Part shown: piece after piece, positions 1 to 64,000 of the stretch
How the letters are laid out: every line of letters starts with the position of its first letter
How positions within the stretch are numbered: the stretch's first letter is position 1
From: Pirellulales bacterium
GTDB lineage: Bacteria > Planctomycetota > Planctomycetia > Pirellulales > JAICIG01
Length of the DNA stretch: 64,000 bases
Assembly (NCBI GenBank): GCA_040901675.1
Contig: JBBDYJ010000011.1
Span: 1-64,000, forward strand
Reading direction: 5' to 3'
Translations under genes and position numbers: made by a program
Notes under the pieces: generated by a model
The model's database searches: none
What the model saw: only the letters and a program-made list of their open reading frames with translations
What the model was told of the DNA's origin: nothing

Positions 1-1390
1 CCGGGTGCTCGGGCGGCAACTGCCGCAGCTTGTACTCCGGCTCGGGAAACATCCGCTCGATGACGGCCTTAAAGCCCGTGTCAAACTCTTCGCCGCCGCA
101 GCAGCTCTCGGCGAAGATGAAGCCGCCACGGTTGACGTACTCCCGCAGGTGACGGACTTCCTCGTCGCTGAACTGGGGCCCCAGGTTGCCGCTGATGAAC
201 AGCACCGGCGCTTCGATCAGGTCGTCCGTTTTGGCGACCTCCGAGTCGATCACCTGCCAGGTCAGCTCGCGCTCCCAGCGCGTTTCGATGTAGCTGGTCA
301 GGTTGGCCAGGTCGCCGCGATGGTGGTTCCAGTCGCCGGCCGGTTCATGCTTGACCTTGGCGGCCAGCACCGGCCGCCGCCCCTTGGACAGGAACAACAG
401 CGACAGGGCGGTCGCCACGCGGGTGTCGTCCTCGGCATGCCCCGTGCCTTTCCAGAACCCCGACAGCTCGTCCTGGCTTTTCACCAGCAGGGCGGCCCCC
501 TCGCGATACCAATCGTGGCGGCCGATGAACCGCTGGTTGGTCAGCCGGCCCACCCGCTCGACCCCGTACAGGTAGTACAAGAGCCATTGCTGGACGCCCT
601 GCATGCCCGGGTTGCTGTGGACGGTGAAGGCCCGCGCCATCCAGGCCTGCGCGCGGTCGACGGCCGTGTTGTCCTCTTGCTCGCCGCAGCAGACGACGCG
701 TCCCTGCTCGACGCGGGCGTCCCCCTCGTTCAGCTTGTCGGCCGCAATGATCAAGGCGGCGATGCCCGCGCAGGTCATGCTGCCGGTGCCGGAGTTGCCA
801 GGCTTATAGCCCCACGAGCCGTCGTCGTTCTGCGTCCGCTGCCAGTAGTCGAGCGCCATCTGCCAGGTCTGGTTGTTCACCGGCACGCCGATCCGCTGCG
901 CTTCGTGCAGTGCCAGCAGGGCGAACTGCGTATTCGAATTGTCGCCGCCCGCCTGCGGATAGCCCCAGGCGCCCTTGAGGGGGCCGGCGCGGTTCTGGTG
1001 CTGCTCGAACCAGAGCACGTTGCGGCGGACCAGCGCCTGGCTGGTCTTGGGCTCGGCGGCGCAGAACACCATGGTCTGCAGGGCCACGCCGTAGGTCATG
1101 CTCAACTGCTGCTTGCGCAGGTAGTTCAAGGCGCTCTGCACTTGCGGATCGTCGGGAGGCACGCCGCTGTTCAACAGCGCCAGCGTACACAGCGACGTGA
1201 TGCCGGACGGCACGCCCGGGTGCTCCGGCCACGAGCCGTCCACCCGCTGCTCGCGCCGCAGGTAGGTCACGCCCCGCTCGATGGCCACGCGGACCTGCTC
1301 GGCCTCCACCTGGCCATCCGCCCGCTGCGGCTCCGCCAGCCAGGCCAGTGCGAGAAGCAGCAACGGCAACGCTTGAGCACGCAAGTGCAT
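1..1390 (-). CDS. DUF4159-type secreted protein with prenyltransferase/squalene-oxidase-like repeats (3' end beyond window)
   Basis: ATG at 1390 after GGAGAGG. Translation by hand: MHLRAQALPLLLLALAW...VRVAIERGVTYLRREQRVDGSW...GITSLCTLALLNSGV...DNSNTQFALLALHEA. Absent from the ORF track, consistent with the frame running off the window edge. Confidence 0.8.
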   Translation of the reverse strand, partial: MHLRAQALPLLLLALAWLAEPQRADGQVEAEQVRVAIERGVTYLRREQRVDGSWPEHPGVPSGITSLCTLALLNSGVPPDDPQVQSALNYLRKQQLSMTYGVALQTMVFCAAEPKTSQALVRRNVLWFEQHQNRAGPLKGAWGYPQAGGDNSNTQFALLALHEAQRIGVPVNNQTWQMALDYWQRTQNDDGSWGYKPGNSGTGSMTCAGIAALIIAADKLNEGDARVEQGRVVCCGEQEDNTAVDRAQAWMARAFTVHSNPGMQGVQQWLLYYLYGVERVGRLTNQRFIGRHDWYREGAALLVKSQDELSGFWKGTGHAEDDTRVATALSLLFLSKGRRPVLAAKVKHEPAGDWNHHRGDLANLTSYIETRWERELTWQVIDSEVAKTDDLIEAPVLFISGNLGPQFSDEEVRHLREYVNRGGFIFAESCCGGEEFDTGFKAVIERMFPEPEYKLRQLPPEHP

Positions 1391-1573
1391 GATGGCCTCT
1401 CCAAGCCGGCTTTCCGTCGCGTAGATTTCGATCGCCTGCCTGCCCAGCAACTCATCGTATTGCCAAGCCTCGCAATGGGCAAATCCGCGCCAAGGGCCGG
1501 CTTAAGCGTAGCACGCCGAATGCATTTCTCAGTCCGCAGCGCAGACGAGGAAACGCATTCGCCAGCGGTTCGA

Positions 1574-1703
1574 CCTGAATTCTGGCGAATTCAGCTACGC
1601 CTGACCGTGGCACCCGGGGAAGCTTCGGGTGCCGTGCCAAGGGGCGGCCTGAATTCTGGCGAATTCAGCTACGCCTGACTTTCGGCGAATGCAGTTGCGC
1701 CTG
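1574..1703. repeat. REP-like palindromic repeat: two 32-bp direct copies plus a degenerate third
   Basis: CCTGAATTCTGGCGAATTCAGCTACGCCTGAC at 1574-1605 and 1648-1679, decayed copy about 1680-1703. A related copy lies at 55416. Confidence 0.85.
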
Positions 1704-1896
1704 GCGCTGCCGCGCGGCCGTCCGTGCAAGCGCTTCGCTCGCCGGGGTTTACGCCGGCCGGGCCGGTGCCGGCGGCGGCCGCGGCTCGTTGCTGGCCGCC
1801 GCTGTGTCCTATAGAATCAGTAGACCGCGCATGCGGCTTTTCACGGGGCGAGGGGCTGGATCTCGCGCCGGCCACCCACCAGACCAAGGAACGGCA

Positions 1897-2922
<1,026 letters not shown>

Positions 2923-3083
2923 GCAGGCGCGCGGGGCTTGCTCGGCAGGCGGCCGTTCGGCCGGCCAGCGCGCCGCGTATAATAGGGACGAGAAGACAGG
3001 CGCTCGCACGCCGGCCGCTACACCGGGCAAGCCGACCGCTCGCGCCGCGGCAGGCGGCCGCGCCCACCGCTGGATCTTGAGCC

Positions 3084-3980
3084 ATGGCCACTGCGGAAAA
3101 ATACCTCAAGCCGGAAGTGATCCGCCAGATAGGCAGGCTCGACCTCCGCGCGCAGTTCATCGTCAAGGGCTTCCTGCAAGGGCTGCACGCCAGCCCCTAC
3201 CATGGTTTCTCCGTCGAGTTCAGCGAGCATCGCAAGTACACCCCCGGCGACAACCCGCAGGACATCGACTGGCTGGTCTACGCCAAGACCGACAAGTACT
3301 ACATCAAGAAGTTCGAGGCCGAAACCAACATCACCGGCTACCTGGTCATGGACCTCAGCCGCTCGATGGGCTACACCTACCGCCAGGAGCTGACCAAGTT
3401 CGATTACTCAATCTGCCTGGCGGCCGCCTTGTGCTACCTGATGATCCACCAGCAGGACCCGGTGGGGCTGATCACCTTCGACGAAAAGATCAAGAGCAGC
3501 CTGCCGCCCCGTTCGAAGCGGGCCCAACTGGGCAACGTGCTCTCGCTGTTGAGCAAGCTCAAGCCGGCCGGCGAGACCGCCATCGCCAAGAGCCTGGTGC
3601 AGATTGCCGCCATGCTGCGGCACCGCAGCCTGCTGATGCTGTTTTCGGACCTGCTGGCCGACCCCGAGCCGATCATCAAGGCCCTGCGGCGGCTGCGGCA
3701 CGGCGGGCACGACGTGATCCTGTTTCATATCCTGGACGAGGCCGAAGTCAGCTTTCCTTTCGACGGCGTGGTCGAGTTCGAGGAGCCCGAAACCCACGCC
3801 AAAGTGCAGGTCGATGCCGGCGGCTTCCGCGCCGATTACCTGGCCGAAATGGACTCCTTCCGCGACACGTATCGGCGGGAATGCTTTCAAAGCGGCATCG
3901 ACTACGTCGCGCTCGATACCAGCATGCAGTTCGACAAGGCCTTGCTGGAGTACCTGGTCAACCGGCAGGCGAGGTACTAG
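3084..3980 (+). CDS. DUF58 domain protein (MoxR partner)
   Basis: GLHASPYHGFSVEFSEHRKYTPGD..DIDW motif; directly follows moxR. Confidence 0.93.
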   Translation: MATAEKYLKPEVIRQIGRLDLRAQFIVKGFLQGLHASPYHGFSVEFSEHRKYTPGDNPQDIDWLVYAKTDKYYIKKFEAETNITGYLVMDLSRSMGYTYRQELTKFDYSICLAAALCYLMIHQQDPVGLITFDEKIKSSLPPRSKRAQLGNVLSLLSKLKPAGETAIAKSLVQIAAMLRHRSLLMLFSDLLADPEPIIKALRRLRHGGHDVILFHILDEAEVSFPFDGVVEFEEPETHAKVQVDAGGFRADYLAEMDSFRDTYRRECFQSGIDYVALDTSMQFDKALLEYLVNRQARY

Positions 3981-3983
3981 GCC

Positions 3984-6137
3984 ATGGACTTCGTCAATCC
4001 CGCCCTGCTGGCCGGCGCCGCGGCCGCGGCGGCTCCGATCATTTTGCACCTGGTGATGCGGCAGCAGCCGCGGCACCTCGAGTTCCCCGCGCTGCGATTC
4101 ATCCAGGTGCGGCAGGATGCCAACCGCCGGCGGCTCAAGCTGCGGCACATCTTGTTGCTCCTGCTCCGTTGCGCCGCGGTCTGCCTGCTGGCCGCCGCAC
4201 TGGCCCGGCCCAGCGTCAAGGCCTCGGGCGTGATCGGCGACCAGGAAGCGCCCGTCGCCGCCGCTCTTGTGTTCGACACCGCGCCCCGCATGGATTACCG
4301 CCATCAAAACCAGACGCGGCTCGAGGTGGCTCGTGACATCGGGCTCTGGCTGGCCGGGCAACTTCCCCCCGACAGCCAGGTGGCCGTCATCGATTCGCGC
4401 CACGGCGAGGCCGCCTTCCAGGTCGACCTGGGGGCCGCCCACGACCGCATCAAGCGGCTGGAGACCGTCGCGGTGGCCCGGCCGCTGGTCGAGACGCTCG
4501 AGCAGTCGGCCGAGCAGTTGCGCAAGAGCGAGCTGGAGCGGAAGGAACTGTACGTCTTTACCGACCTGGCTCAGGCCGCCTGGAAAAGGCAAGGCACCAG
4601 CACCCTGGCCCAGCGGCTGGCGAAGCTCGACGAAATGGGAATCTACATCATCGACGTCGGCGTCGAAAAGCCCCAGAACTTCGCGCTGGGCGAGGTGCAC
4701 CTGTCGAGCGAGGTGCTGCCTCGCAGTCGGCCCTGGACGCTGGCCTGCGAAGTGATGGCAACGCAGCCGGGCGCGCGCGTGGTGCAGGCCTACCTGGTCG
4801 ACTCGGAGGGCAAGCCGCAAAAGAAGGGCGAGGACACGGTCGAGGCCGATCCGCAAACGCCTCGCCCGGTCGAGTTTGCCATTGGCGGCCTGGAGACGGG
4901 CACGCACCAGGGTTACCTGCGGCTGGTTGGATCGGATGGCCTGGCCGCCGACGACCGCCGTTGGTTCACCGTCGAGGTCAAGCCGCCGTGGCCGGTGCTG
5001 GTCGTTGCATCATCGCCTTCCGAAGCGCGTGCCGACTCGCTTACCCGGGCTTTGGCCCCGCCTGGCTTTCGCAGGACCGGCCAGGCCCGCTGGGACTGCC
5101 AGGTCGTTTCGCCGCAGCAGCTCGGCCAGCAGCCGCTCGAATCGTTTCCCGCCGTGGCCCTGGTCGATCCTCCACCGCTGTCGGAAGAGATGTGGAGCAA
5201 GCTGCACGTTTACGTCCAGGACGGCGGCAGCCTGGCCATCTTTCTTGGCCCCAGCGCCCAACCGCCTTACAACGGAGTTGGCGGACAAGAGCTGCTGGCC
5301 GGCGCCTTGGGCATCCAGGCTCGCTTTCCCGACGGCAACCTGCACGTCGTGACCGGCAACGAGCAGCATCCGATGCTGGCACGCTTCCGCCCGTTGCGAG
5401 GGTCCGTCCCCTGGGATGCCTTCCCCGTCTATCGGCATTGGCAATTGGAGCCGGTCGAGCAGGCGGCCGCCGTGCTCAATTATTCGAACAACCGGCCGGC
5501 CGTCTTGGAGCGCGTGGTAGGCAAAGGCCGCGTGCTCACCATGACGACGCCCGTCGAGGCCAGGGACGTTTCCGACGACAACCGCTGGAACCGGCTGCCG
5601 GTCGGCTTCGAGCCCTGGCCGTTCGTGATGCTCATGGACCAGATGTTTCAGTACCTCGTGGGGAGCACCGACGGGCGGCTCAACTACGCCGCGGGCGAGA
5701 CGGCCGTCTTGCGGATCGCCTCCGCCCGGCAGTTCTCGACCTACCTGGTCACTACCCCCAGGGGCGATTCGTTCCGCCAGAGTGCCGACGCCTCCGAACA
5801 ATCGATCGTGATTACCGGCACGGAGCGGCCCGGCAACTATCGCGTCAGGGCTGGAGGAGCCAGCGGCGGGATCGACCGCGGTTTCAGCGTGAATATTCCG
5901 GTCGAAGCCAGCGACCTGACGCGGCTCGACGAGCAGCAGCTCAAGCAGATCTGGGGCGAAGCCGACTTCAGGCTGGCCCGCAGCCGCGAGCAGATCGACC
6001 GCGAGGTGAACACGGGCCGCGTGGGCCGCGAACTGTTTGGGTTGTTGATCGCGGTCGTGGCGCTGGTGCTGTCGGCCGAGCACGTGCTGTCGAACCGGTT
6101 CTATCGCGAGCGGGCCCAGCAGCCGGGCAGGCGGTAA
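3984..6137 (+). CDS. BatA N-terminal domain membrane protein
   Basis: MDFVNPALL..PIILHL..FPALRFI..LLLLLR..ALARP N-terminus; C-terminal TM helix. Confidence 0.88.
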   Translation: MDFVNPALLAGAAAAAAPIILHLVMRQQPRHLEFPALRFIQVRQDANRRRLKLRHILLLLLRCAAVCLLAAALARPSVKASGVIGDQEAPVAAALVFDTAPRMDYRHQNQTRLEVARDIGLWLAGQLPPDSQVAVIDSRHGEAAFQVDLGAAHDRIKRLETVAVARPLVETLEQSAEQLRKSELERKELYVFTDLAQAAWKRQGTSTLAQRLAKLDEMGIYIIDVGVEKPQNFALGEVHLSSEVLPRSRPWTLACEVMATQPGARVVQAYLVDSEGKPQKKGEDTVEADPQTPRPVEFAIGGLETGTHQGYLRLVGSDGLAADDRRWFTVEVKPPWPVLVVASSPSEARADSLTRALAPPGFRRTGQARWDCQVVSPQQLGQQPLESFPAVALVDPPPLSEEMWSKLHVYVQDGGSLAIFLGPSAQPPYNGVGGQELLAGALGIQARFPDGNLHVVTGNEQHPMLARFRPLRGSVPWDAFPVYRHWQLEPVEQAAAVLNYSNNRPAVLERVVGKGRVLTMTTPVEARDVSDDNRWNRLPVGFEPWPFVMLMDQMFQYLVGSTDGRLNYAAGETAVLRIASARQFSTYLVTTPRGDSFRQSADASEQSIVITGTERPGNYRVRAGGASGGIDRGFSVNIPVEASDLTRLDEQQLKQIWGEADFRLARSREQIDREVNTGRVGRELFGLLIAVVALVLSAEHVLSNRFYRERAQQPGRR

Positions 6138-6141
6138 GACG

Positions 6142-8412
6142 ATGCACCTTCTCGGCGAAGTCATGCGGCTGAAGACCGACCCCGTGGGGGGCTATGTCGT
6201 GGTCGTGGTCGCCGCCTTGGCGCTGCTGGCTCTGTTGCTGTTGGGGCCGTCGCGCGACCGCACCACGCCCTTTCGCCGCCGCGTGCTGGCGCTGGTGCGC
6301 CTGGCGGTGGTCGTGCTGTTGATCCTGGCCATGTTGCGGCCCACGCTGGTCTGGACCAGGACCACCAAGCAGGCGGCCACGCTGCTGGTTTTGCTCGACC
6401 GCTCGCGCAGCATGCTGGTGGTCGACGCCGTCGGGCGCAAGAGCCGCTGGGACGCGCTGCGATCGGCGCTAGAGGAGGCTTTGCCGGGAATGGCCAGGCT
6501 CGCCAAGGAGGTGGAGGTCAAGGTGTACGCCTTCGACTCCGAGCCGCATTCGCTGGACTTCTCCGAGGGCAAGCTCGATCCGGGCGGCCCGCCGGAGGGG
6601 ATGCAAACGGCGATCGGGGCCGTCCTGGACGACGTGCTCCAGCGCGAGGCGGGCAAGCGGCTGGCCGGCGTGGTGCTGCTGGGCGATGGCGCGCAGCGTG
6701 CCTATGCCCCGCGCGACATGCCGCCTCACGCGGCCGCCCGCCGCATGGCCGATCTGGGCGCCCGGCTTTACACCGTGCCGTTCGGCCAGGCCCGCGGCCC
6801 GGGCCAGGCCCGCGACATCGCCCTGGAAGAGCTGCTCACCAATGCCCCGGTGTTCGTCAAGAACCAGCTCGACGTGACCGGCACGGTCCGAGTCGAAGGA
6901 TTCGTCAACCAGGATCTCCCGGTGCAGTTGCTGGTCGAGGCGGCACCGGGAAAGATGGAAGCCGTCGGCACCAGGCGGCTGAAGGCCCTCGAGGACGGCC
7001 AGCGGCTGCCGGTCGATCTCGACTACGTGCCCCAGGTGCCGGGCGAGATCAAGGTCACGCTCAAGGCGGCCACCCGCCCCGGCGAGATGGTGACCACCAA
7101 CAACGAGATCAGCACGTTCGTCACGGTGCTCAAGGGCGGCTTGAACGTCCTGTACCTTAACGGCGCTCTGCAGCCGGAGCAGAAGTATCTGCGCTGGAGC
7201 TTGGACGCCTCCCGCGACATCAAAGTCGATTACTTCCGCATCGACGCGCAGCAGAAGGAAACCCGGCCGACCGACCTGATCGACCGCTTCAAGCCGGGCG
7301 CCTACGACGTCTACATCCTCGGCGACTTGGATTCGACGGCCTTCACCAAGGAAGAGCTGGCTGCACTGACGGCGGCAGTCGAGCGTGGGGCCGGCTTCAT
7401 CATGCTGGGAGGCATCCATAGCTTTGGCGCCGGCGGCTATGGCCGCACGCCGCTGGCCGACGTGTTGCCGATCGAGATCAACCGGCTGGAGCGGCAGAAC
7501 TTCGGCGAGCCGACCCGGCCAGACCTGCACCTGGCCGGCCGGCTGCGGATGTTGCCCACGCAGTTGGGCTCGACGCAAAGCCTGATGCTGCTGGCCGACC
7601 GGGCCGGCAACCAGGCCGCCTGGGAGAAGCTGCCGCCGCTGGAAGGCGGCGCCAACCGCTTCAGCGGAGTGAAGCCCGGCGCCAGCGTGCTGGCCGAAAG
7701 CCAGGCGGGCGACCCGTTGTTGGTGGCGGGCAACCACGGCAACGGGCGGGTCATCGCCCTGGCCGTCGACTCGACCTGGCATTGGTGGATGGACGGCTTC
7801 GAGTCGGCGCACCGCAGGTTCTGGCGGCAAGTGGTCTTGTGGCTGGCGCGGAAGGACGAGAGCACGGAAGGCAACGTCTGGATCAAGCTGGAGCAACGGC
7901 GGTTCGGCCCTGGCACGCGCGTGGAGTTCTCCGCGGGCGCCGAGACGGCCGAGGGCGAGCCGATCGCCGACGCCCTGTTCGAGGCGACCGTGACCTTGCC
8001 CGACGGCAAGACCGAGCCGATCCGGCTGCGGCGGCAAGGCGAGCAGATGGTCGGCTCGTTCGCGGGTACCCAGGCCTCCGGCGATTACACGCTGGCCGTC
8101 ACGGCCCGCCGCGCGGCGGAGTCGATCGGCGCCGCGCGGGCCCGCTTCCTGGTGTTCGACGAGGACCTGGAGTTGAGCAACCCGGCCGCCGATCGCGGGC
8201 TGTTGGAGAGCCTGGCGGCCATGACCGCCGGCAAGACCGTGGCGCCCGAGCAGTTGTCGTCGCTGTTCGAAGAGCTGCAGGAGCAAACCCGCGAGCTCGA
8301 AGTTCAAAGCGAGTCGAAGGACACCTTGTGGGACAACTGGCCCTTCATGGGCGTCTTCATGGGCCTGCTCATCCTGGAGTGGTTCCTCAGGAAGAAGTGG
8401 GGGTTGGTGTAA
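6142..8412 (+). CDS. vWA / class-I glutamine amidotransferase-like membrane protein of the MoxR operon
   Basis: MIDAS-like LLDRSRSM; GFIMLGGIHSFGAGGY..LADVLP; GNGRVIALAVDSTWHW; C-terminal EWFLRKKWGLV. Confidence 0.85.
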   Translation: MHLLGEVMRLKTDPVGGYVVVVVAALALLALLLLGPSRDRTTPFRRRVLALVRLAVVVLLILAMLRPTLVWTRTTKQAATLLVLLDRSRSMLVVDAVGRKSRWDALRSALEEALPGMARLAKEVEVKVYAFDSEPHSLDFSEGKLDPGGPPEGMQTAIGAVLDDVLQREAGKRLAGVVLLGDGAQRAYAPRDMPPHAAARRMADLGARLYTVPFGQARGPGQARDIALEELLTNAPVFVKNQLDVTGTVRVEGFVNQDLPVQLLVEAAPGKMEAVGTRRLKALEDGQRLPVDLDYVPQVPGEIKVTLKAATRPGEMVTTNNEISTFVTVLKGGLNVLYLNGALQPEQKYLRWSLDASRDIKVDYFRIDAQQKETRPTDLIDRFKPGAYDVYILGDLDSTAFTKEELAALTAAVERGAGFIMLGGIHSFGAGGYGRTPLADVLPIEINRLERQNFGEPTRPDLHLAGRLRMLPTQLGSTQSLMLLADRAGNQAAWEKLPPLEGGANRFSGVKPGASVLAESQAGDPLLVAGNHGNGRVIALAVDSTWHWWMDGFESAHRRFWRQVVLWLARKDESTEGNVWIKLEQRRFGPGTRVEFSAGAETAEGEPIADALFEATVTLPDGKTEPIRLRRQGEQMVGSFAGTQASGDYTLAVTARRAAESIGAARARFLVFDEDLELSNPAADRGLLESLAAMTAGKTVAPEQLSSLFEELQEQTRELEVQSESKDTLWDNWPFMGVFMGLLILEWFLRKKWGLV

Positions 8413-8470
8413 GAGCTCGTTCCCCACGCTACATGGCCAGGCGCCAGCGGAGGGAGAGAGGGTTACTTCG

Positions 8471-8707
8471 CTAATTAAGACCAGCGGTTTGAACAGGCCG
8501 CGCATGGGCGATTTCGCCGCGCCCCACGGGTCGGACCTGGTCTGTCGCCAGCGAGACTACGGCCACCGTCTGTCCGTCCAGCGTGACAAACTCGACCTCG
8601 TAGCCGGCCGTATCATGCACAAGCACAATCGTGCCCAAATCGCCGCGCGCAAGACCGTGGTCGGGAAGATCAACTGCAAGCACGACGGTATCGAGTTCTT
8701 TCAGCAT
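8471..8707 (-). CDS. DUF4926 domain protein
   Basis: MLKELDTVVLAVDLPDHGLARGDLGTIVLVH..YEVEFVTLDGQTVAV; TAATG overlap with the upstream gene. Confidence 0.88.
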   Translation of the reverse strand: MLKELDTVVLAVDLPDHGLARGDLGTIVLVHDTAGYEVEFVTLDGQTVAVVSLATDQVRPVGRGEIAHARPVQTAGLN

Positions 8708-9051
8708 TAAGCGTCCTTCTTCAGCGGGAAGGCGGTCACAAACCTTGGCTCGTCCCCACCGGTGTCGATAAACCAAACTGCGCGAATCGAAGGATTCCTG
8801 CCATCGGGTGATTCCATTATACCGTCGATGACGTAACGCACGCCAAACGGTGAATCTTCCGCTCGTACACCCTCGTGTTTTTCGGCGTGCGCCAGCAATG
8901 CCTCGGCCAATTCCAGCCAATTGTCCGCACTGAATCCGAAGCTCCTAAAGAAGGCCGCTTTGTGGTGGCCATGTGGGTGTGTATCGGACAGCAAGTAGTT
9001 AACGATCTTCTCCCGGGGCACCGTGGCGCGTTCAAAATTGGGCAGCTTCAT
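8707..9051 (-). CDS. DUF6883-like protein (possible nuclease toxin)
   Basis: MKLPNFERATVPREKIVNYLLSDTHPHGHHKAAFF..FGVRY..PDGR..VW..PRFVTAFP. Confidence 0.8.
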   Translation of the reverse strand: MKLPNFERATVPREKIVNYLLSDTHPHGHHKAAFFRSFGFSADNWLELAEALLAHAEKHEGVRAEDSPFGVRYVIDGIMESPDGRNPSIRAVWFIDTGGDEPRFVTAFPLKKDA

Positions 9052-9096
9052 TTGGCAACCATGGGCTTGGCAGGCGGACCGCGTCGCAGGTGGCTC

Positions 9097-9819
9097 CTAA
9101 TGATGGTAGTTCCAGTCGCTACGGGAGTATTTCTCGGCGGCCAGGCGGCGTGTCCGCTCCTCGGGCCAGTCGATGAGAACGCCTTCGGCGCACCAGCCGC
9201 CGATGACCGCGCGCGAGAGGGCGTCGCGGCCCAGGGGCAGGTTGGCGACGAAATCACGGTGCGAACGGCCGGCCCGATAGCCGGGCTGCCGCGGGGGCAT
9301 GGCCAGACAACGCTCGATCAGCTCGCATCGAAAGTCGTACAACAGCGTGCCGTGATAGAGCACATGGTCGCGCTTCACGCGGAGGCTGTTCCCCGAAAAC
9401 TTGCGCGCGTCGGCCAGCGCCAGGTCGCTGGTGCCTTGCCGCCTCACGCCGGGCACCAGCGGCCCAAGGCAATCCGCCAACCGCCCCAAGACATAGGCAT
9501 GGGCGGTTTCGATCGACCGCAGGGCCGGGCGGGATTGCAGGCTCAAGACCACCGCGTACATCAGCGACCCCGGACCCGTGATAATGGCCGCTCCGCCGCT
9601 GGCCCGGCGGAAAATCGGAATTCCGAGCTGTTGACACGCCGTCTCATGGACCTCGGCCGCGACCCGCGACGAACGGCCCAACACGACCATCGGGGCGGAC
9701 GGCTCCCACAATCGCAATACCTCGGCGGCGCCGCCGGCGGCCTCGGCCTGGTCCAGCAACGCCTCGTCGAGCGCCAGGTTCTCTTCCGCGGTCGGCAAGG
9801 TGAGTTCCAGTCGCAACAT
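9097..9819 (-). CDS. Lipoate-protein ligase family protein
   Basis: ENLALDEALL, LRLWE, RRASGGAA, KFSGNS, LYHGTLL. Confidence 0.92.
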   Translation of the reverse strand: MLRLELTLPTAEENLALDEALLDQAEAAGGAAEVLRLWEPSAPMVVLGRSSRVAAEVHETACQQLGIPIFRRASGGAAIITGPGSLMYAVVLSLQSRPALRSIETAHAYVLGRLADCLGPLVPGVRRQGTSDLALADARKFSGNSLRVKRDHVLYHGTLLYDFRCELIERCLAMPPRQPGYRAGRSHRDFVANLPLGRDALSRAVIGGWCAEGVLIDWPEERTRRLAAEKYSRSDWNYHH

Positions 9820-9830
9820 GCAAGAGGGTC

Positions 9831-10004
9831 GCGCGTCGGGGTGATAAGCGCCTCTCGCTGGCGCGTGGGGTGAATGCGCCTCTCGCTGGCGCGTCGGGTT
9901 AGTATGCCTCTCGCTGGCGCGTCGGGTTAGTGTGCCACTCGCTGGCGCCCCTCGACGGGCTCGGGGCGGGTCGAGCCCGCCGAAACCCGCGTCGGGTTGG
10001 TATG
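9831..10004. repeat. Tandem 28-bp REP-like units; last unit carries a ~40-bp insertion
   Basis: GCCTCTCGCTGGCGCGTCGGGTTAGTAT-like units at 9850, 9878, 9906 and 9934; insertion about 9948-9987. Confidence 0.9.
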
Positions 10005-10136
10005 CCGGCGGCCGCTTGACTCGATCTTCGGCCTTCCTACACTTTGGTTAGCCTGGCGCGCCACGACCGTCGACCGACGCTCCAGGCTGGGCCGTCGAAA
10101 GCGGCCGTCACCGCAGGAACCCTTCACGAGCCGCCC

Positions 10137-11129
10137 ATGTCGTCTCCCGCCGACCCTCGAAACACCTTCCCGCCCGAGGGGCGGTTGCCCCCGGTCGAGC
10201 CGCCCAGCGCCGGCTTCATCGTGCAGTTGTTCGTCATCCCGGCACTGATCGTGATCATCATGTTCATGCTGGGCGCGGGGATCAAGTGGCTGGTCGATCG
10301 CGGCAGCGACCCGGCGGCCTACGTGGAGGCCATCGAGCGTGACAATGCCGCCCGCTGGCAGGCCGCCCACGACCTGGCCGACATGCTGCGTAAAAGCCAG
10401 AACGAGCCGATGAAGCGCGATCCCCGCCTGGCAAGCCAGTTGGGCGACATCCTCAGGCGGCAGATCGACAGCGGCCGGATGGATGAGGAGTCGCTCAAGC
10501 TGCGGATCTATCTGTGCCATGCACTGGGCGAGTTCACGGTGCCCGAAGTCGTCGATCCGTTGCTGCTGGCGGCCCGCACCCAGCGGGCCCAAGAGGAAAA
10601 CGTGGTGCGGTTCTCGGCGCTCAAGGCGCTGGCGGTCTTCCTGTCCGGCCGTACCGAGGCGTTGGCCGAACGGCCCCAGATCGAGGAGCTGCTGCTGAAG
10701 TCGTCGCGCGATGAGCAGCCCTTGATCCGTTCGACGGCCGCCTTTGCGCTGGGCGCGCTGGGCACCACCCAGGCCACGGCCCGGCTGCGGCAAATGCTCG
10801 GCGACGGTTATCCCGACGTGCGATTCAACGCCGCCACCACGCTGGCCAGGCACGGCGACGCACGTGCGGTGGACGTGCTGGCCGAGATGCTCGAACCCGG
10901 CCAGGCCGAGGCGATTGAATACGAGCAGGAAGCCGGCGCGCGTGAATCGAAGCGCGATCTGATCCTGGTGAACGCGTTGCGGGCCAGCCGCGAGCTGGCC
11001 GACAAAAGCCCGGATGCCGATCTGGACGAGCTGCGGCGGGCCGCCACCACGTTGAGCCGTTCCGATTTGCCCGCGGGCATCCGCGTGCTGGCCGACGAGC
11101 TGCTGATCGAACTCAAGAACCGAGGCTAG
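10137..11129 (+). CDS. HEAT-repeat protein with N-terminal TM helix
   Basis: LPPVEPPSAGFIVQLFVIPALIV; repeats such as IRSTAAFALG and VRFNAATTLA. Confidence 0.85.
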   Translation: MSSPADPRNTFPPEGRLPPVEPPSAGFIVQLFVIPALIVIIMFMLGAGIKWLVDRGSDPAAYVEAIERDNAARWQAAHDLADMLRKSQNEPMKRDPRLASQLGDILRRQIDSGRMDEESLKLRIYLCHALGEFTVPEVVDPLLLAARTQRAQEENVVRFSALKALAVFLSGRTEALAERPQIEELLLKSSRDEQPLIRSTAAFALGALGTTQATARLRQMLGDGYPDVRFNAATTLARHGDARAVDVLAEMLEPGQAEAIEYEQEAGARESKRDLILVNALRASRELADKSPDADLDELRRAATTLSRSDLPAGIRVLADELLIELKNRG

Positions 11130-11170
11130 CGGGAGCGAGGCTAGCGGGGCGCGTCATCAAGGAGCCGAAC

Positions 11171-11623
11171 ATGGCAAGCAATGCGGAAGTGATCGAGATG
11201 CTCAAAGCCGCCTACAGCATGGAGCTGGAGACGGTGATGAACTACCTGGCCAACAGCATCAACCTGGACGGCGTGCGGGCCGAGGAGATCAAGAAATCGC
11301 TGGCCGTCGACATTACCGAGGAGCTCGGTCATGCCACCCAGTTGGGAAATCGGATCAAGCAGATCGGCGGCCTGGTTCCGGGCTCGCTTGCGCTGAAGCT
11401 GGGCAACCAGACACAGCCCACCGACAACACCACCGACGTCGTCGGCGTGATCCGCGCGGTGATCGAGGCCGAGGAAGCCGCCTGCGCCCAGTACAAGAAG
11501 ATCATCCGCGCCACCGACGGCGAGGACTACGTGACGCAGGATCTTTGCATCCAACTGCTCACGGCCGAGGAGCAGCACCTGGTGCTCTTCAAGGGTTTTC
11601 TCAAGGAATACACCCAGGCCTAA
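11171..11623 (+). CDS. Ferritin-like (bacterioferritin-related) protein
   Basis: Di-iron ligands ELETVMNY, EELGH, EAEE, EEQH; AAGGAG RBS. Confidence 0.9.
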   Translation: MASNAEVIEMLKAAYSMELETVMNYLANSINLDGVRAEEIKKSLAVDITEELGHATQLGNRIKQIGGLVPGSLALKLGNQTQPTDNTTDVVGVIRAVIEAEEAACAQYKKIIRATDGEDYVTQDLCIQLLTAEEQHLVLFKGFLKEYTQA

Positions 11624-11999
11624 GGAACGACAATGAGCGGGCGGCCTGGTTCAGCATGGGGTTGAGACGCGTCCTGTTGGGTTGGGCCAGAAGCACCCCA
11701 AAACACTCGCTGTCGGCGATAGCACTCGAAAATCTTTAGAGATTTTCGGTCTCCATAACCCATTGCCGCCATGGCAGTTCCATCCCGGCCCCCCTGGCTT
11801 GGTAAACTTTTCTGTTTGCAGCCTGACTTACTGTCGGCCACATTCTCTTGAAGGACCCGGGGCCTCGCATTCGCGGGGCTTCTGGCGCCCTGCCCGCCAC
11901 GAGACATCGTTCGACGGGCTGCCGGATGATTTTTGCAGGGGGGAGAGCAGTTGGCCCCGCCGGGCAGGCCGGCCGGGGCACGCTTGGACGAGGACAACC

Positions 12000-13364
12000 A
12001 TGAGACACGCATCCGCTTTGTTTGCCAGTTTGTTGTTGACGGCCACGGCCAGCGCCGGGCTGCCATACGCCCAGCAGGCGTACCGGCTGGAGTACCAGAC
12101 GGTGCTCGAACAGCGGCAGGTGACGGCCTACCGCGTCGAGTGCGAGACGGTCTACGACGAGCAGAAAGTGATCAGCTACCGTCCGGTTTGGGAGACCCAG
12201 ATGCACGAGCGGCGCTACACGGTCGCCCGTCCCGTCTGGGAGACGAGCGAGCGGGAAGAACGCTACACGGTCCATCGCCCCGTGTGGGAGACCCGCATCG
12301 AGGACCGCAGCTACGACGTGGTCCGCAACGTGTTCGAGACGCACCAGCGCGAAGAGAAATACACCGTCCACCGCCCCGTGTGGGAAACCACCGAGCGCGA
12401 AGAACGCTACACGGTCCGCCGTCCGGTCTGGGAAACCACCGAGCGCGAGGAAAGCTGCACGGTCATGGAGCCGCAGGTCACCTATCGGCCCGTGCAGGTC
12501 GACCAGGGCTGCTTCGTTGATCAGCAAGTCTGCGTTCCCGGTCCCGTGCGCAACCGGCTGGCGTGGCACCCGGGGGCCTGCGTGGTCGATCCGCTCACGG
12601 GACAAACCGTCTTCCAGCGGGGCGGCCTGCATTGGACCCCGGTCCAAGCGCCCGCCCGTCTGGTGACCCAGCGCGTCTGGCAGTCCAACATCGTCACGCA
12701 CCAGGTGCCGCAGACCACGTTCGTGGCCCGCGTGATGACGCGGAAGGTACCGGTGCAGGTCTGCCGCTACGTGGATGAGCAGCACGTGCGCCGCGTTCCG
12801 CAGCAGGTCTGCCGCATGGTGCAGGAGGAGCACGTGCGGCAGGTGCCGTACACCGTTTGCAAACCGGTTACCGAGCGAGTGGAGAACAAGGTACCGGTGC
12901 AAGTCTGCCGCATGGTGCCTCAAGAGGTGGTCCGCAAGGTGCCGGTGACCACCTGCCGGATGGTGCAGGAACAACGCGTCGAACAGGTGCCCGTCCGCGT
13001 CTGCCGCCAGGTGGCCGTGGAACAGACGGTGCGCGTGCCCCGGCTGGTCGAGAGGCGGGTCCCGGTCACCTATACGTATTGCGTGCCCCGAACCGTGGTC
13101 TGCCGTATTCCGGTCGACGAGTGCGGCGTGCCTTTGCCGGTCGCCGCCCCGCCGGTAATCAGCTCTCCCAGCGACCGGCCTTACAATGGCCAGGCCCCCG
13201 CGCCGGGCGCCGCGCCTTCCAATGGAAGAGCAAGGCCGAACGGCGATCAGCGGCCTCAAGACAATGGCGAGGGCCTCCGTGCACCGCGGATCGATCCCGG
13301 CGAAGACGTGCCCGAACCGGTAGACGAGGAAGCGGCCGACGCCGAAGCGGGCTCGGAGGCCTGA
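12000..13364 (+). CDS. Secreted repeat protein (RYTVxRPVWET and VPVxVCRMV repeats)
   Basis: ATG at 12000 after GAGGA; signal peptide; two blocks of 15-16 aa repeats; Pro/acidic tail. Confidence 0.85.
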   Translation: MRHASALFASLLLTATASAGLPYAQQAYRLEYQTVLEQRQVTAYRVECETVYDEQKVISYRPVWETQMHERRYTVARPVWETSEREERYTVHRPVWETRIEDRSYDVVRNVFETHQREEKYTVHRPVWETTEREERYTVRRPVWETTEREESCTVMEPQVTYRPVQVDQGCFVDQQVCVPGPVRNRLAWHPGACVVDPLTGQTVFQRGGLHWTPVQAPARLVTQRVWQSNIVTHQVPQTTFVARVMTRKVPVQVCRYVDEQHVRRVPQQVCRMVQEEHVRQVPYTVCKPVTERVENKVPVQVCRMVPQEVVRKVPVTTCRMVQEQRVEQVPVRVCRQVAVEQTVRVPRLVERRVPVTYTYCVPRTVVCRIPVDECGVPLPVAAPPVISSPSDRPYNGQAPAPGAAPSNGRARPNGDQRPQDNGEGLRAPRIDPGEDVPEPVDEEAADAEAGSEA

Positions 13365-13409
13365 CTCGTCCCGGCCGGTTGACTACAGGCCGGCAACAAT
13401 CCAGCGCCC

Positions 13410-13449
13410 GGGGCATGGGCCGCCGTTTGGCCCGTGCCCCGTTTTTTTT
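13410..13449 (+). terminator. Rho-independent terminator
   Basis: GGGGCATGGGCC / GGCCCGTGCCCC stem followed by a T-run. Confidence 0.8.
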
Positions 13450-13480
13450 ATCACAAGACCCGGCGGTCGATCCTTGCGGT

Positions 13481-14110
13481 CTATTCCTCGGGCCGCGCCG
13501 GGCCTGGTTTGGCTCCGGAATTCCGCGGCTCCAGCGCCGGTTCGACGTCGAGCACCATCAGCGCCACATCGACGAGTTTTTTGCTTTTGACGCTGGCCAG
13601 GCTCTGCAGCCGCTGGTAGGCGGCGTGTTCGTCGAGGCCCGCGATTTTCATCAACAGGCCCTTGGCCCGCTCGATCACCTTGCGGTCCTCGAGGGTCTTT
13701 CGCAGCGCGGCCGCTTCCGTCCGGGCGGCATCCAACTCGCGGAAACGGTGCATGGCGACCGTAATCGCCGGCCCCAGGTCGGCATCGCCGATCGGCTTGA
13801 CCAGGTAAGCCATCACGCAGCCTGCCTCGGTCCGGCGAATCGTGGCCGGATCGTGGTAGGCGCTTAACAGCACGACGGGGACGGGCGACTGGCGGCAAAC
13901 CTCGACCGCCGCTTCAATCCCGTCCATGTCGGGCATTTTGATGTCGGTGAGAATGAGATCGGGTTGCAGCGAGCGGCACGAACTGACCAGGTCACGGCCG
14001 TTCGAAACGGCCGCCACGACTTCGTGACCCAACTCCATCAGCGATTCGCTCAGGTAGGCCCGCATGTGGGGTTCGTCGTCGGCCACGGCGATTCGAAGCG
14101 TCTCGCTCAT
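13481..14110 (-). CDS. ANTAR-domain response regulator (AmiR/NasT type)
   Basis: Intact receiver (ADDE, TDIKMPDMDG, KP) plus LEDRKVIERAKGLLM..EHAAYQRL ANTAR motif. Confidence 0.93.
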   Translation of the reverse strand: MSETLRIAVADDEPHMRAYLSESLMELGHEVVAAVSNGRDLVSSCRSLQPDLILTDIKMPDMDGIEAAVEVCRQSPVPVVLLSAYHDPATIRRTEAGCVMAYLVKPIGDADLGPAITVAMHRFRELDAARTEAAALRKTLEDRKVIERAKGLLMKIAGLDEHAAYQRLQSLASVKSKKLVDVALMVLDVEPALEPRNSGAKPGPARPEE

Positions 14111-15223
14111 CTAGGCACTCCGCCGCCAGTGCAGGACGATTTCCGCGCCCCGCCCGCGGCCGGCTCCCAGCGAGATGCGGCCGCCATGCGCCTCCACAAT
14201 CCGCTTGGTAATCGGCATTCCCAACCCGGTTCCATGAGTCTTTGTGGTGTAGAACGGCTCGAAAATCCGCTGCCGCTGCTCGCTGTTGAGACCCGGCCCA
14301 TTGTCGATCAGCGACACGCGCACGGCGGGTGCCTGGTCCAGTTGATCCAACGACCAGATCACCTCCAGCGACACCGGATCGCGGCAGGCCGTCAACGAAT
14401 TCTCCAGGATGTTGCGGAACGCCTGGGCCGCGGCAAAGCGGTCGACCTCGCAACAGGCGTCCAAGTCGCGTCCGACTTCACTCAATCGCACCTGGCGGCC
14501 CTGGCGCACGGGGCCTACCTGCGACCAGGCCTCGTGCAGGATGTCGACCAGGCTGCACGGCTGCCGATTCAGCCTGATCGGGGCCGCGTAGGCTCGCACA
14601 CCATCATACAGGTGATACAGGTCCTGCTGCGCCTCCTGGATGCCGGCCAGCAGTTGTTCGGCTTCGCTCTGGCCCTTGATGCGTTTGGCGAGCATGCTCA
14701 GGCAGGCCTGGCTTCGCTGCAAGGCATTGCGGCTTTCGTGAGCCAGGCCGGCCACCATCTGGCCGATGGCGGCCAGTCGTTCGGACTGCAGCAGCAGTTC
14801 CTGGGCTTCCTTGAGGTTGGTGATGTCCTGCCCGACCAGGAGCAAGCTGTTGCCGCGATCGTGGCCTTCCAATCCGCGGGCGTTGAAGACCATCCAGCGG
14901 GTGCTGCCATGCCGGCATTGAACGGGGCTCTCAAAACCCTCGCCCGGATTGCCGGCACGTGCCAGCTTGATTTTTTCAGCGACCGCCTGCCGATGCTCGG
15001 GGGGCAGAAACAACTCGCAGTAATCCTGTCCCTCGACTTCGCCAGCCGTGTAGCCGGTGAGCGTCTCGGCGAACGGGCTGAAATAGGCGATGTGCCGTCC
15101 TTGGAGGATCAGGATCATGCACTGGGCCGCCTCCACCAGGCTGCGAAATGCCATTTCGCTCCGCGGATCGACCAGAATGGCGCCGGCAGCCGTTTCCACT
15201 TGAGCGACTCCTTTCGTCCCCAT
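14111..15223 (-). CDS. PAS-domain sensor histidine kinase
   Basis: PAS domain; ERLAAIGQMVAGLAHESRNAL H-box; N-box; DNGPG; FEPFYTTK; GTGLGM. Confidence 0.93.
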   Translation of the reverse strand: MGTKGVAQVETAAGAILVDPRSEMAFRSLVEAAQCMILILQGRHIAYFSPFAETLTGYTAGEVEGQDYCELFLPPEHRQAVAEKIKLARAGNPGEGFESPVQCRHGSTRWMVFNARGLEGHDRGNSLLLVGQDITNLKEAQELLLQSERLAAIGQMVAGLAHESRNALQRSQACLSMLAKRIKGQSEAEQLLAGIQEAQQDLYHLYDGVRAYAAPIRLNRQPCSLVDILHEAWSQVGPVRQGRQVRLSEVGRDLDACCEVDRFAAAQAFRNILENSLTACRDPVSLEVIWSLDQLDQAPAVRVSLIDNGPGLNSEQRQRIFEPFYTTKTHGTGLGMPITKRIVEAHGGRISLGAGRGRGAEIVLHWRRSA

Positions 15224-15572
15224 TCATAAGGTCGGCTCAGCGATCAAAGACCATGAAATCCGTGCCGCCAACTTTCAAGAAAAGCTGGTTGATCCTCCGG
15301 CCGATCCCCGATATATAGTTGCGGCGGTTTGTCCATGGCGGGCAGCCCGCCATGCTTGGATAGCGCTTCGTGCGCATGTCGCGCACTCAGGGAACTCGCT
15401 TCCCTTCTTGACTGGCCTGGCGCGCAGCGGCCCTCGTGGGGCCCTTGTCGTATGCTGCAGCGGGTCGGCGTCACCCCCCCTCTGGTGCATCGTCACGGTG
15501 TTTTCGTACCCCGGTGCGTTTCGAAACCGATTCACCGCCCGCGAATGGAATCTGACAGGGGAGTAGAGGAAT

Positions 15573-16241
15573 TTGGCAATGACCCGACCGACAGTGTATC
15601 TCCACGCGAGCGACCCGCTGAGCCGCCGCCACCTGGCCCAGCTCGCCGCGCCCTTGGACGTCATCTCCCTCGACCAAGAGCCATCCGCTCGAATGCCGGC
15701 CGGCCTCCATCCCCCGGGCTGTCTCGTGCTCGACATGTCGCTCGATGCCCCGCGCGGCCTCGCGCTGCAAGCCGACCTGATGGCTCGTGGAGTCGGCCTT
15801 CCGGTGATTGCCATCACGGCGCACGGCGAAGTGGCCACTGCGGTGGCTGCGGCCAAGGCGGGAGCGGTTGCGGTCTTCGACCGGCCGCTGGCGGCCGAGC
15901 GGGTCGCGCAAGCCATCCATCAAGCAATCGAAGTCGACCGTCGCAACCAATGCCAAGCGGGCCAGTCGGCTTCGATCGCGCGGCGCATCGACGGCCTCTC
16001 GGCCCACGAGCGAACGGTGCTGGAACTGGTGGTCGCGGGCAACCCCAACAAGGTCATTGCGGCCAGGCTGGGTTACAGCCTTCGCAGCGTCGAGGCCTGG
16101 CGGTCGAAGGTAATGAAGGTTCTCGGGGCAAGATCCTTGGCCGACCTGGTGCGGTTGTGGCTGGCGGCGCGGGTGCCGGCGCCTCACTGGAACACGCTTC
16201 CGGCAACGGTGACCCATGTTGAGGAGTTGAAAACCGCATGA
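15573..16241 (+). CDS. FixJ-like LuxR response regulator with degenerate receiver
   Basis: GCLVLDM, ITAHGEV; HTH LSAHERTVLELVVAGNPNKVIA..RSKVMKVL. Confidence 0.85.
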   Translation: MAMTRPTVYLHASDPLSRRHLAQLAAPLDVISLDQEPSARMPAGLHPPGCLVLDMSLDAPRGLALQADLMARGVGLPVIAITAHGEVATAVAAAKAGAVAVFDRPLAAERVAQAIHQAIEVDRRNQCQAGQSASIARRIDGLSAHERTVLELVVAGNPNKVIAARLGYSLRSVEAWRSKVMKVLGARSLADLVRLWLAARVPAPHWNTLPATVTHVEELKTA

Positions 16242-16651
16242 CCACACTCGACTGCCGGATCCTGTTGGCTGAGGATTGCGCCGACACCCAGCGGCTGATT
16301 TCGCACATGTTGCGCAAGGCGGGCGCCGAGGTCACCGTGGCCGCCGATGGCCAGGCTGCGGTGCAGTGCGTCGTCGATGCCGACGCGGAAGGCCGGCCCT
16401 TCGACTTGATCCTGATGGATATGCAGATGCCGGTCCTGGACGGTTTCAGCGCCACCAGGCGGCTGCGTCAAGATGGCCATCGGGGACCGATCGTCGCCTT
16501 CACCGCGCTGGCGGCCTCGGGCGACCGCGAAGCGTGCATCGGCGCCGGCTGCGATGAGTACCTCACCAAGCCGGTCGAGCGAGAGAGGCTGCTCGGGGTG
16601 ATCTCGAGCTTTGCGAAAAAAGGGCAGGCCGGTGGAAAGCTGTCGGCCTGA
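16238..16651 (+). CDS. Single-domain response regulator receiver
   Basis: ILLAEDC, FDLILMDMQMPVLDG, YLTKP. Confidence 0.92.
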   Translation: MTTLDCRILLAEDCADTQRLISHMLRKAGAEVTVAADGQAAVQCVVDADAEGRPFDLILMDMQMPVLDGFSATRRLRQDGHRGPIVAFTALAASGDREACIGAGCDEYLTKPVERERLLGVISSFAKKGQAGGKLSA

Positions 16652-16655
16652 GTCC

Positions 16656-17315
16656 GTGAGTGTCGCGCCGCGGGGTGCCAGGGAGATCCGGCTTCTCATC
16701 GCCGACGATCAGCCGCTGGTCCGGACGGGACTGGCCCGCTGGTTCGCGAACACCGAACTGAAGATCGTCGCCCAGGCCGATCGGGTCGAGGACCTGGTGC
16801 GCCTGGCGATCGAACAGGCCGCCGACGTGGCCCTCATCGAAACCCACCTGGGCGGCCGCGACGTTTTACCCTGCCTGGCGGAGATCAGGTGCCGGCGGCC
16901 GGCCACGGCGGTACTGATCTTTTCGGCCTACGACAATTCGGCCGATGCGGCCCGCGCCTTGGATGCCCAGGCCGCGGGCTTCCTGCTCAAGACGGCCGGC
17001 CGCGAGCGGTTGCTCGAAACCATCCGGCTGGTGGCCGGCGGAAGGACCGCCTGGCAAGCCCGGGATGCGCGGCGGTTGCGACGGGCCCTGGCGGCGCCAC
17101 CGACCAACGGCGACGTCGGTTCGGCCCTGACGGCTCGCGAGACCCAAGTGCTGAGTCAACTGGCATTGGGCTTGACCAACCGAGAGATCGCGCAAGTGCT
17201 TGCGATCAGCCCCGAAACCGTCAAGGAACACGTCCAGCGCGTGCTGCGCAAGATCGGCGTCCGCGACCGCACCCAGGCGGCCGTCTGGATGGCCCGGAAG
17301 CGGCGTCTGTCTTGA
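16656..17315 (+). CDS. NarL/LuxR-family response regulator
   Basis: LIADDQPLVRTGL; LTARETQVL..GLTNREIA..TVKEHVQRVLRK. Start uncertain. Confidence 0.9.
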   Translation: MSVAPRGAREIRLLIADDQPLVRTGLARWFANTELKIVAQADRVEDLVRLAIEQAADVALIETHLGGRDVLPCLAEIRCRRPATAVLIFSAYDNSADAARALDAQAAGFLLKTAGRERLLETIRLVAGGRTAWQARDARRLRRALAAPPTNGDVGSALTARETQVLSQLALGLTNREIAQVLAISPETVKEHVQRVLRKIGVRDRTQAAVWMARKRRLS

Positions 17316-17329
17316 AGCAGTATCTGCGC

Positions 17330-17692
17330 TTAGTCCACCATCGGGGGCGGGTCTTCGCCGTATTTCGCCCTGTAGGTGGCGGCGAACTGGTCCTTCAGTT
17401 CGGGCTTGCAGACAAAACACTGCGACTGGGGCCGATCGTGCGACGTGCACCAGTCGCCTTGTTCCTTGAAGTCGGCTACCAGGCTGAAATCGCACTGGGC
17501 GCACACCGATTCAGGAATCCCATGCTCTCCGCACCAGTCGCGGCCCGCATAGTTGTGCAGGCCCTCGTCCGGCTTTGCGGCGGCCTTCGTTCGAGCCGAG
17601 TCGCCCCCCGGATTGTCGTCGGCGCTCGTGCAGCCGCCCATGGCAACCGCCACGGACAACACAACGCAATGGGCCAGTACCGTTCGCTTCAT
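17330..17692 (-). CDS. Small lipoprotein with two DWCxxH..ES.CxxC-type metal-binding repeats
   Basis: Lipobox-like AMGGC; DWCGEHGIPESVCAQC and DWCTSHDRPQSQCFVC; lies downstream of czcA. Confidence 0.8.
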   Translation of the reverse strand: MKRTVLAHCVVLSVAVAMGGCTSADDNPGGDSARTKAAAKPDEGLHNYAGRDWCGEHGIPESVCAQCDFSLVADFKEQGDWCTSHDRPQSQCFVCKPELKDQFAATYRAKYGEDPPPMVD

Positions 17693-17735
17693 GAACTGTT
17701 CTCCTTGCATTTAAACGTTGATCAAGCAGAGTGGG

Positions 17736-20700
17736 TTACACCTCGACTGGTTCGCGCGGCAGCGGATCGGGGCCGGCCGCCCTGGCCCGGCGACGCGCAA
17801 AGGGCGATTCGAACACGACGTAGAGCACGCGCACCACCAACAGCGACATGATCATGGCGCTGGTGACGCCGCCGATCACCACCGTCGCCAGCGGCCGCTG
17901 CACCTCCGCCCCCATGCCGGTGCTGAAGGCCATGGGCAAAAAGCCCAACGCGGCCACCAAAGTCGTCATCAGCACCGGCCGCAGCCGGGTGACCGCCGCT
18001 TCCATGACCGCCTCGTCCAGCCCCCGGCCCCGCGCGCGAAGCTGCCGGATGTAGGAAACCAGGATCATGTCGTCCAGCACCGCCACGCCCGACATGGCGA
18101 TGAAGCCAATGGCCGCCGAAATCGAAAAAGGCATGTCCCGCAGCCAGAGAGCAACCACTCCGCCGACCGCGGCAAAGGGCACCGCCGTGAACACGCGCAG
18201 CGTGTCGAGCATGTTCCCATAGGTCACGTACAACAGGCCCAGCACCAGGGCCAGGGCCAGCGGCACCACGACGAGCAGCCGCTTGCGCGAGCTGATCATG
18301 TGCTCGAACTGGCCTCCCCACTCCAGCCGATACCTGCCGGCAGGCAGTTGCACCTGTTCCGAAATCCGCTGCTGGGCCTCGGCCACGAAGCTGCCGATGT
18401 CGCGGCCTCGCACGTTGGCGGTGACGGTGATTCGCCGCTGTCCCCACTCGCGGGTGATCGTGGCCGGCCCCGAGACGAGCCGGATGGAGGCCAGCCGCGA
18501 AAGAGGGATCCGCTCGCCGCGCGCGGTCATGACCAGCACTTCGCCCAGCGCCGCGGCACTTGAGCCGACGTTGTCGGGCAGCCGCACCACGAGCGGGAAG
18601 CGGAACTGCCCCTCGAAGACCTCCCCCAGCGGCAAGCCGCCCATCGATTCGACCAGTTGCAGCACCGTGTCGGCCGGCACTCCGTAGCGGGCGATTTGTG
18701 CCTGGTTCACTTTTATTTCCAGCACGGGCTGGCCGGTAATCTGCTCGGTACCTACGTCGGCGCTGCCCGCGATGCCCCCTAGCACGCGCTCGATCTCCTG
18801 CGCCTTGGCCACCAGAACGTCGAAATCGTCGCCGAACAGCTTGACCGCCAGGTCGGAACGCACGCCGGAAACCATCTCGTTGAGCCGCATCTCGATAGGC
18901 TGGGCCATGGCCAGCCGTTGGCCGGGCAGGCTGCGCAGCTCTTTCTCGACCAGCTCGGCCAGTTGCGACTGCGTGGAGGCCTTGGTCCACTGGCTGCGGG
19001 GCCGCAGCGTGATGAACAAATCGGTCAGTTCCATGCCCATCGGGTCGGTGGCGACCTCGGCCGTTCCGATGCGGCTCCACACGTGCCGCACTTCGTCGGG
19101 AAAGGCGGCCAGGACCGCTCGTTCCATCTGGGTGTTGTATCGGATCGATTCGGCCAGATCGGTGCCGGCCAGCCGCACCACGTTGATGGCCAGGGCCCCT
19201 TCCGACAGCCGGGGCACGAACTCGCTCCCCAGGTTGGGGGCGATGAAGCCGAAAACCGTCACCACCAGGGCGGCGGCCAGGGCGATCACGGCAAACTTCT
19301 GCCGCATCGCAAACCGCAGCACGGGAGTGTGAATGCGATGGGCCAACCGCATCAGCAGCGGCTGGCGGTGCTCGATTCGCCGCGGCAACAGCAGGCTGGC
19401 CAACACCGGCATCAGCGTGAGCGACAGCACCATCGAGCTGGCCAGCGCCAGAACAACCGTCAGCGCCATGGGGCGAAACAGCTTCCCCTCGATTCCCTCC
19501 AACGTCAGGATCGGCAGATACACGATCATGATGATCAGTTCGCCAAACAGCGTCGGCCGCCGCACCTCGACCGCCGCGTCGCGGACCACTTCCAGTCGGC
19601 TGCGTCCGGCGGCCTGTTCCTGGCCGATGTGCCGCGCGCAGTTCTCGACCATCACCACCGAGCTGTCGACGATCATGCCAAAGTCGATCGCCCCCAGGCT
19701 CAGCAGGCTGGCCGCGATCCCAAAGCGAAGCATCCCCGAAAAGGCAAACAGCATCGACAGCGGGATGGCCAGGGCCACGATCAGCGCGGCGCGGATGTTT
19801 CCCAGGAACAAAAACAGCACGGCCGTGACGAGCAATCCGGCCTCGAACAGGTTGGTGCGCACCGTGCGGATCACGTGGTCTACCAGCTCGGTCCGGTCGT
19901 AAACGGTCGTTATTTCGACGTCGGCGGGCAGGCTGAGCTGGTCCAGCTTGTTTTTGAGGGCCCAGGTCGCCTCGTGGCTGTTCTCGCCCATCAGCATGAA
20001 ACCCAAGCCGAGGACCGCTTCTCCCTTACCGTTGGCGGTGACTGCGCCGCGGCGGACGGCATGGCCGATGGCCACGTCGGCCACGTCGGCCAGGCGGACC
20101 GGCACGCCGTCGTGGGCCGTCACCACGATGTCGCCGATCTGCTCCAGGCTGGTCGTGCGTCCGATGCCGTGCACCAGCAGCATTTCGCCCGACTGGCGGA
20201 CCACCCCGCCGCCCACGTTGCGATTGTTGCCTGAAATCGCCTCCACGACCGCGTCGAACGTCAGACCGTGCTTGGCGAGCCGCAGGGGATCGATGCGGAC
20301 CTGGTATTCTTTCTCGTAGCCTCCCCAACTATTGATTTCGGCCGTGCCCTTCACGGTCCGCAGCACCGGCTTGATCATCCAGTCCTGCACGCTGCGCAGG
20401 TGAGTCAGCTTTGTAATCCGCTCCTCTTCGCTCAACGTGGAGTGGTCATAGCCCCGGCTGGTGAGGATGTAGTGGAACACCTCCCCCAGGCCGGTCGAGA
20501 CGGGACCCAGCATGGGCCTCTCGACGCCCCGCGGCAGTTGCGCCGTGGAAAGACGCTCGTGAATCAGTTGCCGCGCGAAGTAAACGTCGGTCCCGTCTTC
20601 GAAAGTAGCCACTACCTGCGACAATCCGAACTTGGAGATCGAACGCAGCTTGTCCAGGTTCGGCAGCCCGCTGATCACCTGCTCGATGGGAAACGTGATT

Positions 20701-20891
20701 TGCTGCTCGACCTCTTCGGGTCCCAGCGATGGCGCCGTCGTGTTGATCTGCACCTGGATCGGCGTGGTGTCTGGAAAGGCGTCGATGTCGAGCCGCGCCA
20801 GCGACGCCGCTCCCAGCGCCGCCAGGGCGGCGGCCAACAGCACCACCAGCAGCCGGTGCCGCAACGAGACGTCGATCACCCAATTGAGCAC
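17736..20891 (-). CDS. czcA: CusA/CzcA heavy-metal RND efflux permease
   Basis: 1051 aa; IDAFPDTT, GAIDFG.IVDSSVVMVEN, EGKLFRPMA, RLRPVLMT, EVQRPLATVVIGG. Confidence 0.95.
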   Translation of the reverse strand: MLNWVIDVSLRHRLLVVLLAAALAALGAASLARLDIDAFPDTTPIQVQINTTAPSLGPEEVEQQITFPIEQVISGLPNLDKLRSISKFGLSQVVATFEDGTDVYFARQLIHERLSTAQLPRGVERPMLGPVSTGLGEVFHYILTSRGYDHSTLSEEERITKLTHLRSVQDWMIKPVLRTVKGTAEINSWGGYEKEYQVRIDPLRLAKHGLTFDAVVEAISGNNRNVGGGVVRQSGEMLLVHGIGRTTSLEQIGDIVVTAHDGVPVRLADVADVAIGHAVRRGAVTANGKGEAVLGLGFMLMGENSHEATWALKNKLDQLSLPADVEITTVYDRTELVDHVIRTVRTNLFEAGLLVTAVLFLFLGNIRAALIVALAIPLSMLFAFSGMLRFGIAASLLSLGAIDFGMIVDSSVVMVENCARHIGQEQAAGRSRLEVVRDAAVEVRRPTLFGELIIMIVYLPILTLEGIEGKLFRPMALTVVLALASSMVLSLTLMPVLASLLLPRRIEHRQPLLMRLAHRIHTPVLRFAMRQKFAVIALAAALVVTVFGFIAPNLGSEFVPRLSEGALAINVVRLAGTDLAESIRYNTQMERAVLAAFPDEVRHVWSRIGTAEVATDPMGMELTDLFITLRPRSQWTKASTQSQLAELVEKELRSLPGQRLAMAQPIEMRLNEMVSGVRSDLAVKLFGDDFDVLVAKAQEIERVLGGIAGSADVGTEQITGQPVLEIKVNQAQIARYGVPADTVLQLVESMGGLPLGEVFEGQFRFPLVVRLPDNVGSSAAALGEVLVMTARGERIPLSRLASIRLVSGPATITREWGQRRITVTANVRGRDIGSFVAEAQQRISEQVQLPAGRYRLEWGGQFEHMISSRKRLLVVVPLALALVLGLLYVTYGNMLDTLRVFTAVPFAAVGGVVALWLRDMPFSISAAIGFIAMSGVAVLDDMILVSYIRQLRARGRGLDEAVMEAAVTRLRPVLMTTLVAALGFLPMAFSTGMGAEVQRPLATVVIGGVTSAMIMSLLVVRVLYVVFESPFARRRARAAGPDPLPREPVEV

Positions 20892-20931
20892 GCAGAAGCT
20901 CCTCGCCGCGTGTTGTTCGAACCTGGCTGGT

Positions 20932-20947
20932 CAGCCCGACCGGGCTG
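20932..20947 (-). promoter_or_regulatory. Putative SECIS hairpin (CAGCCC-GGUC-GGGCUG)
   Basis: Loop starts 24 nt after the in-frame TGA at 20968-20966. Confidence 0.7.
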
Positions 20948-22576
20948 TTACTTGTGACAGTCCGCTCATCCCGCCCCCAGGTTGTTCTTCAGCAGGGCCG
21001 CCCGCAGCACGGCGCTGCCCCGGCCCGCCACCACTTCACCGGGCAGCACGCCGGCCACCAGCTCGGTGAACTGATCGAGCTTGGCGGCCGGGCGGACGGT
21101 GCGGGTGTGGAACACCTTGGGAGCGTCCTTCTTGAAAAAGTTCTTGTCGCGCACGAAAACGACGTGGCACGAGCCGTCCCAGTGGATTGCCTCACTCGGC
21201 ACGGCGATGGCCTGGCTCTCTTCGCGGAGCACGATCTGTCCGCTGCCGTAACTGTGGGCCCGTAAATCGCCGGAGCGATTCTCCAGCGTGGCCCGCACCG
21301 TCACGGTGCGGGTCCTTGGGTCCACGGCCGTGCTGATCCAGGTCACCTGGCCCGCCGCCTCGCGCGTGCCGCCGTCGGGGCGGAATCGTACCTTCTGGCC
21401 CAGGGCGAGATGGCGCGAGTCTTCCTGCCGGGCGTGCAGCGTCAGCCACATCTGGCTCGGATCGGCCAGCACGAACAGTGTCTTGGCCGGCTCGACCACT
21501 TCGCCGGCCACTACTTCGAAATCGACCACCACCGCGTCGAACGGCGCCGTGATCGGTATCAGGTTGGCTGTGGTGGTCTCGGGATTCAGGCCGTCGGTAA
21601 GCTCCTTTGGCAGGCCCAAAAACTGCACCCGCTCGGCCAAGGCTTCATCGGGCAGATCCATGAGCTCGTCGGCATCCACCGGCAGCCCCAGGTTCACCAG
21701 TGCCTGGCGTGCGCCCAGCAGGCTGATCCGCGCCGCGCTCAGCTCGGCCCGGCCCTCGCGAAGCTGCCGCTCGGCCAAGGCCGAAGCCACCGCCTCCAGC
21801 CGATCGAGCGCCTGTTGCTTCAGCCGGGTCTGCACCACGGCCTGCAGCAAGGCCGCCTTGGCCCTGCCCACTTCGGCCGCGTCGATCAGGGCCAGCACGT
21901 CGTGCTGCTTCACTTGCTGGCCGAGCTCGGTTTCGACCCGCCACACCGTTCCGGCCACACGGGGCGCCAGATGAGCGACCCGCGACTGGTCGTAGATCAC
22001 TTCGCCGGCCGCGTCGATCGACTCGGTGATCGGCCGCCGTTGGACCACCTCGACCTGGACGCCCGCCCGCTCCACCGCATCGGCCGAAGCAAATTGCACG
22101 CGGCGGCGATAGAGCTTGCAACGGCTATTGTTCTCGGGGCGCTGGGTCAGCGCCAGGGCCCGGCGCGAGCGCGCCAAGTCGTCGCCGGAAAGCTGGGGCG
22201 GATCGGTCAACTGGGCCACGTCGGGATGACAGAGCGGGCATTGGTGTACTCCGTGCTCGCCGCACCACCCGTAGTCCTTGCCCAGCGGGAGCACGTCCGG
22301 CTGGCACTCCACGCAGCCCGACTCCGGCACGTCGTGCGCGGCGCACCAATCGTCGATGCTGGCGTCGCCGCCGCTCCAAAGCGCCGAGAACTTCGGCACC
22401 GCCCAACCGTTGCGGTGGCCCAGGTACGCCGCGGTGGCCAGGCCGGCCAACACCAGCAGCGTGGGCAGCACGTGGCCCGCCCGGGTGTGCCACGGCAGGG
22501 GTGACCGGCTCTCGGGAATGGCGAGAGTCGATTGGACGGACTGTTTGTCGTCGACCAGTTGATTGGATTCGGACAC
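20948..22576 (-). CDS. czcB: CzcB-like RND periplasmic adaptor, probable selenoprotein ending GAG-U-ADCHK (ends at 20966 if TGA is a stop)
   Basis: Membrane-fusion-protein motifs (APRVAG.V, ITAPFDAVV, VDPRTRTV.VRA); Cys/His-rich N-terminal region; GTG start after AGGAG. Confidence 0.9.
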
Positions 22577-22689
22577 GGCGGACACTCCTGGACAAACGCG
22601 GCGGAACTCGTGGGGAGCACGACGCTGCCGGCGGGACTGGCGCAGCGACGGCGCTGCGCGAGCCGGCAGAACAACGAGAAGAGATCCGC

Positions 22690-23133
22690 TTAGAGCGTCA
22701 GCGACGATATGCGGGCGCGCAGCGCGCGGCCCGCCGGCGGGGGTGGCCAGCAATCGGCGTCGATCGGAGCCCCCACGGTGGCCGAGGCTGTCTCAAGGGC
22801 ATTCGATGCCGGCGGCGCGAGAGAGGTGAGCTGAAGGTGCAGGTCCCGCTCGGTGCCTGCTGAGTTGGCGACGACAACCGGCAATGCTCCCTCGCAGAAG
22901 CAGGTCCGGCCGGGATGACCCGGTTCGGATCGGCACGGTCCATCCGGGTGGTCATCGTCGGGCCGTGCAGTCCCTTCATCCGGTTGCCGCGAGGTGCAGC
23001 AGGGCGCCGGGGCTGATGCCTGGGCGGTATCCCGCCGCTGCACTTCTCCCTGGCAGCCCCCCTCATCGGCGCAGCACGAATAGGGGCATCCGAGAATGCT
23101 CGCGATCACGAGGTGGACAAAAAAGCCGCGCAT
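22690..23133 (-). CDS. Cys-rich hypothetical protein heading the metal-efflux operon
   Basis: Hydrophobic N-terminus, CPYSCC, CC and CFCEGA motifs, PPPPAGR C-terminus. Confidence 0.65.
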   Translation of the reverse strand: MRGFFVHLVIASILGCPYSCCADEGGCQGEVQRRDTAQASAPAPCCTSRQPDEGTARPDDDHPDGPCRSEPGHPGRTCFCEGALPVVVANSAGTERDLHLQLTSLAPPASNALETASATVGAPIDADCWPPPPAGRALRARISSLTL

Positions 23134-23450
23134 TGCAGTAGACAACCTATCCGAGGGGGCCTCCACCTATGCTAGGCCACCCCCGACCGCCGGTCAACGC
23201 CAAGGGCTTTTTTGATGTTCGCTTTTGGATGGGCATGACGTTGGCCATTCGCGACGCGCTCCCTTTTCAAGGGCCGGTTGCTGGTCTCCATTAAGCGCCC
23301 ACTGGCAGCCTTGGCGACCAGTCGGATTGTTTCGCCTCGACCCCAGCCGTCTATGTCTCAGCTGGGGTCGTTTCGTTTGCGGCAGGGTGACCGAGAGGAA
23401 GGTAGCTGAGTTATAATCGGCAATCCGGGCCGCCATTCAAGCTGAAGCCC

Positions 23451-23473
23451 CGCGTGGGTTCAACCCACCCTGC
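23451..23473. repeat. GTAG-family-like REP palindrome
   Basis: Reverse complement reads GCAGGGTGGGTTGAACCCACGCG. Confidence 0.5.
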
Positions 23474-23521
23474 CCCTCGTTTTCCCGGATTTCTGCGCGC
23501 CCCCGGACAACCAGTCTGTCG

Positions 23522-23686
23522 TTATTCTGACGGCCTATCGCAAGATGTGCCAGGATTTACGGGACCTGCCTGCCCTTTTTTCGCCTTTTTAGCCACAGAT
23601 TCCCAAGGCGTCGTCTTGTCCGCCTTTGATGCATCAATGGCCGCTTCAACGACATTCCTGGTGCTCGGTCGCGCTGGTTTTTTCAT
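23522..23686 (-). CDS. Small basic hypothetical protein
   Basis: Short ORF in a lower-GC patch, following the protease remnant. Confidence 0.3.
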   Translation of the reverse strand: MKKPARPSTRNVVEAAIDASKADKTTPWESVAKKAKKGQAGPVNPGTSCDRPSE

Positions 23687-23696
23687 CAATCCACCC

Positions 23697-23960
23697 TTAG
23701 TTTTTCGGTCCATTGACAGCCTCCATCGGAACGAGTGGGCCGATAGCAGTTACTCCAGAACAATGCTCGGCGATCTTATCGACCACCGCAACTTGCTCAG
23801 GTAAGGCATTAGCAATTTGCAGACCAAGGGACTTGGCTTCGTCAATATCAATTACGAACGAATGTGTAGGGTAGTTCTCCACAAGGCTTCGTGCAATGCG
23901 GGCTGCACTTTCCTTGTCGAACCTTCTCCCCAAAAGCCTCTTGGCGTATACGCCGATCAG
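23697..23960 (-). pseudogene. 3' remnant of an SDH/Clp-fold serine peptidase gene
   Basis: YAKRLL..AARIARSLVENYPTHSFVIDIDEAKSLGL; no start codon of its own; lower GC than the flanks. Confidence 0.6.
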
Positions 23961-25399
23961 CCGGACTCCGGCCGCGTACTTCCGACCTGGAGACTCGAGC
24001 GCTCCCGGTGCTCGGCCAGGTTGGCTTGCTCCTGGTCGTAGTCCAGACCCCGGCGAAGAGACCATGTCTGCGGCGAAAGCACCCCGGCCGAAAACTCGAT
24101 CTTGGCCACGTGCGCTTCCTTGAGCACGTCGCGCACGGCCAGCGAGGGACCGGCCGCCTGGATCTGCACGATTTGCCTCACTTCGGCGGGCAGGCGGCCG
24201 GCGCCGATCGCCGCCTGGACCACCCGCCACATCAACTCCAGGTCGTCGGCCACCTGCTGCGCTTGCAGCCGCTCGAACATCTTCACCGCGGGCCCCTCGG
24301 CCACCATGGTCGAAGCATAGGCGGCGTTCGAGGCGTCGCTGGTCAGCATGAACTCGGGCATCACCAGGCGGCTGGCGATGGCCCGCAGCTCGGCCTGCAA
24401 AACGGTCACATAACTGCCCGCGTTGAGGCCGGCCGCCGGGAAGTCGTACTCGATACCGCCGCTGGAGTCGAGGATCGTGCCCGGCGCATAGCGGCGAAAA
24501 TGCGTGGTCTTGCCGGTGCCGGCACGCGTGACGCTCACGTCGGCCTGCCCGGCGGCAAGCTGCTGGACGGCCGTCCTCGAACTCGAATGGTGCTTGCGAA
24601 TGATGGCGATCGCCGACTGGATCTCCGACACCACGCTCATGTTCCGCAGCAGCTTCTCGGCCCGCCTCAGGTTCTTGCGGACCGGATAGAACAACGGCAG
24701 GCCGCGCTTCTGGTTGGCGTCGACGTTTGCCTTGCGATGCTGCACCTCGGCCGGTTCGATCGGCTCGCCATCCACGTAGTAGGCCAGCACCGTCTCCACG
24801 TCGTCCGGCTCGGTTTGAATCCCGAACCGGGCCGCCGGGTCGTGCGCCAAGGCCTGCGGCGTGCTGACCTGGGCCGGTTCGACGAAGCGCACGCGCGTGG
24901 CGCCGCCGACGCCGACGAACAGCCGCAAGAAGACTTCGCCGTCGCGGTCGCGCCGCAAAACGATCTCCTGCTGCCGGCGGTGCCACTGGTTGTCGCGCAC
25001 AAAGCCGTCCACGACCTCCTGGACCCGGGCCAGCAGGGCGCCGGGCGCCTCGCGGCCCTTGCAGCCTACCGCCCGGTACGTGTGCCCGGCGCCGACGATG
25101 TAACTGACGCGGTTCTCATGGCCGTTGATGGCGAACTCGTTGGTCAAGGCGAGCCAGCGGCAGTGATCGCGGATCTCGCCCAGGGTTTGCTCGTTGTCGA
25201 AGGCGGCGGCCGCGGCATATTGGCCGGCATCGCCGCCGTGGGCGCCCAGCGCCAGCCAGCGCGTGCCCTCCGAGTCGAAAAAGGCCTCCCGCGGGTCGAC
25301 GAAATCGTCCCACATTTCGTCGTAGGCTTCGAGCAGCCGCGTCTCGAGCCGCTTGAGCCGGCCATTGCCTCGCCGGTTCGACTTGTTGCGCCTGGTCAT
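23957..25399 (-). CDS. Phage portal protein
   Basis: NEFAINGHENRVSYIVG, RDRDGEVFLR, RFVEP..V, KRGLPLFYPV, DASNAAYAS; adjacent to TerL. Confidence 0.85.
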   Translation of the reverse strand: MTRRNKSNRRGNGRLKRLETRLLEAYDEMWDDFVDPREAFFDSEGTRWLALGAHGGDAGQYAAAAAFDNEQTLGEIRDHCRWLALTNEFAINGHENRVSYIVGAGHTYRAVGCKGREAPGALLARVQEVVDGFVRDNQWHRRQQEIVLRRDRDGEVFLRLFVGVGGATRVRFVEPAQVSTPQALAHDPAARFGIQTEPDDVETVLAYYVDGEPIEPAEVQHRKANVDANQKRGLPLFYPVRKNLRRAEKLLRNMSVVSEIQSAIAIIRKHHSSSRTAVQQLAAGQADVSVTRAGTGKTTHFRRYAPGTILDSSGGIEYDFPAAGLNAGSYVTVLQAELRAIASRLVMPEFMLTSDASNAAYASTMVAEGPAVKMFERLQAQQVADDLELMWRVVQAAIGAGRLPAEVRQIVQIQAAGPSLAVRDVLKEAHVAKIEFSAGVLSPQTWSLRRGLDYDQEQANLAEHRERSSLQVGSTRPESG

Positions 25400-25437
25400 G
25401 GTATGGCTCCTCTGCCTTGCGATTGAAGGTTGCCTTG

Positions 25438-27093
25438 TCATTGAATGCCCAGCCGTCCGCCCAGGCCGTCGTCCGGCTCGGGCGGGCTGAGCATCTCCAG
25501 CGCCAGCCGGATCGCCATTTCGGCGGCGTCCGGACCGTCGTCGTGATCGCCGGCGGGAAAGTCCTTGAGTTGGTTCACGAGCAACTGTGTCGAGGGAGAC
25601 CCGCTCTTGAACCGCAACTGGCGGCTCGACAGGTAGGGCCCCAGCCGCCGAATTCGCACCAGCTTGTTCACCCGGTTGTCCAAGGTCCAGGGGCGGACTC
25701 CCAGCAGCCCTTGCCGCACGAACTCCTGGGCAAACTGTTCGCTCAGCAGGTCCTGGAACTGGTTGGCCTCGATTCCAAACGCATCGGGACGAAAGCGCCG
25801 GAACAGCTCGACCCCGTCGGCGACCATCTGCGGCGTGGCCCGCCGGGCCAGGTCGGCTTCCATGTACAGCGTCCCCTGTTCGTGCACCCCCAGCAGCACG
25901 TAGGCCGAGAAATCACCGCGGCGGGCGTCGGCCCCCTTGCTCGGATCCAGCGCCATCGTCTTCACCCGCAGCCGGCCGGGCCACTCCTCGAACCAGATCC
26001 GCGCGTCGAAGTACGAATCGGGCCACTCGCACGACTCCGGGTTGATCGGCGAGCCTTGCTTCTCGCGCTCGAAAGCGGTCCGGCCGCTCTCCACCCGCAT
26101 CCGCATCAATGTGTACAGGTCTTCTTCGTCCGGCCACAGCAGGATCGCGCCCTCGTCCATCGCCGAGCGGTGCTCGAGGTAAAAGTGCTGGGCGGCCTGC
26201 TGGTAGTCCGGGTTGTCGCGGTCGGTGTACACAGCTTCCCACTCCTCCCACAGCGGCATGTTGCGAGGCCAGTGTTCGATGGCCCGAAAAACCTTGGAGT
26301 TCCAGCCCGGTGTGCGGTGCAGCTCCATGGCCAACGCATCGCGGTGCAGCGCGGTGGCCAGGTTCAGCACGTTGGTCTTCTTCGTGCCCGCCTTGAGCAG
26401 CGTGCCATGAAACCAGCGCCGCGAGCTCTCGCGCCCGGCCGCCGACTCGATGTGGCGATCGTTTTGCAGGTCGTCGCAGATGATCAGCGTCGGCCGGTTC
26501 GCCCGCCGCCGCCGTCCCCGGATCCGCTGCCCCGTGCCGAACGCGTCGATGGCCACTCCGTTGGCCAGCGCGATCGAGTGCTCCCGCCAGACCGGCCCCC
26601 GCCCGTAGGCGGCCGCGTAGGCCTCGGCCAGCCGCTCGTTGTCGACCAGCTCCGCCTTGATGTTCTCCAGGTGGCTCGAAGCCTGGTGCTTGGTGTCGGA
26701 AACGATCCAGATATAAGGTTCCCAGGCCTCGACCGCGGCCCGCAACGGATAAGCCAGCGTGCCGATCGTCGATTTGGCCCCGCCCCGCGGGCCGATGGCG
26801 TTCAGCTTGTTCCCCCGCCGCAGGTGCAGCCCTTCGAGCTCTCGCTCCAGCCACTGGTGCATGGCCGAAGCGGGACGCGTGAAGTGCTCGGGCAGGTAGG
26901 CGCGGCCCCAAGCCAACAGGCCCGCCTCGCGCCACGGCCGGCTGCCGAGGTCCCGCATTTGCTTGATTCGTTCGATCAGTTCGACTTGCGTCTGCCGCGC
27001 CACGGACCATGGGAGTTGCTCGTGCATCGACTCCAGCAGGTATTTTTCGCGGTCCTCCCGTTCTCGGTCGCGGCCGCCGCCCTCACTCGCCAT
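25438..27093 (-). CDS. Phage terminase large subunit
   Basis: Walker A PRGGAKST, Walker B LIICDDLQ, nuclease motifs ALDPS..DFSA and HDDGPDA. Confidence 0.92.
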   Translation of the reverse strand: MASEGGGRDREREDREKYLLESMHEQLPWSVARQTQVELIERIKQMRDLGSRPWREAGLLAWGRAYLPEHFTRPASAMHQWLERELEGLHLRRGNKLNAIGPRGGAKSTIGTLAYPLRAAVEAWEPYIWIVSDTKHQASSHLENIKAELVDNERLAEAYAAAYGRGPVWREHSIALANGVAIDAFGTGQRIRGRRRRANRPTLIICDDLQNDRHIESAAGRESSRRWFHGTLLKAGTKKTNVLNLATALHRDALAMELHRTPGWNSKVFRAIEHWPRNMPLWEEWEAVYTDRDNPDYQQAAQHFYLEHRSAMDEGAILLWPDEEDLYTLMRMRVESGRTAFEREKQGSPINPESCEWPDSYFDARIWFEEWPGRLRVKTMALDPSKGADARRGDFSAYVLLGVHEQGTLYMEADLARRATPQMVADGVELFRRFRPDAFGIEANQFQDLLSEQFAQEFVRQGLLGVRPWTLDNRVNKLVRIRRLGPYLSSRQLRFKSGSPSTQLLVNQLKDFPAGDHDDGPDAAEMAIRLALEMLSPPEPDDGLGGRLGIQ

Positions 27094-27535
27094 GGTTGAG
27101 CGGCTGAAAATTCTTCACGAGCGTGTCAACCCGCTGGAGGATCTTGTCGCAGACGAGCGTATCGGGCACTTCGGAAACGATGACCTCGGCATACTGTTTG
27201 AGCAGGTGCGAGACCTGTTCCGCGGTCACCGTGCCCGGACCTCGCCGCGCGTACCGCTCGGGATAAAGCCGCTCGAGCACCCAAGCGCTCGCCCGCCAGC
27301 ATTTCTTGCTTGCCGTTTCGATGTTCTGGATGTGAATGGCCTCCGGCTTCGACTCGGCCCGCCGGAGACAATCGTGGAAGGCCGCGTCCTGGTTGGCGGC
27401 GCGGCGAATCGCGTCGACCGAGCAGCCCGCCTGCCTGGCGGCGGTGCGGCGGCTGGCGCCCATGGCTACCAGCTCACAGATCTTCTCCTGGCAGGCGCCG
27501 TCCAGTTCCATATCGCCGTTTCGCTCGTTGTTCAT
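27083..27535 (-). CDS. Terminase small subunit-like HTH protein
   Basis: HTH GASRRTAARQAGCS; WRASAWVLERLYPERY; overlaps the TerL start; ATGA-coupled to the upstream gene. Confidence 0.7.
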   Translation of the reverse strand: MNNERNGDMELDGACQEKICELVAMGASRRTAARQAGCSVDAIRRAANQDAAFHDCLRRAESKPEAIHIQNIETASKKCWRASAWVLERLYPERYARRGPGTVTAEQVSHLLKQYAEVIVSEVPDTLVCDKILQRVDTLVKNFQPLNHGE

Positions 27536-28821
27536 GGTTTTTGCCTGTTGGATTGAGTGGTTGAAATCCGGCCGGGGGGCAACGTGCCTTCCGCGCCCTC
27601 TCCGGCTGGCCCCAAGTATTCGAAGCTGGTCACCGAGCGGCCGGTCGATCCCGTGTAGCGGCTGGTAAACCCGCACTTGTGCGAACCATGCTTCATGACC
27701 CGCGCCAGTTGCCAGCGGGCCGACCGGCTGCAGTGCGAGAGCATCGCCGGGTGGCTGGTCGTCAATCGCAGCCGGTCTCTCTGCTGGCGGTGCAGGTCGC
27801 CCACCGCCTCGGCCAGCCGCGTGCCGATGCCGATCCCCTGGTAGTCTGGCAGCGTTACCAACCGGCTGATCCTCCAGATGCCCCGGCGGCCCAAGAGCGG
27901 AAGCGTCGCGCAAAAGGCCACAGGCGTGTCCGACCAGCATGCCAGGAAGCAGCGGCTGCCGAAGTTCAACGAGCCGCTCAAATAGTGATGACGCGCAAAC
28001 AGTCGCCAAGCGCACTGCCGGCAGCGAAACACCGATAATTCGATGGCGGGCCGCCGAAGCTGCCTCCAATGGGTCGTCCCTGGTCCCGTGTCGACGATCC
28101 AATCGGGCTCGAGCCATTCGGCTACGTCGTAGTGGCAGGTGATGGCCACGAACCGGCAGTGGATGCCGCCGCCGCGCAATGCCTTGACCAGCGCCGCCGA
28201 AGCAATGCGCGCCGCCGTGCGATCGACCGCGCTGGTGAATTCGTCGAAAGCGACCAGAGGCAAGCGTGCCAGCGATCGGGTGCGGCCCGCCGCCATGGTC
28301 TGGGCACCGCCTTTCCGCCGCTTGCCGCCGGCGGGCTCGCGCGCGGCAATCATCGCCGCGGCCAGGGCACGGGCCAGGTCGCAGCGGAAGCGCTCGCCGC
28401 CGCTGAGCACGTGGTGCGGCTTGAGCCACGAGGGCGGCGCCCCGAAACCGACCGCCGTGAACACCTGCACGATTTCCTCGACTCGCATTTCTCCCAGGCA
28501 GTCCAGCACGGCCCGATCGGCCGGCCACGACACGGCGCCGGCCAGATCGCGGCCAAATGCCCGCCGGGCAAGCGACGTTTTGCCGCTGCCCGACGGGCCC
28601 ACCACCAGGCCGATTCGCCACTCGGCCTTCCGGTCCGGAAACTCGGCCGCAAAGGTCTCCCGCAGCGTGCTGGCCGGCGGCAGGTCGAACATCCGTGCCA
28701 CCTGCCGCACGCGGTCCGAGTCGTGCAACCGGCAACGCAGTACCGCCCTGACATTGCGCGTGCTGGAAATCGGCCGTGGTTCGCCGGCAGGCGCCGGCGT
28801 CTCGCTGCTCGCCATGTTCAT
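27532..28821 (-). CDS. ABC-type ATPase fused to a GNAT (Mom-like) acetyltransferase
   Basis: GPSGSGKT, LSGGE, VAFDEF, TCH; then FARHHYL and SRLVTLPDYQGIGIG. No TM domain. Confidence 0.85.
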   Translation of the reverse strand: MNMASSETPAPAGEPRPISSTRNVRAVLRCRLHDSDRVRQVARMFDLPPASTLRETFAAEFPDRKAEWRIGLVVGPSGSGKTSLARRAFGRDLAGAVSWPADRAVLDCLGEMRVEEIVQVFTAVGFGAPPSWLKPHHVLSGGERFRCDLARALAAAMIAAREPAGGKRRKGGAQTMAAGRTRSLARLPLVAFDEFTSAVDRTAARIASAALVKALRGGGIHCRFVAITCHYDVAEWLEPDWIVDTGPGTTHWRQLRRPAIELSVFRCRQCAWRLFARHHYLSGSLNFGSRCFLACWSDTPVAFCATLPLLGRRGIWRISRLVTLPDYQGIGIGTRLAEAVGDLHRQQRDRLRLTTSHPAMLSHCSRSARWQLARVMKHGSHKCGFTSRYTGSTGRSVTSFEYLGPAGEGAEGTLPPGRISTTQSNRQKP

Positions 28822-28861
28822 GGTCCTGGGACGGGGGATCGACGACTGCCTTCGGCGACGG

Positions 28862-29221
28862 CTACCGGCTGATGCTGCGCTCCAACGAGAACGAGCGCAC
28901 TTGCTGCCGGCCGAATAGTCGGCCGCGGCGGCGCGACTGCGAGCGCTCTCGGACCACCAGCGGAACAGCCGCCACGTGGGACGAGACCAGCGGCGCCGAT
29001 ACGACCTGTGCGCTGAACACCTGCACGGAGGGAACAAAGACGACGGCCTGGTTGGCAACAAACGCGGATTGCAGTGCCACGCCGGGCACCGCCACTGCCG
29101 GACATGTGCTCAGCGGCACCGCCTGGATCGTGGCCGCCGGCAGGTTGACTGGTGGGCAGGCACTCGACGTGCCGGGCGCGGCCAGGATCATAAACGCAAC
29201 TGCCGCGATGATCGTCCTCAT
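28862..29221 (-). CDS. Small secreted Val/Ala-rich protein with basic tail
   Basis: Signal peptide; ATGA-coupled; AAGGAG RBS. Confidence 0.65.
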   Translation of the reverse strand: MRTIIAAVAFMILAAPGTSSACPPVNLPAATIQAVPLSTCPAVAVPGVALQSAFVANQAVVFVPSVQVFSAQVVSAPLVSSHVAAVPLVVRERSQSRRRGRLFGRQQVRSFSLERSISR

Positions 29222-29832
29222 GGGTTTTCTCCTTGCTCAGACAGGGGTTGAACATCCGATAACTCTTGCAAAAGCTCGCCCAATTCCTGGGCGGAGAGAG
29301 TCGACTCCTTGGGCATCCGCCGGGCCGGATCGTCGTCGAGCATTCGCCGGATAGCCAGCAGCCGCTGCTCGGCGGAGAGCCGCCTTGGATCGCTTAAAAT
29401 GAAACCGGCAGCCGGGCTGGCCTGGCCGTGACACTTCAGGCAGTTCCGCTCGACCAAGGAATGCGGCCGCGGGCTGGAGGCGATCGGCCGGCTGGATCGA
29501 GCGGTCACCCCTTCCGCTCCGACCCGGCGGGCTTCACCCGCGAGGCCGGCGGCATCAGCCGACTCAGGCACGACACGGTTTCCACGTTCGGCAATGGGCG
29601 ATGCAGAGTGCAGGCCCTGGTCGTAAGAGACGTCGTAATAGACAAAGCTGCGAGGGGCCACGGGGACCGCGATCGGTACGGCGAACGGGGTCACGATGAA
29701 ACGCGGCGGCAGCACGACCCTGGCCGCCGAGCGCTGAGGGCCGCACACGCGGGCCGGCCGGGCTAAAGCCGCCGGCGACGCCAGCCAGCAGCAGCCGATC
29801 AATGCGAGCAAACGCACGAACGTACGCCTCAT
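29218..29832 (-). CDS. Secreted protein with planctomycete-type cytochrome c domain
   Basis: Signal peptide; NCLKCHG...RRMPK; ATGA-coupled; AGGAGG RBS. Confidence 0.75.
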   Translation of the reverse strand: MRRTFVRLLALIGCCWLASPAALARPARVCGPQRSAARVVLPPRFIVTPFAVPIAVPVAPRSFVYYDVSYDQGLHSASPIAERGNRVVPESADAAGLAGEARRVGAEGVTARSSRPIASSPRPHSLVERNCLKCHGQASPAAGFILSDPRRLSAEQRLLAIRRMLDDDPARRMPKESTLSAQELGELLQELSDVQPLSEQGENP

Positions 29833-31340
29833 CGCGACGCCTCCTCTTGGTTTGACGGACGACTGGAAGCAGTTGCGCCGCCGGCGGCACCGCGCACCGT
29901 CCCCGAACGATGCGCGGCGGCCAGCAGCGCCGCTTCCTGAAACGACGATTCCCAGCTTGCCCGATCGACCGCCAGGCCTCGCAAAAGCGCCAGCACGATC
30001 GGGTCGCCGCTGCCGCCCAGGGCCGCGTTCAACGTCTCGGCTTCCAGGCCCAACTCGGCGGCGGCTGATTCGATCGTCACCGGCCGATACACGTGCGCGG
30101 CAAAGGTCTCGGTCAAGGCGATCGCTGCCTGCTCGGTAGACAGGCCTCCGGTGGCCAAGGCAACCGCCTCGGCGTAGTCCTCGCGATCGCGCAGCATGCG
30201 CCTGGCCAGCCGCACCGGGTCGTAGAGTTCCAAGGCCCGCCGCTCGACCACCGGCTCGTCGGACCGAACCGGCGGCAGCGCGGATTGGTCGTCGGCAAAC
30301 GGCTGCAAACCCGCGCGGCCGCCGTTCAACTCGTGACACCGGATGCACGAGATGATCGGCACGAGCTCCTGGTGGCCGGCCGGGGCCGTCGTGTCGCTGG
30401 CGATCGCCTGCGGCACGGCGTCCTGCCGAACTCCTTGGGCATCGAACAGGGCCGTTCCCCACAGACCGTTGGCGCGGGCAAAAAACAGCTCCGTGGCATC
30501 GAAGACGAACCTCTGCGTTTTGAAGTCGAGCGGGCTGCGCAGCGGGTCCCTGTCGGCTGCCACCCGGGCGACGTCCTTGGTCAGCCAGACGCCCCCCTGC
30601 GGCCCAGGCCGATAAATCACCCGCCGCGGCTTGCCGGTCACTTGCGACCGCAGCAGGTTGGCGGCGGAATCGGCCGCCAGCCGGCTGACCACTTTCACGT
30701 CGAGGCCCAGTTGGACGAACAGCTCTTGCTGGCGAGCCGGCACCGCCGCCCAGGCGTAATAATCCGGAGGCCGCGAAACCCGAGCGATGAAGAAGTCGGC
30801 CCGCAGCACGGACCCAAACGAGCCGGTAAGCTGCCGCAAACGCTCGGCCTGCCCCAGGTCGATCCACCCGCCGTCGACGGTGACCGTCTTGAGCCCGCCC
30901 GCCGTTACCACTTGGGTCGTGAGGTGGAAGTAAGGATCGTCCGCCGCAAGCTCCTCCCAGGCGGCGTGCAGCTCAAGGTAGCTTTCCGGCTGCTGAGGAT
31001 CGGCATAGGCGGCCAGGTCGATCCTTAGGAGATCGCCTTGGACGCTGATCGGCTTGGCGATCGTTCGAGAGCGGCTGACCGCGTTCAGCAGGTAGCCGGC
31101 GGCCGCCGTAACCGACTGCCGGCGCTCCAGCGGAACGTTATACAGCGCGAGGTAGCGGGTTTGCGGCCGCAGGGCGGCCGGCACCGTCTCCAGGTCGGCC
31201 AGGGCCCCATCGACGGTTGTAGCCGGATCGCCGGCGACTGCCGCCATGGCGAGTACCAGTTGGGGCATTCTCAGCAAGAGCACGGTCGCGGTGGAGCTCA
31301 TGGAGTGCCTGGGACGAAGGTGGTTGAGCAGGGCGGGCAC
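29829..31340 (-). CDS. Putative c-type heme protein (single CxxCH)
   Basis: LRADFF, FDATELFFARANGL..LFDAQGVRQD.VP..IASD, ISCIRCH. Start uncertain. Confidence 0.75.
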   Translation of the reverse strand: MPALLNHLRPRHSMSSTATVLLLRMPQLVLAMAAVAGDPATTVDGALADLETVPAALRPQTRYLALYNVPLERRQSVTAAAGYLLNAVSRSRTIAKPISVQGDLLRIDLAAYADPQQPESYLELHAAWEELAADDPYFHLTTQVVTAGGLKTVTVDGGWIDLGQAERLRQLTGSFGSVLRADFFIARVSRPPDYYAWAAVPARQQELFVQLGLDVKVVSRLAADSAANLLRSQVTGKPRRVIYRPGPQGGVWLTKDVARVAADRDPLRSPLDFKTQRFVFDATELFFARANGLWGTALFDAQGVRQDAVPQAIASDTTAPAGHQELVPIISCIRCHELNGGRAGLQPFADDQSALPPVRSDEPVVERRALELYDPVRLARRMLRDREDYAEAVALATGGLSTEQAAIALTETFAAHVYRPVTIESAAAELGLEAETLNAALGGSGDPIVLALLRGLAVDRASWESSFQEAALLAAAHRSGTVRGAAGGATASSRPSNQEEASR

Positions 31341-31344
31341 GGCA

Positions 31345-31743
31345 TCAACGCCCTCCGCGCAGTTGTCTGATCAGCTTGAGGATCTCGAGGATCAGCGGCA
31401 GCCAATCCTCAATGCCTTGCAATTCGGCGCTGCCGTCTGATGAGTCGAGCGGCGGCTGGTCCGCCTGGGCCGGCGTTTGGGTGGTGCGGCCCCAGGCGTA
31501 CTGCACCAGGGCCGCGAGGATGTTCAAGACTCCTTCGTCGAGCAGGACGCCGCGCAGCCATTGGACGCGTTGGGCGTCGATGCCCAGCAATTCGGCGAAC
31601 TCCAACATAGCGGAGATGGCGCGCCGCAGACCGTCGCTGGTGGTGAGGTCGCCGATCAGGCGGAGCGACGCAGCCAGTTCGAGCATCTGCCGGATGGCCT
31701 TTAGGCGTCCTTCGAAGTTCCACGCTGGTACCGCTTGAATCAT
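31345..31743 (-). CDS. Hypothetical protein with C-terminal amphipathic helix
   Basis: GAGGGA RBS; ends WLPLILEILKLIRQLRGGR. Confidence 0.7.
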   Translation of the reverse strand: MIQAVPAWNFEGRLKAIRQMLELAASLRLIGDLTTSDGLRRAISAMLEFAELLGIDAQRVQWLRGVLLDEGVLNILAALVQYAWGRTTQTPAQADQPPLDSSDGSAELQGIEDWLPLILEILKLIRQLRGGR

Positions 31744-31768
31744 GGCGCTGTCCCTCGTGTGTGAGCGC

Positions 31769-31819
31769 AAAAAAAGAGCCCGCCGCCGGACAGTGCTGCT
31801 GTCCGGCGGCGGGCTCTTT
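31769..31819 (-). terminator. Strong Rho-independent terminator or attenuator
   Basis: 21-bp perfect inverted repeat AAAGAGCCCGCCGCCGGACAG with 5-nt loop and U7 on the minus strand. Confidence 0.85.
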
Positions 31820-31867
31820 AGATGCCTGGTCATGCCAGGCTCGGTGGATGCCCTCAAACGGCTTTTT

Positions 31868-31897
31868 ATCCTATCCGAGGTGGTGGTCGAATTTCAA
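31868..31897 (-). promoter_or_regulatory. Putative sigma70 promoter
   Basis: TTGAAA-N18-TAGGAT. Confidence 0.4.
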
Positions 31898-31933
31898 GGG
31901 GGTGATTTGGCAATTCTATTGTCCGGTGATATG

Positions 31934-32926
31934 TCACTGGCGCAGGTCCGGCCGCGCCGCCACCCGGCCGGAGGAGCCGCCTTCGTCGACGTCGAACTCG
32001 GCCCAGACAGGCAGGTGGTCCGAGACGGCGAGCGCCTGGTCGATAGTGAGGTTGAACTCGCGCAATAGATCGAGCACACCGGCGTTCCCGGTGAACTCGG
32101 TAGTGGACCGCGCGTCGAAGATGATGTTGTCGTAAAGCTTCGTGCCACGGGTGTTCGTCGGGATGCCGGAGATCGCCCAGGCAATGTAGGGCAACTGCCC
32201 CAGCTCGCCCAGGTGGCGATCGTCGGCGTTCAGGTCGCCCAGCAGAATCACGTCGTCCTCCTGGCGGCCGTCGTCGCGAACCGCCCGATACACGTCGTCC
32301 AGCATGGCCAGCTCCGTGTGTACCTCGTCCGGGTCGGTGTGGATGTTGACCAAAGTGAACGTGAATGCCCGATCGGCGGGCGGACCGCGGACTCGGAAGG
32401 CGGCCACCAGCGGTTCCCGGTGCAACAGATCGTCCGGGTCGTCCACCGTATAGACCGAGTCGCGGTCGCATTCGATGCGGACGCTGTTGTAGATGAAGGC
32501 GTATTGCTCCTTGCTCGAAGTGCGGCCCAGCCGCTGACCAATCACGTAATCGTAGCGGCCGCCGCCGGCATTGATCAGTTCGACGAAACGCGGCAGCACA
32601 TCCTGTCTCTTGGCCCTGATCTCTTGCACCGCTACCACGTCGAAGCGACGAATCACCTCGACCAGCACTTGGACGGCGGCGGCGTTGGCGAGCTTGCTTT
32701 CGCCAAACACCTGGATGTTGAACGAGGCGATGCGGATCGTCTCGCCCGTTCGGTCGACGGGCGGCGACGCCGGGTTCGAGGCAGGCGCCTCGCCGCCCAC
32801 CCCGCGACTCGCCGCCGGCACGCGAAGCCCCAAACCGGCCAAGTCCTCGGGACCCGGCTGGCCGGCCAGGTACCACCCGCCGGCCAACAGCGCGAGCGGC
32901 ACAATCACGAAAAGTGCTTTGCGCAC
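31934..32926 (-). CDS. Endonuclease/exonuclease/phosphatase (DNase I-like) protein
   Basis: IASFNIQVFG, DVVAVQEIR, EQYAFIY, ILLGDLNA, YDNI, SDHLPV. Confidence 0.92.
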   Translation of the reverse strand: MRKALFVIVPLALLAGGWYLAGQPGPEDLAGLGLRVPAASRGVGGEAPASNPASPPVDRTGETIRIASFNIQVFGESKLANAAAVQVLVEVIRRFDVVAVQEIRAKRQDVLPRFVELINAGGGRYDYVIGQRLGRTSSKEQYAFIYNSVRIECDRDSVYTVDDPDDLLHREPLVAAFRVRGPPADRAFTFTLVNIHTDPDEVHTELAMLDDVYRAVRDDGRQEDDVILLGDLNADDRHLGELGQLPYIAWAISGIPTNTRGTKLYDNIIFDARSTTEFTGNAGVLDLLREFNLTIDQALAVSDHLPVWAEFDVDEGGSSGRVAARPDLRQ

Positions 32927-33094
32927 GGGCCCCTCCATGGGCACGGAATGAACGTGGGGGATCGATACCGCGCCGGCGCACGCGCCGCAGCAGGGCCGCG
33001 TAGGATAATCAAACCAGCCCGCCTCCCCTAGGGCACTTTGGGCTGGAGAGCTGGAGGGGAACGACCAGGCGAGACGAAGAAGGGTTGCCTACTC

Positions 33095-33176
33095 CTGGGG
33101 CACGCTACGACTCGACTGAGCTCGCGACTCGACTGAGCTCGCCGAAGTCCGAAGTCCGCTTTGCCGCCAGGCACCC
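33095..33176. repeat. REP-like element with a self-nested 24-bp insertion
   Basis: CTGGGGCACGCTAC[GACTCGACTGAGCTCGC[GACTCGACTGAGCTCGCCGAAGTC]CGAAGTC]CGCTTTGCCGCCAGGCACCC. Confidence 0.8.
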
Positions 33177-33246
33177 AGCGGCATTGATTCACAGCCTCTG
33201 TGCCGTCGGCTGTCAGCTTTTCAGCCAAACGCCCGCTGGGTACCCA

Positions 33247-33756
33247 TCACCGGCGCGCTTCGCGCACCAGGTGTCCCAGTTCGGGAAGGATCAGCTTCTC
33301 CATGGCCAGATTGACGGCCGCCGGAGAGCCGGGCATCGTGAGAACCACGATCCGCCCGATCAGCCCGCCGATGGCCCTGCTGAGCATGGCCGCCGCACCG
33401 ATCTCCTGGTAGCTCAACATCCGCAGCAACTCACCATAGCCGGGCAGTGGCGTGGTCATCAGGCTGCCCAGCGTTTGAAAGGTCTGGTCGCGGCTGCTGA
33501 TTCCGGTCCCGCCCGTGCAAAGCACCACATCCAGCTCGCCCCGGTTTTCCAGCGAAAACAGCACGGCGCGGAGCCGTTCCGGATCGTCCGGCACGATTTC
33601 GCGGGCCACCACCCGGTGCCCGGCCGCCATCAGGTGATCGACGACAGCCCGGCCGCCTGTATCGGTCTCAGGCGTGCGGGTATCGCTGATCGTAACGACC
33701 GCGCAGGCTAGCGCCCCAGGGGCCGTGGCACGGTGTTCCGCCGCCGACTGGCTCAT
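33247..33756 (-). CDS. moaB: MoaB/Mog molybdenum cofactor biosynthesis protein
   Basis: VVTISDTRT..D, IVPDD, TGGTG...RD.T, AMLSRA, MPGS. Confidence 0.92.
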   Translation of the reverse strand: MSQSAAEHRATAPGALACAVVTISDTRTPETDTGGRAVVDHLMAAGHRVVAREIVPDDPERLRAVLFSLENRGELDVVLCTGGTGISSRDQTFQTLGSLMTTPLPGYGELLRMLSYQEIGAAAMLSRAIGGLIGRIVVLTMPGSPAAVNLAMEKLILPELGHLVREARR

Positions 33757-33915
33757 TGAAAGCCCCGACTCCCTTCTGCCGCCGGGAGACGAAAAAACGA
33801 GGGTTGAATCCGCCGATTCGTTGCCCCTGCCCCTCAGCGGCGCTTATACTAAACACTGCCCGGCCTGTCGAACATTTGTAGACAAAAGTTCACCGTTCCG
33901 CCAGAGGAAGTTGCC

Positions 33916-35130
33916 ATGCGTCTTCGGCCGCTCGCTCTGCTCGCCTGGTGCCTGGGGGCCATCGGCTCGATGGCAGTCGGCGCGCCGGCGCGGGGCGAAG
34001 TGTTCGTGCTCGCCAACGGAGGTCGGGTCGAAGGCGAAATCGTCAATCCAGACGAGTTGCCTCGCGAGAAGTACGTCATCCAGACCGCCACGGGAGGCCG
34101 GCTCACGCTCGACAAGTCCCAGGTCAAGCAGGTGATCCGCCGGCGGCCCGAGGAAGTCGAGTACGAAAAGATCCGTCCTCAATATCCCGACACGATCGAG
34201 GGCCAATTGCAACTGGCCGAATGGTGCCGCGAGCACCAGCTTTTGCAGTTCCGCGAGCAGCATCTGAGGCGGGTCATCGAGCTGGAGCCCGACCACCTCC
34301 CGGCCCGCCGTGCCCTCGGTTATACCCGCTCGGAGGGCGGCGACTGGAAAACCCGCCACGAGATCATGACCGAGCGCGGGTACGTCCAGTACAAGGGGCA
34401 GTGGATCACGCCCGAAGAGCTGGAACTGCGCGAACGCAATCGCAAGAACGAGCTGGCCGAAAAAGAGTGGCACGGCAAAGTCAAGCGCTGGCGGGGGTGG
34501 CTCGAGACCGACAAGGCCGAAGAGGCCCTCCGGCAGTTCGACCAGATCGCCGATCCCTATGCCGTCCAGGCACTGGCCGCCGCCTTGAACGACGAGGCCA
34601 ACGACCAGATTCGCCGGGTTTACGTTCGCTCACTGGCCCGCGTCGGCACGCCCCAGGCCTACCAGGTGCTGATCGTGCAATCGCTCCAAGACGCCGACGA
34701 GGAGGTGCGCTTGACGTGCCTCGACTACATCGACGACGAACCCCGCCCCGCCGCAGTCAAGCACTACATCGCCAAGTTGCGCAGCAAGGACAACGTGGAA
34801 GTGAACCGGGCGGCGGTCGGCCTGGCGCGGCTGAACGACCCGCAGGCCATCAGCGCTTTGATCGACGCGCTGGTAACCACGCACAAGTTCAGAATCCAGA
34901 CCGGGCAGCCGGGCGGCTACAATGCCACCTTCAGCCCCGACGGCGGCGTGAACAGCTTCGGCACCAGCGGCGGGCCCAAGATCATCAGCCGCAAGATCCA
35001 GAATTCCCAGGTCCTGGATGCCCTCGTGCTCTTGACCCAAGGGGTCAACTTCAACTACGACGTCAAGACCTGGAAGAGCTGGTTCGCCGCGCAAAAGAGG
35101 CCGCAGGGGCTGAACGCCCGCCGCGATTGA
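33916..35130 (+). CDS. Secreted HEAT-repeat protein
   Basis: Signal peptide; LAEWCRE..ARRALGY motif; HEAT repeats. Confidence 0.85.
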   Translation: MRLRPLALLAWCLGAIGSMAVGAPARGEVFVLANGGRVEGEIVNPDELPREKYVIQTATGGRLTLDKSQVKQVIRRRPEEVEYEKIRPQYPDTIEGQLQLAEWCREHQLLQFREQHLRRVIELEPDHLPARRALGYTRSEGGDWKTRHEIMTERGYVQYKGQWITPEELELRERNRKNELAEKEWHGKVKRWRGWLETDKAEEALRQFDQIADPYAVQALAAALNDEANDQIRRVYVRSLARVGTPQAYQVLIVQSLQDADEEVRLTCLDYIDDEPRPAAVKHYIAKLRSKDNVEVNRAAVGLARLNDPQAISALIDALVTTHKFRIQTGQPGGYNATFSPDGGVNSFGTSGGPKIISRKIQNSQVLDALVLLTQGVNFNYDVKTWKSWFAAQKRPQGLNARRD

Positions 35131-35135
35131 TTGCC

Positions 35136-35513
35136 GTGGACAGGCCAACCGTCGCCATTCTTGGCGCCAGCCACGATCGAACCAAGTTCGGCAACAAGTC
35201 GCTGCGCGCTCATCTGGCGAAAGGCTACGACGTGTACCCGGTCAACCCCAAAGGCGGCCGGATCGAGGGCCTGACGGTCTACGAAGACCTGTTGCGGGTG
35301 CCGGTCGAACACCTGGACCGGATCAGCATGTATCTGCCGCCCCACCTCGGCCTGACGGTGTTGGGTCAGGTTGCCAAAAAGGGTTGCGGCCAACTCTGGT
35401 TGAACCCCGGCGCGTCCAGCCCCGAGCTGGTCCAGCGGGCGCGGGCGCTGGGGATCAACATCGTCGAGGCGTGCAGCATCGTCGACTTGGGAATCAACCC
35501 GGCCAGCCTCTGA
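35136..35513 (+). CDS. CoA-binding protein (YccU-like)
   Basis: VAILGASHDRTKFG, VYPVNP, LWLNPG, CSIV. Confidence 0.9.
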   Translation: MDRPTVAILGASHDRTKFGNKSLRAHLAKGYDVYPVNPKGGRIEGLTVYEDLLRVPVEHLDRISMYLPPHLGLTVLGQVAKKGCGQLWLNPGASSPELVQRARALGINIVEACSIVDLGINPASL

Positions 35514-35548
35514 AGCACCTTCCTCTGAAGCCGTCCACCCGCCTCACC

Positions 35549-36874
35549 TCAGGCGGCCCGGTTTCGAAGCGTGGTCCGCCGCCGCGCAAACCAGCTTTCG
35601 CCCAGCGTCGCCAAGGCCACCCGGTCTTCCAGGTTCGGCCGGAACACGGTCAACAGCAACAGCGGCAGGTACCAGGCAATTTGGACCCCGCCGCCTGGCA
35701 CGTTCCAATACTGAGTGCCCAACATGACCACCGCCGAACAGCTCAACAGCGTGCCCAGGTTCTTGGGCGTCGGCCAGAGGGCAAAACTCGCGCACAGCGC
35801 TACGAACGCCGTGATCACCGGGATGCGGTAGGCGGCGGCCGCTTCATGGAAGAACCAGAAGCCCTTGTCGGCGGGCGACGAAAAGATGGTCCAGCCCGAC
35901 ATCAGGCCCATCTGGGTCCAGAACTGTTGCAGGCTGCTCGATGTCAGCCCAAGAGCCGCGACCAACACCGCCAGCATCGACAGGAACCCCACGCTGAACC
36001 GCATCAGCCCGCGCTGCCAATAAAAAGCAATCCACAGGGGCAGCAGGAAGCAGGGATAGTAGACGGCGCCCGTGGCCAGCCCCAATAGCATGCCAGATAT
36101 CAAAGGCTTTCGGTAGGCCGCCACAGCCCACACGAGCAAGGCGGCCGGCAGCACGTGATCGACACGGCCGGTCATTTGCGCCGTATACGGCAACAGCAGA
36201 TAAAGCGTCGCCGCGGCGATTCCCGTGCGGATGTTGTCGTAGTGCCAGACTCCGATCATCACCATGCCGATTACGACCGCCAGGTGCGAGAGGATCGCCA
36301 TCGTCCGCGCCGTGGCCGCATGGATCATGTACCGCCCGTCGTCCTCGGAAACCGCGGGATCCTTGGGAACCATGGGCTGCGTCGTGATGCTGGGGATCAG
36401 GAACAACAGCGGATAGCCGGGCCCGTGCCAGGCCAGGCTCTTGTCGTCGGGATCCGCCTCGGTCCGCGACAGCATGGCGGCCAGCCGCCGGGGGCCTTCC
36501 AGATCGTCCTCGGTCGGAATCTTGGTGATGACGTTGACCATCAGGAACACCAACAGCGAGGCCGCTATAAATGTCAATCCGCCCGTGGACAGGTTCGGTT
36601 CCAGGAGAGGGCGCCGCACCATGCGAGGATCGATCAACAGCCGCAGGAGGAACACGCCGCCCACCGCAAACAGCCAGACATACCCCCAGTATTCGACCTG
36701 GCCGCCATGGTCGATCAACAGCAGTCCGGGGGCCAGCGCGACCAGCGTCAACAGGTCGAAGTTCCGCATGCTCCACAGGCGGCTGAACTTGAAGTAGATG
36801 GCGATCGTCAGCAGGCTGGAAAGGTAGACCCAGGTGGTCAGGGTCATGTGGTATTTGTAGAGGAACTGATCCAT
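35549..36874 (-). CDS. Polytopic membrane protein (GT-C/GT87-like)
   Basis: Many TM segments; FKFSRLWSMRNFDL; YLLLPYT. Confidence 0.75.
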   Translation of the reverse strand: MDQFLYKYHMTLTTWVYLSSLLTIAIYFKFSRLWSMRNFDLLTLVALAPGLLLIDHGGQVEYWGYVWLFAVGGVFLLRLLIDPRMVRRPLLEPNLSTGGLTFIAASLLVFLMVNVITKIPTEDDLEGPRRLAAMLSRTEADPDDKSLAWHGPGYPLLFLIPSITTQPMVPKDPAVSEDDGRYMIHAATARTMAILSHLAVVIGMVMIGVWHYDNIRTGIAAATLYLLLPYTAQMTGRVDHVLPAALLVWAVAAYRKPLISGMLLGLATGAVYYPCFLLPLWIAFYWQRGLMRFSVGFLSMLAVLVAALGLTSSSLQQFWTQMGLMSGWTIFSSPADKGFWFFHEAAAAYRIPVITAFVALCASFALWPTPKNLGTLLSCSAVVMLGTQYWNVPGGGVQIAWYLPLLLLTVFRPNLEDRVALATLGESWFARRRTTLRNRAA

Positions 36875-37112
36875 GTTTTCTCGATCCCCCTGACCCGCCA
36901 GCCTGGGCGGCAAACTTGCTCGCGCCTCAGACAAACTCCCACCGACCCCCCGGCGGGCCGAGCCGACCCGATCGGTCGCCTGGCGATTTCGCTAATCCGG
37001 CATGAGTTGAACATACGAGTTTCGAGCAGTTTTGCAAGCTTTCCGTCTTTGCTTTGTTTGCGGCGGCGGCCTATAAATGCCTGGGCTGGCGGCCTTTGCG
37101 CCTGGCCGCCCC

Positions 37113-37176
37113 ACCAACCCGACGCGGGTCTCGGCGGGCTCGACCCGCCCCGAGCCCGTCGAGGGGCGCCAGCGAG
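37113..37176. repeat. Inverted copy of the composite repeat at 9938-10001
   Basis: 64 bp with one mismatch. Confidence 0.9.
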
Positions 37177-37203
37177 GCACCGGGCACAGCGAGGCACACC
37201 AAA

Positions 37204-37692
37204 ATGGGGACCGACCAGGTGGCCGATAACGTGCTGCGGCGGCTCGAGCAGCGGCTGGCGGATGCCGGCGTGCCGTTCGATGTCGTCCGGCACGAGCCGG
37301 TCTATACCAGCCAGCAGGCCGCCGCCGTCCGCGGCACTTCGCTATCGAGTGGCGCCAAGGCGCTGGTCTGCAAGGCCGACGATAATCTCTACTTATTCGT
37401 GCTGCCGGCCGACCGCAAGCTGGCCAGCAAGCAGGTCCGCCGGCGGCACGGCTGGAAGAGTCTGCGTTTTGCCAACCCGGAGGAGGTCGAGCGGATCACC
37501 GGCCTGGCGCCCGGCTCGATCCCTCCGTTCGGCAGCCTGTTTGGCCTGCCGACCTATTGCGACCGGCTGCTGGCCGACGAGCGTACCGTGAACTTCAACG
37601 CGGGCGACCACTCGGTTTCGATCAGCATGTCGGTCCAGGACTATCTTGCGGTCGAATCGCCCGAACTCACCACGCTCACCGAGGCAACTTGA
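37204..37692 (+). CDS. YbaK/EbsC aminoacyl-tRNA editing domain protein
   Basis: HEPVYTS..AA, GAKAL, GSIPPFG, FNAGDH. Confidence 0.9.
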   Translation: MGTDQVADNVLRRLEQRLADAGVPFDVVRHEPVYTSQQAAAVRGTSLSSGAKALVCKADDNLYLFVLPADRKLASKQVRRRHGWKSLRFANPEEVERITGLAPGSIPPFGSLFGLPTYCDRLLADERTVNFNAGDHSVSISMSVQDYLAVESPELTTLTEAT

Positions 37693-38495
37693 TGACCACT
37701 CGATTCGCTGCCGTGGCGGCATTTTTGCTGGCTGCGCACTTCTGCCCGGATCAGCCGCACGCGGACGAATCGCTGCAGGTTTCCGGCCCGGCCCCTCCGG
37801 GCGTCTCGGGCACCTTCTCGATAGTGGCCGTCGATCCGGCAACGGGCGTCTGCGGCGCCGCGGTGGCCAGCAAGTACCCGGCCGTCGGCCGCGTCGTGCC
37901 TTACGTGCGGCCCGGCGTCGGCGCGTTCTGCACTCAGCACTGGCACGAGCCGGCCTGGGGCGAGCGGGCGCTCGACCTGTTGGCCGCGGGTCGGCACTCG
38001 GAAGACGTGCTGGCGGAGCTGCTGCGAAACGATCCGCGCCGCGACAAGCGGCAGTTGGCCATCATCGACATGGCGGGACGGGCGGCCAACCGCAACCCGG
38101 CAGGCGCGGACAAAGACGGCCTTTACTGGGGGGCCATGAGCGGCCGCTACTATGCCTGCCAGGGCAACACGCTGGCGGGCCGCCAGGTGATTACCGCCAT
38201 GGCGCAGGCCTATGAGGAGACCTCCGGCAGCCTGGCCGACCGCTTGATGGCTGCCCTGGTTGCGGCCGATCTGGCTGGCGGCGACCACCGCGGGCGGCTG
38301 GCCGCCGGCATTCGCGTGGCGAAGCAAGGCGTGGAGGGGCACTGGCTGGAGTTGTACGTGGACGAGAGCGGCGACGCGGTGATCGACCTGGCCCGCCGCT
38401 ACGCCGAGTTGAAGCACGAGGCGAAAGGCGCTTGGCGTGGCGGGCAGCTCCCCTTTTCAAATCCCCGCGAACAAAAGGCCAAAGCCAAGCAGTAG
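37692..38495 (+). CDS. DUF1028 (Ntn-hydrolase-like) secreted protein
   Basis: GTFSIVAVDP..GAAVASKYPAVG, QGNTLAG, AGGDHRG. Confidence 0.9.
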   Translation: MTTRFAAVAAFLLAAHFCPDQPHADESLQVSGPAPPGVSGTFSIVAVDPATGVCGAAVASKYPAVGRVVPYVRPGVGAFCTQHWHEPAWGERALDLLAAGRHSEDVLAELLRNDPRRDKRQLAIIDMAGRAANRNPAGADKDGLYWGAMSGRYYACQGNTLAGRQVITAMAQAYEETSGSLADRLMAALVAADLAGGDHRGRLAAGIRVAKQGVEGHWLELYVDESGDAVIDLARRYAELKHEAKGAWRGGQLPFSNPREQKAKAKQ

Positions 38496-38583
38496 GAGCC
38501 CAGCAATAGGAGCCGCGGGCGGCGCGGATGGCCTTCGCTCCAAAGAGCAACTTGCGGCCGGCCTGCGGGTCTTCTGGTTCACC

Positions 38584-39000
38584 ATGCACTATCGGTTCGC
38601 CACTGCCGCCGACGTCTCCTTGCTCGCCGCGATGAACCGGCAACTGATCCAGGACGAGGGGCATCGCAATCGCATGTCGCCGGCGGAGCTGGAGCAGCGG
38701 ATGAACGGCTGGCTGAAGGAGGAATACGAGGCGGTGTTGTTCGAGAACGATGGTCGAGCAGTCGGCTACGCGCTGTACAAGCGAGAGACCGACCGCGTCT
38801 ATCTGCGGCAGTTCTTCGTCGAGGCGGATCAACGCCGCAAGGGGATCGGCAGCGCGGCAGTCGCCTGGTTGTTGTCGAACGCCTGGCGCCAGTCGCTGCG
38901 GATCCAGCTCGATGTCCTGGTGGGCAATTCGGCAGGCATCGCGTTCTGGAGGTCGCTCGGTTTTGCCGACTACTGCACGAGGATGGAGCTGGTCCGGTAG
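38584..39000 (+). CDS. GNAT N-acetyltransferase
   Basis: LRQFFV..RRKGIG, N..GIAFWRSLGF. Confidence 0.9.
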   Translation: MHYRFATAADVSLLAAMNRQLIQDEGHRNRMSPAELEQRMNGWLKEEYEAVLFENDGRAVGYALYKRETDRVYLRQFFVEADQRRKGIGSAAVAWLLSNAWRQSLRIQLDVLVGNSAGIAFWRSLGFADYCTRMELVR

Positions 39001-39015
39001 TCCAGGGGGCCGTTT

Positions 39016-41121
39016 CTATTCCGCCGGTGTTTCGGCGGGGCTTGGCGGCGACGTGCCGTCCACGTCGCGGACGGCGTTCTTGACGCAATCGGGAAGTTCA
39101 GCCAAGGCAGAGTCGGCCACGTCGAGGCTGCCTCTCAACCGCTGGGATTTGACTTGCGTTGATCCGCCGGTCCCCGCCAGGTGGGTCCCTAGCTTGAGCA
39201 CGTCGAACAACAGGGCCCACTTGAGCTTCTCCAGATCGTTCTCCCAGCGGCGCAGCTCGGTGATTTGAGCCGGCGCTAGATGGGGCCGGGCACGGTCGCG
39301 GAAGGCCCGCAAAAACGAAAGGGCCACGTGGACTCGCCGCACGTAGGCAACGGCCTGCGAGTCGCTCAGGCCCGCCTGCCTGGGGTTCTTGGCCACGCGG
39401 TCGGCAGCCAGCGACCAGTAGTGGCTCCGCATGCCGTCGGACAGCACTTCGATGTAGGCCGGCAGCTCGTAGTTGCTGGGCCTCGCCAGGGAGAAGGGAT
39501 CTTCCTCATCGGTGAAGCCGGCGGCCATGGCCCCCAGCTCCACCCGGGCCAGTGCCATGACCCACGCCAGGCCACGGCGCACAAAATCGTCCCCCGCGTG
39601 GGAGCCTTGCTCGCTCAGCAGGCTGGGCTTGCGCTGGAGATTGCGCGCCACGTTGGTCTCGACGGCCAGCTCCGGGCGCGCGGCGATGATCTCTTCCACC
39701 ACGCGCAGCTCTTCCGGCGAAATCGCGTCCAATAGCCTGTCGAGTTGCGAGAGGGCCATCCCGTACTCGAGGTAGCCAACCAGCCGGTAGACCGAATCTT
39801 TCTTGGCCGGCTCGAGGCGGCGAGTCAGGTAGGTCTGGGTTCGCGTCTCGGTGGTGAGTGAAGCGACCGCTTCGATGTGCGGCCTGCCTCACCAGAAGAA
39901 CCCGTTCTGGCACCAGTCCTTGAAATCACGAGCGGTCTGGCTGTTGCTGGAGGTCGAAGATTGCACGCGGCGGTCTTCCCAGGCCCACCATTGGTGATGG
40001 CGCCGGTCGTAGTACATGGAGGCTGGTTGCCCCGACGAGCTTTTTTTCGCCATGGTGGTCTTCAGTCCCGGCTTGGGCAGCTCGGCCGGCATCAGCAGGG
40101 GAAACATGGCCTGGGGCGACTTCAAGGCCGCTTGCGCCTTGGCCAACCCCCACACGTCGGGACCGGCTCCGTACCGTCCGCGGAGCCACCAATGCAGACC
40201 CTCGGCCAGCCAGGTGGCCTTGAGCGTGAGATCGCCGGCCAGCTCGCGGCAGCGATCGGCATCGGCGGCGACGCGCTGGGCCAAATCGGGAGCATTCAGC
40301 GCGTCGCGGGTAAAAGGCTGGGGCGTGCCCTTCTGGCGCTTGCGGTTTTCCAGGGCCAGCAGGATCTGGTTCGAATCGCGCTTCCAGGCATAAGCAGCTT
40401 GAAAACGATCCTTGGTGAGATTGGCGTCCTCCAACACCTTCTTGGCAAGCGCCAGGCGGGCCAGGCGTATTTCCAATTCGCGTTCGGCCAGCTCGGCGAC
40501 CGCCTGGTCGAACTTCGCCGCATCCTGGGTATAGTCGCGATCGAGCACCTCGCGCTGCTGCTCGTCGAGCCTGGCGCGCCCGGAGCGCGGCACCGATCGG
40601 GCTAGTTGAGCGGTGTACTCGGCTAGCCGCTTGCCCGCCTGCAGCCGGTTGACGTCGACGTGCATGCTCCAGAGCAGCGTCTCGTAATACTCCAGGGCAC
40701 CCTCGGCGGGTGGATCCGCAATAGGGCCTCCTGCCGTTCGGGCGGCCAGGGTTTCGATCACCTGCTGTTGCAGCTCGGGCAGGATCAGAATCAGCTCGCG
40801 GGCGGAAAGCTTGGGCAGATCCTTTTCAAACCCTTGCTGCGCCATGGCCAGCCGCGCGTCGCTGAGAATGCTGGCCACCGGAGGCAGGCCTCGCTCGGAA
40901 AGCGCGTGATCGAACTGCTCCAGCCGGGCGTCGTTCAACTTACCCAGCAGCGGCGACAAGATCAGGACTGCAGAGCGGGCATCGCCGCGGAAGTAGGCGT
41001 CCGTGATCTGCCCGACCGCCTGCAGGTGCCTCTTGCTCAGCGGAACATTGGGGGCTGCCCACACTGCGGCCGCCTGTCCGTAGGCCGCCAATAAAACCAC
41101 GAGGAGACTCGCGCGTCGCAT
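39016..41121 (-). CDS. Secreted hypothetical protein, probable 701-aa selenoprotein (U411); alternatively two ORFs, 39889-41121 and 39016-39759
   Basis: A single in-frame TGA at 39891-39889 is followed by 43 sense codons running in frame into the 39759 ORF; GGUC hairpin follows the TGA. Confidence 0.7.
39860..39873 (-). promoter_or_regulatory. Putative SECIS hairpin (GAAGC-GGUC-GCUUC)
   Basis: Loop starts 20 nt after the TGA; same loop as the czcB hairpin. Confidence 0.65.
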
Positions 41122-41401
41122 TTGCCTGGCTCCTGAGGGAATGGATCCGGCCAGTTGGAAGCGGTGGTGGGGCTGAAGTTGGAGCACTTTTCGCGCCGAG
41201 GCACTGTTTACCGATGCGCTGGCGTTCGCGCCGGGGTTTCGCGCTTTGCAGGCGCTCCAGGGGCGAACGCGGAAGCATCCAACGCGCCCTCAAACGGATG
41301 TCATCTGAATCAAATTGACGTTTTCAGGCTTGTAAGTGGGACGACTGCGCCCAGTGGCCCCAGTTTTTTCCCTGGAGATTGACAGGCCGGCCCGCAGCCA
41401 T

Positions 41402-41432
41402 TATTTTGACATAGCAAAATATGTATTTTGAC
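41402..41432. promoter_or_regulatory. AT-rich operator/promoter upstream of the DUF1559 gene
   Basis: TATTTTG-N6-CAAAATA palindrome; TATTTTGAC direct repeat 22 bp apart; contains TTGACA. Confidence 0.55.
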
Positions 41433-41493
41433 TATAGAAAACTGAGTGCATAAGTCTGTCAAAAACGTCGGCCCTTTCAAAAGGAGGTCTCAG

Positions 41494-42555
41494 ATGCCTG
41501 CCACTCGGATGCGGGGCTTTACCCTGGTCGAACTGCTCGTCGTGATGACGATCGTCGCACTGCTGGCGGCCTTGTTGATACCCGCCGTCATGGCCGCTCG
41601 CGAGACCGGCCGAACCGTGCAATGCCGAAACAGCCTCCGCCAGATCGGCATGGCCATCCTCGGTTACGCCCACCAACACAACGGCGCCTATCCCACGTAC
41701 CGCTGGTATGACCCCGGCCTGCCGCACGCGATGGACTTCAATGGCGAGAAGATCTGGGTTGCTAGTCCCCGCTGGAACTTGATTATCGGACCATTCATCG
41801 AAGGCTCGCTCGACACCGACGTTCTGGATCCGGACGGCAACGGCATCGCCGACTTCGACGACGATTTTACGCCGTTCGGCAACGACGTGTTTGTCTGCCC
41901 GAATGCGATCGAACGGAACAACTCGCGCGACAGCGGCTATGGCTACAACTACCACTTCCTCGGCCATGCTCGGGTGAACCTGGCCAACGATCCCACCTTG
42001 ATCTCCGGCCCTCCTTGGATCAACTTCCCGGTCACGCAGGCGCACATCACCAACTCGTCGCAAACCGTGATGGTGGCCGACAGCTTGGGCACCGCGGCCG
42101 GCTACGCGGACAAGAATCGCGAGCCATATTCGTTCGCCTCCAAGCGCTGCAATGCCCGCGGCAACCACGCTTACAGCCTCGATCCACCAATCCCTTGGTA
42201 TGCGGATGCAGCCGGCGATCTGTTTCTCGGCAACGTCTGCGAGATGAACTGCGAACCGCCGCCGCTGGCCGCGGCCCCCAACGCCCGATTCGGCTACGGC
42301 GCCGTCGATGGCCGCCACCGCGGCCTGGCGGTGGCGGTCTTTGCCGATGGGCACGTGGCGGCCATGACGCCGGAAGACTTTGGCTACGTTATCCGGCCGG
42401 ATGGATCGTTCGCATACCACGACCTGTCGGAACTGTTCACCGATGCCAACGGAAATGGAATTCCAGAGAAGAATGAATGGAAAGCGAGCAACCGCTGGTT
42501 CAGCGGAACGGGAGCGAACCACCTGCTTCCGAAGGCACATCCCGGTTATCGTTGA
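41494..42555 (+). CDS. DUF1559 prepilin-type protein
   Basis: GFTLVELLVV..LLIPAV.AARE..QCRNSLRQIGMA; H-X9-DG motif (HRGLAVAVFADGH). Confidence 0.93.
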   Translation: MPATRMRGFTLVELLVVMTIVALLAALLIPAVMAARETGRTVQCRNSLRQIGMAILGYAHQHNGAYPTYRWYDPGLPHAMDFNGEKIWVASPRWNLIIGPFIEGSLDTDVLDPDGNGIADFDDDFTPFGNDVFVCPNAIERNNSRDSGYGYNYHFLGHARVNLANDPTLISGPPWINFPVTQAHITNSSQTVMVADSLGTAAGYADKNREPYSFASKRCNARGNHAYSLDPPIPWYADAAGDLFLGNVCEMNCEPPPLAAAPNARFGYGAVDGRHRGLAVAVFADGHVAAMTPEDFGYVIRPDGSFAYHDLSELFTDANGNGIPEKNEWKASNRWFSGTGANHLLPKAHPGYR

Positions 42556-42604
42556 AGCTTGGAACCGCGGTTGGCATGAGCCCGCTTGCGGCGAAGGGAC
42601 GGCA

Positions 42605-43321
42605 ATGGACGAGCCGCGTAATTGGCAGAGCGACTTCGCCTGCCCGGCCTGCGGCCGGCGCAGCCGTGTTGAGGTCTCGGCGATGCACTGCGTCCTGCGC
42701 TGTCCGCATTGCCGAAAGAGGCTGGTGATTGGCAAGAACGCAGTCCAGACGATCGGCCGCGGGTGGTGGAAACGTGGCCTGGCCGGCTTGGCCAGGATGG
42801 CGGCCCGCTCCGACCGCCGGCCCTCGGCCCAGCCAAGCGGCCCGACGAACACCATCCGTTCGCGGAAACGTTGGCGTGTCATCATCGCCGGCATGGTCCT
42901 GCTATCGGCCGGCGGCCTCGCCGCCGCGGCCTCCCGGCTGCTGCCGCTCGGCAACCCCTCGGCCGGCGTGGCCGACGGCCGTGAAGTCGAGGCGTGCGCC
43001 GAGCGGTTTCTGGCGGCCTGGATGGCCGGCGACCTGGAGACGGCTCAGGCCTTTGTCGCGCAAACCGACGTACCGTCGTTGCGCCAGTGGTGGGCAGCCA
43101 GCCGAGGCGGATCAAGATCGCCTGCGGGCCAGATGTCCGGCGGCCGGATCATCCACATCGAATCGACCTTGGAGGGCGGCAACCGGGCGAGAACGCGGCT
43201 TCACTTCAAGGTGAAAGGCCGGGAGCAGCAGTTGTTCCACGATTGGACCAAGGAAGCCGACGGTTGGAAGATCGACCTTGGTTCGATGCATGCGAAGAAC
43301 AGAGGAGCCGACTCCTTTTGA
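42605..43321 (+). CDS. Zinc-ribbon plus TM hypothetical protein
   Basis: CPACG..CPHC, one TM helix, NTF2-like C-terminus ending GWKID. Confidence 0.65.
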   Translation: MDEPRNWQSDFACPACGRRSRVEVSAMHCVLRCPHCRKRLVIGKNAVQTIGRGWWKRGLAGLARMAARSDRRPSAQPSGPTNTIRSRKRWRVIIAGMVLLSAGGLAAAASRLLPLGNPSAGVADGREVEACAERFLAAWMAGDLETAQAFVAQTDVPSLRQWWAASRGGSRSPAGQMSGGRIIHIESTLEGGNRARTRLHFKVKGREQQLFHDWTKEADGWKIDLGSMHAKNRGADSF

Positions 43322-43340
43322 ACGTCATGCCGCCGTAATG

Positions 43341-44225
43341 CTAGCCCTTCAGCCCCGCCGACTGCCGGCAGACCTTGGCCACGGCGGCGAAGTCCTCCCC
43401 TGCGAAGCCGTGGTTCATGGCCGCCGTGTACTGCTGGAAGGCGGCCGCCGCCACCGGCATCGGCACCTTGAGTGCTCTGGCCATTTCCAGGGCCAGCCCA
43501 ACGTCCTTGCGCATCAGCTCGGTGGTGAAGCCGGCCTGGTACTGGTCGGCCAGGACGAACTTGCGAGCGCGGGCCTCGAACATGCTCGAATTGCCGCTGG
43601 AAACCGCGACTACGTCGGCCATGGTCTCCAGGTCGGCGCCGGCGGCCTGGGCCAAGGCGAACCCCTCGCCGATCAGCGTCATGATGCCCCCGGCCATCAT
43701 CTGGTTCACGAGCTTGATCGTCTGCCCCGCGCCCAAGGGACCGACGTGGAACAGCTTGTCGCCCAAGGCCTCCAGAACCGGCCTGGCCCGCTCGAAGTCG
43801 GCCTGCGAGCCACCTGCCATGATTGCCAGCGTGGCCGCCTCGGCGCCCCAGGGCCCTCCCGAAACCGGGGCATCGAGCATGGCCATGCCGGCGTCGTTCA
43901 GCCGCGCGGCGACCTGGCGCACGGTGTCGGGCCCGATGGTGCTCATTTCGATCAACAGCTTGCCGGCGGCCGCCCCCTCGACGACGCCTGCCGGGCCCAA
44001 GGTCACCTCGAGCACCTGGGCGTCGGCCGTGACGATGGTCACCACGAACTCGGCGGCGCGTGTCACCTCGGCCGGGCTGGCTGCCTGGCGGGCGCCGGCC
44101 GCCACCAGCTCGGCCGCAGCCTCCGGCCGCCGCGCGTAGACCACCAGGCTGTGTCCCGCGGCGAGCAGATGCCTGGCCATGGGCCGCCCCATCGTTCCCA
44201 ATCCGATAAATCCGACCGTGCTCAT
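43341..44225 (-). CDS. 3-hydroxyisobutyrate dehydrogenase / tartronate semialdehyde reductase family oxidoreductase
   Basis: VGFIGLGTMG, DAPVSGG, GAGQTIKLVNQ, KD. Confidence 0.93.
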   Translation of the reverse strand: MSTVGFIGLGTMGRPMARHLLAAGHSLVVYARRPEAAAELVAAGARQAASPAEVTRAAEFVVTIVTADAQVLEVTLGPAGVVEGAAAGKLLIEMSTIGPDTVRQVAARLNDAGMAMLDAPVSGGPWGAEAATLAIMAGGSQADFERARPVLEALGDKLFHVGPLGAGQTIKLVNQMMAGGIMTLIGEGFALAQAAGADLETMADVVAVSSGNSSMFEARARKFVLADQYQAGFTTELMRKDVGLALEMARALKVPMPVAAAAFQQYTAAMNHGFAGEDFAAVAKVCRQSAGLKG

Positions 44226-44518
44226 GGATCGCTCCTCCCAGGGTTCGGCCCCGAAGATTTCGGCCCCGGCCCGCTCGCGGGTCGAGAGCTGCTCCGAGGC
44301 GGCGGCCCCACGTGTCCCGACGGGACACTTCAAACGGTTTCTCCGAACCATCCGGCGCGGCCGGATTTTCCGGCGAGCCGGCCGCGGATGCCCCTTAGTC
44401 GCGGAGCAACGGCCACTTGCGACTTGGCACCGCCCGGGGCCGTTTGCGATTTTGCGCAATCGACAGGTAGAATAGAATAGTGGAGATCGTTTCGCCATCT
44501 TTGAGGGGAGCGTCTGGC

Positions 44519-45034
44519 GTGTCGTCCGGCAACCGCATCCGCCTGCAGCGGATTCTTCGAGAGGCAGAGGGTTATCTGGAGCTGAACATGCCCCAGACCG
44601 CTCTCGATATGCTCGCTCGCATGACGGAACCGGGCACGTTCAAGGGCCAGCAGCTCTACCTGACGGGCGAGGCATTGCGGGCCCTGACCCGCTACGAGGA
44701 GGCCATCGACCCGCTCGAGCAGGCGGCCGATCTGTTGCCCAGCAACATCCACGTTTGGCTGGCGCTGGGCTGGTGCCGCAAGCGCCTGGGCCGTCTCGAC
44801 CTGGCCATCCAGGCGCTGGAGCGGGCCGAGGAAGTCGAGCCCAAGGAAGCGCTGATCCACTACAACCTGGCCTGCTACTGGAGCCTGGCCGGCAAGAAAC
44901 AGCGTGCGCTGGCCTACCTGTCGCGGGCGATTGCCATTCAGCCCAACTACCGCGAGCTGATCGGAGACGAGTCGGATTTCGACCCGATACGCTCCGACCC
45001 CGAGTTCCGCGCCCTCACTGGCATCATCGTTTGA
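44519..45034 (+). CDS. TPR-repeat protein
   Basis: EAEGYLEL, LALGWC.KR, YNLACYWSL, DFDPIR. Confidence 0.88.
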   Translation: MSSGNRIRLQRILREAEGYLELNMPQTALDMLARMTEPGTFKGQQLYLTGEALRALTRYEEAIDPLEQAADLLPSNIHVWLALGWCRKRLGRLDLAIQALERAEEVEPKEALIHYNLACYWSLAGKKQRALAYLSRAIAIQPNYRELIGDESDFDPIRSDPEFRALTGIIV

Positions 45035-45077
45035 TCAGGCCCGTCGCGAACCTGGCGCCGCACGGGCGCCGCCGCTC

Positions 45078-45602
45078 TTAGCGTCACGTGAAGCAGACGA
45101 CCGGCTGCGAACGCGGCGCCGCGGCCGGCCACCTGCCGTCCCGGTAGCCGGAAAGAGTCGCCCGCCACGACTCGTCGGAGAAATGGCCGGCCTTCGAAAA
45201 AATCACCGTCCGCCCCTCGCGGTCGATGATGGCCGTGCTGGGAAACTCCCGGGCGCGGAAGCGCCGGGCGACCTCGCGCCCATACGCCGTGGTGACGTCC
45301 ACGTGGCACAGCGTGTATTTCGCCAAGAGGTCGTCGGCGCCCCGGTCGTCACGCCGGCTGACCTGCTCGACACGCAGCCGGCGATCCGAGGAATCGTCCA
45401 GCACCACCAATAGCGGCTTGCGGGCGGCCTTGGTGGCCTCCAGGGCGGCGCCGTAGTCGGAAAACCACGTCAGCCCTTGCACGCTCTCCCGATCCGACTC
45501 GATCGCGGCGTCCAGCGACCGCGTCTCGGCGGCCAGGGCCGCTTGTGCGCCTGCAACGATGACAGCCATTGCCACAACGAAAACCCTCAACACGCGGCTC
45601 AT
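45078..45602 (-). CDS. Secreted thioredoxin-fold protein, possible selenoprotein ending CFT-U-R (ends at 45084 if TGA is a stop)
   Basis: W.SDYGAALEATKAARKPLLVV, LCHVDV, FPSTAIIDREG; no canonical CxxC. Confidence 0.8.
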
Positions 45603-45830
45603 GCTTCGACTCCTTTCCCATGTAGTTGCGTTCAAGGTCCCAGCATCCGGTTAGTGGCCGCAAGGTTAGCCCTGCTTTCCCAATCTAACAAGGGGCTCTT
45701 GCGGGGGGTGCGAGGTGGAGGTCCCGGAAAAAGTTGCAGAATCCGGGTCGCCTCGCATATCCTGGAGCCGGCTGTGGGGGTTAACGACGCTGGCCGGGTT
45801 TTTTTTGCTCCAGACGCAGCGAGGCATGGC

Positions 45831-47246
45831 ATGCTGCGCATCAACGGGCGGACCGCTCGGGTTTGCGATGGCTTTACCCGCCGCGAGGTGCTCGAAGTAG
45901 GAGGGCTGGGTGCCTTGGGCCTGATGCTCTCCGACGTCCTGCGCCTGCAAAGCCGCGCCGCCAACTCGGCTCAGCAGGCGCGGAAGGCCGACGCCTGCAT
46001 CCTGGTCTTTCTGTTCGGCGGCCCCAGCCAGATCGACACCTTCGACATGAAGCCTCTGGCGCCCTCCGAGTTTCGCGGCGAATTCCAGCCGATCGAAACC
46101 AACGTGCCGGGCATTTCGATCTGCGAACATTTCCCGCAACTGGCCGCGCAGGCCGACAAGTTCGCCATCCTGCGGTCGATGAACCACCTGCACCCGCGGC
46201 ACGGGTACGGGCTGCACTACATGTTCACCGGGCGCGAGCACCCGCGTCCCGACCTGGATGCGCCGCCCACACCTGGCGATTTTCCCTCCTTGGGCTCGCT
46301 GGTGGCGAAGCTGCAAGCGCCGCGGGCCGACTTTCCGCCGGCAGTCACGCTGCCCCGTTGGAACCGCTTTCTCGACGTTCCCAACGACTACGCCGGCGAG
46401 CTGGCCGGATTTCTCGGCAAGAACTACGACCCCTGGCTGGTGCGCGCCGAGCCGAATACCAGCGAGTTTGCCGTGTCGGGAATCGACCTGCCCGCCGGAA
46501 TGTCGATCGACCGGCTGGCCGGCCGCCGCGAGCTGTTGGACTCGATCAAGAGCCGACTGGCCCGCATCGCCGACACTGAACAGGTTGGCCAGCACGACTC
46601 GCTCTACCGCCAGGCCTTCGCCCTGGTCACGTCGCCGCAGGCGCGTGTTGCCTTCGACCTCGAGCGCGAGCCGGCCGCCCTGCGCGACCGTTACGGCCAG
46701 GGACCATTCGGCCAGGGCCTCTTGCTCTCGCGCCGGCTGGTCGAGGCCGGCGCCTCGCTGGTGACCGTCAACTGGCACGACGACGGCAGCGACGTGAAGA
46801 GTCCCTTCTGGGACACGCACAAAGACAATTTCCGCACGCTGAAAGACAAGCTGATCCCGCCCGTCGATCGCGGACTTTCCGCCCTGCTCCAAGATCTCTC
46901 GGCCCGCGGCCTGTTGGATCGAACGCTGGTGATCGTGATGGGCGAGTTCGGCCGCACCCCGCGGATCGGTCGCGTCGTGATGAACGCCGCCACCGACTCG
47001 ACCGGCCGGGATCACTGGCCTCACGCCTACTCGGTCCTCTTGGCCGGCGGCGGCGTTCGCGGCGGCCAGGTCTACGGCGCCTCGGACGACCGGGCCGCCT
47101 ACGTCGTCGACGGCAGCGTGACGCCGCCCGACCTGGTGGCCACGGTGCTCACCTGTCTGGGCATCGACACCGCCTCGCGGATCTACGATCGTCAAGGCCG
47201 CCCCCACTTCGCCTGCGAGGGCCGCCCCATCACCGGCCTGTTCTAA
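45831..47246 (+). CDS. DUF1501 domain protein
   Basis: TRRE (Tat-like), GGPSQIDTFDMKP, WDTH, GEFGRTP, GRDHWP. Confidence 0.93.
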   Translation: MLRINGRTARVCDGFTRREVLEVGGLGALGLMLSDVLRLQSRAANSAQQARKADACILVFLFGGPSQIDTFDMKPLAPSEFRGEFQPIETNVPGISICEHFPQLAAQADKFAILRSMNHLHPRHGYGLHYMFTGREHPRPDLDAPPTPGDFPSLGSLVAKLQAPRADFPPAVTLPRWNRFLDVPNDYAGELAGFLGKNYDPWLVRAEPNTSEFAVSGIDLPAGMSIDRLAGRRELLDSIKSRLARIADTEQVGQHDSLYRQAFALVTSPQARVAFDLEREPAALRDRYGQGPFGQGLLLSRRLVEAGASLVTVNWHDDGSDVKSPFWDTHKDNFRTLKDKLIPPVDRGLSALLQDLSARGLLDRTLVIVMGEFGRTPRIGRVVMNAATDSTGRDHWPHAYSVLLAGGGVRGGQVYGASDDRAAYVVDGSVTPPDLVATVLTCLGIDTASRIYDRQGRPHFACEGRPITGLF

Positions 47247-47249
47247 AGC

Positions 47250-47651
47250 CTACTTAGAAGTCGCTACCTTCAGGATCAAGGTGCTTTTCGCTGGCTCCTT
47301 GGCCGGCTTCCTCTTCTTCGGCTTCTTCGGCTTGCCCTTCTTCGGTTTCGGCGTTGCGGCTTTCACGACGATCCTGCCGCCCGCCGCCGCAAGAGCCCGT
47401 ACGAGTTGATCCAGGGATACGTCGCTGGCGGCACGCTCGATTTTGGCGATTCGAGGCTGGCTCGTCTTAAGCTTCGCTCCCAACTCTTTCTGCGATAGGT
47501 GACTGGCCTCGCGCTGCCGGCGAACGGCCAAGGCCAGCTCCACCCGTGCGACGAGCAACTGGCGCTCTTCGTCATTCATCGCCAGGAAGTCAGCGGCATC
47601 GCCGATTTTCCAACCTGCCGCTTCGAGTGCCTTGCGCTTTGCCAAGTCCAT
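47250..47651 (-). CDS. XRE-family HTH protein (HigA-like antitoxin)
   Basis: KRKALEAAGWKIGDAADFL; SQKELG..TSQPRIAKIE..VSLD. Confidence 0.85.
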   Translation of the reverse strand: MDLAKRKALEAAGWKIGDAADFLAMNDEERQLLVARVELALAVRRQREASHLSQKELGAKLKTSQPRIAKIERAASDVSLDQLVRALAAAGGRIVVKAATPKPKKGKPKKPKKRKPAKEPAKSTLILKVATSK

Positions 47652-47748
47652 CGCTGTCACCTTACCTCGCCGTTCCCTTTTTCTTGCCGCCGCTGGGCAA
47701 TCGGCCATGCGGCGCTCCGTTCGGCTTCCCAAAGGGCCGCCCAGCCGC

Positions 47749-48060
47749 CTACCAATACCAGTAAGCGCCGTAGCGCGGGTAGCTGTAGTAGGAGCTCCGG
47801 TAGGGATATCCGTAACCGCGATAGTAGCTGTAGCTGCGATACGGGGAGCCGTAGCCGCGGTAATAGCTGTAGCTGCGATACGGATAGCCGTAACCCCGAT
47901 CGTAGCTGCGGTACGGCCGGTAGTAGCTGCGGTACGGATAGTAACCGCCGCGGTAGCCGTAATAGCCCCGCCCGGGGCGACCCCAGCGCTGGGCCATCGC
48001 TTCAGTCGAGGCGGCCCAGACGGCGCCGGCCAGAACAAGGATCAATGCCAAACGTTTCAT
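47749..48060 (-). CDS. Small secreted Tyr/Arg/Gly/Ser-rich repeat protein
   Basis: Signal peptide; 13-aa YGYPYRSYSYYRG repeats; GGAGGGAG RBS. Confidence 0.8.
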   Translation of the reverse strand: MKRLALILVLAGAVWAASTEAMAQRWGRPGRGYYGYRGGYYPYRSYYRPYRSYDRGYGYPYRSYSYYRGYGSPYRSYSYYRGYGYPYRSSYYSYPRYGAYWYW

Positions 48061-48170
48061 TTGCATCTCCCTCCAGCGTTCTCGGCACCCGCGGTGTCGC
48101 GCCCAAACCCGGGTCCAACCTCAATTTTTCGCTTGAGGGCCGCCACGGGCAAGATGGCAAAGGATGGCCG

Positions 48171-49553
48171 TTACCGGCGCTTGATCGCTTGGAACAGCGA
48201 AACCAACGCTTGGCCGGACAACAGAGCGAGGATCGGCACCAGCGGAAGGCGGAAGCGGTGATAGCCCGCTGGCCCGCCCGACAAGGCAAGCAAGCACAGC
48301 GCGACGAGACATAACAGAACCAGCGGCTCGCTCTTCCAGGCGCGAGTGGTCAACAGGCCGGCAAGCGATAACACCAGGTACGCCATCAGCACGATCCGCA
48401 GCACAGCGTGGATCGCCACCTCCCAGGGACGCGTGCGAATCGCCCTGCCCAGCCGATCGAGCAGCCCGGCCGGCCTGCCCGCAACCGGTTCGGCCCCAGG
48501 TTTTCTCAGCCCAAAAAAATCGACATAAGCGCTCGTGCCCACGTCGAACATCGTTCCACGTACTCCCTCCAGGTGGATCCGGACGAAACCCCACGGATCG
48601 TCGCGCACGATCCGCAAAGCCTCGGACCGCAGGAATTCGTAGCAGCGGGCATCGTTCCACCCGCGCTGCTCCGGGTGCAGGCGATAATAGACCGCCTCGC
48701 TGCGGTAGCCGAGCTGCTGCTGCACCAAGTCGAGCGGCTGCGCCTGCTGCCGAGCCAGCACAGCCGCGGCCTGGTAGTAGTAGAGGTTGACGTCGGCGAT
48801 GGCCGCGAACCGCGGGTAATCCGCCACGGCATAGTTCCGCACCTGCCAGGCGCCCAGAAGCGCCATCGACAACAGGCCGAAGCCAGCAGCCTGGCCAAGC
48901 CGCTTCAGCCGCTGGTCCGCGTGCCGCCAGACCAGGACCGCCAGGGCCGCGGCCACCATGGCCGGCAGGAAATACCCGATCGGCCGGACGTAGACGGCGG
49001 CGGCCAGCGCCAGCGCCGACGCAGCCAGCTCGCGCCACGACAACGATCGCAAGTATCGAATCAGCAACAGGCCAAAGGCCGCCAGCAAGGTAGTGAAAAG
49101 CGATTCGGTCAAGAGCTTGCCGGCATAGAGCACGCTTAACGGCTCGCAGGCGTACAACAGCCCGGCGGCGAACGCCGCGTCGGTTCGATCGAAAAGCACC
49201 TTGGCGGTTTGGAACACCAGCCAGGCCGTCAGGCAGCCCAGGCCGATCTGCAGCGCGATCGTCACCCCGTCGACGTGCCCGGCCAGGACTCCAATCGACA
49301 GAAACAGCGGGTAGCCGGGCGTGCGGGCCAGCTCGGGCTTTCCGCGGTTGCTGAAGCCCTGCCGCTCGACGAGCTTCTCGGCCAGGTCGATGTAACCATA
49401 GCTGTCCGGCTCACGCGTCAATGGGCCGCGAGGCGTGACGGCCAGCGCCACCAGCGGCGCCGCCAACCGCAGGGCCAGGGCCACGAGCAAAACAACGACG
49501 AGCGGTCGCGCGCGGCAGCAGGTCGATCGAGGCCTGAAGTCCGGCAGGTTCAC
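48171..49553 (-). CDS. GT39/ArnT-like membrane glycosyltransferase
   Basis: PDSYGY, RTPGYPLFL, LTESLF, RFRLP; multiple TM helices. Confidence 0.85.
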   Translation of the reverse strand: MNLPDFRPRSTCCRARPLVVVLLVALALRLAAPLVALAVTPRGPLTREPDSYGYIDLAEKLVERQGFSNRGKPELARTPGYPLFLSIGVLAGHVDGVTIALQIGLGCLTAWLVFQTAKVLFDRTDAAFAAGLLYACEPLSVLYAGKLLTESLFTTLLAAFGLLLIRYLRSLSWRELAASALALAAAVYVRPIGYFLPAMVAAALAVLVWRHADQRLKRLGQAAGFGLLSMALLGAWQVRNYAVADYPRFAAIADVNLYYYQAAAVLARQQAQPLDLVQQQLGYRSEAVYYRLHPEQRGWNDARCYEFLRSEALRIVRDDPWGFVRIHLEGVRGTMFDVGTSAYVDFFGLRKPGAEPVAGRPAGLLDRLGRAIRTRPWEVAIHAVLRIVLMAYLVLSLAGLLTTRAWKSEPLVLLCLVALCLLALSGGPAGYHRFRLPLVPILALLSGQALVSLFQAIKRR

Positions 49554-49575
49554 GGCGCGGCAGCCCAACGGCGAG

Positions 49576-50823
49576 TCATGGCTCTTCGATACGGTATAGA
49601 TGCGTGGCCGTCCGCAGGAAGATGGCGCCGTCGGAAACGGCCAGCGAGGCCAGCGTGCGGCCCTGCACCTGGTTGGAAGCCAGCTTCTTGAACTCGCGAC
49701 TGGGGGCGATGACGGTGGTCAACCCTTCTTCGCTGAGAAAATAAATCCGCCCATCGGCGAAGATCGGCGAGGCCGCATAGTTGCCGCCGATTCGCTGTTG
49801 CCAACGCTCTTGCCCGCTGCGGGCGTCGGCGCAGGTGGCAATTCCGTTGTCGCTGATAAAGTACAGCTCGTCGCCGACCAGCAAAGGCGACGGATTGTGC
49901 GGAACGTTTCTTCGTATCGTCCACTCGATGTGCGTCTCGGTCACGTCGCCTGCGCCGTCGGGCCGGATGGCATACAGAAGCGGCGTGTCGTAGCCGGTGC
50001 AGACATACACCAGCCCATGCCCGAAGACCGGCCGAGGCACGAGCGAGTAGCCGTCGTGGCGGACCTTCCATGCCACTTCGCCGTTCGACGGATTGTAGGC
50101 GACCACCTGCTCGCCGGACGTGCTGATCAACAGGTCCTTCCCGCCGACCCGGATCACCAGCGGAGTCGAATAGGCCATCTGCCCGGGGCGTTCCATCTTC
50201 CAGCGAGTCGCGCCGCTCTTCTGGTCCAGGGCCGCGACAAATTGCACGTCCGTCCCATCACAATTCACAATCAGCAGGTCCTTGTACAGCACCGGCGATC
50301 CGGCTGGCCCATGACGATGGTCGTAAACCAGCTCCGTATTGCGCCACAGCACCTTTCCCTTCGTCGAAAGGCAGGCCATGCCGTGCGCGCCGTAGTGAAC
50401 ATAGACCCGGCTGCCTTGGACCACCGGCGTGGGAGATGCGTGGCTGTTCTTGTTGTGGATCGTTCCCGGCTCGGCCTTCTCGAACACCTCGACGTCGTGC
50501 AGTATCGAGCCGGTGTCGCGGTCGAGCGCCACCGCCCTCAGCGACCGCCCGTCGTCCAGTGCCGTCGTCAGCCAGATTTGCTTCCCCTGGATCGCCGGCG
50601 AAGACCAGCCCAAACCGGCGACGGGGACTTTCCAGGTGATGTTGCGGGTCTGGCCGTCGGCCGTTTCACTCCACGCCAGGGGCAGCCCTTTTTCCGAAGA
50701 GTGCCCCTGCCCACCGGGGCCGCGAAACTGCGGCCAGTCGGCCGCCGCGATGCGCCCGGCTGACCAGGCGCTGAGCAACAAAGCCATCAGCAGCAAGGCG
50801 GGCCAGGTGCGCGGCATCGGCAT
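49576..50823 (-). CDS. PQQ-like beta-propeller (BamB-like) protein
   Basis: DWPQFRGP.GQG, WK.PV.G.GWSSP, ASPTP, FLRT..HLY.I. Confidence 0.92.
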   Translation of the reverse strand: MPMPRTWPALLLMALLLSAWSAGRIAAADWPQFRGPGGQGHSSEKGLPLAWSETADGQTRNITWKVPVAGLGWSSPAIQGKQIWLTTALDDGRSLRAVALDRDTGSILHDVEVFEKAEPGTIHNKNSHASPTPVVQGSRVYVHYGAHGMACLSTKGKVLWRNTELVYDHRHGPAGSPVLYKDLLIVNCDGTDVQFVAALDQKSGATRWKMERPGQMAYSTPLVIRVGGKDLLISTSGEQVVAYNPSNGEVAWKVRHDGYSLVPRPVFGHGLVYVCTGYDTPLLYAIRPDGAGDVTETHIEWTIRRNVPHNPSPLLVGDELYFISDNGIATCADARSGQERWQQRIGGNYAASPIFADGRIYFLSEEGLTTVIAPSREFKKLASNQVQGRTLASLAVSDGAIFLRTATHLYRIEEP

Positions 50824-50946
50824 GGGATCCTCAAAACGGCGGGGAGCGACTTTCCGTGGCGGGACGCACAGGTTATGTTCGTCCATGCCTGGTGGTTTTG
50901 CAAGCCGAGCACGGTTGGACCGCTTTTCAATTGGACCGAGCGCAGG

Positions 50947-51894
50947 ATGAACCGCTATCAATCGTTGAAAGTACTGGCCCAGGTCGAGCCGGCCTGGGTC
51001 ATCGACGACCGTCCCACCGCCTTTACCGAAGGCCCCGCGGCCGATGCGGCCGGCAACGTCTACTTTACGGACATCCATAATAATCGCATTCTCAAGTGGT
51101 CTCGCGGCGGTCGTTGCAGCACGTTCCGCGAGCCGAGCGGCCGCACCAACGGCCAGACCTTCGATCACCAGGGCCGTCTGCTCCACTGCGAAGGGGCCGA
51201 GTTCGGTCCCGGCGGCGCCCGCCGTATCACGCGCACCGATCTGGCCTCCGGCGAGTACCTCGTGCTCACCGACCGATACGAGGAGGCCCGCTACAACTCG
51301 CCCAACGACATCTGCGTCGACGGCCGCGGCCGCATCTACTTTACCGACCCGCGCTACGGCGACCGCTTGGACATGGAAATGACCGTCGAGGGCGTCTACC
51401 GCATCGACCTCGACGGCCGCGTCACGCGGATCCTCACGCAGACCGAGATCGACCGGCCCAACGGGGTCGCCGTGACCCAGGATTCGCGGCTGCTCTATGT
51501 CGTCGACAGTTGCCCCGAGCGAGGCCGCAACCGCAAGCTGTGGGTCTTCGACCTCGACGATGCCGGCCACCCGCACAACCAGCGGCTGATCCACGACTTC
51601 GCCCCGGGCCGCGGCGGCGACGGCATGCGGCTCGACGTCGAGGGCAAGCTCTACGTGGCTGCCGGGGTCCACACGGCCCGGCACGACCGCGAGACGACCG
51701 ACGTGCCCACCGCAGTTTACGTTCTCTCGCCGGCGGCCGAATTGTTGGGTCGGATCCCCGTGCCCGACGATGTATTGACAAACGTGGCTTTCGGCGGCCC
51801 GGACGGCCGCACGTTGTATATCACTTCGGGCCGCACCCTGTTCACGACGCGCGTCAGCCAGCCCGGGCAAGTGGCGTACCCGGCCTGGCATTGA
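50947..51894 (+). CDS. SMP-30/gluconolactonase family protein
   Basis: FTEGP, NSPND, YFTDP, PNG, DGMRLD, TNVAFGG. Confidence 0.92.
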   Translation: MNRYQSLKVLAQVEPAWVIDDRPTAFTEGPAADAAGNVYFTDIHNNRILKWSRGGRCSTFREPSGRTNGQTFDHQGRLLHCEGAEFGPGGARRITRTDLASGEYLVLTDRYEEARYNSPNDICVDGRGRIYFTDPRYGDRLDMEMTVEGVYRIDLDGRVTRILTQTEIDRPNGVAVTQDSRLLYVVDSCPERGRNRKLWVFDLDDAGHPHNQRLIHDFAPGRGGDGMRLDVEGKLYVAAGVHTARHDRETTDVPTAVYVLSPAAELLGRIPVPDDVLTNVAFGGPDGRTLYITSGRTLFTTRVSQPGQVAYPAWH

Positions 51895-51912
51895 TTGCGG
51901 CAGCGACCGGGT

Positions 51913-51946
51913 GGGTGGCTGGGGCAAAGCGATAAGCGTGCCCCAG
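51913..51946. repeat. REP-like palindrome (insertion-free form of the 33095 element)
   Basis: GGGTGGCTGGGGCAAAGCGATAAGCGTGCCCCAG. Confidence 0.7.
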
Positions 51947-52009
51947 TTGCAATGTGAGGAAGGTTATTTTTCGGCCGATCCTTAACGCTCCTTCCTGGGA
52001 GTACACTAC

Positions 52010-54541
52010 ATGAGCAGGCTTTTTTTCTTTTTGCTAAGCGTGCCGGGGCTGGTTTTCGCGAACGCCTCGCCAGGCGCCGCCCAGGACGACCGCCCGGCGA
52101 GCGCGTCAAAAGCCGCCGATCGCGCGGCTCCGCTGGTGCGCCGGTTGCCGGGGCTCGACGACAGCGGGCAGATCCTGCTGCCCAACCAATGGTCGTTGCG
52201 CCCCGCCGGCAAGCAGATCAAGCTGGGCGACTTTCCCGTCCAGATCGTGCTGCACCCCAGCGAACCATGGGCGGCCATCGTGCACTGCGGCTACGGTGAG
52301 CATGAGATCATCGTGGTCGAGCTCAAGCGGCAGCGGGTAGTTTCCAGGACCACTTTGGAGCAGTCGTTTTACGGCCTCGCGTTCGACCCCCAGGGGAAGC
52401 GGCTGTTCGCCAGCGGCGCCGAGCACGAAGTGGTGCACCAGTTCGACTTCGCCGGCGGCTATCTCTCCGAACACCGGGAGCTGCCGGTGGGGCGGCCCGA
52501 CGAAACGTTCGTGCCGACCGGAATCACCTGCACTGCCGACGGCCGGACGCTCTATGTGGCCAACGCATGGGGACATACGCTCTGCCTCTTGCCCATCGAC
52601 GACCCGTCAAAACGGAGGCACATCTCGATGGGGGGCGACAGCTATCCTTATGCTTCGCTGGCCACGCCGGACCGCAAGCGGTTGTACGTGAGCCTGTGGG
52701 GGCAGGCGGCCGTGGCCTTGTTGAACCTGGAAACGCTGGAAGTCGACGCCCGCTGGCCGACCGAGTCCCATCCGACGGAGCTGGCCCTCTCGCCCGACGG
52801 GCGGCGGTTGTTCGTGGCTTGCGCCAACTCGAACACGGTCACCGTGCTCGACACGGCCAACGGCGAGCCGATGGAGGTCATCGCCAGCGCGCTCCACCCG
52901 CAGGCGCCCAGCGGCAGCACGCCCAACAGCCTGGCGCTGGGCGCCAACGGCAACGTGCTGTTGATCGCCAATGCCGACAACAACAACCTCGCCATGTTCA
53001 ACGTCAGCCAGCCGGGCCGCAGCCAGTCGATGGGCTTTATTCCCGTCGGCTGGTATCCGACGTCGGTCCGCTATGGCCCGGACAACCGCATCTACGTGGC
53101 CAACGGCAAGGGGCTGATGTCGCTGCCCAACCCCCGCGGTCCGCAGCCCTTGAACGATCCGCCGCAAACGATCCAGCAATACATCGGCGGCCTGTTCCGC
53201 GGAACCTTGAGCATCATCGAGGCCCCTTCGCCGGCCGACATGGCCCGCTATACCGAGCAGGCGTATCGCGCCAGCCCGCTCAAGGCCGATGCGTCGCCGG
53301 TGGCTGCTCCGGCCGAAGAGAACAACCCGATTCCCAGCCGGCTGGGCGACCCCAGCCCGATCAAGTATTGCTTGTACATCGTCAAGGAGAACCGCACCTA
53401 CGACCAGGTGTTCGGCGACGTGCCGGAGGGAAACGGCGACGCGGAGCTGTGCATCTTTCCCGAGCGCGTCACGCCCAACCACCATGCCCTGGCCCGCCAG
53501 TTCGTGCTGCTGGACAACTTTTATGTCGAGAGCGAGGTGAGTGCCGACGGCCACGAGTGGACCATGGGCGCCTACGCCAGCGACTTTGTCGAAAAGACCT
53601 GGCCGCTGGTCTACCGGGGCGGCAAGGACAAGCTGAAGTATCCCAGCGAGGGGGCGACGTTCATGGCCACGCCGGCCGGCGGCTACATCTGGGACCGCTG
53701 CCTGGAAGCGGGCGTCAGCTACCGCAGCTACGGCGAGTTCATCGACAACGGACCGACTCCCGACGATCCGGGCAGGGCGGCGGTCAAGGCGCTCGAAGGG
53801 CACTTCGACCCGCTGTTCCGCAGCTACGACTTGGACTATCTCGACATCAAGCGCACCGAGCGGTTCATCGAGGAGTTGAAGGGTTTTGAGCGCGCCGGCG
53901 AGATGCCCCAGTTCATTGTGCTGCGGCTGCCCAACGATCACACCTACGGCCTGTCGGCGGGCAAGCGCACGCCGACCGCCATGGTGGCCGACAACGACCT
54001 GGCCCTCGGCCGGCTGGTCGAGGCGGTCACCCAGAGCAAGTTCTGGCCTCAGACGGCGATCTTCGTGGTCGAGGACGACGCCCAGAACGGCTCGGACCAC
54101 GTCGACGCCCACCGCACCGTGGCCCTGGTGATCAGCCCCTACACCAGGCGGAACTACGTCGACTCGACCATGTATTCCACGGCCAGCATGCTGCGGACCA
54201 TGGAGCTGATCCTGGGGCTGAAGCCGATGAGCCAGTTCGACGCGGCGGCCCGGCCCATGTACGCCTCGTTCCAGGCCGAGCCCGACACCAGCGGCTACCG
54301 CCACTTGCCCTCCAACGTCGATCTGGAAGAGCGCAATCCCGAGCAAGGCTGGGGCGCCGAGCAATCGGCCCGGCTCGACTTCAGCCGCGAGGACGCCGCC
54401 GACGATCTCATATTGAACGCGCTGGTCTGGAAGAGCGTCCGCGGCCCTGATTCCCGCATGCCTCCCCCCGTGCGTGCCAGCTTCGTCTTCGTCCACGGAG
54501 AGGAAGAGGAAGAAGAGGAACGCGAACGACTTGATGAATAA
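52010..54541 (+). CDS. YncE/YVTN beta-propeller plus phosphoesterase (alkaline phosphatase-like) protein
   Basis: GFIPVGWYPT, YIVKENRTYDQV.GD, SADGH, LPNDHT, EDDAQNGSDHVD. Confidence 0.92.
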   Translation: MSRLFFFLLSVPGLVFANASPGAAQDDRPASASKAADRAAPLVRRLPGLDDSGQILLPNQWSLRPAGKQIKLGDFPVQIVLHPSEPWAAIVHCGYGEHEIIVVELKRQRVVSRTTLEQSFYGLAFDPQGKRLFASGAEHEVVHQFDFAGGYLSEHRELPVGRPDETFVPTGITCTADGRTLYVANAWGHTLCLLPIDDPSKRRHISMGGDSYPYASLATPDRKRLYVSLWGQAAVALLNLETLEVDARWPTESHPTELALSPDGRRLFVACANSNTVTVLDTANGEPMEVIASALHPQAPSGSTPNSLALGANGNVLLIANADNNNLAMFNVSQPGRSQSMGFIPVGWYPTSVRYGPDNRIYVANGKGLMSLPNPRGPQPLNDPPQTIQQYIGGLFRGTLSIIEAPSPADMARYTEQAYRASPLKADASPVAAPAEENNPIPSRLGDPSPIKYCLYIVKENRTYDQVFGDVPEGNGDAELCIFPERVTPNHHALARQFVLLDNFYVESEVSADGHEWTMGAYASDFVEKTWPLVYRGGKDKLKYPSEGATFMATPAGGYIWDRCLEAGVSYRSYGEFIDNGPTPDDPGRAAVKALEGHFDPLFRSYDLDYLDIKRTERFIEELKGFERAGEMPQFIVLRLPNDHTYGLSAGKRTPTAMVADNDLALGRLVEAVTQSKFWPQTAIFVVEDDAQNGSDHVDAHRTVALVISPYTRRNYVDSTMYSTASMLRTMELILGLKPMSQFDAAARPMYASFQAEPDTSGYRHLPSNVDLEERNPEQGWGAEQSARLDFSREDAADDLILNALVWKSVRGPDSRMPPPVRASFVFVHGEEEEEEERERLDE

Positions 54542-54590
54542 GGTGGCCTTGAGATGTTTCCAGACTTGTAACGTGGGCTACAATAGCGAT

Positions 54591-54860
54591 ATGGCACCAA
54601 AACTGTCTGACGAACAACGACAGGCGCTTGCCCGGCGGCCCGACGCGCCACTTGAGGTGGAGGATCCGGAAACGCATGGCAAATATGCCCTAGTCCGGAT
54701 GGACGTCTACGAGCAAATGCAAAAGGTCCCTTCCTACGGAGACACGTCGCCGGATCCGCGTGAGTTCTATCCAGCCTTCCTGGACGCGGTGAAGAACGAC
54801 CTCGATGCCCCGGGGATGGAAGAGTACGATAACTATAAGCCTCCCCAAGCGGAAACATGA
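54591..54860 (+). CDS. Small antitoxin-like hypothetical protein
   Basis: KLSDEQRQAL..VEDPET..Y.LV..YE..D.PGMEEYDNY; TACAAT 6 nt upstream of the ATG. Confidence 0.65.
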   Translation: MAPKLSDEQRQALARRPDAPLEVEDPETHGKYALVRMDVYEQMQKVPSYGDTSPDPREFYPAFLDAVKNDLDAPGMEEYDNYKPPQAET

Positions 54861-55405
54861 GCGTCCACCGCAAGGCACCCCAACTGCCTGAGGCACCACC
54901 ACACGCGCTGGCGCACCCCAAGTATCGCGGCTACTATATGGTCGCGTTTGGCGCCACAATTTGCTTAACGGTGCTTGTATATGCTGTCCTTGTTCTTAAT
55001 CGTGCTCATGGTCAACAGCAAGCGGTAGGCGCTATCCGTGGCTTGGGAGGCGACGTATCTTATGAGATCGAGGTCGAGGACGATTCCGGCCGAATTGCGC
55101 CGCCCGTCTCCCAGAGGAGTCGGCTTTCCTTGGTCTTTGGAGGGACGTTTTTTGAATCGGTTGTCATCGTCGATTTTTCGGGCACCGACATCACCGATTC
55201 GGACCTGCGGCATCTCCGGCACCTTCCCGACGCGCGACTGGTGATTCTGGCAGGGACGAGAATCTCTGACGAGGGATTGAAAGACGTGAAACAGCTTGAG
55301 CAACTCATCGAAGTGCATCTTGATGGCACCCATGTAACGGCAACTGGAATCGATGAACTGCGTCGAGCAAGGCCGGATTTGACGGTCATGTGGAAGGGCA
55401 ACTAA
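54857..55405 (+). CDS. Membrane-anchored leucine-rich-repeat protein
   Basis: TM helix, QQQAVGAIRGLGG.V, LAGTRISDEGL, LDGTHVTATGI; lower GC than neighbours. Confidence 0.75.
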   Translation: MSVHRKAPQLPEAPPHALAHPKYRGYYMVAFGATICLTVLVYAVLVLNRAHGQQQAVGAIRGLGGDVSYEIEVEDDSGRIAPPVSQRSRLSLVFGGTFFESVVIVDFSGTDITDSDLRHLRHLPDARLVILAGTRISDEGLKDVKQLEQLIEVHLDGTHVTATGIDELRRARPDLTVMWKGN

Positions 55406-55415
55406 TGCTTACTGG

Positions 55416-55441
55416 CCGGAACTCTGGCGAGTTCCGCTACG
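55416..55441. repeat. REP-like palindrome related to the 1574/1648 copies
   Basis: CCGGAACTCTGGCGAGTTCCGCTACG. Confidence 0.75.
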
Positions 55442-55469
55442 GGCAGGCGTTCTACGGGAGGACGAGTTG

Positions 55470-56795
55470 CTACGGATCGATCACGATCAGCGGTGGGCCT
55501 TCGAGCGAACGCGTGTGCACGAGCATCAATTGGCCGAACTCGCGGTTCACTACGTTGAGCGCCTCTTGCGTCGCCGCCCCGTGCCGCAAGGCAAGCCGCA
55601 CTAAGTCCGCATCAGGGTTCAATCCGAGCTTGCGCATCTGATCCAGCGCTTCGGCAACCGTGGGGTCGGCGGCCAACTGATCCACCGTCTCGGCCTTCAC
55701 ACCGTTAGGGTCGACCGACGCGGTGTGCCGCCAGACCGCCTTCCACGCGCCATCCGGCATCCGAGCCAGAAAAGTGCCCACCACCGTCACCTGCCTGCCG
55801 CGGACCTGTTCGAGCTCGGTGATCCGCAGGCCGCGCGCGCCTTCGGCCTCGGCCTCGCGGATGGCCTGGCTGAATGCTTTCTCGCTCCGTGCCGGGTTGC
55901 CGGCTCCCGCTTGAGGCTGCGGATTGAGCAACTCGGCCAGTTGCCCCTCCAGTTGCTCCGCCAAGAGACCGCCGAGCAACTGGCCCAGCCCTGGCCGCCC
56001 CTGGCCGCTGTCTTCCCGCACCAGAACGCCCCCGGTGCCCTGGAAGTGCGGTTTGCCCAGGATCTGGTATTCGACCAGCCCGACCTTGGCGGCCCACTGG
56101 CGGTCGTCCAAAAGCGTGGTGCCAAGGTGGTCCGACAAGTCCGGCTGTGCGCCATCCACGTCGACTCCCATGGCCGTCAGTTTGCGCACTACGGCGGCTG
56201 CCGCCATCGGCTCCGGATCGGCCAGGTTGCTGAGCCAGGCGAGCGCCAGCAGGCGGCGCGTGTCAGGCGGTTGAATGTGGTGGCGAAAGACATCGCCGGC
56301 GGGAACCTCGATCACCAGGATCGGCGCAGGCGGCGGCGGCTGGCGCTGGACTTCGGCCAAACGCTCACGGACGTCCTCAAGCGCCTGGTCCAGGTAGCCT
56401 TGCAGCCGCTCGTCGGTGCTGCGCTGGCGCCACTCGATCGTCCGCCGCTCGAGCTGTTCCAGTGCTCGCCTGGGCCGCTCCTCTTCGCCCGCCACGGCCG
56501 TGCGGTAAAGCTCAGGCTCGTGCCGGCGGAGCCACTCGCGGCGGACCAACAGCGTCCAGCGCCCACTGGAGGCTGGACCCGCCAGCATGCCCAACAGCCG
56601 CTGGCCGCCGCGGAGCGTTAACACGTCGACCACGCGCTGGCCGGCCGGGTACGATCGCTTGGCACGGGCCGGCGCCTGGGCCGCGGAGGGAAGTGCCGCC
56701 AGAACCACGGCCGCCGCCAAGAGTCCACCCGCCAGCGCCGACCGCCGCCAAGCCGCGGCTGAACGGACGAGGCGGAGTCGATCGGGCGGGCGCAT
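55470..56795 (-). CDS. Secreted hypothetical protein
   Basis: Long ORF with signal-like N-terminus, co-oriented with neighbours. Confidence 0.75.
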   Translation of the reverse strand: MRPPDRLRLVRSAAAWRRSALAGGLLAAAVVLAALPSAAQAPARAKRSYPAGQRVVDVLTLRGGQRLLGMLAGPASSGRWTLLVRREWLRRHEPELYRTAVAGEEERPRRALEQLERRTIEWRQRSTDERLQGYLDQALEDVRERLAEVQRQPPPPAPILVIEVPAGDVFRHHIQPPDTRRLLALAWLSNLADPEPMAAAAVVRKLTAMGVDVDGAQPDLSDHLGTTLLDDRQWAAKVGLVEYQILGKPHFQGTGGVLVREDSGQGRPGLGQLLGGLLAEQLEGQLAELLNPQPQAGAGNPARSEKAFSQAIREAEAEGARGLRITELEQVRGRQVTVVGTFLARMPDGAWKAVWRHTASVDPNGVKAETVDQLAADPTVAEALDQMRKLGLNPDADLVRLALRHGAATQEALNVVNREFGQLMLVHTRSLEGPPLIVIDP

Positions 56796-56800
56796 GGCAG

Positions 56801-57319
56801 CTACTCTTCGATTCCGGGATCCTGGGGCTCTTCGAGCTGGGGGTCGTCGGGCTCCCCTTCGGGAAACGGATCATCCTCCGGCGGCGCCACATCGGCTGCA
56901 TCGTCGTCCTGCGCTCCGCTGCCTCCGGCCAGGGTTTTGCCAAGAGCACGCGAGACCGCGCTTCCCAGGCCCCGCAATGTTTGGCCGCCTGGTTCGACCG
57001 TCTCTCCGTCCGAGCCGGTGGAGGCGTCGTCCGGGGCCACTTGGCTGGGCGCACTACCTGCAGGCTCCTCGCTACGCGAACGATCCGCCGCGGCCCCGCG
57101 GCCGGCTTCTCCCAATGCCGGACCACGTTGCTGCTGCACGGGGGCCGGCGCGCCGGCCTGCTCGGCGTTGTCCGGGGCTTGCCTGGAATCCTCGGCCGGT
57201 GGGTTTGCGTTGCCTGGTCCAGGGGGTTGTAAATCGCGAGGGGCTGCCGGCTTGCCGCTGTCGCAACCCAGTGCCATGCTCAGCATCAGCGGTGCCACCC
57301 AACGGGTAACTTTGATCAT
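56801..57319 (-). CDS. Low-complexity lipoprotein
   Basis: AAGGAG RBS; lipobox ALGC; acidic, Pro-rich body. Confidence 0.7.
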   Translation of the reverse strand: MIKVTRWVAPLMLSMALGCDSGKPAAPRDLQPPGPGNANPPAEDSRQAPDNAEQAGAPAPVQQQRGPALGEAGRGAAADRSRSEEPAGSAPSQVAPDDASTGSDGETVEPGGQTLRGLGSAVSRALGKTLAGGSGAQDDDAADVAPPEDDPFPEGEPDDPQLEEPQDPGIEE

Positions 57320-57444
57320 CGTTTCACTCCTTTGTCCCAGATGGTTGTAAAGCTGGTTTGGTGGAGGCGCGGCGTTTTTTTGGCCCGCATCCGTACACCA
57401 ATCCACCGCGCAGGGTACTCGCTGGCGGCCGAAAAGTAAAACGC

Positions 57445-58530
57445 TCATCCGCGAAATTCGCGCATGAAGTCGCGCAAGGCCTCGACCCCCTCGATCGGCA
57501 TGGCGTTGTAGATCGAGGCGCGAATACCCCCCACCGAGCGGTGTCCCTTCAGCTCGCAAAGGCCGCGGGACCGGGCCTCCCGCAAGAACGCGGCCTGCGC
57601 CTCGTCGCCTGGCAGGCGGAAGGTGACGTTCATCATCGAGCGGCTGTCCGCATCGGCGTGGCCGCGATAGAACCCGCCGCTCTGGTCGATCGCCTCGTAC
57701 AGCATGCCGGCCTTGCGGCGATTGAGCTGGGCCATCTTTTCCAGGCCGCCGACGTCGCCCAGCAGCCAGCGGGTCACCAGCATCACCAGGTACACGGCGA
57801 ACACGGGCGGCGTGTTCAACAACGACTTCTCCTTGGCGTGCAAGCGGTAGTCGAGCACCGTCGGCAGCCCCGCGGGGGCCCGTTCCATAAGGTCGTTGCG
57901 AATGACGACGATGGTCACGCCGGCCGGCCCGGCGTTTTTCTGCGCACAGGCGTAGATCAGCCCATAGCGGTCGATGGGCAGCGGGCGGCAGAGGAAATCG
58001 CTGGAAGCGTCGCAGACCAGCGGCACGTCGCCCGCTTCGGGCTCGGCGGCGAACTGGACGCCCTGGATGGTTTCGTTCGAGGTGAAGTGCAGGTAGGCCG
58101 CCCGCGGATCGGCATCGATCTGGCCCGCCCTGGGCAGCCGGGTGAAGTTGGTCGGCTTGCCGTCGAAGGCCGCGCGGACGTTGCCTTCGCGTGCCGCCTC
58201 TTCCATGGCCATCTTGCCCCACGATCCGGTCACGATGTAGTCGGCAGTTTTTCCGCTGGCCCGCAACAGGTTCATCGGCACCATCGAGAACTGCAGCCTG
58301 GCGCCGCCCTGCAAGAACAGGACCTGGTAGTCCGGCCCGATTGCCAGCAATTGCCGCAAGTTCTTCTGGGTTTCGGCCAGCACTCCCTCGAACCAACTGG
58401 AGCGGTGACTGATCTCCAGGGCAGAGATGCCGATTCCGGGGAGCGACAACAGCTCATCCTGGGCTTGCTTCAGGACAGCAAGCGGCATGACCGCGGGACC
58501 GGGTGAGAAGTTATAGACACGAGGTTCCAT
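57445..58530 (-). CDS. serC: Phosphoserine aminotransferase
   Basis: YNFSPGPA, EISHRS, FLQGGA, SNETIQG, AQKNAGPAG, NTPP, GHRSVGGIRASIYNA. Confidence 0.97.
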   Translation of the reverse strand: MEPRVYNFSPGPAVMPLAVLKQAQDELLSLPGIGISALEISHRSSWFEGVLAETQKNLRQLLAIGPDYQVLFLQGGARLQFSMVPMNLLRASGKTADYIVTGSWGKMAMEEAAREGNVRAAFDGKPTNFTRLPRAGQIDADPRAAYLHFTSNETIQGVQFAAEPEAGDVPLVCDASSDFLCRPLPIDRYGLIYACAQKNAGPAGVTIVVIRNDLMERAPAGLPTVLDYRLHAKEKSLLNTPPVFAVYLVMLVTRWLLGDVGGLEKMAQLNRRKAGMLYEAIDQSGGFYRGHADADSRSMMNVTFRLPGDEAQAAFLREARSRGLCELKGHRSVGGIRASIYNAMPIEGVEALRDFMREFRG

Positions 58531-58760
58531 GGTCCAGGCCGTCACTCCAGGATGTCTTGTAGAAACCGGCCGCCGCGCCGCTGCACCGTTGGGGCCCGAA
58601 CGGCCCGACTGGCACCGGGCAAACCGCCGCCGCGAATCCAGAATGATAAACGGCGGCCGCCGCCAAGACCAGGACAAGGGCTCCCACCGCCGCGTCAGCC
58701 CTTCCCGACGGGGCCCAATGCTTTGACCCAGCCGCTCAAAGCCAGGTTCGCGTTGATCGA

Positions 58761-60902
58761 TCAGATGGTTTCGAGAATCGCCAGGATGCCGGCATCGACG
58801 CCATCCGCCAGAATCTCGTCGCTGTCGCGCCAAGCCACGTCGTCCGCATCAACGTCCCGCGGCACCTGTCCCACGAGCTGGCTATCGACCGGGACCAGGC
58901 ACTCGGCTGCCGTGGCAACTGCCTGGCCCACGAGCGGCCCGTGGTCTCCCATCCGCCGCGAATCGTCGTCCGGCATCGACCAATCGTGGAAGGCAACCTG
59001 GGTCGCTCTGGCACTGGCGATGCCCGCCAGCGCGTTCGAGGCGGCATAGGCCGACAGATCGTGCAACTCCGGCGAGTCATACGCCGACGCGCCGGCGCTG
59101 GCGGCGTTGCCAGCCGGCGCACGATTGAAATACTCCTGCGAAGCCAGCACGCTTTGGGCAACGCCCGCCAGGCTTTGGCGTCCTTGGCCGACTGCCGTGG
59201 CCCAGTACGATCCCTCGGCCTGGCCGGCGGCCCGCCCCAGATAGTCCTGATAGTGTTGCCCTATCACGCGAAGCGTGCGCTCTGCCGAGTTCAAAACGCC
59301 ATCGACCACTTGGCCGCGAGACAGACCCGATCGCAACTGCGAAACCCAACCGGCCAGCCCCGCGGTGTCCGCAGCCCGCCCCAATAGGTCCTGGTAAACG
59401 CCGTTGACGAAGGCCGCGTCGTCGGCACGGGCGTTGAGATACTCCGGCGACTGCAGGAACACGCGTTGCACTTCGATCTCGTCCATGCCCGACTGCATGG
59501 CGGCCACCCAACGGTCCCGTTCTGCCCGGCCCGGTGTCCGCTGCAAGTACGCCTGGTAGTAACCGGTGACCTGCAAGGCCCGATGTTCGGCCGACATCCA
59601 CAGGGCCTGCACCACCCGGTCGCGTGGCATTCCGCCGGCCAGCGCGCCCGACCAGGCGGCCAGGCCGGCGGCGTCCGCGGGCCGGGCGAGCACGTGCTCG
59701 TACAGGCTCGAGACAAACGCATCCATGGAGCTGCGCGGCACGGCGGCGGGCAGGCTGTCGAGCGAGCGGATGGCCGCCAGCAGGTCGAGACGCTGGTAGC
59801 GCAGGCCGGTGTTGATCACGTTGTCGTTTTCGTCGTCACCATCGACGAGCGTGACGCCGCTGGCGCGCATGATCGTGAGGATCTGGTCCTGGTTGGCCGA
59901 GGCCCCCTGGCCGCGGGCGTCGAGGGCCTGGTGCACGAGCACGGCAGCGCCGGCCACCAGGGGCGCCGCCATCGACGTGCCCGCCAGCGTGGCCAGTCCG
60001 CCGCCTAGCCAGGTCGAGGTGACGAAGGCCCCCGGCGCCAGGATGTCGAGTTGGCTGCTGCGCTGCGTGAAGCTGGCGATGCGGTCGGGCGCCGTCGAGT
60101 GGTCCTTGGCGCCGCTGGCCCAGGCAACCGTGCCATATTCGCCGTCCCAGACGGCGCCGACCGAAACGGTCTGGCTGCTGATGGCCGGGTAGCCCAAGCC
60201 CTGTTGGCTGCCATACGAGTAAAAAGCGTTGCCCGAGGCGGCGGCAAGAAAGACTGCCTGCCCCCTGAGCGTGGTGAACTCATCTTCGAGAAAGGCCCAG
60301 GGGCTGGCCGTGAAGTTGCCGGCCCCCAGCGACATGTTGACGGCCACGATGTTGTACTGGGCCTGGTGGGCGGCTACCCACTGCAGAGCCAGTTCGACGT
60401 TCGCGAAGGTGCCCGAACCGTTTTCGTCGAGGATCCGCAGGGCGACGATGCCCGCCTGCGGCGCGATGCCGCGGTAGCTGCCGTGGCTGCTGGCGATGAT
60501 GCCCGCCACGTGCGTGCCATGCCCGTGCTCGTCCATGGGGTCGGCGTCGCGGTCGACGAAGTCCCAGCCGCCCAGGTAGCGGCCTGCCAAGGCGGGATGA
60601 TTGTAGTCGATGCCCGTGTCGAGAACGGCCACCGCGTAGCCGGCGCCGGTGTAGCCGTACTGTGCGTGCACTTCGAGTCCGCCGACGAGCGGCAGACTCT
60701 GGTTGGCCAGGGCGGCCAGAGTCGACTGCGCGTCGACGGCGTGCTGGGCGCCCAGCGAGAATGTCTGCTGCTGCCAGTCCTCGTACTGGCTGCTTGGGGC
60801 CACGGAGAGCAACAGCAGCTCTTCCAGTGGCTCCAGAGCGAGCGAGCGTCGCCGTGACGGCAAGGCACGCCTCCTATCTTGGGCCAATCGCCGGCGAGGC
60901 AT
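58761..60902 (-). CDS. S8 subtilisin-like peptidase with DUF4214-like C-terminal repeats
   Basis: LDTG, HGTHVAG, GTSMAAP; N-terminal LEPLEE motif; LY..VL.R..D..GL..W repeats. Confidence 0.92.
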   Translation of the reverse strand: MPRRRLAQDRRRALPSRRRSLALEPLEELLLLSVAPSSQYEDWQQQTFSLGAQHAVDAQSTLAALANQSLPLVGGLEVHAQYGYTGAGYAVAVLDTGIDYNHPALAGRYLGGWDFVDRDADPMDEHGHGTHVAGIIASSHGSYRGIAPQAGIVALRILDENGSGTFANVELALQWVAAHQAQYNIVAVNMSLGAGNFTASPWAFLEDEFTTLRGQAVFLAAASGNAFYSYGSQQGLGYPAISSQTVSVGAVWDGEYGTVAWASGAKDHSTAPDRIASFTQRSSQLDILAPGAFVTSTWLGGGLATLAGTSMAAPLVAGAAVLVHQALDARGQGASANQDQILTIMRASGVTLVDGDDENDNVINTGLRYQRLDLLAAIRSLDSLPAAVPRSSMDAFVSSLYEHVLARPADAAGLAAWSGALAGGMPRDRVVQALWMSAEHRALQVTGYYQAYLQRTPGRAERDRWVAAMQSGMDEIEVQRVFLQSPEYLNARADDAAFVNGVYQDLLGRAADTAGLAGWVSQLRSGLSRGQVVDGVLNSAERTLRVIGQHYQDYLGRAAGQAEGSYWATAVGQGRQSLAGVAQSVLASQEYFNRAPAGNAASAGASAYDSPELHDLSAYAASNALAGIASARATQVAFHDWSMPDDDSRRMGDHGPLVGQAVATAAECLVPVDSQLVGQVPRDVDADDVAWRDSDEILADGVDAGILAILETI

Positions 60903-61321
60903 GGCGCGGATCTCCCGTTGCCCGGACACTGCCGGAATGTTGTACAGGCGGAGTTGTCAGAAGAAAAGCGACTTGGAAATCCCTGCCGACCCCGCCCTGA
61001 ACGGGCCGGGTCAACCCCGAATGGGGTATCCGTAGAAACTGTAGTTTTTTTCCCGGCCGAGGCGAGAAAAAAGGCGCCGATGCCGATCCCCAATATGCTC
61101 AACGGCTTGCACCGCCGGTGCACGGCCATGGCACACCCCAACCAGGTCGGACCGGCCCCTCGAACCGGCCCCAGCCGCGCGGCCTACCTGCGCCTCGTTC
61201 GACGACCGTCCAGAGGGAATCTGGGCGGCCTTCTCATAGACCTCCTTGGACCTTCCTATCGTGGTCACGCCTTCGAAGCACGAATGTTGAAACGGCTTCC
61301 GCTCGGTTCGGTCGCCTCAGG

Positions 61322-62083
61322 TCAACCTGAACTCGTGTCCGGCAGGTCGTCGGGAACGCGGAAGAGCATATCGGCGGCGTTTATAACCCACGCGTGGCTC
61401 CGCGACCTATTGTCGAAGATCCGCGTGGCGGTAATCGTGATAAAGAACGACCTCAACTTGCCGTCGCGGCGGAAGCTGACGGCATACAACTGCTTGACGA
61501 TTTCCTGGCCTTGGTGAGCACTGACCGATTCCGTCTTGTAAAAACGGACCTCCGCGTCAGGCCCCAATTCGAGCAAGGCTCGCACGATTGGCTCGTCGGT
61601 GAAGGTTCGCAGAACACTGTACAGGTCCTCTCGGCCCGCATAATGCGCCCAGAGGTTGTCGTCCAGCGGCAACCGGGCGTGCCACTTGACCGTGAGCTGA
61701 TGCGCCTTGTGCGGCTCACCACCGCGCATCAGGTTGAACCAATTGTGGCAAATGACCCCAGCCTGGCTCCGCAAGTGCCACTGGTAAATCGCCCAATAGG
61801 TGGTCGCGGGGGTGCCGCAGCACAGCGCAATGACCAGGCCCGCCACCGCGGCCCGGCGGCCGATCAACTTGGGCTCGTGCCTGCGGATCCGCACCAGCGC
61901 CGCCACGCTGATCACCACGGCCAGGAGCGGTACAGACCAAAAGAGCGGATGTACGAAAGCAAGCGGCGACGCCAGGCCGGCCGCCAGGCCGGCGATGGCC
62001 GCCACGCAGAGCGGACGATACTCGACCGTCTCGCCTTCCACCGCGCCCGGCAGACTGGCTTCATGGAGTTTGGATTGCGACAT
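61322..62083 (-). CDS. DUF4190-like membrane protein
   Basis: YRPLCVAAIAGL..ALVRIRR..GRRAAVAGL. Confidence 0.75.
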   Translation of the reverse strand: MSQSKLHEASLPGAVEGETVEYRPLCVAAIAGLAAGLASPLAFVHPLFWSVPLLAVVISVAALVRIRRHEPKLIGRRAAVAGLVIALCCGTPATTYWAIYQWHLRSQAGVICHNWFNLMRGGEPHKAHQLTVKWHARLPLDDNLWAHYAGREDLYSVLRTFTDEPIVRALLELGPDAEVRFYKTESVSAHQGQEIVKQLYAVSFRRDGKLRSFFITITATRIFDNRSRSHAWVINAADMLFRVPDDLPDTSSG

Positions 62084-62112
62084 GGCCGCTCCTTCGCTGT
62101 TGGGCCGGCGCC

Positions 62113-62715
62113 TTACTTGACCAGGATGTCTTCCATCCTCGCGAACCGCTCGCGCCGGGTGGCATACTTGATGATGAAATCGCCGTGGGGATCGAAGATC
62201 TGCAGCGCCTCTCCGCTGCGGCGGGCGAATGCTCCCCGCGACGCCCGTTGCATGAAAGCCAGCCATTGACGGTCAGGGGCCAGGCCCAAGATCCGTTTCT
62301 CGGGCTTGAAGCCGCCGAACATGAACTCGCGGGACAAGGGGGCCGTGTGCAGCGTCATGGCCGTGAAACAAACCATCACCCAGCCGATCCACACGGCAAA
62401 GAAATAGCCGCCCAGAATCTCCACCAACTTGGGAAACCGCACCTTCACGCGCGAGGCAAAGTAGGTGGCCGCCCGCACCACGATCAACCCCACCGCGAAC
62501 AAGCCCCACAAGGCCGAAAAGTCCCACAGGTACGTTCCCTTGGGAAACTGCTCGATCAACAGGTCGGCCACCGGCTCCCAAAAGTTCGTCGCCAAGAGCG
62601 CCGCCGTCACCACGTTGACCAACGTGATGGCGTTGCTCCAGAGTCCCTCCGATCCGGCCATGGCGATCACCACGAACACGATCACCAAGAGCGCCGTGGG
62701 CAGCAGCAAGCTCAT
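62113..62715 (-). CDS. CvpA-family membrane protein
   Basis: EGLWSNAI..LLATNFWEP.A; four TM helices; ATGA-coupled to the upstream gene. Confidence 0.8.
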   Translation of the reverse strand: MSLLLPTALLVIVFVVIAMAGSEGLWSNAITLVNVVTAALLATNFWEPVADLLIEQFPKGTYLWDFSALWGLFAVGLIVVRAATYFASRVKVRFPKLVEILGGYFFAVWIGWVMVCFTAMTLHTAPLSREFMFGGFKPEKRILGLAPDRQWLAFMQRASRGAFARRSGEALQIFDPHGDFIIKYATRRERFARMEDILVK

Positions 62716-64000
62716 GGGTTCTCCTTCAAAACGCGCATCAACTCGGGCAGCGAGGTCACGCCCTTGACCACCAGCACCAGCCCTTCTTCCTGCAGGCTCC
62801 GCATTCCCGCCCGGCGGGCGGCCTGTCGCAACGCGGTCACGTCTCCCTGCTTGGCCAGCACCGAGCGAAACGGCGCGTCCACCACCAGCAACTCGAAGAT
62901 TCCGGTCCGGCCCCGGTAGCCGATCCCACGGCAATCCGGGCAAATGTCCTTTTCCTCGGCGGGCGGCTGGGGCGGCCGGTAAAAAGCCTCGATCCGGCCG
63001 GCGGGTATGCCAAGTTGCTCGAGCACCTGCGGGGGCGGCGGATACGGCTCCTTGCACCTCGAGCACAGCTTGCGGATCAACCGCTGATTCAAAACGGCCA
63101 CCAGCACCTCGGCAAATACGTCGACCGCTGGCTGCAGCGCCAAAACGCGGGCCACCGCTTCGGCGCACTCCTTGGCTTGCACCGCGCTGATCACCAGGCG
63201 ATCGACGCTGGCCTGCTCGAACAAAATGGTCGCGGTTTCCACGTCGGCCAGATCGGCGACCACGTACACGTCCGGGTATTCGCGGATCAGTTTGGGCAGG
63301 ACGCTGGCCGGAGTCTGTCCGGCGGCGGCATCGTAGGTGGTCACCGGCACGTTTTCGACTTCCAGCTCGCGGCTGCCGGCTTCCTCGATGGCCACGGCGC
63401 CGCGGACATAACGGTCCACGGCCGCCACCGACGCTGTCAGCAGGCTGGACAGCCCGTTGCCGGGCGGGGCGGAAACAAGGATCAGTCCCTTGCGCTGCTC
63501 CACAGCCCCTTTGAACTGCTCCTGCATTTTTTCGCGCATGCCAAGTTCAGGCAGGCGGGCTCGTTTGACGCTCGGATCCTCGACCTGGATCAGCACGCGC
63601 TCGCCGGTGCGGGTGCCTTGGCTGATCAGCCGGCAAATATGCTTCTGCTTCTTCTCGAACTCGGCGCCAAAACCGCCCTGCTGCCGGGCCCGGCGCTCGT
63701 TGACGTTCAACGCCGAAATGGTCTTGAGCACGGCCAGCACGGCGTCGCCCGTTTCGCGTTCCTGGTTCTCCGCATTATGCCAGACCCCGTCAATCTGGTA
63801 TCGCACGCTGACCGCTTGCTGCGTGTAGTCCAGCAGGATCGCGTCGGCCCGCTGGCTGAAGGCCGTGTCCAAAAGCACCCGCGCCAGATTGAAAGCCGGG
63901 GATTGCTTGGCCGTGAGCAGGTGGATCGTGTCGTCCCGCTCCGTGGCCCCGCCACGGGCGGTCAGTTCGACCGGCGGGCCTTCCTCCTGCGGTGGTTCGA
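62712..64000 (-). CDS. GspE/PilB-like secretion ATPase homologue with degenerate motifs (5' end beyond window)
   Basis: VRYQIDG, QRLIRKLC..C, C..C.GIGYRGRTGIFELL; frame stays open to the window edge. Confidence 0.88.
   Translation of the reverse strand, partial: EPPQEEGPPVELTARGGATERDDTIHLLTAKQSPAFNLARVLLDTAFSQRADAILLDYTQQAVSVRYQIDGVWHNAENQERETGDAVLAVLKTISALNVNERRARQQGGFGAEFEKKQKHICRLISQGTRTGERVLIQVEDPSVKRARLPELGMREKMQEQFKGAVEQRKGLILVSAPPGNGLSSLLTASVAAVDRYVRGAVAIEEAGSRELEVENVPVTTYDAAAGQTPASVLPKLIREYPDVYVVADLADVETATILFEQASVDRLVISAVQAKECAEAVARVLALQPAVDVFAEVLVAVLNQRLIRKLCSRCKEPYPPPPQVLEQLGIPAGRIEAFYRPPQPPAEEKDICPDCRGIGYRGRTGIFELLVVDAPFRSVLAKQGDVTALRQAARRAGMRSLQEEGLVLVVKGVTSLPELMRVLKENP

Follow-up and report, generated by a model that had tools for sequence, protein, structure and literature searches.

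Results

A heavy-metal efflux operon with an in-frame UGA in its adaptor gene

The window, by which we mean the whole stretch of 64,000 nt that was analysed, carries on its minus strand an operon for an RND periplasmic adaptor and a heavy-metal RND transporter (Table 1). We placed the adaptor start at GTG 22576, where the 536-aa database protein and its homologues begin; the longest open frame runs from 22753. The protein matches the RND adaptor model TIGR01730 (101.1 bits, cut-off 94.9), has an adaptor fold and adjoins an RND gene. It scores 94.3 bits on the strict CzcB/NccB model TIGR00999, for which the cut-off is 319.3, and judged from its sequence the right label is 'CzcB-like' (precomputed CzcB domains PF25973 and PF25975). 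Residues C78, H81, C88, C91, C105, H108, C113, C153 and C470 are invariant in 117/117 aligned proteins. No Pfam family was found for the adaptor's Cys/His module, and modules resembling W-C-x2-H...C-x2-C also occur in Myxococcota adaptor clusters.

Table 1 Features of the adaptor locus (window coordinates) and other predicted selenoprotein genes of the source genome, G000 (contig coordinates)
Feature	Position	Strand	Basis or remark
RND periplasmic adaptor gene (CzcB/ZneB-like)	20948..22576	-	542 aa with predicted Sec537; GTG start 22576
In-frame UGA, read as selenocysteine (residue 537)	20966..20968	-	TGA or TGC/TGT column and Sec machinery
Tail codons A-D-C-H-K and true stop TAA (20950-20948)	20948..20965	-	
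Candidate SECIS hairpin CAGCCC-GGUC-GGGCUG	20932..20947	-	intergenic, directly behind TAA; covariation and SECIS constraints
Putative N-terminal membrane-anchor helix (residues 29-55)	22412..22492	-	AlphaFold helix, hydrophobic; anchor role by analogy
Two W-C-x2-H-x(4-6)-C-x2-(C) repeats (residues 76-118), periplasmic Cys/His module	22223..22351	-	
CusA/CzcA-family heavy-metal RND transporter, CzcA/ZneA-like	17736..20891	-	TIGR00914, 1187 bits against a cut-off of 701
Small lipoprotein-like ORF, two W-C-x2-H...C-x2-C repeats as in adaptor	17330..17710	-	
Upstream Cys-rich, probably exported small ORF	22690..23133	-	no Pfam hit
Formate dehydrogenase, AhpD-like, deiodinase-like and ArsC-like selenoproteins	G000 C14:-63219, C30:-67469, C37:+67589, C13:+35411		
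Three peroxiredoxin-like selenoproteins	G000 C34:-51006/-52370/-54096		
Thioredoxin-like and HEAT-peroxiredoxin selenoproteins	G000 C41:-113650, C38:+69644		

A czcA-like gene comes next after the adaptor in all 93 loci with enough DNA; in the window its GTG start lies 41 nt past the end region of a hairpin described below. The nearest solved relative of the pump is ZneA, and E137, D616, D624 and E672 align with ZneA acids that we take to be site residues; the CusA Met triad, numbered as we presume it to be, is absent, with N570, L622 and E672 at those positions. The TM4 signature DFG..D......EN, LGAIDFGMIVDSSVVMVEN in the window, is found in all 68 motif matches in the loci as well. This motif predicts the substrate class of HME-RND pumps in the available text of PMC7060636, and from the pump motifs we guess a divalent-cation transporter of the CzcA/ZneA type. 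No outer-membrane factor gene (OEP match) was found on contig C11; OEP genes are present on other contigs. The small Cys/His lipoprotein ORF follows downstream in 25 of the 28 loci with enough DNA, its relatives forming planctomycete clusters without a Pfam family, and Cys-rich ORFs loosely similar to the upstream one were seen by eye in several TGA loci. Just upstream of the operon, on the same strand, lie genes that we take to be phage-like (23957-28735), among them portal-like (23957-25441) and terminase large subunit-like (25438-27093) genes. Further downstream (13481-17315), a cluster was recognised by eye that comprises a PAS histidine kinase and response regulators, one of them ANTAR-like (13481-14110).

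The initial annotation had placed a TGA codon, then GCG GAC TGT CAC AAG TAA, after the residues KNNLGAG of the adaptor. Read on the minus strand the letters are the same: AAC CTG GGG GCG GGA TGA (20968-20966) GCG GAC TGT CAC AAG TAA, which would give LKNNLGAG-U-A-D-C-H-K-stop. The TGA region is also contained in assembled-contig records of three other studies, and none of the differences listed, 40 of 80, falls in it. In the AlphaFold model of the adaptor (mean pLDDT 90.8, pTM 0.78) the putative anchor helix, the Cys/His module and the domains typical of adaptors can be recognised, and the last helix spans residues 521-535. The tail residues 536-542 have pLDDT below 50, with 32 of 117 aligned rows reaching the tail, and because of this low confidence the model gives no geometry for a tail site.

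The aligned codon is TGA or Cys and never a plain stop

DNA of 132 loci was aligned at the C-terminus, giving 125 distinct loci. From the smaller set used in a looser hairpin test (see below), six loci were left out for lacking the motif: L030 (apparently frameshifted), L166 (cut), L130 (ending SLGR-stop), L064 (a distant paralogue) and the variants L058 and L159; one further locus was too short and two were misplaced (L062, L063). The in-frame UGA aligns with a Cys that is conserved in homologues, as the initial annotation had anticipated for the C-termini of this family: the codon is TGA in 48 of the distinct loci, TGC in 54, TGT in 21 (TGY in 75) and GAG in 2, and TAA or TAG in 0/125. The ratio 48:75 should not be taken as a frequency, since 18 of the TGA loci (L071, L085, L170-L185) had been chosen for their TGA. 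Unselected scans gave the same picture of the column. A pattern scan of class genomes, able to reveal TAA and not TAG, returned 17 TGA and 61 TGY among 78 matches in 70/401 genomes, and a phylum scan returned 12 TGA, 36 TGY and 3 putative TAY, with no TAA or TAG, among 51 matches in 47/401 genomes (4 control hits).

The true stops behind the 48 TGA tails are TAA in 29, TAG in 13 and TGA in 6. Because these are mixed, and TGA is the stop of 352 of 747 long ORFs in G000, TGA in 48/48 cases at the column does not reflect a stop-codon habit. The available text of the preprint by Haft and Gwadz asks of a selenoprotein family that truncated forms end in TGA only, that there be at least 10 examples and that homology continue past the UGA; here all 48 column stops are TGA, and Cys is kept in 44 of the 48 tails. 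The best 120 database proteins listed include, besides the window's own, 119 homologues: 85 have LG[AED]G as their very last residues, in 31 a Cys follows, and the remaining 3 finish with LGE[A/C/S]. LG[AE]G is also where the NCBI entries MCI0457089.1, HJT75781.1 and HWG46228.1 stop, and these are named simply as adaptors. More distant paralogues (L062-L064, about 40% identity) end without any Cys tail, and alignments of ZneB and CusB to the adaptor stop at residue 530-532, so that the tail is dispensable for adaptors in general.

The tail itself is short, 4-7 aa in TGA loci and 3-11 aa in Cys loci. After the U, the next Cys comes at +2 in 31 of the 48 TGA tails (UxC), at +3 in 13 (UxxC), and is absent in 4; tails without it include UADDE and UADHH, and in other classes U-A-D (the shortest) and UCP.. 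forms are found. The tail description 'UxxC(H)' in the initial annotation thus holds for the window gene and fails as a family motif: judged from the aligned sequences, the invariant element is a single U/C right after LG[AE]G. Nor does the tail resemble a thioredoxin-like UxxC redox site, as the spacing is variable and the tail follows the last helix of the adaptor fold. The varying distance from U to Cys, and the existence of tails without a second Cys, favour a ligand over a fixed redox pair.

A covarying hairpin accompanies the TGA

Directly behind the true stop is a hairpin made of CAGCCC (20947-20942), the loop GGUC (20941-20938) and GGGCUG (20937-20932); its perfect pairing and the 24 nt from UGA to loop reproduce what had been annotated initially. 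The bacterial SECIS model, in the available text of PMC13188914, asks for a loop of 3-9 nt with G in the first two loop positions, a stem of 4-16 bp, a distance of 16-37 nt from the UGA and an energy of at most -7.5 kcal/mol. The adaptor hairpin has a 4-nt GGUC loop, 6 bp, 24 nt and -11.2 kcal/mol. That 31-nt fold has z -2.05, with 13/200 shuffles equally good, and longer stretches around it give z between -1.3 and +0.6; with so slight an excess of stability over shuffled sequences, the single locus proves nothing alone. There is no U-tract after it on the coding strand and the terminator scan flagged it on the opposite strand only, in keeping with the earlier view that it is unlikely to be a terminator. 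An Rfam search with the hairpin gave nothing near the gathering score. G000 contains 65 GGTC-loop hairpins with stems of at least 6 pairs, 7 of them with a TGA 17-27 nt upstream, and among those 7 only the adaptor hairpin stands at the end of a long frame, of 608 codons against 2-46 for the rest.

The comparison across homologues decides the matter, because the same hairpin follows TGA and not Cys codons. A GGUC loop on a stem of at least 5 pairs, 20-24 nt past the UGA, is present in 37/48 TGA loci against 1/75 Cys loci, and the CGGUCG core in 39/48 against 1/75; the remaining nine TGA loci have stems with variant loops (GUU, AGUUC, GUG), judged by eye. A looser hairpin test found 31/33 TGA against 14/72 TGY loci. 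At stem positions 3-6 of 30 distinct stems, 97.5% of positions are paired, compared with 62.9 ± 2.9% when the 3' letters are shuffled (0/2000 as high) and 20-35% when the same positions are slid. Each stem position shows four or five pair types, pointing to compensatory changes among loci that, being kin, are not independent. The stem begins no more than 3 nt from the tail stop in 39/39 loci; the SECIS is therefore intergenic, and the space from UGA to SECIS leaves room for a tail of 4-7 aa.

Among Cys loci the core occurs only at L187. In its genome, G677, this locus has a close TGA paralogue (L185), and the sequences are best explained by Sec having recently given way to Cys, with the hairpin left as a relic. 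Sec and Cys copies of the adaptor occur together in G677 (L185 on C1, L187 on C58) and in G690. We also tried a loose TGA+GGTCG DNA pattern on 401 phylum genomes and set it aside as mostly noise, the only adaptors returned being L071, L085 and the window locus.

Selenocysteine machinery and the exchange of Sec and Cys

The initial annotation had made the reading depend on selB and selC. Both are present in G000, which encodes SelA, SelB, SelD and a 97-nt tRNA-Sec (selC, UCA anticodon), all above cut-offs, and no other UCA-anticodon tRNA was found among its 63 tRNAs. The SelD of G000 (C41:142023, L019) is the Cys form, C-x-G-C-G-G-K, and its open frame of 775 codons suggests a fusion with an N-terminal domain.

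Among 80 genomes with the adaptor gene, selA or selB is present in 21/21 TGA genomes (selB in 19; selA in 19, including one copy cut at a contig end). At the thresholds used, 29/59 Cys-only genomes lack both genes and 30/59 have either, with selB in 19/59. The association of Sec genes with TGA has a Fisher P of about 1e-5, a value that ignores kinship and is overstated because the genomes are kin. G356 and G667, which have no selB match, have tRNA-Sec. Within family f31, selA and selB occur in 4/26 genomes, and both TGA genomes are among those four. Both selB and tRNA-Sec are present in each of ten further TGA genomes, which belong to other classes; outside Planctomycetia selB does not discriminate, as 23/29 Cys-only genomes also have it. 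A quick tree of 116 loci, built from the last 330 residues before the codon, implies at least 11 U/C changes, where shuffled labels give 36; 5 of the changes are required by branches with good support. The tree is unrooted, so the direction of change is not given.

The adaptor gene shares its type of hairpin with other genes of G000. In the formate dehydrogenase gene the UGA is followed by the near-identical GUGCCC-GGUCU-GGGCAC, and similar hairpins, at 17-23 nt, occur in the deiodinase, AhpD-like, ArsC-like and peroxiredoxin-like genes. The idea that the adaptor is the sole selenoprotein of G000 was rejected, as at least 9 other genes of known families or folds combine a UGA with a hairpin (Table 1).

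Further candidates were noticed in passing. Exported FG-GAP-repeat proteins of about 360-440 aa, encoded in G000 at C14:+56102 (L193), C10:+437748 (L194) and on C30 (L243), contain a TGA in frame just before a Cys codon (U-C), with a CCAC/CCGC-AGUU-GUGG hairpin 19-20 nt past the TGA; the aligned position holds TGA in 17/19 loci, the relatives L228-L246 included. These proteins are absent from the 119-family table considered below and have no ASPIC-UnbV Pfam hit; Table S9 of PMC4807772 includes an FG-GAP/ASPIC-UnbV candidate. At C14:-34088 (L197) an exported protein of no Pfam or NCBIfam family has C-U (..LERC-TGA-GY..) with a hairpin about 18 nt on, and is a candidate selenoprotein.

Comparison with known systems

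By profile and by fold the nearest solved protein is ZneB of Cupriavidus metallidurans ZneCAB (PDB 3LNN), which has the same four-domain adaptor fold (Foldseek E 2.4e-22; Z 20.0, rmsd 14.8, 328 aligned, model residues 157-530) and itself binds Zn2+ (PMC4446572, available text). Unlike ZneB and CzcB, the present family adds an N-terminal Cys/His module and, past the aligned range, a C-terminal U/C tail; its operon, in contrast to theirs, has no outer-membrane factor gene, and its TIGR00999 score is under the cut-off. Adaptors of metal pumps (ZneB, CusB, SilB) bind metal, which they then hand on to the pump, according to those parts of PMC4446572 and PMC8277102 that were available, and CusB and SilB resemble the present case in having terminal extensions that, in the same part of PMC4446572, bind and relay metal. 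Their extensions, however, serve monovalent ions by means of Met clusters or a CusF-like domain, whereas here there is a U/C peptide of 4-7 residues.

Sec in place of Cys is likewise predicted in metal transport for the SO_0444 Cu/Zn efflux protein (USC), a MerT-like protein, a P-type ATPase (UxxC) and SaoB/SaoP/SaoX, and a ligand role has been proposed there; SO_0444 and the MerT-like protein are named as earlier selenoprotein transporters in the available text of Haft and Gwadz. These transporters have unrelated folds and none is an RND component. SaoC and DUF466/KCU-star also carry Sec at or beside the C-terminus, and were missed by annotation because the SECIS lies outside the coding region. 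They are small stand-alone proteins with a CU end, whereas in the 540-aa exported adaptor the U leads the tail, with 2-6 residues after it.

No RND component stands among the 119 prokaryotic selenoprotein families in Table 1 of a 2026 review, and 'RND', 'adaptor' and 'Planctomyc' are absent from the available part of its text. Searches by terms of the accessible portions of BSepDB (apart from its Table S2), deep-Sep and SelCysML found no RND adaptor, and none appears in Table S9 of the planctomycete paper PMC4807772. No NCBIfam selenoprotein model of June 2026 matches the adaptor, and no literature report of a Sec-tailed RND adaptor was found.

Discussion

The UGA at the end of the adaptor gene is almost certainly read as selenocysteine, to judge from the sequence comparisons. 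The Sec-containing RND adaptor proposed in the initial annotation is borne out by the TGA/Cys column, by the TGA-linked covarying hairpin and by Sec genes in every TGA genome tested. It is very improbable that the TGA is instead a true stop, with a vestigial tail and an ordinary intergenic hairpin serving as RNA stabiliser or antisense terminator. TGA is indeed the commonest stop in G000, the lone hairpin is weakly significant and terminator-like on the opposite strand, and databases end the protein there; a true stop would nevertheless leave unexplained the lack of TAA and TAG at the column, the Cys of most tails, the tie of the hairpin to TGA at 20-24 nt with its covariation, and the Sec genes. 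A reading of the UGA as Cys or Trp, through a variant code or a special tRNA, would suit the homologous residue, which is Cys, and has a probability close to nil, given that TGA ends so many long ORFs, that the sole UCA tRNA is the tRNA-Sec and that Trp never occurs at the column.

For the tail, its context suggests a role as metal ligand, which we regard as rather probable overall and as slightly more so once recoding is granted. In the mechanism that we propose, SelB bound to the GGUC hairpin behind the true stop would insert Sec at the UGA, and a short flexible tail would leave the last helix of the membrane-proximal domain on the periplasmic side. The single soft donor of the tail would be Sec where the genome uses Sec and Cys in all other genomes, and a Cys, His or acid 2-4 positions on would often assist. 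The tail would most likely bind a thiophilic ion (Zn, Cd, possibly Hg or Pb) in the periplasm, and metal may be handed between the Cys/His module of the adaptor and the pump, by analogy with the sites of CusB, SilB and ZneB. Sec would have the advantage over Cys that a selenolate remains ionised and has a higher affinity for soft metals than a thiolate; it counts against the proposed mechanism that many Sec-capable genomes, the 30 of 59 above, use Cys. We consider this explanation as a whole, a Sec adaptor of a CzcA/ZneA-type divalent-metal RND pump with the tail as ligand of a thiophilic ion, moderately likely.

Sec might also be inserted for redox chemistry, as a selenylsulfide with the tail Cys or with C153 or C470, keeping the Cys/His module reduced in an oxidising periplasm or switching the conformation of the adaptor. 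Most selenoproteins are redox proteins, as the available text of the 2026 review has it, G000 has several exported thiol-redox selenoproteins, and in the topology of the model the invariant C153 and C470 would flank the membrane-proximal domain where the tail emerges. We still find a redox tail rather unlikely, since there is no fixed UxxC, tails such as U-A-D, UADDE and UADHH have no second Cys, no thioredoxin fold is present, and tail ends rich in His, Asp and Glu suit metal binding. Less probable again is a selenium-dependent switch, in which partial recoding of the UGA would let adaptors with and without the tail share a hexamer, or the behaviour of ribosomes at the UGA and SECIS would tune translation of the downstream czcA, so that pump activity follows selenium supply. 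Recoding of E. coli fdhF is 30-40% efficient and selenium-dependent (PMC4513850, available text), on which basis mixed adaptors would be expected here. Termination would cost 6 residues only, and the short adaptor is therefore likely folded; moreover, the hairpin lies between two genes, and the gap to czcA has a median of 87.5 nt in TGA loci (n=28) against 41 nt in Cys loci (n=65). The longer gap is, however, simply the room that the SECIS needs, and because U and C have interchanged at least 5-11 times without other change to the operon, it is the residue rather than a switch that seems to be kept.

Building on the metal-ligand reading, one can imagine that planctomycetes have a selenium-armed pump spanning the envelope, an idea that we hold to be doubtful: six adaptor tails would ring the RND entrance, and their selenolates would strip Cd, Hg or Zn from the Cys/His relay in the periplasm. 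Selenium supply could set the tail number, since a stop at the UGA would leave a folded, tail-less adaptor. If this were true, the number of tails per ring would bear on the choice of metals by the pump or on its activity.

On the sequence evidence, the Sec-tailed RND adaptor is a new selenoprotein family within known kinds, namely Sec recoding and heavy-metal RND adaptors. It is a widespread planctomycete family, and brings Sec to tripartite efflux adaptors, which have no Sec member in the 2026 inventory of 119 families. As gene callers cut the last residues, most of its closest database entries (the 85 of 119 best listed) probably miss the functional end of the protein. The SECIS, lying wholly outside the reading frame and therefore free of coding constraint, offers a covarying bacterial SECIS model for planctomycetes. 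Finally, a tail of 4-7 residues in which U and C have been swapped several times, in operons otherwise unchanged, would be a natural test of Sec against Cys as a non-catalytic metal ligand.

Follow-up and report, generated by a model that had tools for sequence, protein, structure and literature searches.

A candidate secreted selenoprotein split at an in-frame UGA in a Pirellulales bacterium

In the fdhF system of E. coli, the loop bound by SelB reads GGUC, with its G and U located at positions G23 and U24 when counted from the U of the UGA codon. The bSECISearch model of bacterial selenocysteine (Sec) insertion elements uses a spacing of approximately 16-37 nt between UGA and loop, and the bacterial SECIS models of Rfam appear to be family-specific. 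In glutathione peroxidases, the catalytic tetrad consists of Sec, Gln, Trp, and Asn. To our knowledge, the selenium biology of the planctomycete phylum has hardly been studied. Earlier hypothetical selenoprotein candidates include GOS_A, GOS_B, and GOS_C, as well as DG, DW, DF, and an unnamed one in planctomycete P1 (PMC4807772 Table S9). According to the accessible part of PMC13188914, NCBIfam models exist for GOS_B, GOS_C, DG, DW, and DF, and Cys forms outnumber Sec forms in nearly all selenoprotein families.

Here, a 64,000-nt stretch of DNA from a Pirellulales bacterium (contig JBBDYJ010000011.1; hereafter called the window) was analyzed, in which positions 41121-39016 of the minus strand very probably constitute one gene whose UGA411 encodes Sec. 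The gene product is a strongly supported candidate for a secreted selenoprotein of 701 residues. Its interpretation as a hidden selenoprotein, put forward in an earlier note on this DNA, gained support from homologues with TGA or Cys at the site, from a covarying hairpin, and from the presence of the Sec machinery.

Reading frame and the TGA codon in related loci

On the minus strand, one frame leads from ATG 41121 to TAG 39016 through 701 codons, with TGA 39891-39889 as its sole interruption (Table 1). The upstream ORF has the C-terminal letters DFKDWCQNGFFW and stops at this TGA, which is followed in the same frame by 43 sense codons (GRPHIEAV...GYLEYG) up to ATG 39759, from where the frame runs on to TAG 39018-39016. 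The split of one frame by a TGA with 43 bridging sense codons, as described in the earlier note, is read directly from the sequence. With the TGA read as U, translation from ATG 41121 yields 701 residues, U being residue 411, and the joined protein reads ...NGFFW-U-GRPHIEAVASLTTETR around Sec411. The N-termini of the homologues align with the start at ATG 41121, and most of them are hydrophobic. A scan for promoters and terminators returned nothing informative for the 701-codon gene.

Table 1. Positions of the predicted gene and its features in the window.
Feature	Positions	Strand	Basis
Candidate gene, 701 sense codons and TAG	39016..41121	-	TGA 39891-39889 taken as Sec411, end TAG 39018-39016
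Shine-Dalgarno-like AGGAG, 8 nt 5′ of ATG 41121	41130..41134	-	read from sequence
Probable Sec-type signal peptide, ~residues 1-23	41053..41121	-	inspection: MRR, hydrophobic stretch, AAAVWA/A
Motif W151-x2-H154-V155-x2-N158, conserved in Sec forms only	40648..40671	-	class counts
Core motif G-L-H310-W-W-L-R-G-R-Y-G	40168..40200	-	homologue alignment
Core motif D-R-R-H-H-x-W-W-A-W-E-D-R, residues 372-384	39970..40008	-	homologue alignment
Predicted β-hairpin, strands 386-410 and 413-436, Sec411 at turn	39814..39966	-	AlphaFold2
TGA, predicted selenocysteine 411, context F-F-W-U-G-R-P	39889..39891	-	sequence and homologue comparison
Predicted SECIS hairpin: stem GAAGC (39873-39869) / GCUUC (39864-39860), loop GGUC (39868-39865)	39860..39873	-	folding and covariation
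ATG called as start of second ORF, predicted internal Met455	39757..39759	-	V448-Y453 motif upstream
Cys679, disordered C-terminal tail	39085..39087	-	homologue comparison

The window and 58 loci, 59 sources in all, gave 61 pairings of matches to the N- and C-terminal parts; 64 loci were fetched, with one part missing in 6. Exactly one stop separated the parts in 57 of the 61 pairings, and it was TGA in all 57 and never TAG or TAA. The site of this TGA is identical throughout, directly after F-[W/Y], and the frame continues unbroken past it in 56 of the 57 single-TGA pairings, whereas the true terminal stops are mixed (TAG 30, TGA 10, TAA 9). There are 48 distinct 90-nt contexts around the TGA, although the loci are mutually related and these counts overstate their independence. 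Since the same site, codon and hairpin recur in 48 distinct relatives and not in the window alone, the pattern goes beyond chance. Full-length relatives with TGA (57 of 61 pairings) or Cys (12 of 44 stop-free forms) at the site of position 411, which the earlier note had named as support, were thus found.

These data bear on the possibility that the locus is a pseudogene, or that an ordinary gene has acquired the TGA by nonsense mutation or by an error of sequencing or assembly. Taken alone, the window contains just one in-frame stop, which would fit such an event, as would the frameshifts seen in the related loci L017, L031, and L032. The same TGA, however, recurs across many assemblies (48 distinct sequences), with protein identity among the carriers down to ~27%, both halves stay conserved across the homologues, and a 94%-identical protein also stops at ...GFFW. 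The earlier note had further proposed to confirm the TGA in reads; contigs bridging the site come from sequencing runs of three further studies (records 4, 13, and 17), and contigs of X2, X3, X4, and X6 span it, such bridging denoting coverage and not letter identity at 39889-39891. RNA sequencing runs were also considered, and none is listed as holding the stretch. For practical purposes, the comparative data refute this explanation, the probability of which appears vanishingly small.

Alternatively, two adjacent genes might encode proteins of 410 and 247 residues that are translated independently or in a coupled manner and are fused in some lineages. An ATG is indeed present at 39759, and the two halves are filed separately in public protein sets, where 120 family proteins are 340-500 aa long and several entries of 267-340 aa start at profile positions 405-425. 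Yet 107 of these 120 proteins end in F[W/Y/..], exactly at the Sec site, neither ATG, GTG, nor TTG occurs among the 43 codons 3′ of the TGA, and nothing comparable to a Shine-Dalgarno-like sequence can be read 5′ of ATG 39759 in the window, in agreement with the lack of a clear ribosome binding site pointed out before. Moreover, an invariant V-G-x-x-E-Y motif (V448-G449-x-x-E452-Y453) lies between the TGA and this ATG, the two parts share one frame in 56 of the 61 pairings with a stop that is never TAA or TAG, and the AlphaFold model pairs the residues flanking the TGA in a single predicted β-hairpin. Two separate genes are considered extremely unlikely.

The hairpin downstream of the UGA and the selenocysteine machinery

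Under the preferred reading, in which UGA411 is a Sec codon, a SECIS element would be located shortly downstream. The hairpin in the window begins 15 nt past the UGA, and its loop begins 20 nt past the A of the UGA. Counted from the U of UGA, the loop of the window takes up nt 24-27, that of most relatives ~nt 27-31. An 81-nt stretch around the hairpin folds with -29.5 kcal/mol (z = -3.2), and none of 200 shuffled sequences folded as well. Analysis of the relatives' alignment with RNAalifold yielded a single 6-bp hairpin (columns 24-29 and 35-40 of alignment A2), in which 94.0% of the cells are paired in comparison to 57.7% in shuffled alignments and 29-45% when the partners were slid. Compensatory double changes were found in all six pairs (100 cells), and the covariation score of 0.95 versus 0.24 was reached in none of 500 shuffles. 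The only invariant positions are the TGA and the G-U of the loop. The loop is formed by a Val codon that 29 of 31 TGA forms retain and none of the 12 Cys forms does, a pattern that is expected of a constraint acting on the RNA.

The hairpin of the window itself is weak, with 5 bp and a 4-nt loop, which most relatives exceed by one base. Searching the window against Rfam at gathering thresholds gave no matches, and a search of positions 39780-39930 at E <= 10 gave a chance miRNA match only and no SECIS. As in bacterial SECIS elements, a stem-loop lies shortly 3′ of the UGA and carries an invariant loop G-U. The GAAGC-GGUC-GCUUC hairpin reported previously is therefore not only present at the distance given, but also conserved and covarying in the relatives.

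The genome of the window encodes the Sec machinery that the earlier note had suggested looking for, namely selA and selB on contig C25, selD on contig C41, and a tRNA-Sec. The bit scores were 468.9 for SelA, 72 for the wing domain of SelB, and 277.4 for SelD, and ARAGORN identified a tRNA-SeC with the anticodon tca. SelA was also found in all five other carrier genomes tested, but this is hardly informative, as 155 of 201 genomes sampled from the phylum have it. The same genome contains ten in-frame TGAs at classical U positions in AhpC/TSA-like, Rdx, and FdhA-like genes, seven of which are followed by hairpins with the loops GGUC, CGUGC, AGUU, or GUU.

Sec, Cys and other forms of the family and the predicted structure

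In 12 of 44 stop-free homologues, Cys occupies the Sec column (e.g., ..YF-C-GS and ..LW-C-GRP). The remaining 32 have neither Cys nor Sec, showing H, S, W, Y, gaps, or others instead, and represent divergent forms without the whole tip motif. A non-Cys residue in the homologues had been named earlier as an observation that would speak for a nonsense mutation; this applies only in part, and since the tip motif is absent from these 32 divergent forms, they do not turn the TGA into a nonsense mutation. What they show is that Sec is dispensable for the core of the family.

These counts also bear on the possibility that the UGA is a programmed or leaky stop, read by a near-cognate Trp, Cys, or Arg tRNA to give selenium-free short and long isoforms, with a hairpin that slows the ribosome or stimulates read-through. 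Such a stop would be compatible with the 32 stop-free relatives that lack Cys and Sec at the site, and with the N-terminal 410 residues, which are modeled as a helical domain that could stand alone. It is at odds with a stop that is TGA in 57 of 57 cases, with a hairpin whose spacing and invariant loop G-U are as in SelB-binding elements and which resembles those behind the Sec codons of the AhpC-like, Rdx, and FdhA-like genes of the same genome, with the occurrence of Cys, the usual replacement of Sec, in 12 stop-free forms, and with the full Sec machinery in the genome. A selenium-free read-through is, all things considered, very unlikely.

Several residues are conserved along with the proposed Sec codon. 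The W, H, V, and N of the W151 motif are conserved in 30, 30, 30, and 28 of 31 Sec forms, in 4, 1, 3, and 2 of 12 Cys forms, and in 9, 4, 6, and 3 of the 32 other forms, respectively. H310 is likewise specific to the Sec forms, whereas W312, R316, and G318 of the same core motif are invariant family-wide, and R373, H375, and W379 are nearly invariant across all three classes. A C-terminal Cys is conserved in 29 of 31 Sec forms by census and in 28 of 31 by column; Cys679 of the window protein probably matches it, though it is offset in the alignment. As none of the 12 Cys forms has this Cys and 2 of the 31 Sec forms also lack it, an intramolecular selenenylsulfide does not seem to be a general feature, and a Se-S couple with the C-terminal Cys is weakened as a general mechanism. 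No UxxC or CxxU motif is conserved, and adjacent U-C occurs in loci L010 and L038 only. Of the known members, the Sec forms constitute the majority and the Cys forms a minority.

The family profile finds 729 protein clusters at 50% identity, with members found here only in Planctomycetota. Searches of Pfam-A with the joined protein and both halves (E <= 1) and of NCBIfam 20.0 with the joined protein and the Sec-less homologue P0004 (E <= 0.1) returned no families, in accordance with the initial impression that the protein cannot be assigned to any known selenoprotein family, and the natural Sec-less homologue P0004 had no usable match in the ESM Atlas. In the accessible parts of PMC13188914, PMC12013277, PMC13326102, and the GOS supplements the family was not found, and none of the GOS supplementary sequence files contains its motif WWLRGRYG. 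When 401 sampled Planctomycetota genomes were searched with a single protein and then with the profile, the family was detected only in the window's own genome, which suggests a patchy occurrence in genome collections as sampled and not an absence. Among 54 loci (43 with at least 1.5 kb of flank), no universal operon partner was found; an ECF sigma factor adjoins the gene in 6 loci, in 5 of which a Ser/Thr kinase is present as well. Taken together, the comparison of homologues strongly supports a large, previously unnamed planctomycete selenoprotein family.

AlphaFold2 predicted a helical body with one long β-hairpin that has U411 at its tip (pLDDT 83.7, pTM 0.79). A second model of residues 296-701 again places U411 at the hairpin tip; modeling is of low confidence at this tip (pLDDT < 50 for residues 409-413) and poor in the C-terminal tail. 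Foldseek searches of the PDB, run with the full-length model and with that of residues 296-701, gave nothing at E <= 1e-3. VIA-align against the PDB gave best Z values of 10.5 for the whole model (generic helical bundles, residues 83-294) and 6.3 for residues 296-701, both within the stated noise for helical proteins. A membrane-inserting β-hairpin was set aside, the strands being polar on inspection, with many T, S, Q, R, and K residues.

Proposed mechanism and comparison with known systems

Following the canonical bacterial mechanism, UGA411 would be decoded as selenocysteine. A putative complex of SelB, GTP, and Sec-tRNA(Sec) would bind the small hairpin via the G-U of the GGUC loop and deliver Sec once the ribosome arrives at the UGA; failed recoding would leave a 410-residue N-terminal fragment. 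In the predicted protein, a polar β-hairpin with ~25 residues per strand would project from the helical body, with Sec at the turn after two aromatics. The selenol of the Sec forms may work together with W151, H154, N158, H310, and the Cys of the flexible C-terminal tail, and the Sec site would supplement a conserved core that is itself independent of Sec (RGRYG, RRHxxW, VGxxEY, ALARxE). That this Sec-specific residue set, together with Sec, forms an extracytoplasmic redox site or metal-/metalloid-binding site is a tentative prediction from sequence conservation. More speculatively, the protein might represent a new extracytoplasmic selenoenzyme or selenium-based metal/metalloid binder with its own fold, in which an aromatic-flanked tip selenol on a polar β-arm acts with the Sec-specific His/His/Trp/Asn and the Cys of the mobile tail, and which is controlled by the adjacent ECF sigma factor and Ser/Thr kinase in several lineages. 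If this is true, selenium would be close to obligatory for the added function.

Joining the halves corrects the annotation in many planctomycete genomes and metagenomes, where members are now filed as "hypothetical proteins" cut at the Sec codon. Among the earlier hypothetical candidates, GOS_A/B/C, DG, DW, DF, and the P1 candidate are likewise uncharacterized and combine an in-frame TGA, a SECIS, and Cys homologues. The NCBIfam models of GOS_B, GOS_C, DG, DW, and DF, known from the accessible part of PMC13188914, do not match the window protein, however, and GOS_A is short and of unrelated sequence. The P1 candidate is given by database identifiers alone (PMC4807772 Table S9).

The resemblance to E. 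coli fdhF is closest at the level of decoding: an in-frame UGA is followed within ~15-20 nt by a small hairpin, the loop of the family hairpin has an invariant G-U and mostly reads GGUC, and the full machinery of SelA, SelB, SelC, and SelD is present in the window's genome. Unlike in fdhF, the family hairpin is short (5-6 bp) with no bulged U identified, and binding of SelB is predicted. With the thiol-oxidoreductase selenoproteins (AhpC/TSA-like, thioredoxin-like, Rdx/SelW-like), the candidate shares the predicted Sec and a probable extracytoplasmic or redox-related role, and many genes for such proteins, with similar SECIS hairpins, are present in the same genome. In contrast to them, the family model has no thioredoxin fold and there is no conserved UxxC/CxxU. 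As no clear match to a solved fold was found and Sec is placed at the tip of a β-hairpin, the chemistry may depart from the thiol-oxidoreductase theme. The retention of W151, N158, and two His only alongside Sec recalls the selenolate-tuning residues of glutathione peroxidase, which is meant as an analogy only, since the family has neither a sequence nor a fold relation to this enzyme. Finally, Sec forms prevail in the planctomycete family, unlike in nearly all selenoprotein families as far as covered by the accessible part of PMC13188914, and such a Sec-dominant family lends itself well to the question of why selenium is retained.

Reading frame and its TGA in the window

The earlier note had proposed a secreted selenoprotein split into two hypothetical ORFs, and its description of the ORFs, their common frame, the TGA and the hairpin proved exact in the ORF list (translation table 11), the translation and the folding. 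The upstream ORF ends with ...DFKDWCQNGFFW at the TGA, and the 43 codons separating it from the downstream ORF in the same frame are free of stops and of the start codons ATG, GTG and TTG. Reading the TGA as selenocysteine (Sec, U) yields a protein of 701 residues from ATG 41121 with U at position 411. Inspection of the sequence upstream of ATG 39759 revealed nothing resembling AGGAG. The N-terminal sequence, in which MRR is followed by hydrophobic residues and AAAVWA, resembles a signal peptide on inspection. The 81 nt around the hairpin fold with z = -3.2.

The TGA site is spanned by contigs from three other studies' runs and by those of another run from the probable source study, with an identity of 91-97% that applies to the stretch and not at codon level. 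No RNA run was found among the sequencing runs holding the stretch. Neither the divergent prepilin-type gene nor the convergent GNAT gene flanking the family gene is kept beside it at other loci.

Coordinates of the features in the window, related loci (L) and contigs (C) of the window's own genome
Feature	Source	Coordinates	Strand	Remark
Upstream ORF	window	41187/41121 to 39889	minus	TGA 39891-39889
Downstream ORF	window	39759 to 39016	minus	ATG 39759, TAG 39018-39016
AGGAG	window		minus	8 nt before ATG 41121
Hairpin GAAGC-GGUC-GCUUC	window	39873-39860	minus	
Prepilin-type N-terminal cleavage/methylation domain protein	window	41446-42555	plus	divergent
GNAT acetyltransferase	window	38437-39000	plus	convergent
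Tandem family genes	L018	1594-3774, 3983-6130		
TGA before Cys	L010	5078		F-T-U-C-H-N
TGA before Cys	L038	1557		F-W-U-C-G-N
ECF sigma locus	L012	519-3855		sigma upstream, same strand
ECF sigma locus	L016	6073-8860		
ECF sigma locus	L022	6104-8640		
ECF sigma locus	L026	901-3661		sigma upstream, same strand
ECF sigma locus	L029	1249-3903		sigma upstream, same strand
ECF sigma locus	L064	1236-1916		
AhpC/TSA-like	C34	50737-55098		
AhpC/TSA-like	C38	69533-69928		
AhpC/TSA-like	C37	67481-67909		
AhpC/TSA-like	C1	169933-170202		
AhpC/TSA-like	C25	14770-15120		
Rdx/SelW-like	C41	143334-143549	minus	C-x-x-U, beside selD
selD	C41	142023-142991		
FdhA-like	C14	62917-63666		with TGA

Conservation of the TGA and the hairpin among relatives

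With the joined protein as query, a word-indexed search returned 25 relatives, about 20 of them roughly 400 aa long and ending at the identical alignment position (...FW, ...FY), and four of 745-792 aa spanning both halves. The family is large, with 729 cluster representatives at E <= 1e-3 and 519 at E <= 1e-30 in an exhaustive profile search. Among 169 sampled family proteins, 120 measure 340-500 aa, and in 107 of them the last residues are F[W/Y/..] (FY 54, FW 41); judging by their sequences, these 107 are cut by gene callers at the Sec site. At least 560 aa without a stop are found in 40 of the family proteins listed.

At the DNA level, the loci collected comprised 35 from metagenomes and 29 from species genomes, the latter all MAGs whose record titles place them in Planctomycetota (Pirellulales, Planctomycetaceae, Blastopirellula, Mariniblastus). 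With the parts before and after the TGA as tblastn queries, 61 pairings in 59 sources were obtained, one part being missing in 6 loci. Full-length homologues with the TGA, which the earlier note had named as support, prevail: in 57/61 pairings, which are relatives of one another and thus not independent trials, the sole stop between the parts is a TGA following F-[W/Y], and the frame runs on past it in 56 of these 57. The exceptions are L021, fused without a stop and without Cys, L017, in which the F-W site keeps its TGA and a frameshift follows downstream, and the frameshifted L031 and L032. The frameshifts in L017 and L031 (one long-contig MAG) and L032 sit between or within the two parts, and these copies could be assembly errors or decaying genes. 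There are 48 distinct TGA contexts, and protein identity to the window falls as low as about 23-27%. Since terminal stops of family genes vary (TAG 30, TGA 10, TAA 9), codon usage does not account for TGA being the only stop used internally.

Three assemblies hold two family loci apiece (L012/L013, L016/L019, L017/L031), and each of the tandem paralogs in L018 has its own TGA and hairpin. Among Sec forms (TGA at the site), a vicinal U-C pair occurs in L010 and L038 only.

When the 48 distinct sequences are aligned over the 51 nt that start with the TGA, nothing is invariant except T-G-A and the loop G-T. The one structure predicted by RNAalifold is a hairpin of 6 bp with a loop of 5 nt, mostly GGUC-N with the variants AGUU and CGUG; in the window and in one L018 copy the loop is 4 nt long, causing a one-column offset. 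The hairpin conservation sought by the earlier note is evident, as 94.0% of the cells form standard pairs, compared with 57.7% after shuffling and 29-45% with the 3′ partners slid by 1-3 columns. All six pairs show compensatory changes (100 cells; control not applicable), and the covariation score of 0.95 (control 0.24) was matched by 0/500 shuffles. In a comparison not planned beforehand, the loop-forming Val codon (GUN) was present in 29/31 TGA forms, 0/12 stop-free forms with Cys at the site (Cys forms) and 5/32 other stop-free forms; its retention in TGA but not in Cys forms matches a constraint on RNA rather than protein.

The Cys homologues anticipated in the earlier note also exist: when 44 stop-free forms are aligned with 31 Sec forms, 12/44 have Cys in the Sec column (e.g., ..QYF-C-GS, ..ELW-C-GRP, ..LFY-C-RQ), the classical Sec/Cys exchange. 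In the remaining 32/44 the column contains H, S, W, Y, gaps and others, so the site is dispensable in part of the family. The Sec-less fused proteins P0004, P0010, P0012 and P0013 end in ...PTL(A/V)GCGC(Q/K), and some Sec forms (L011, L013, L018) have a related ...P(T/S)L(L/V)(A/T)(V/I)PCQ motif near the C-terminus.

Predicted architecture and clues to function

AlphaFold2 modeling from a 35-row alignment (pLDDT 83.7, pTM 0.79) predicted helices at about 30-317 and 441-641, with a single long β-hairpin between them, U411 lying at the turn that separates its two strands (386-410 and 413-436), where pLDDT is < 50 (409-413); a third strand lies at 648-660 and the tail is disordered from 676. A second model of residues 296-701 alone gives the same arrangement. 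As the earlier note had supposed, no known selenoprotein family fits, there being no Pfam or NCBIfam match. Foldseek and VIA-align with both models gave generic helical similarity at most, so the predicted fold is called unmatched, not new.

Core motifs are common to Sec, Cys and other forms (GLxWWLRGRYGxG, RRHxxW, VGxxEY, ALARxE, H567, R595-R596). Conserved in Sec forms only are W151, H154, V155, N158, H310, F409 and a Cys that precedes the C-terminus by 20-70 residues; Cys is scarce elsewhere, and in several mature proteins U and this Cys are the sole Cys-type residues. These residues tentatively suggest that Sec forms might possess an added Sec-dependent redox or metal-binding site, an idea we hold to be possible rather than probable and which is limited by the lack of the C-terminal Cys in 12/12 Cys forms and in two Sec forms.

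No universal partner gene was found among the neighborhoods compared. An ECF sigma factor gene (Sigma70_r2/r4) adjoins the family gene in six loci of diverse lineages, five of which also have a Ser/Thr protein kinase gene; this adjacency may reflect a regulatory link.

Selenocysteine machinery and comparison with known selenoproteins

The Sec machinery that the earlier note had wanted to see is encoded in the window's own genome (45 contigs, 89.9% complete), with selA and selB adjacent on C25, selD, and tRNA-SeC. The same genome has in-frame TGAs at classical Sec positions of known families. Nine AhpC/TSA-like matches contain one each at the U-x-x-C position (e.g., W-U-G-x-C), four of them in a tandem array on C34; the Rdx/SelW-like gene beside selD and the FdhA-like gene on C14 also have one each. 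The organism's predicted selenoproteome appears large. Among five other carrier genomes tested, SelA was found in 5/5 and tRNA-Sec above threshold in 3/5; as SelA occurs in 155/201 sampled genomes of the phylum, its presence in carriers adds little.

Neither the family nor the words "Planctomycet" and "pirellul" appear in the available text of a 2026 review of prokaryotic selenoproteomes (PMC13188914), and the accessible parts of deep-Sep (PMC12013277) and BSepDB (PMC13326102) give no sign of the family. According to the same portions of these sources, current methods lean on Cys homologues, and deep-Sep itself states that families without them may be missed. A full-text search found no paper pairing "selenocysteine" with "Pirellulales"; in the GOS supplementary sequence files the family motif is absent, and GOS_A bears no relation to the family. 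An unnamed "hypothetical" planctomycete candidate in PMC4807772, given there by database identifier only (Table S9), might be a family member. The family is therefore rated as not described in the literature covered, as far as the sources seen in part extend.

Taken together, we are highly confident that the two ORFs are a single gene and that it encodes a selenoprotein. It is the founding member of a large family in Planctomycetota that has a predicted canonical bacterial SECIS. What is new is the protein itself, the architecture predicted for it and the fact that Sec forms predominate; its mode of recoding is ordinary. In an ad hoc scan of the AhpC/TSA-like, Rdx/SelW-like and FdhA-like genes of the same genome, a hairpin at similar spacing followed 7/10 control TGAs, with loops (GGUC, CGUGC, AGUU or GUU) of the types found in the family.
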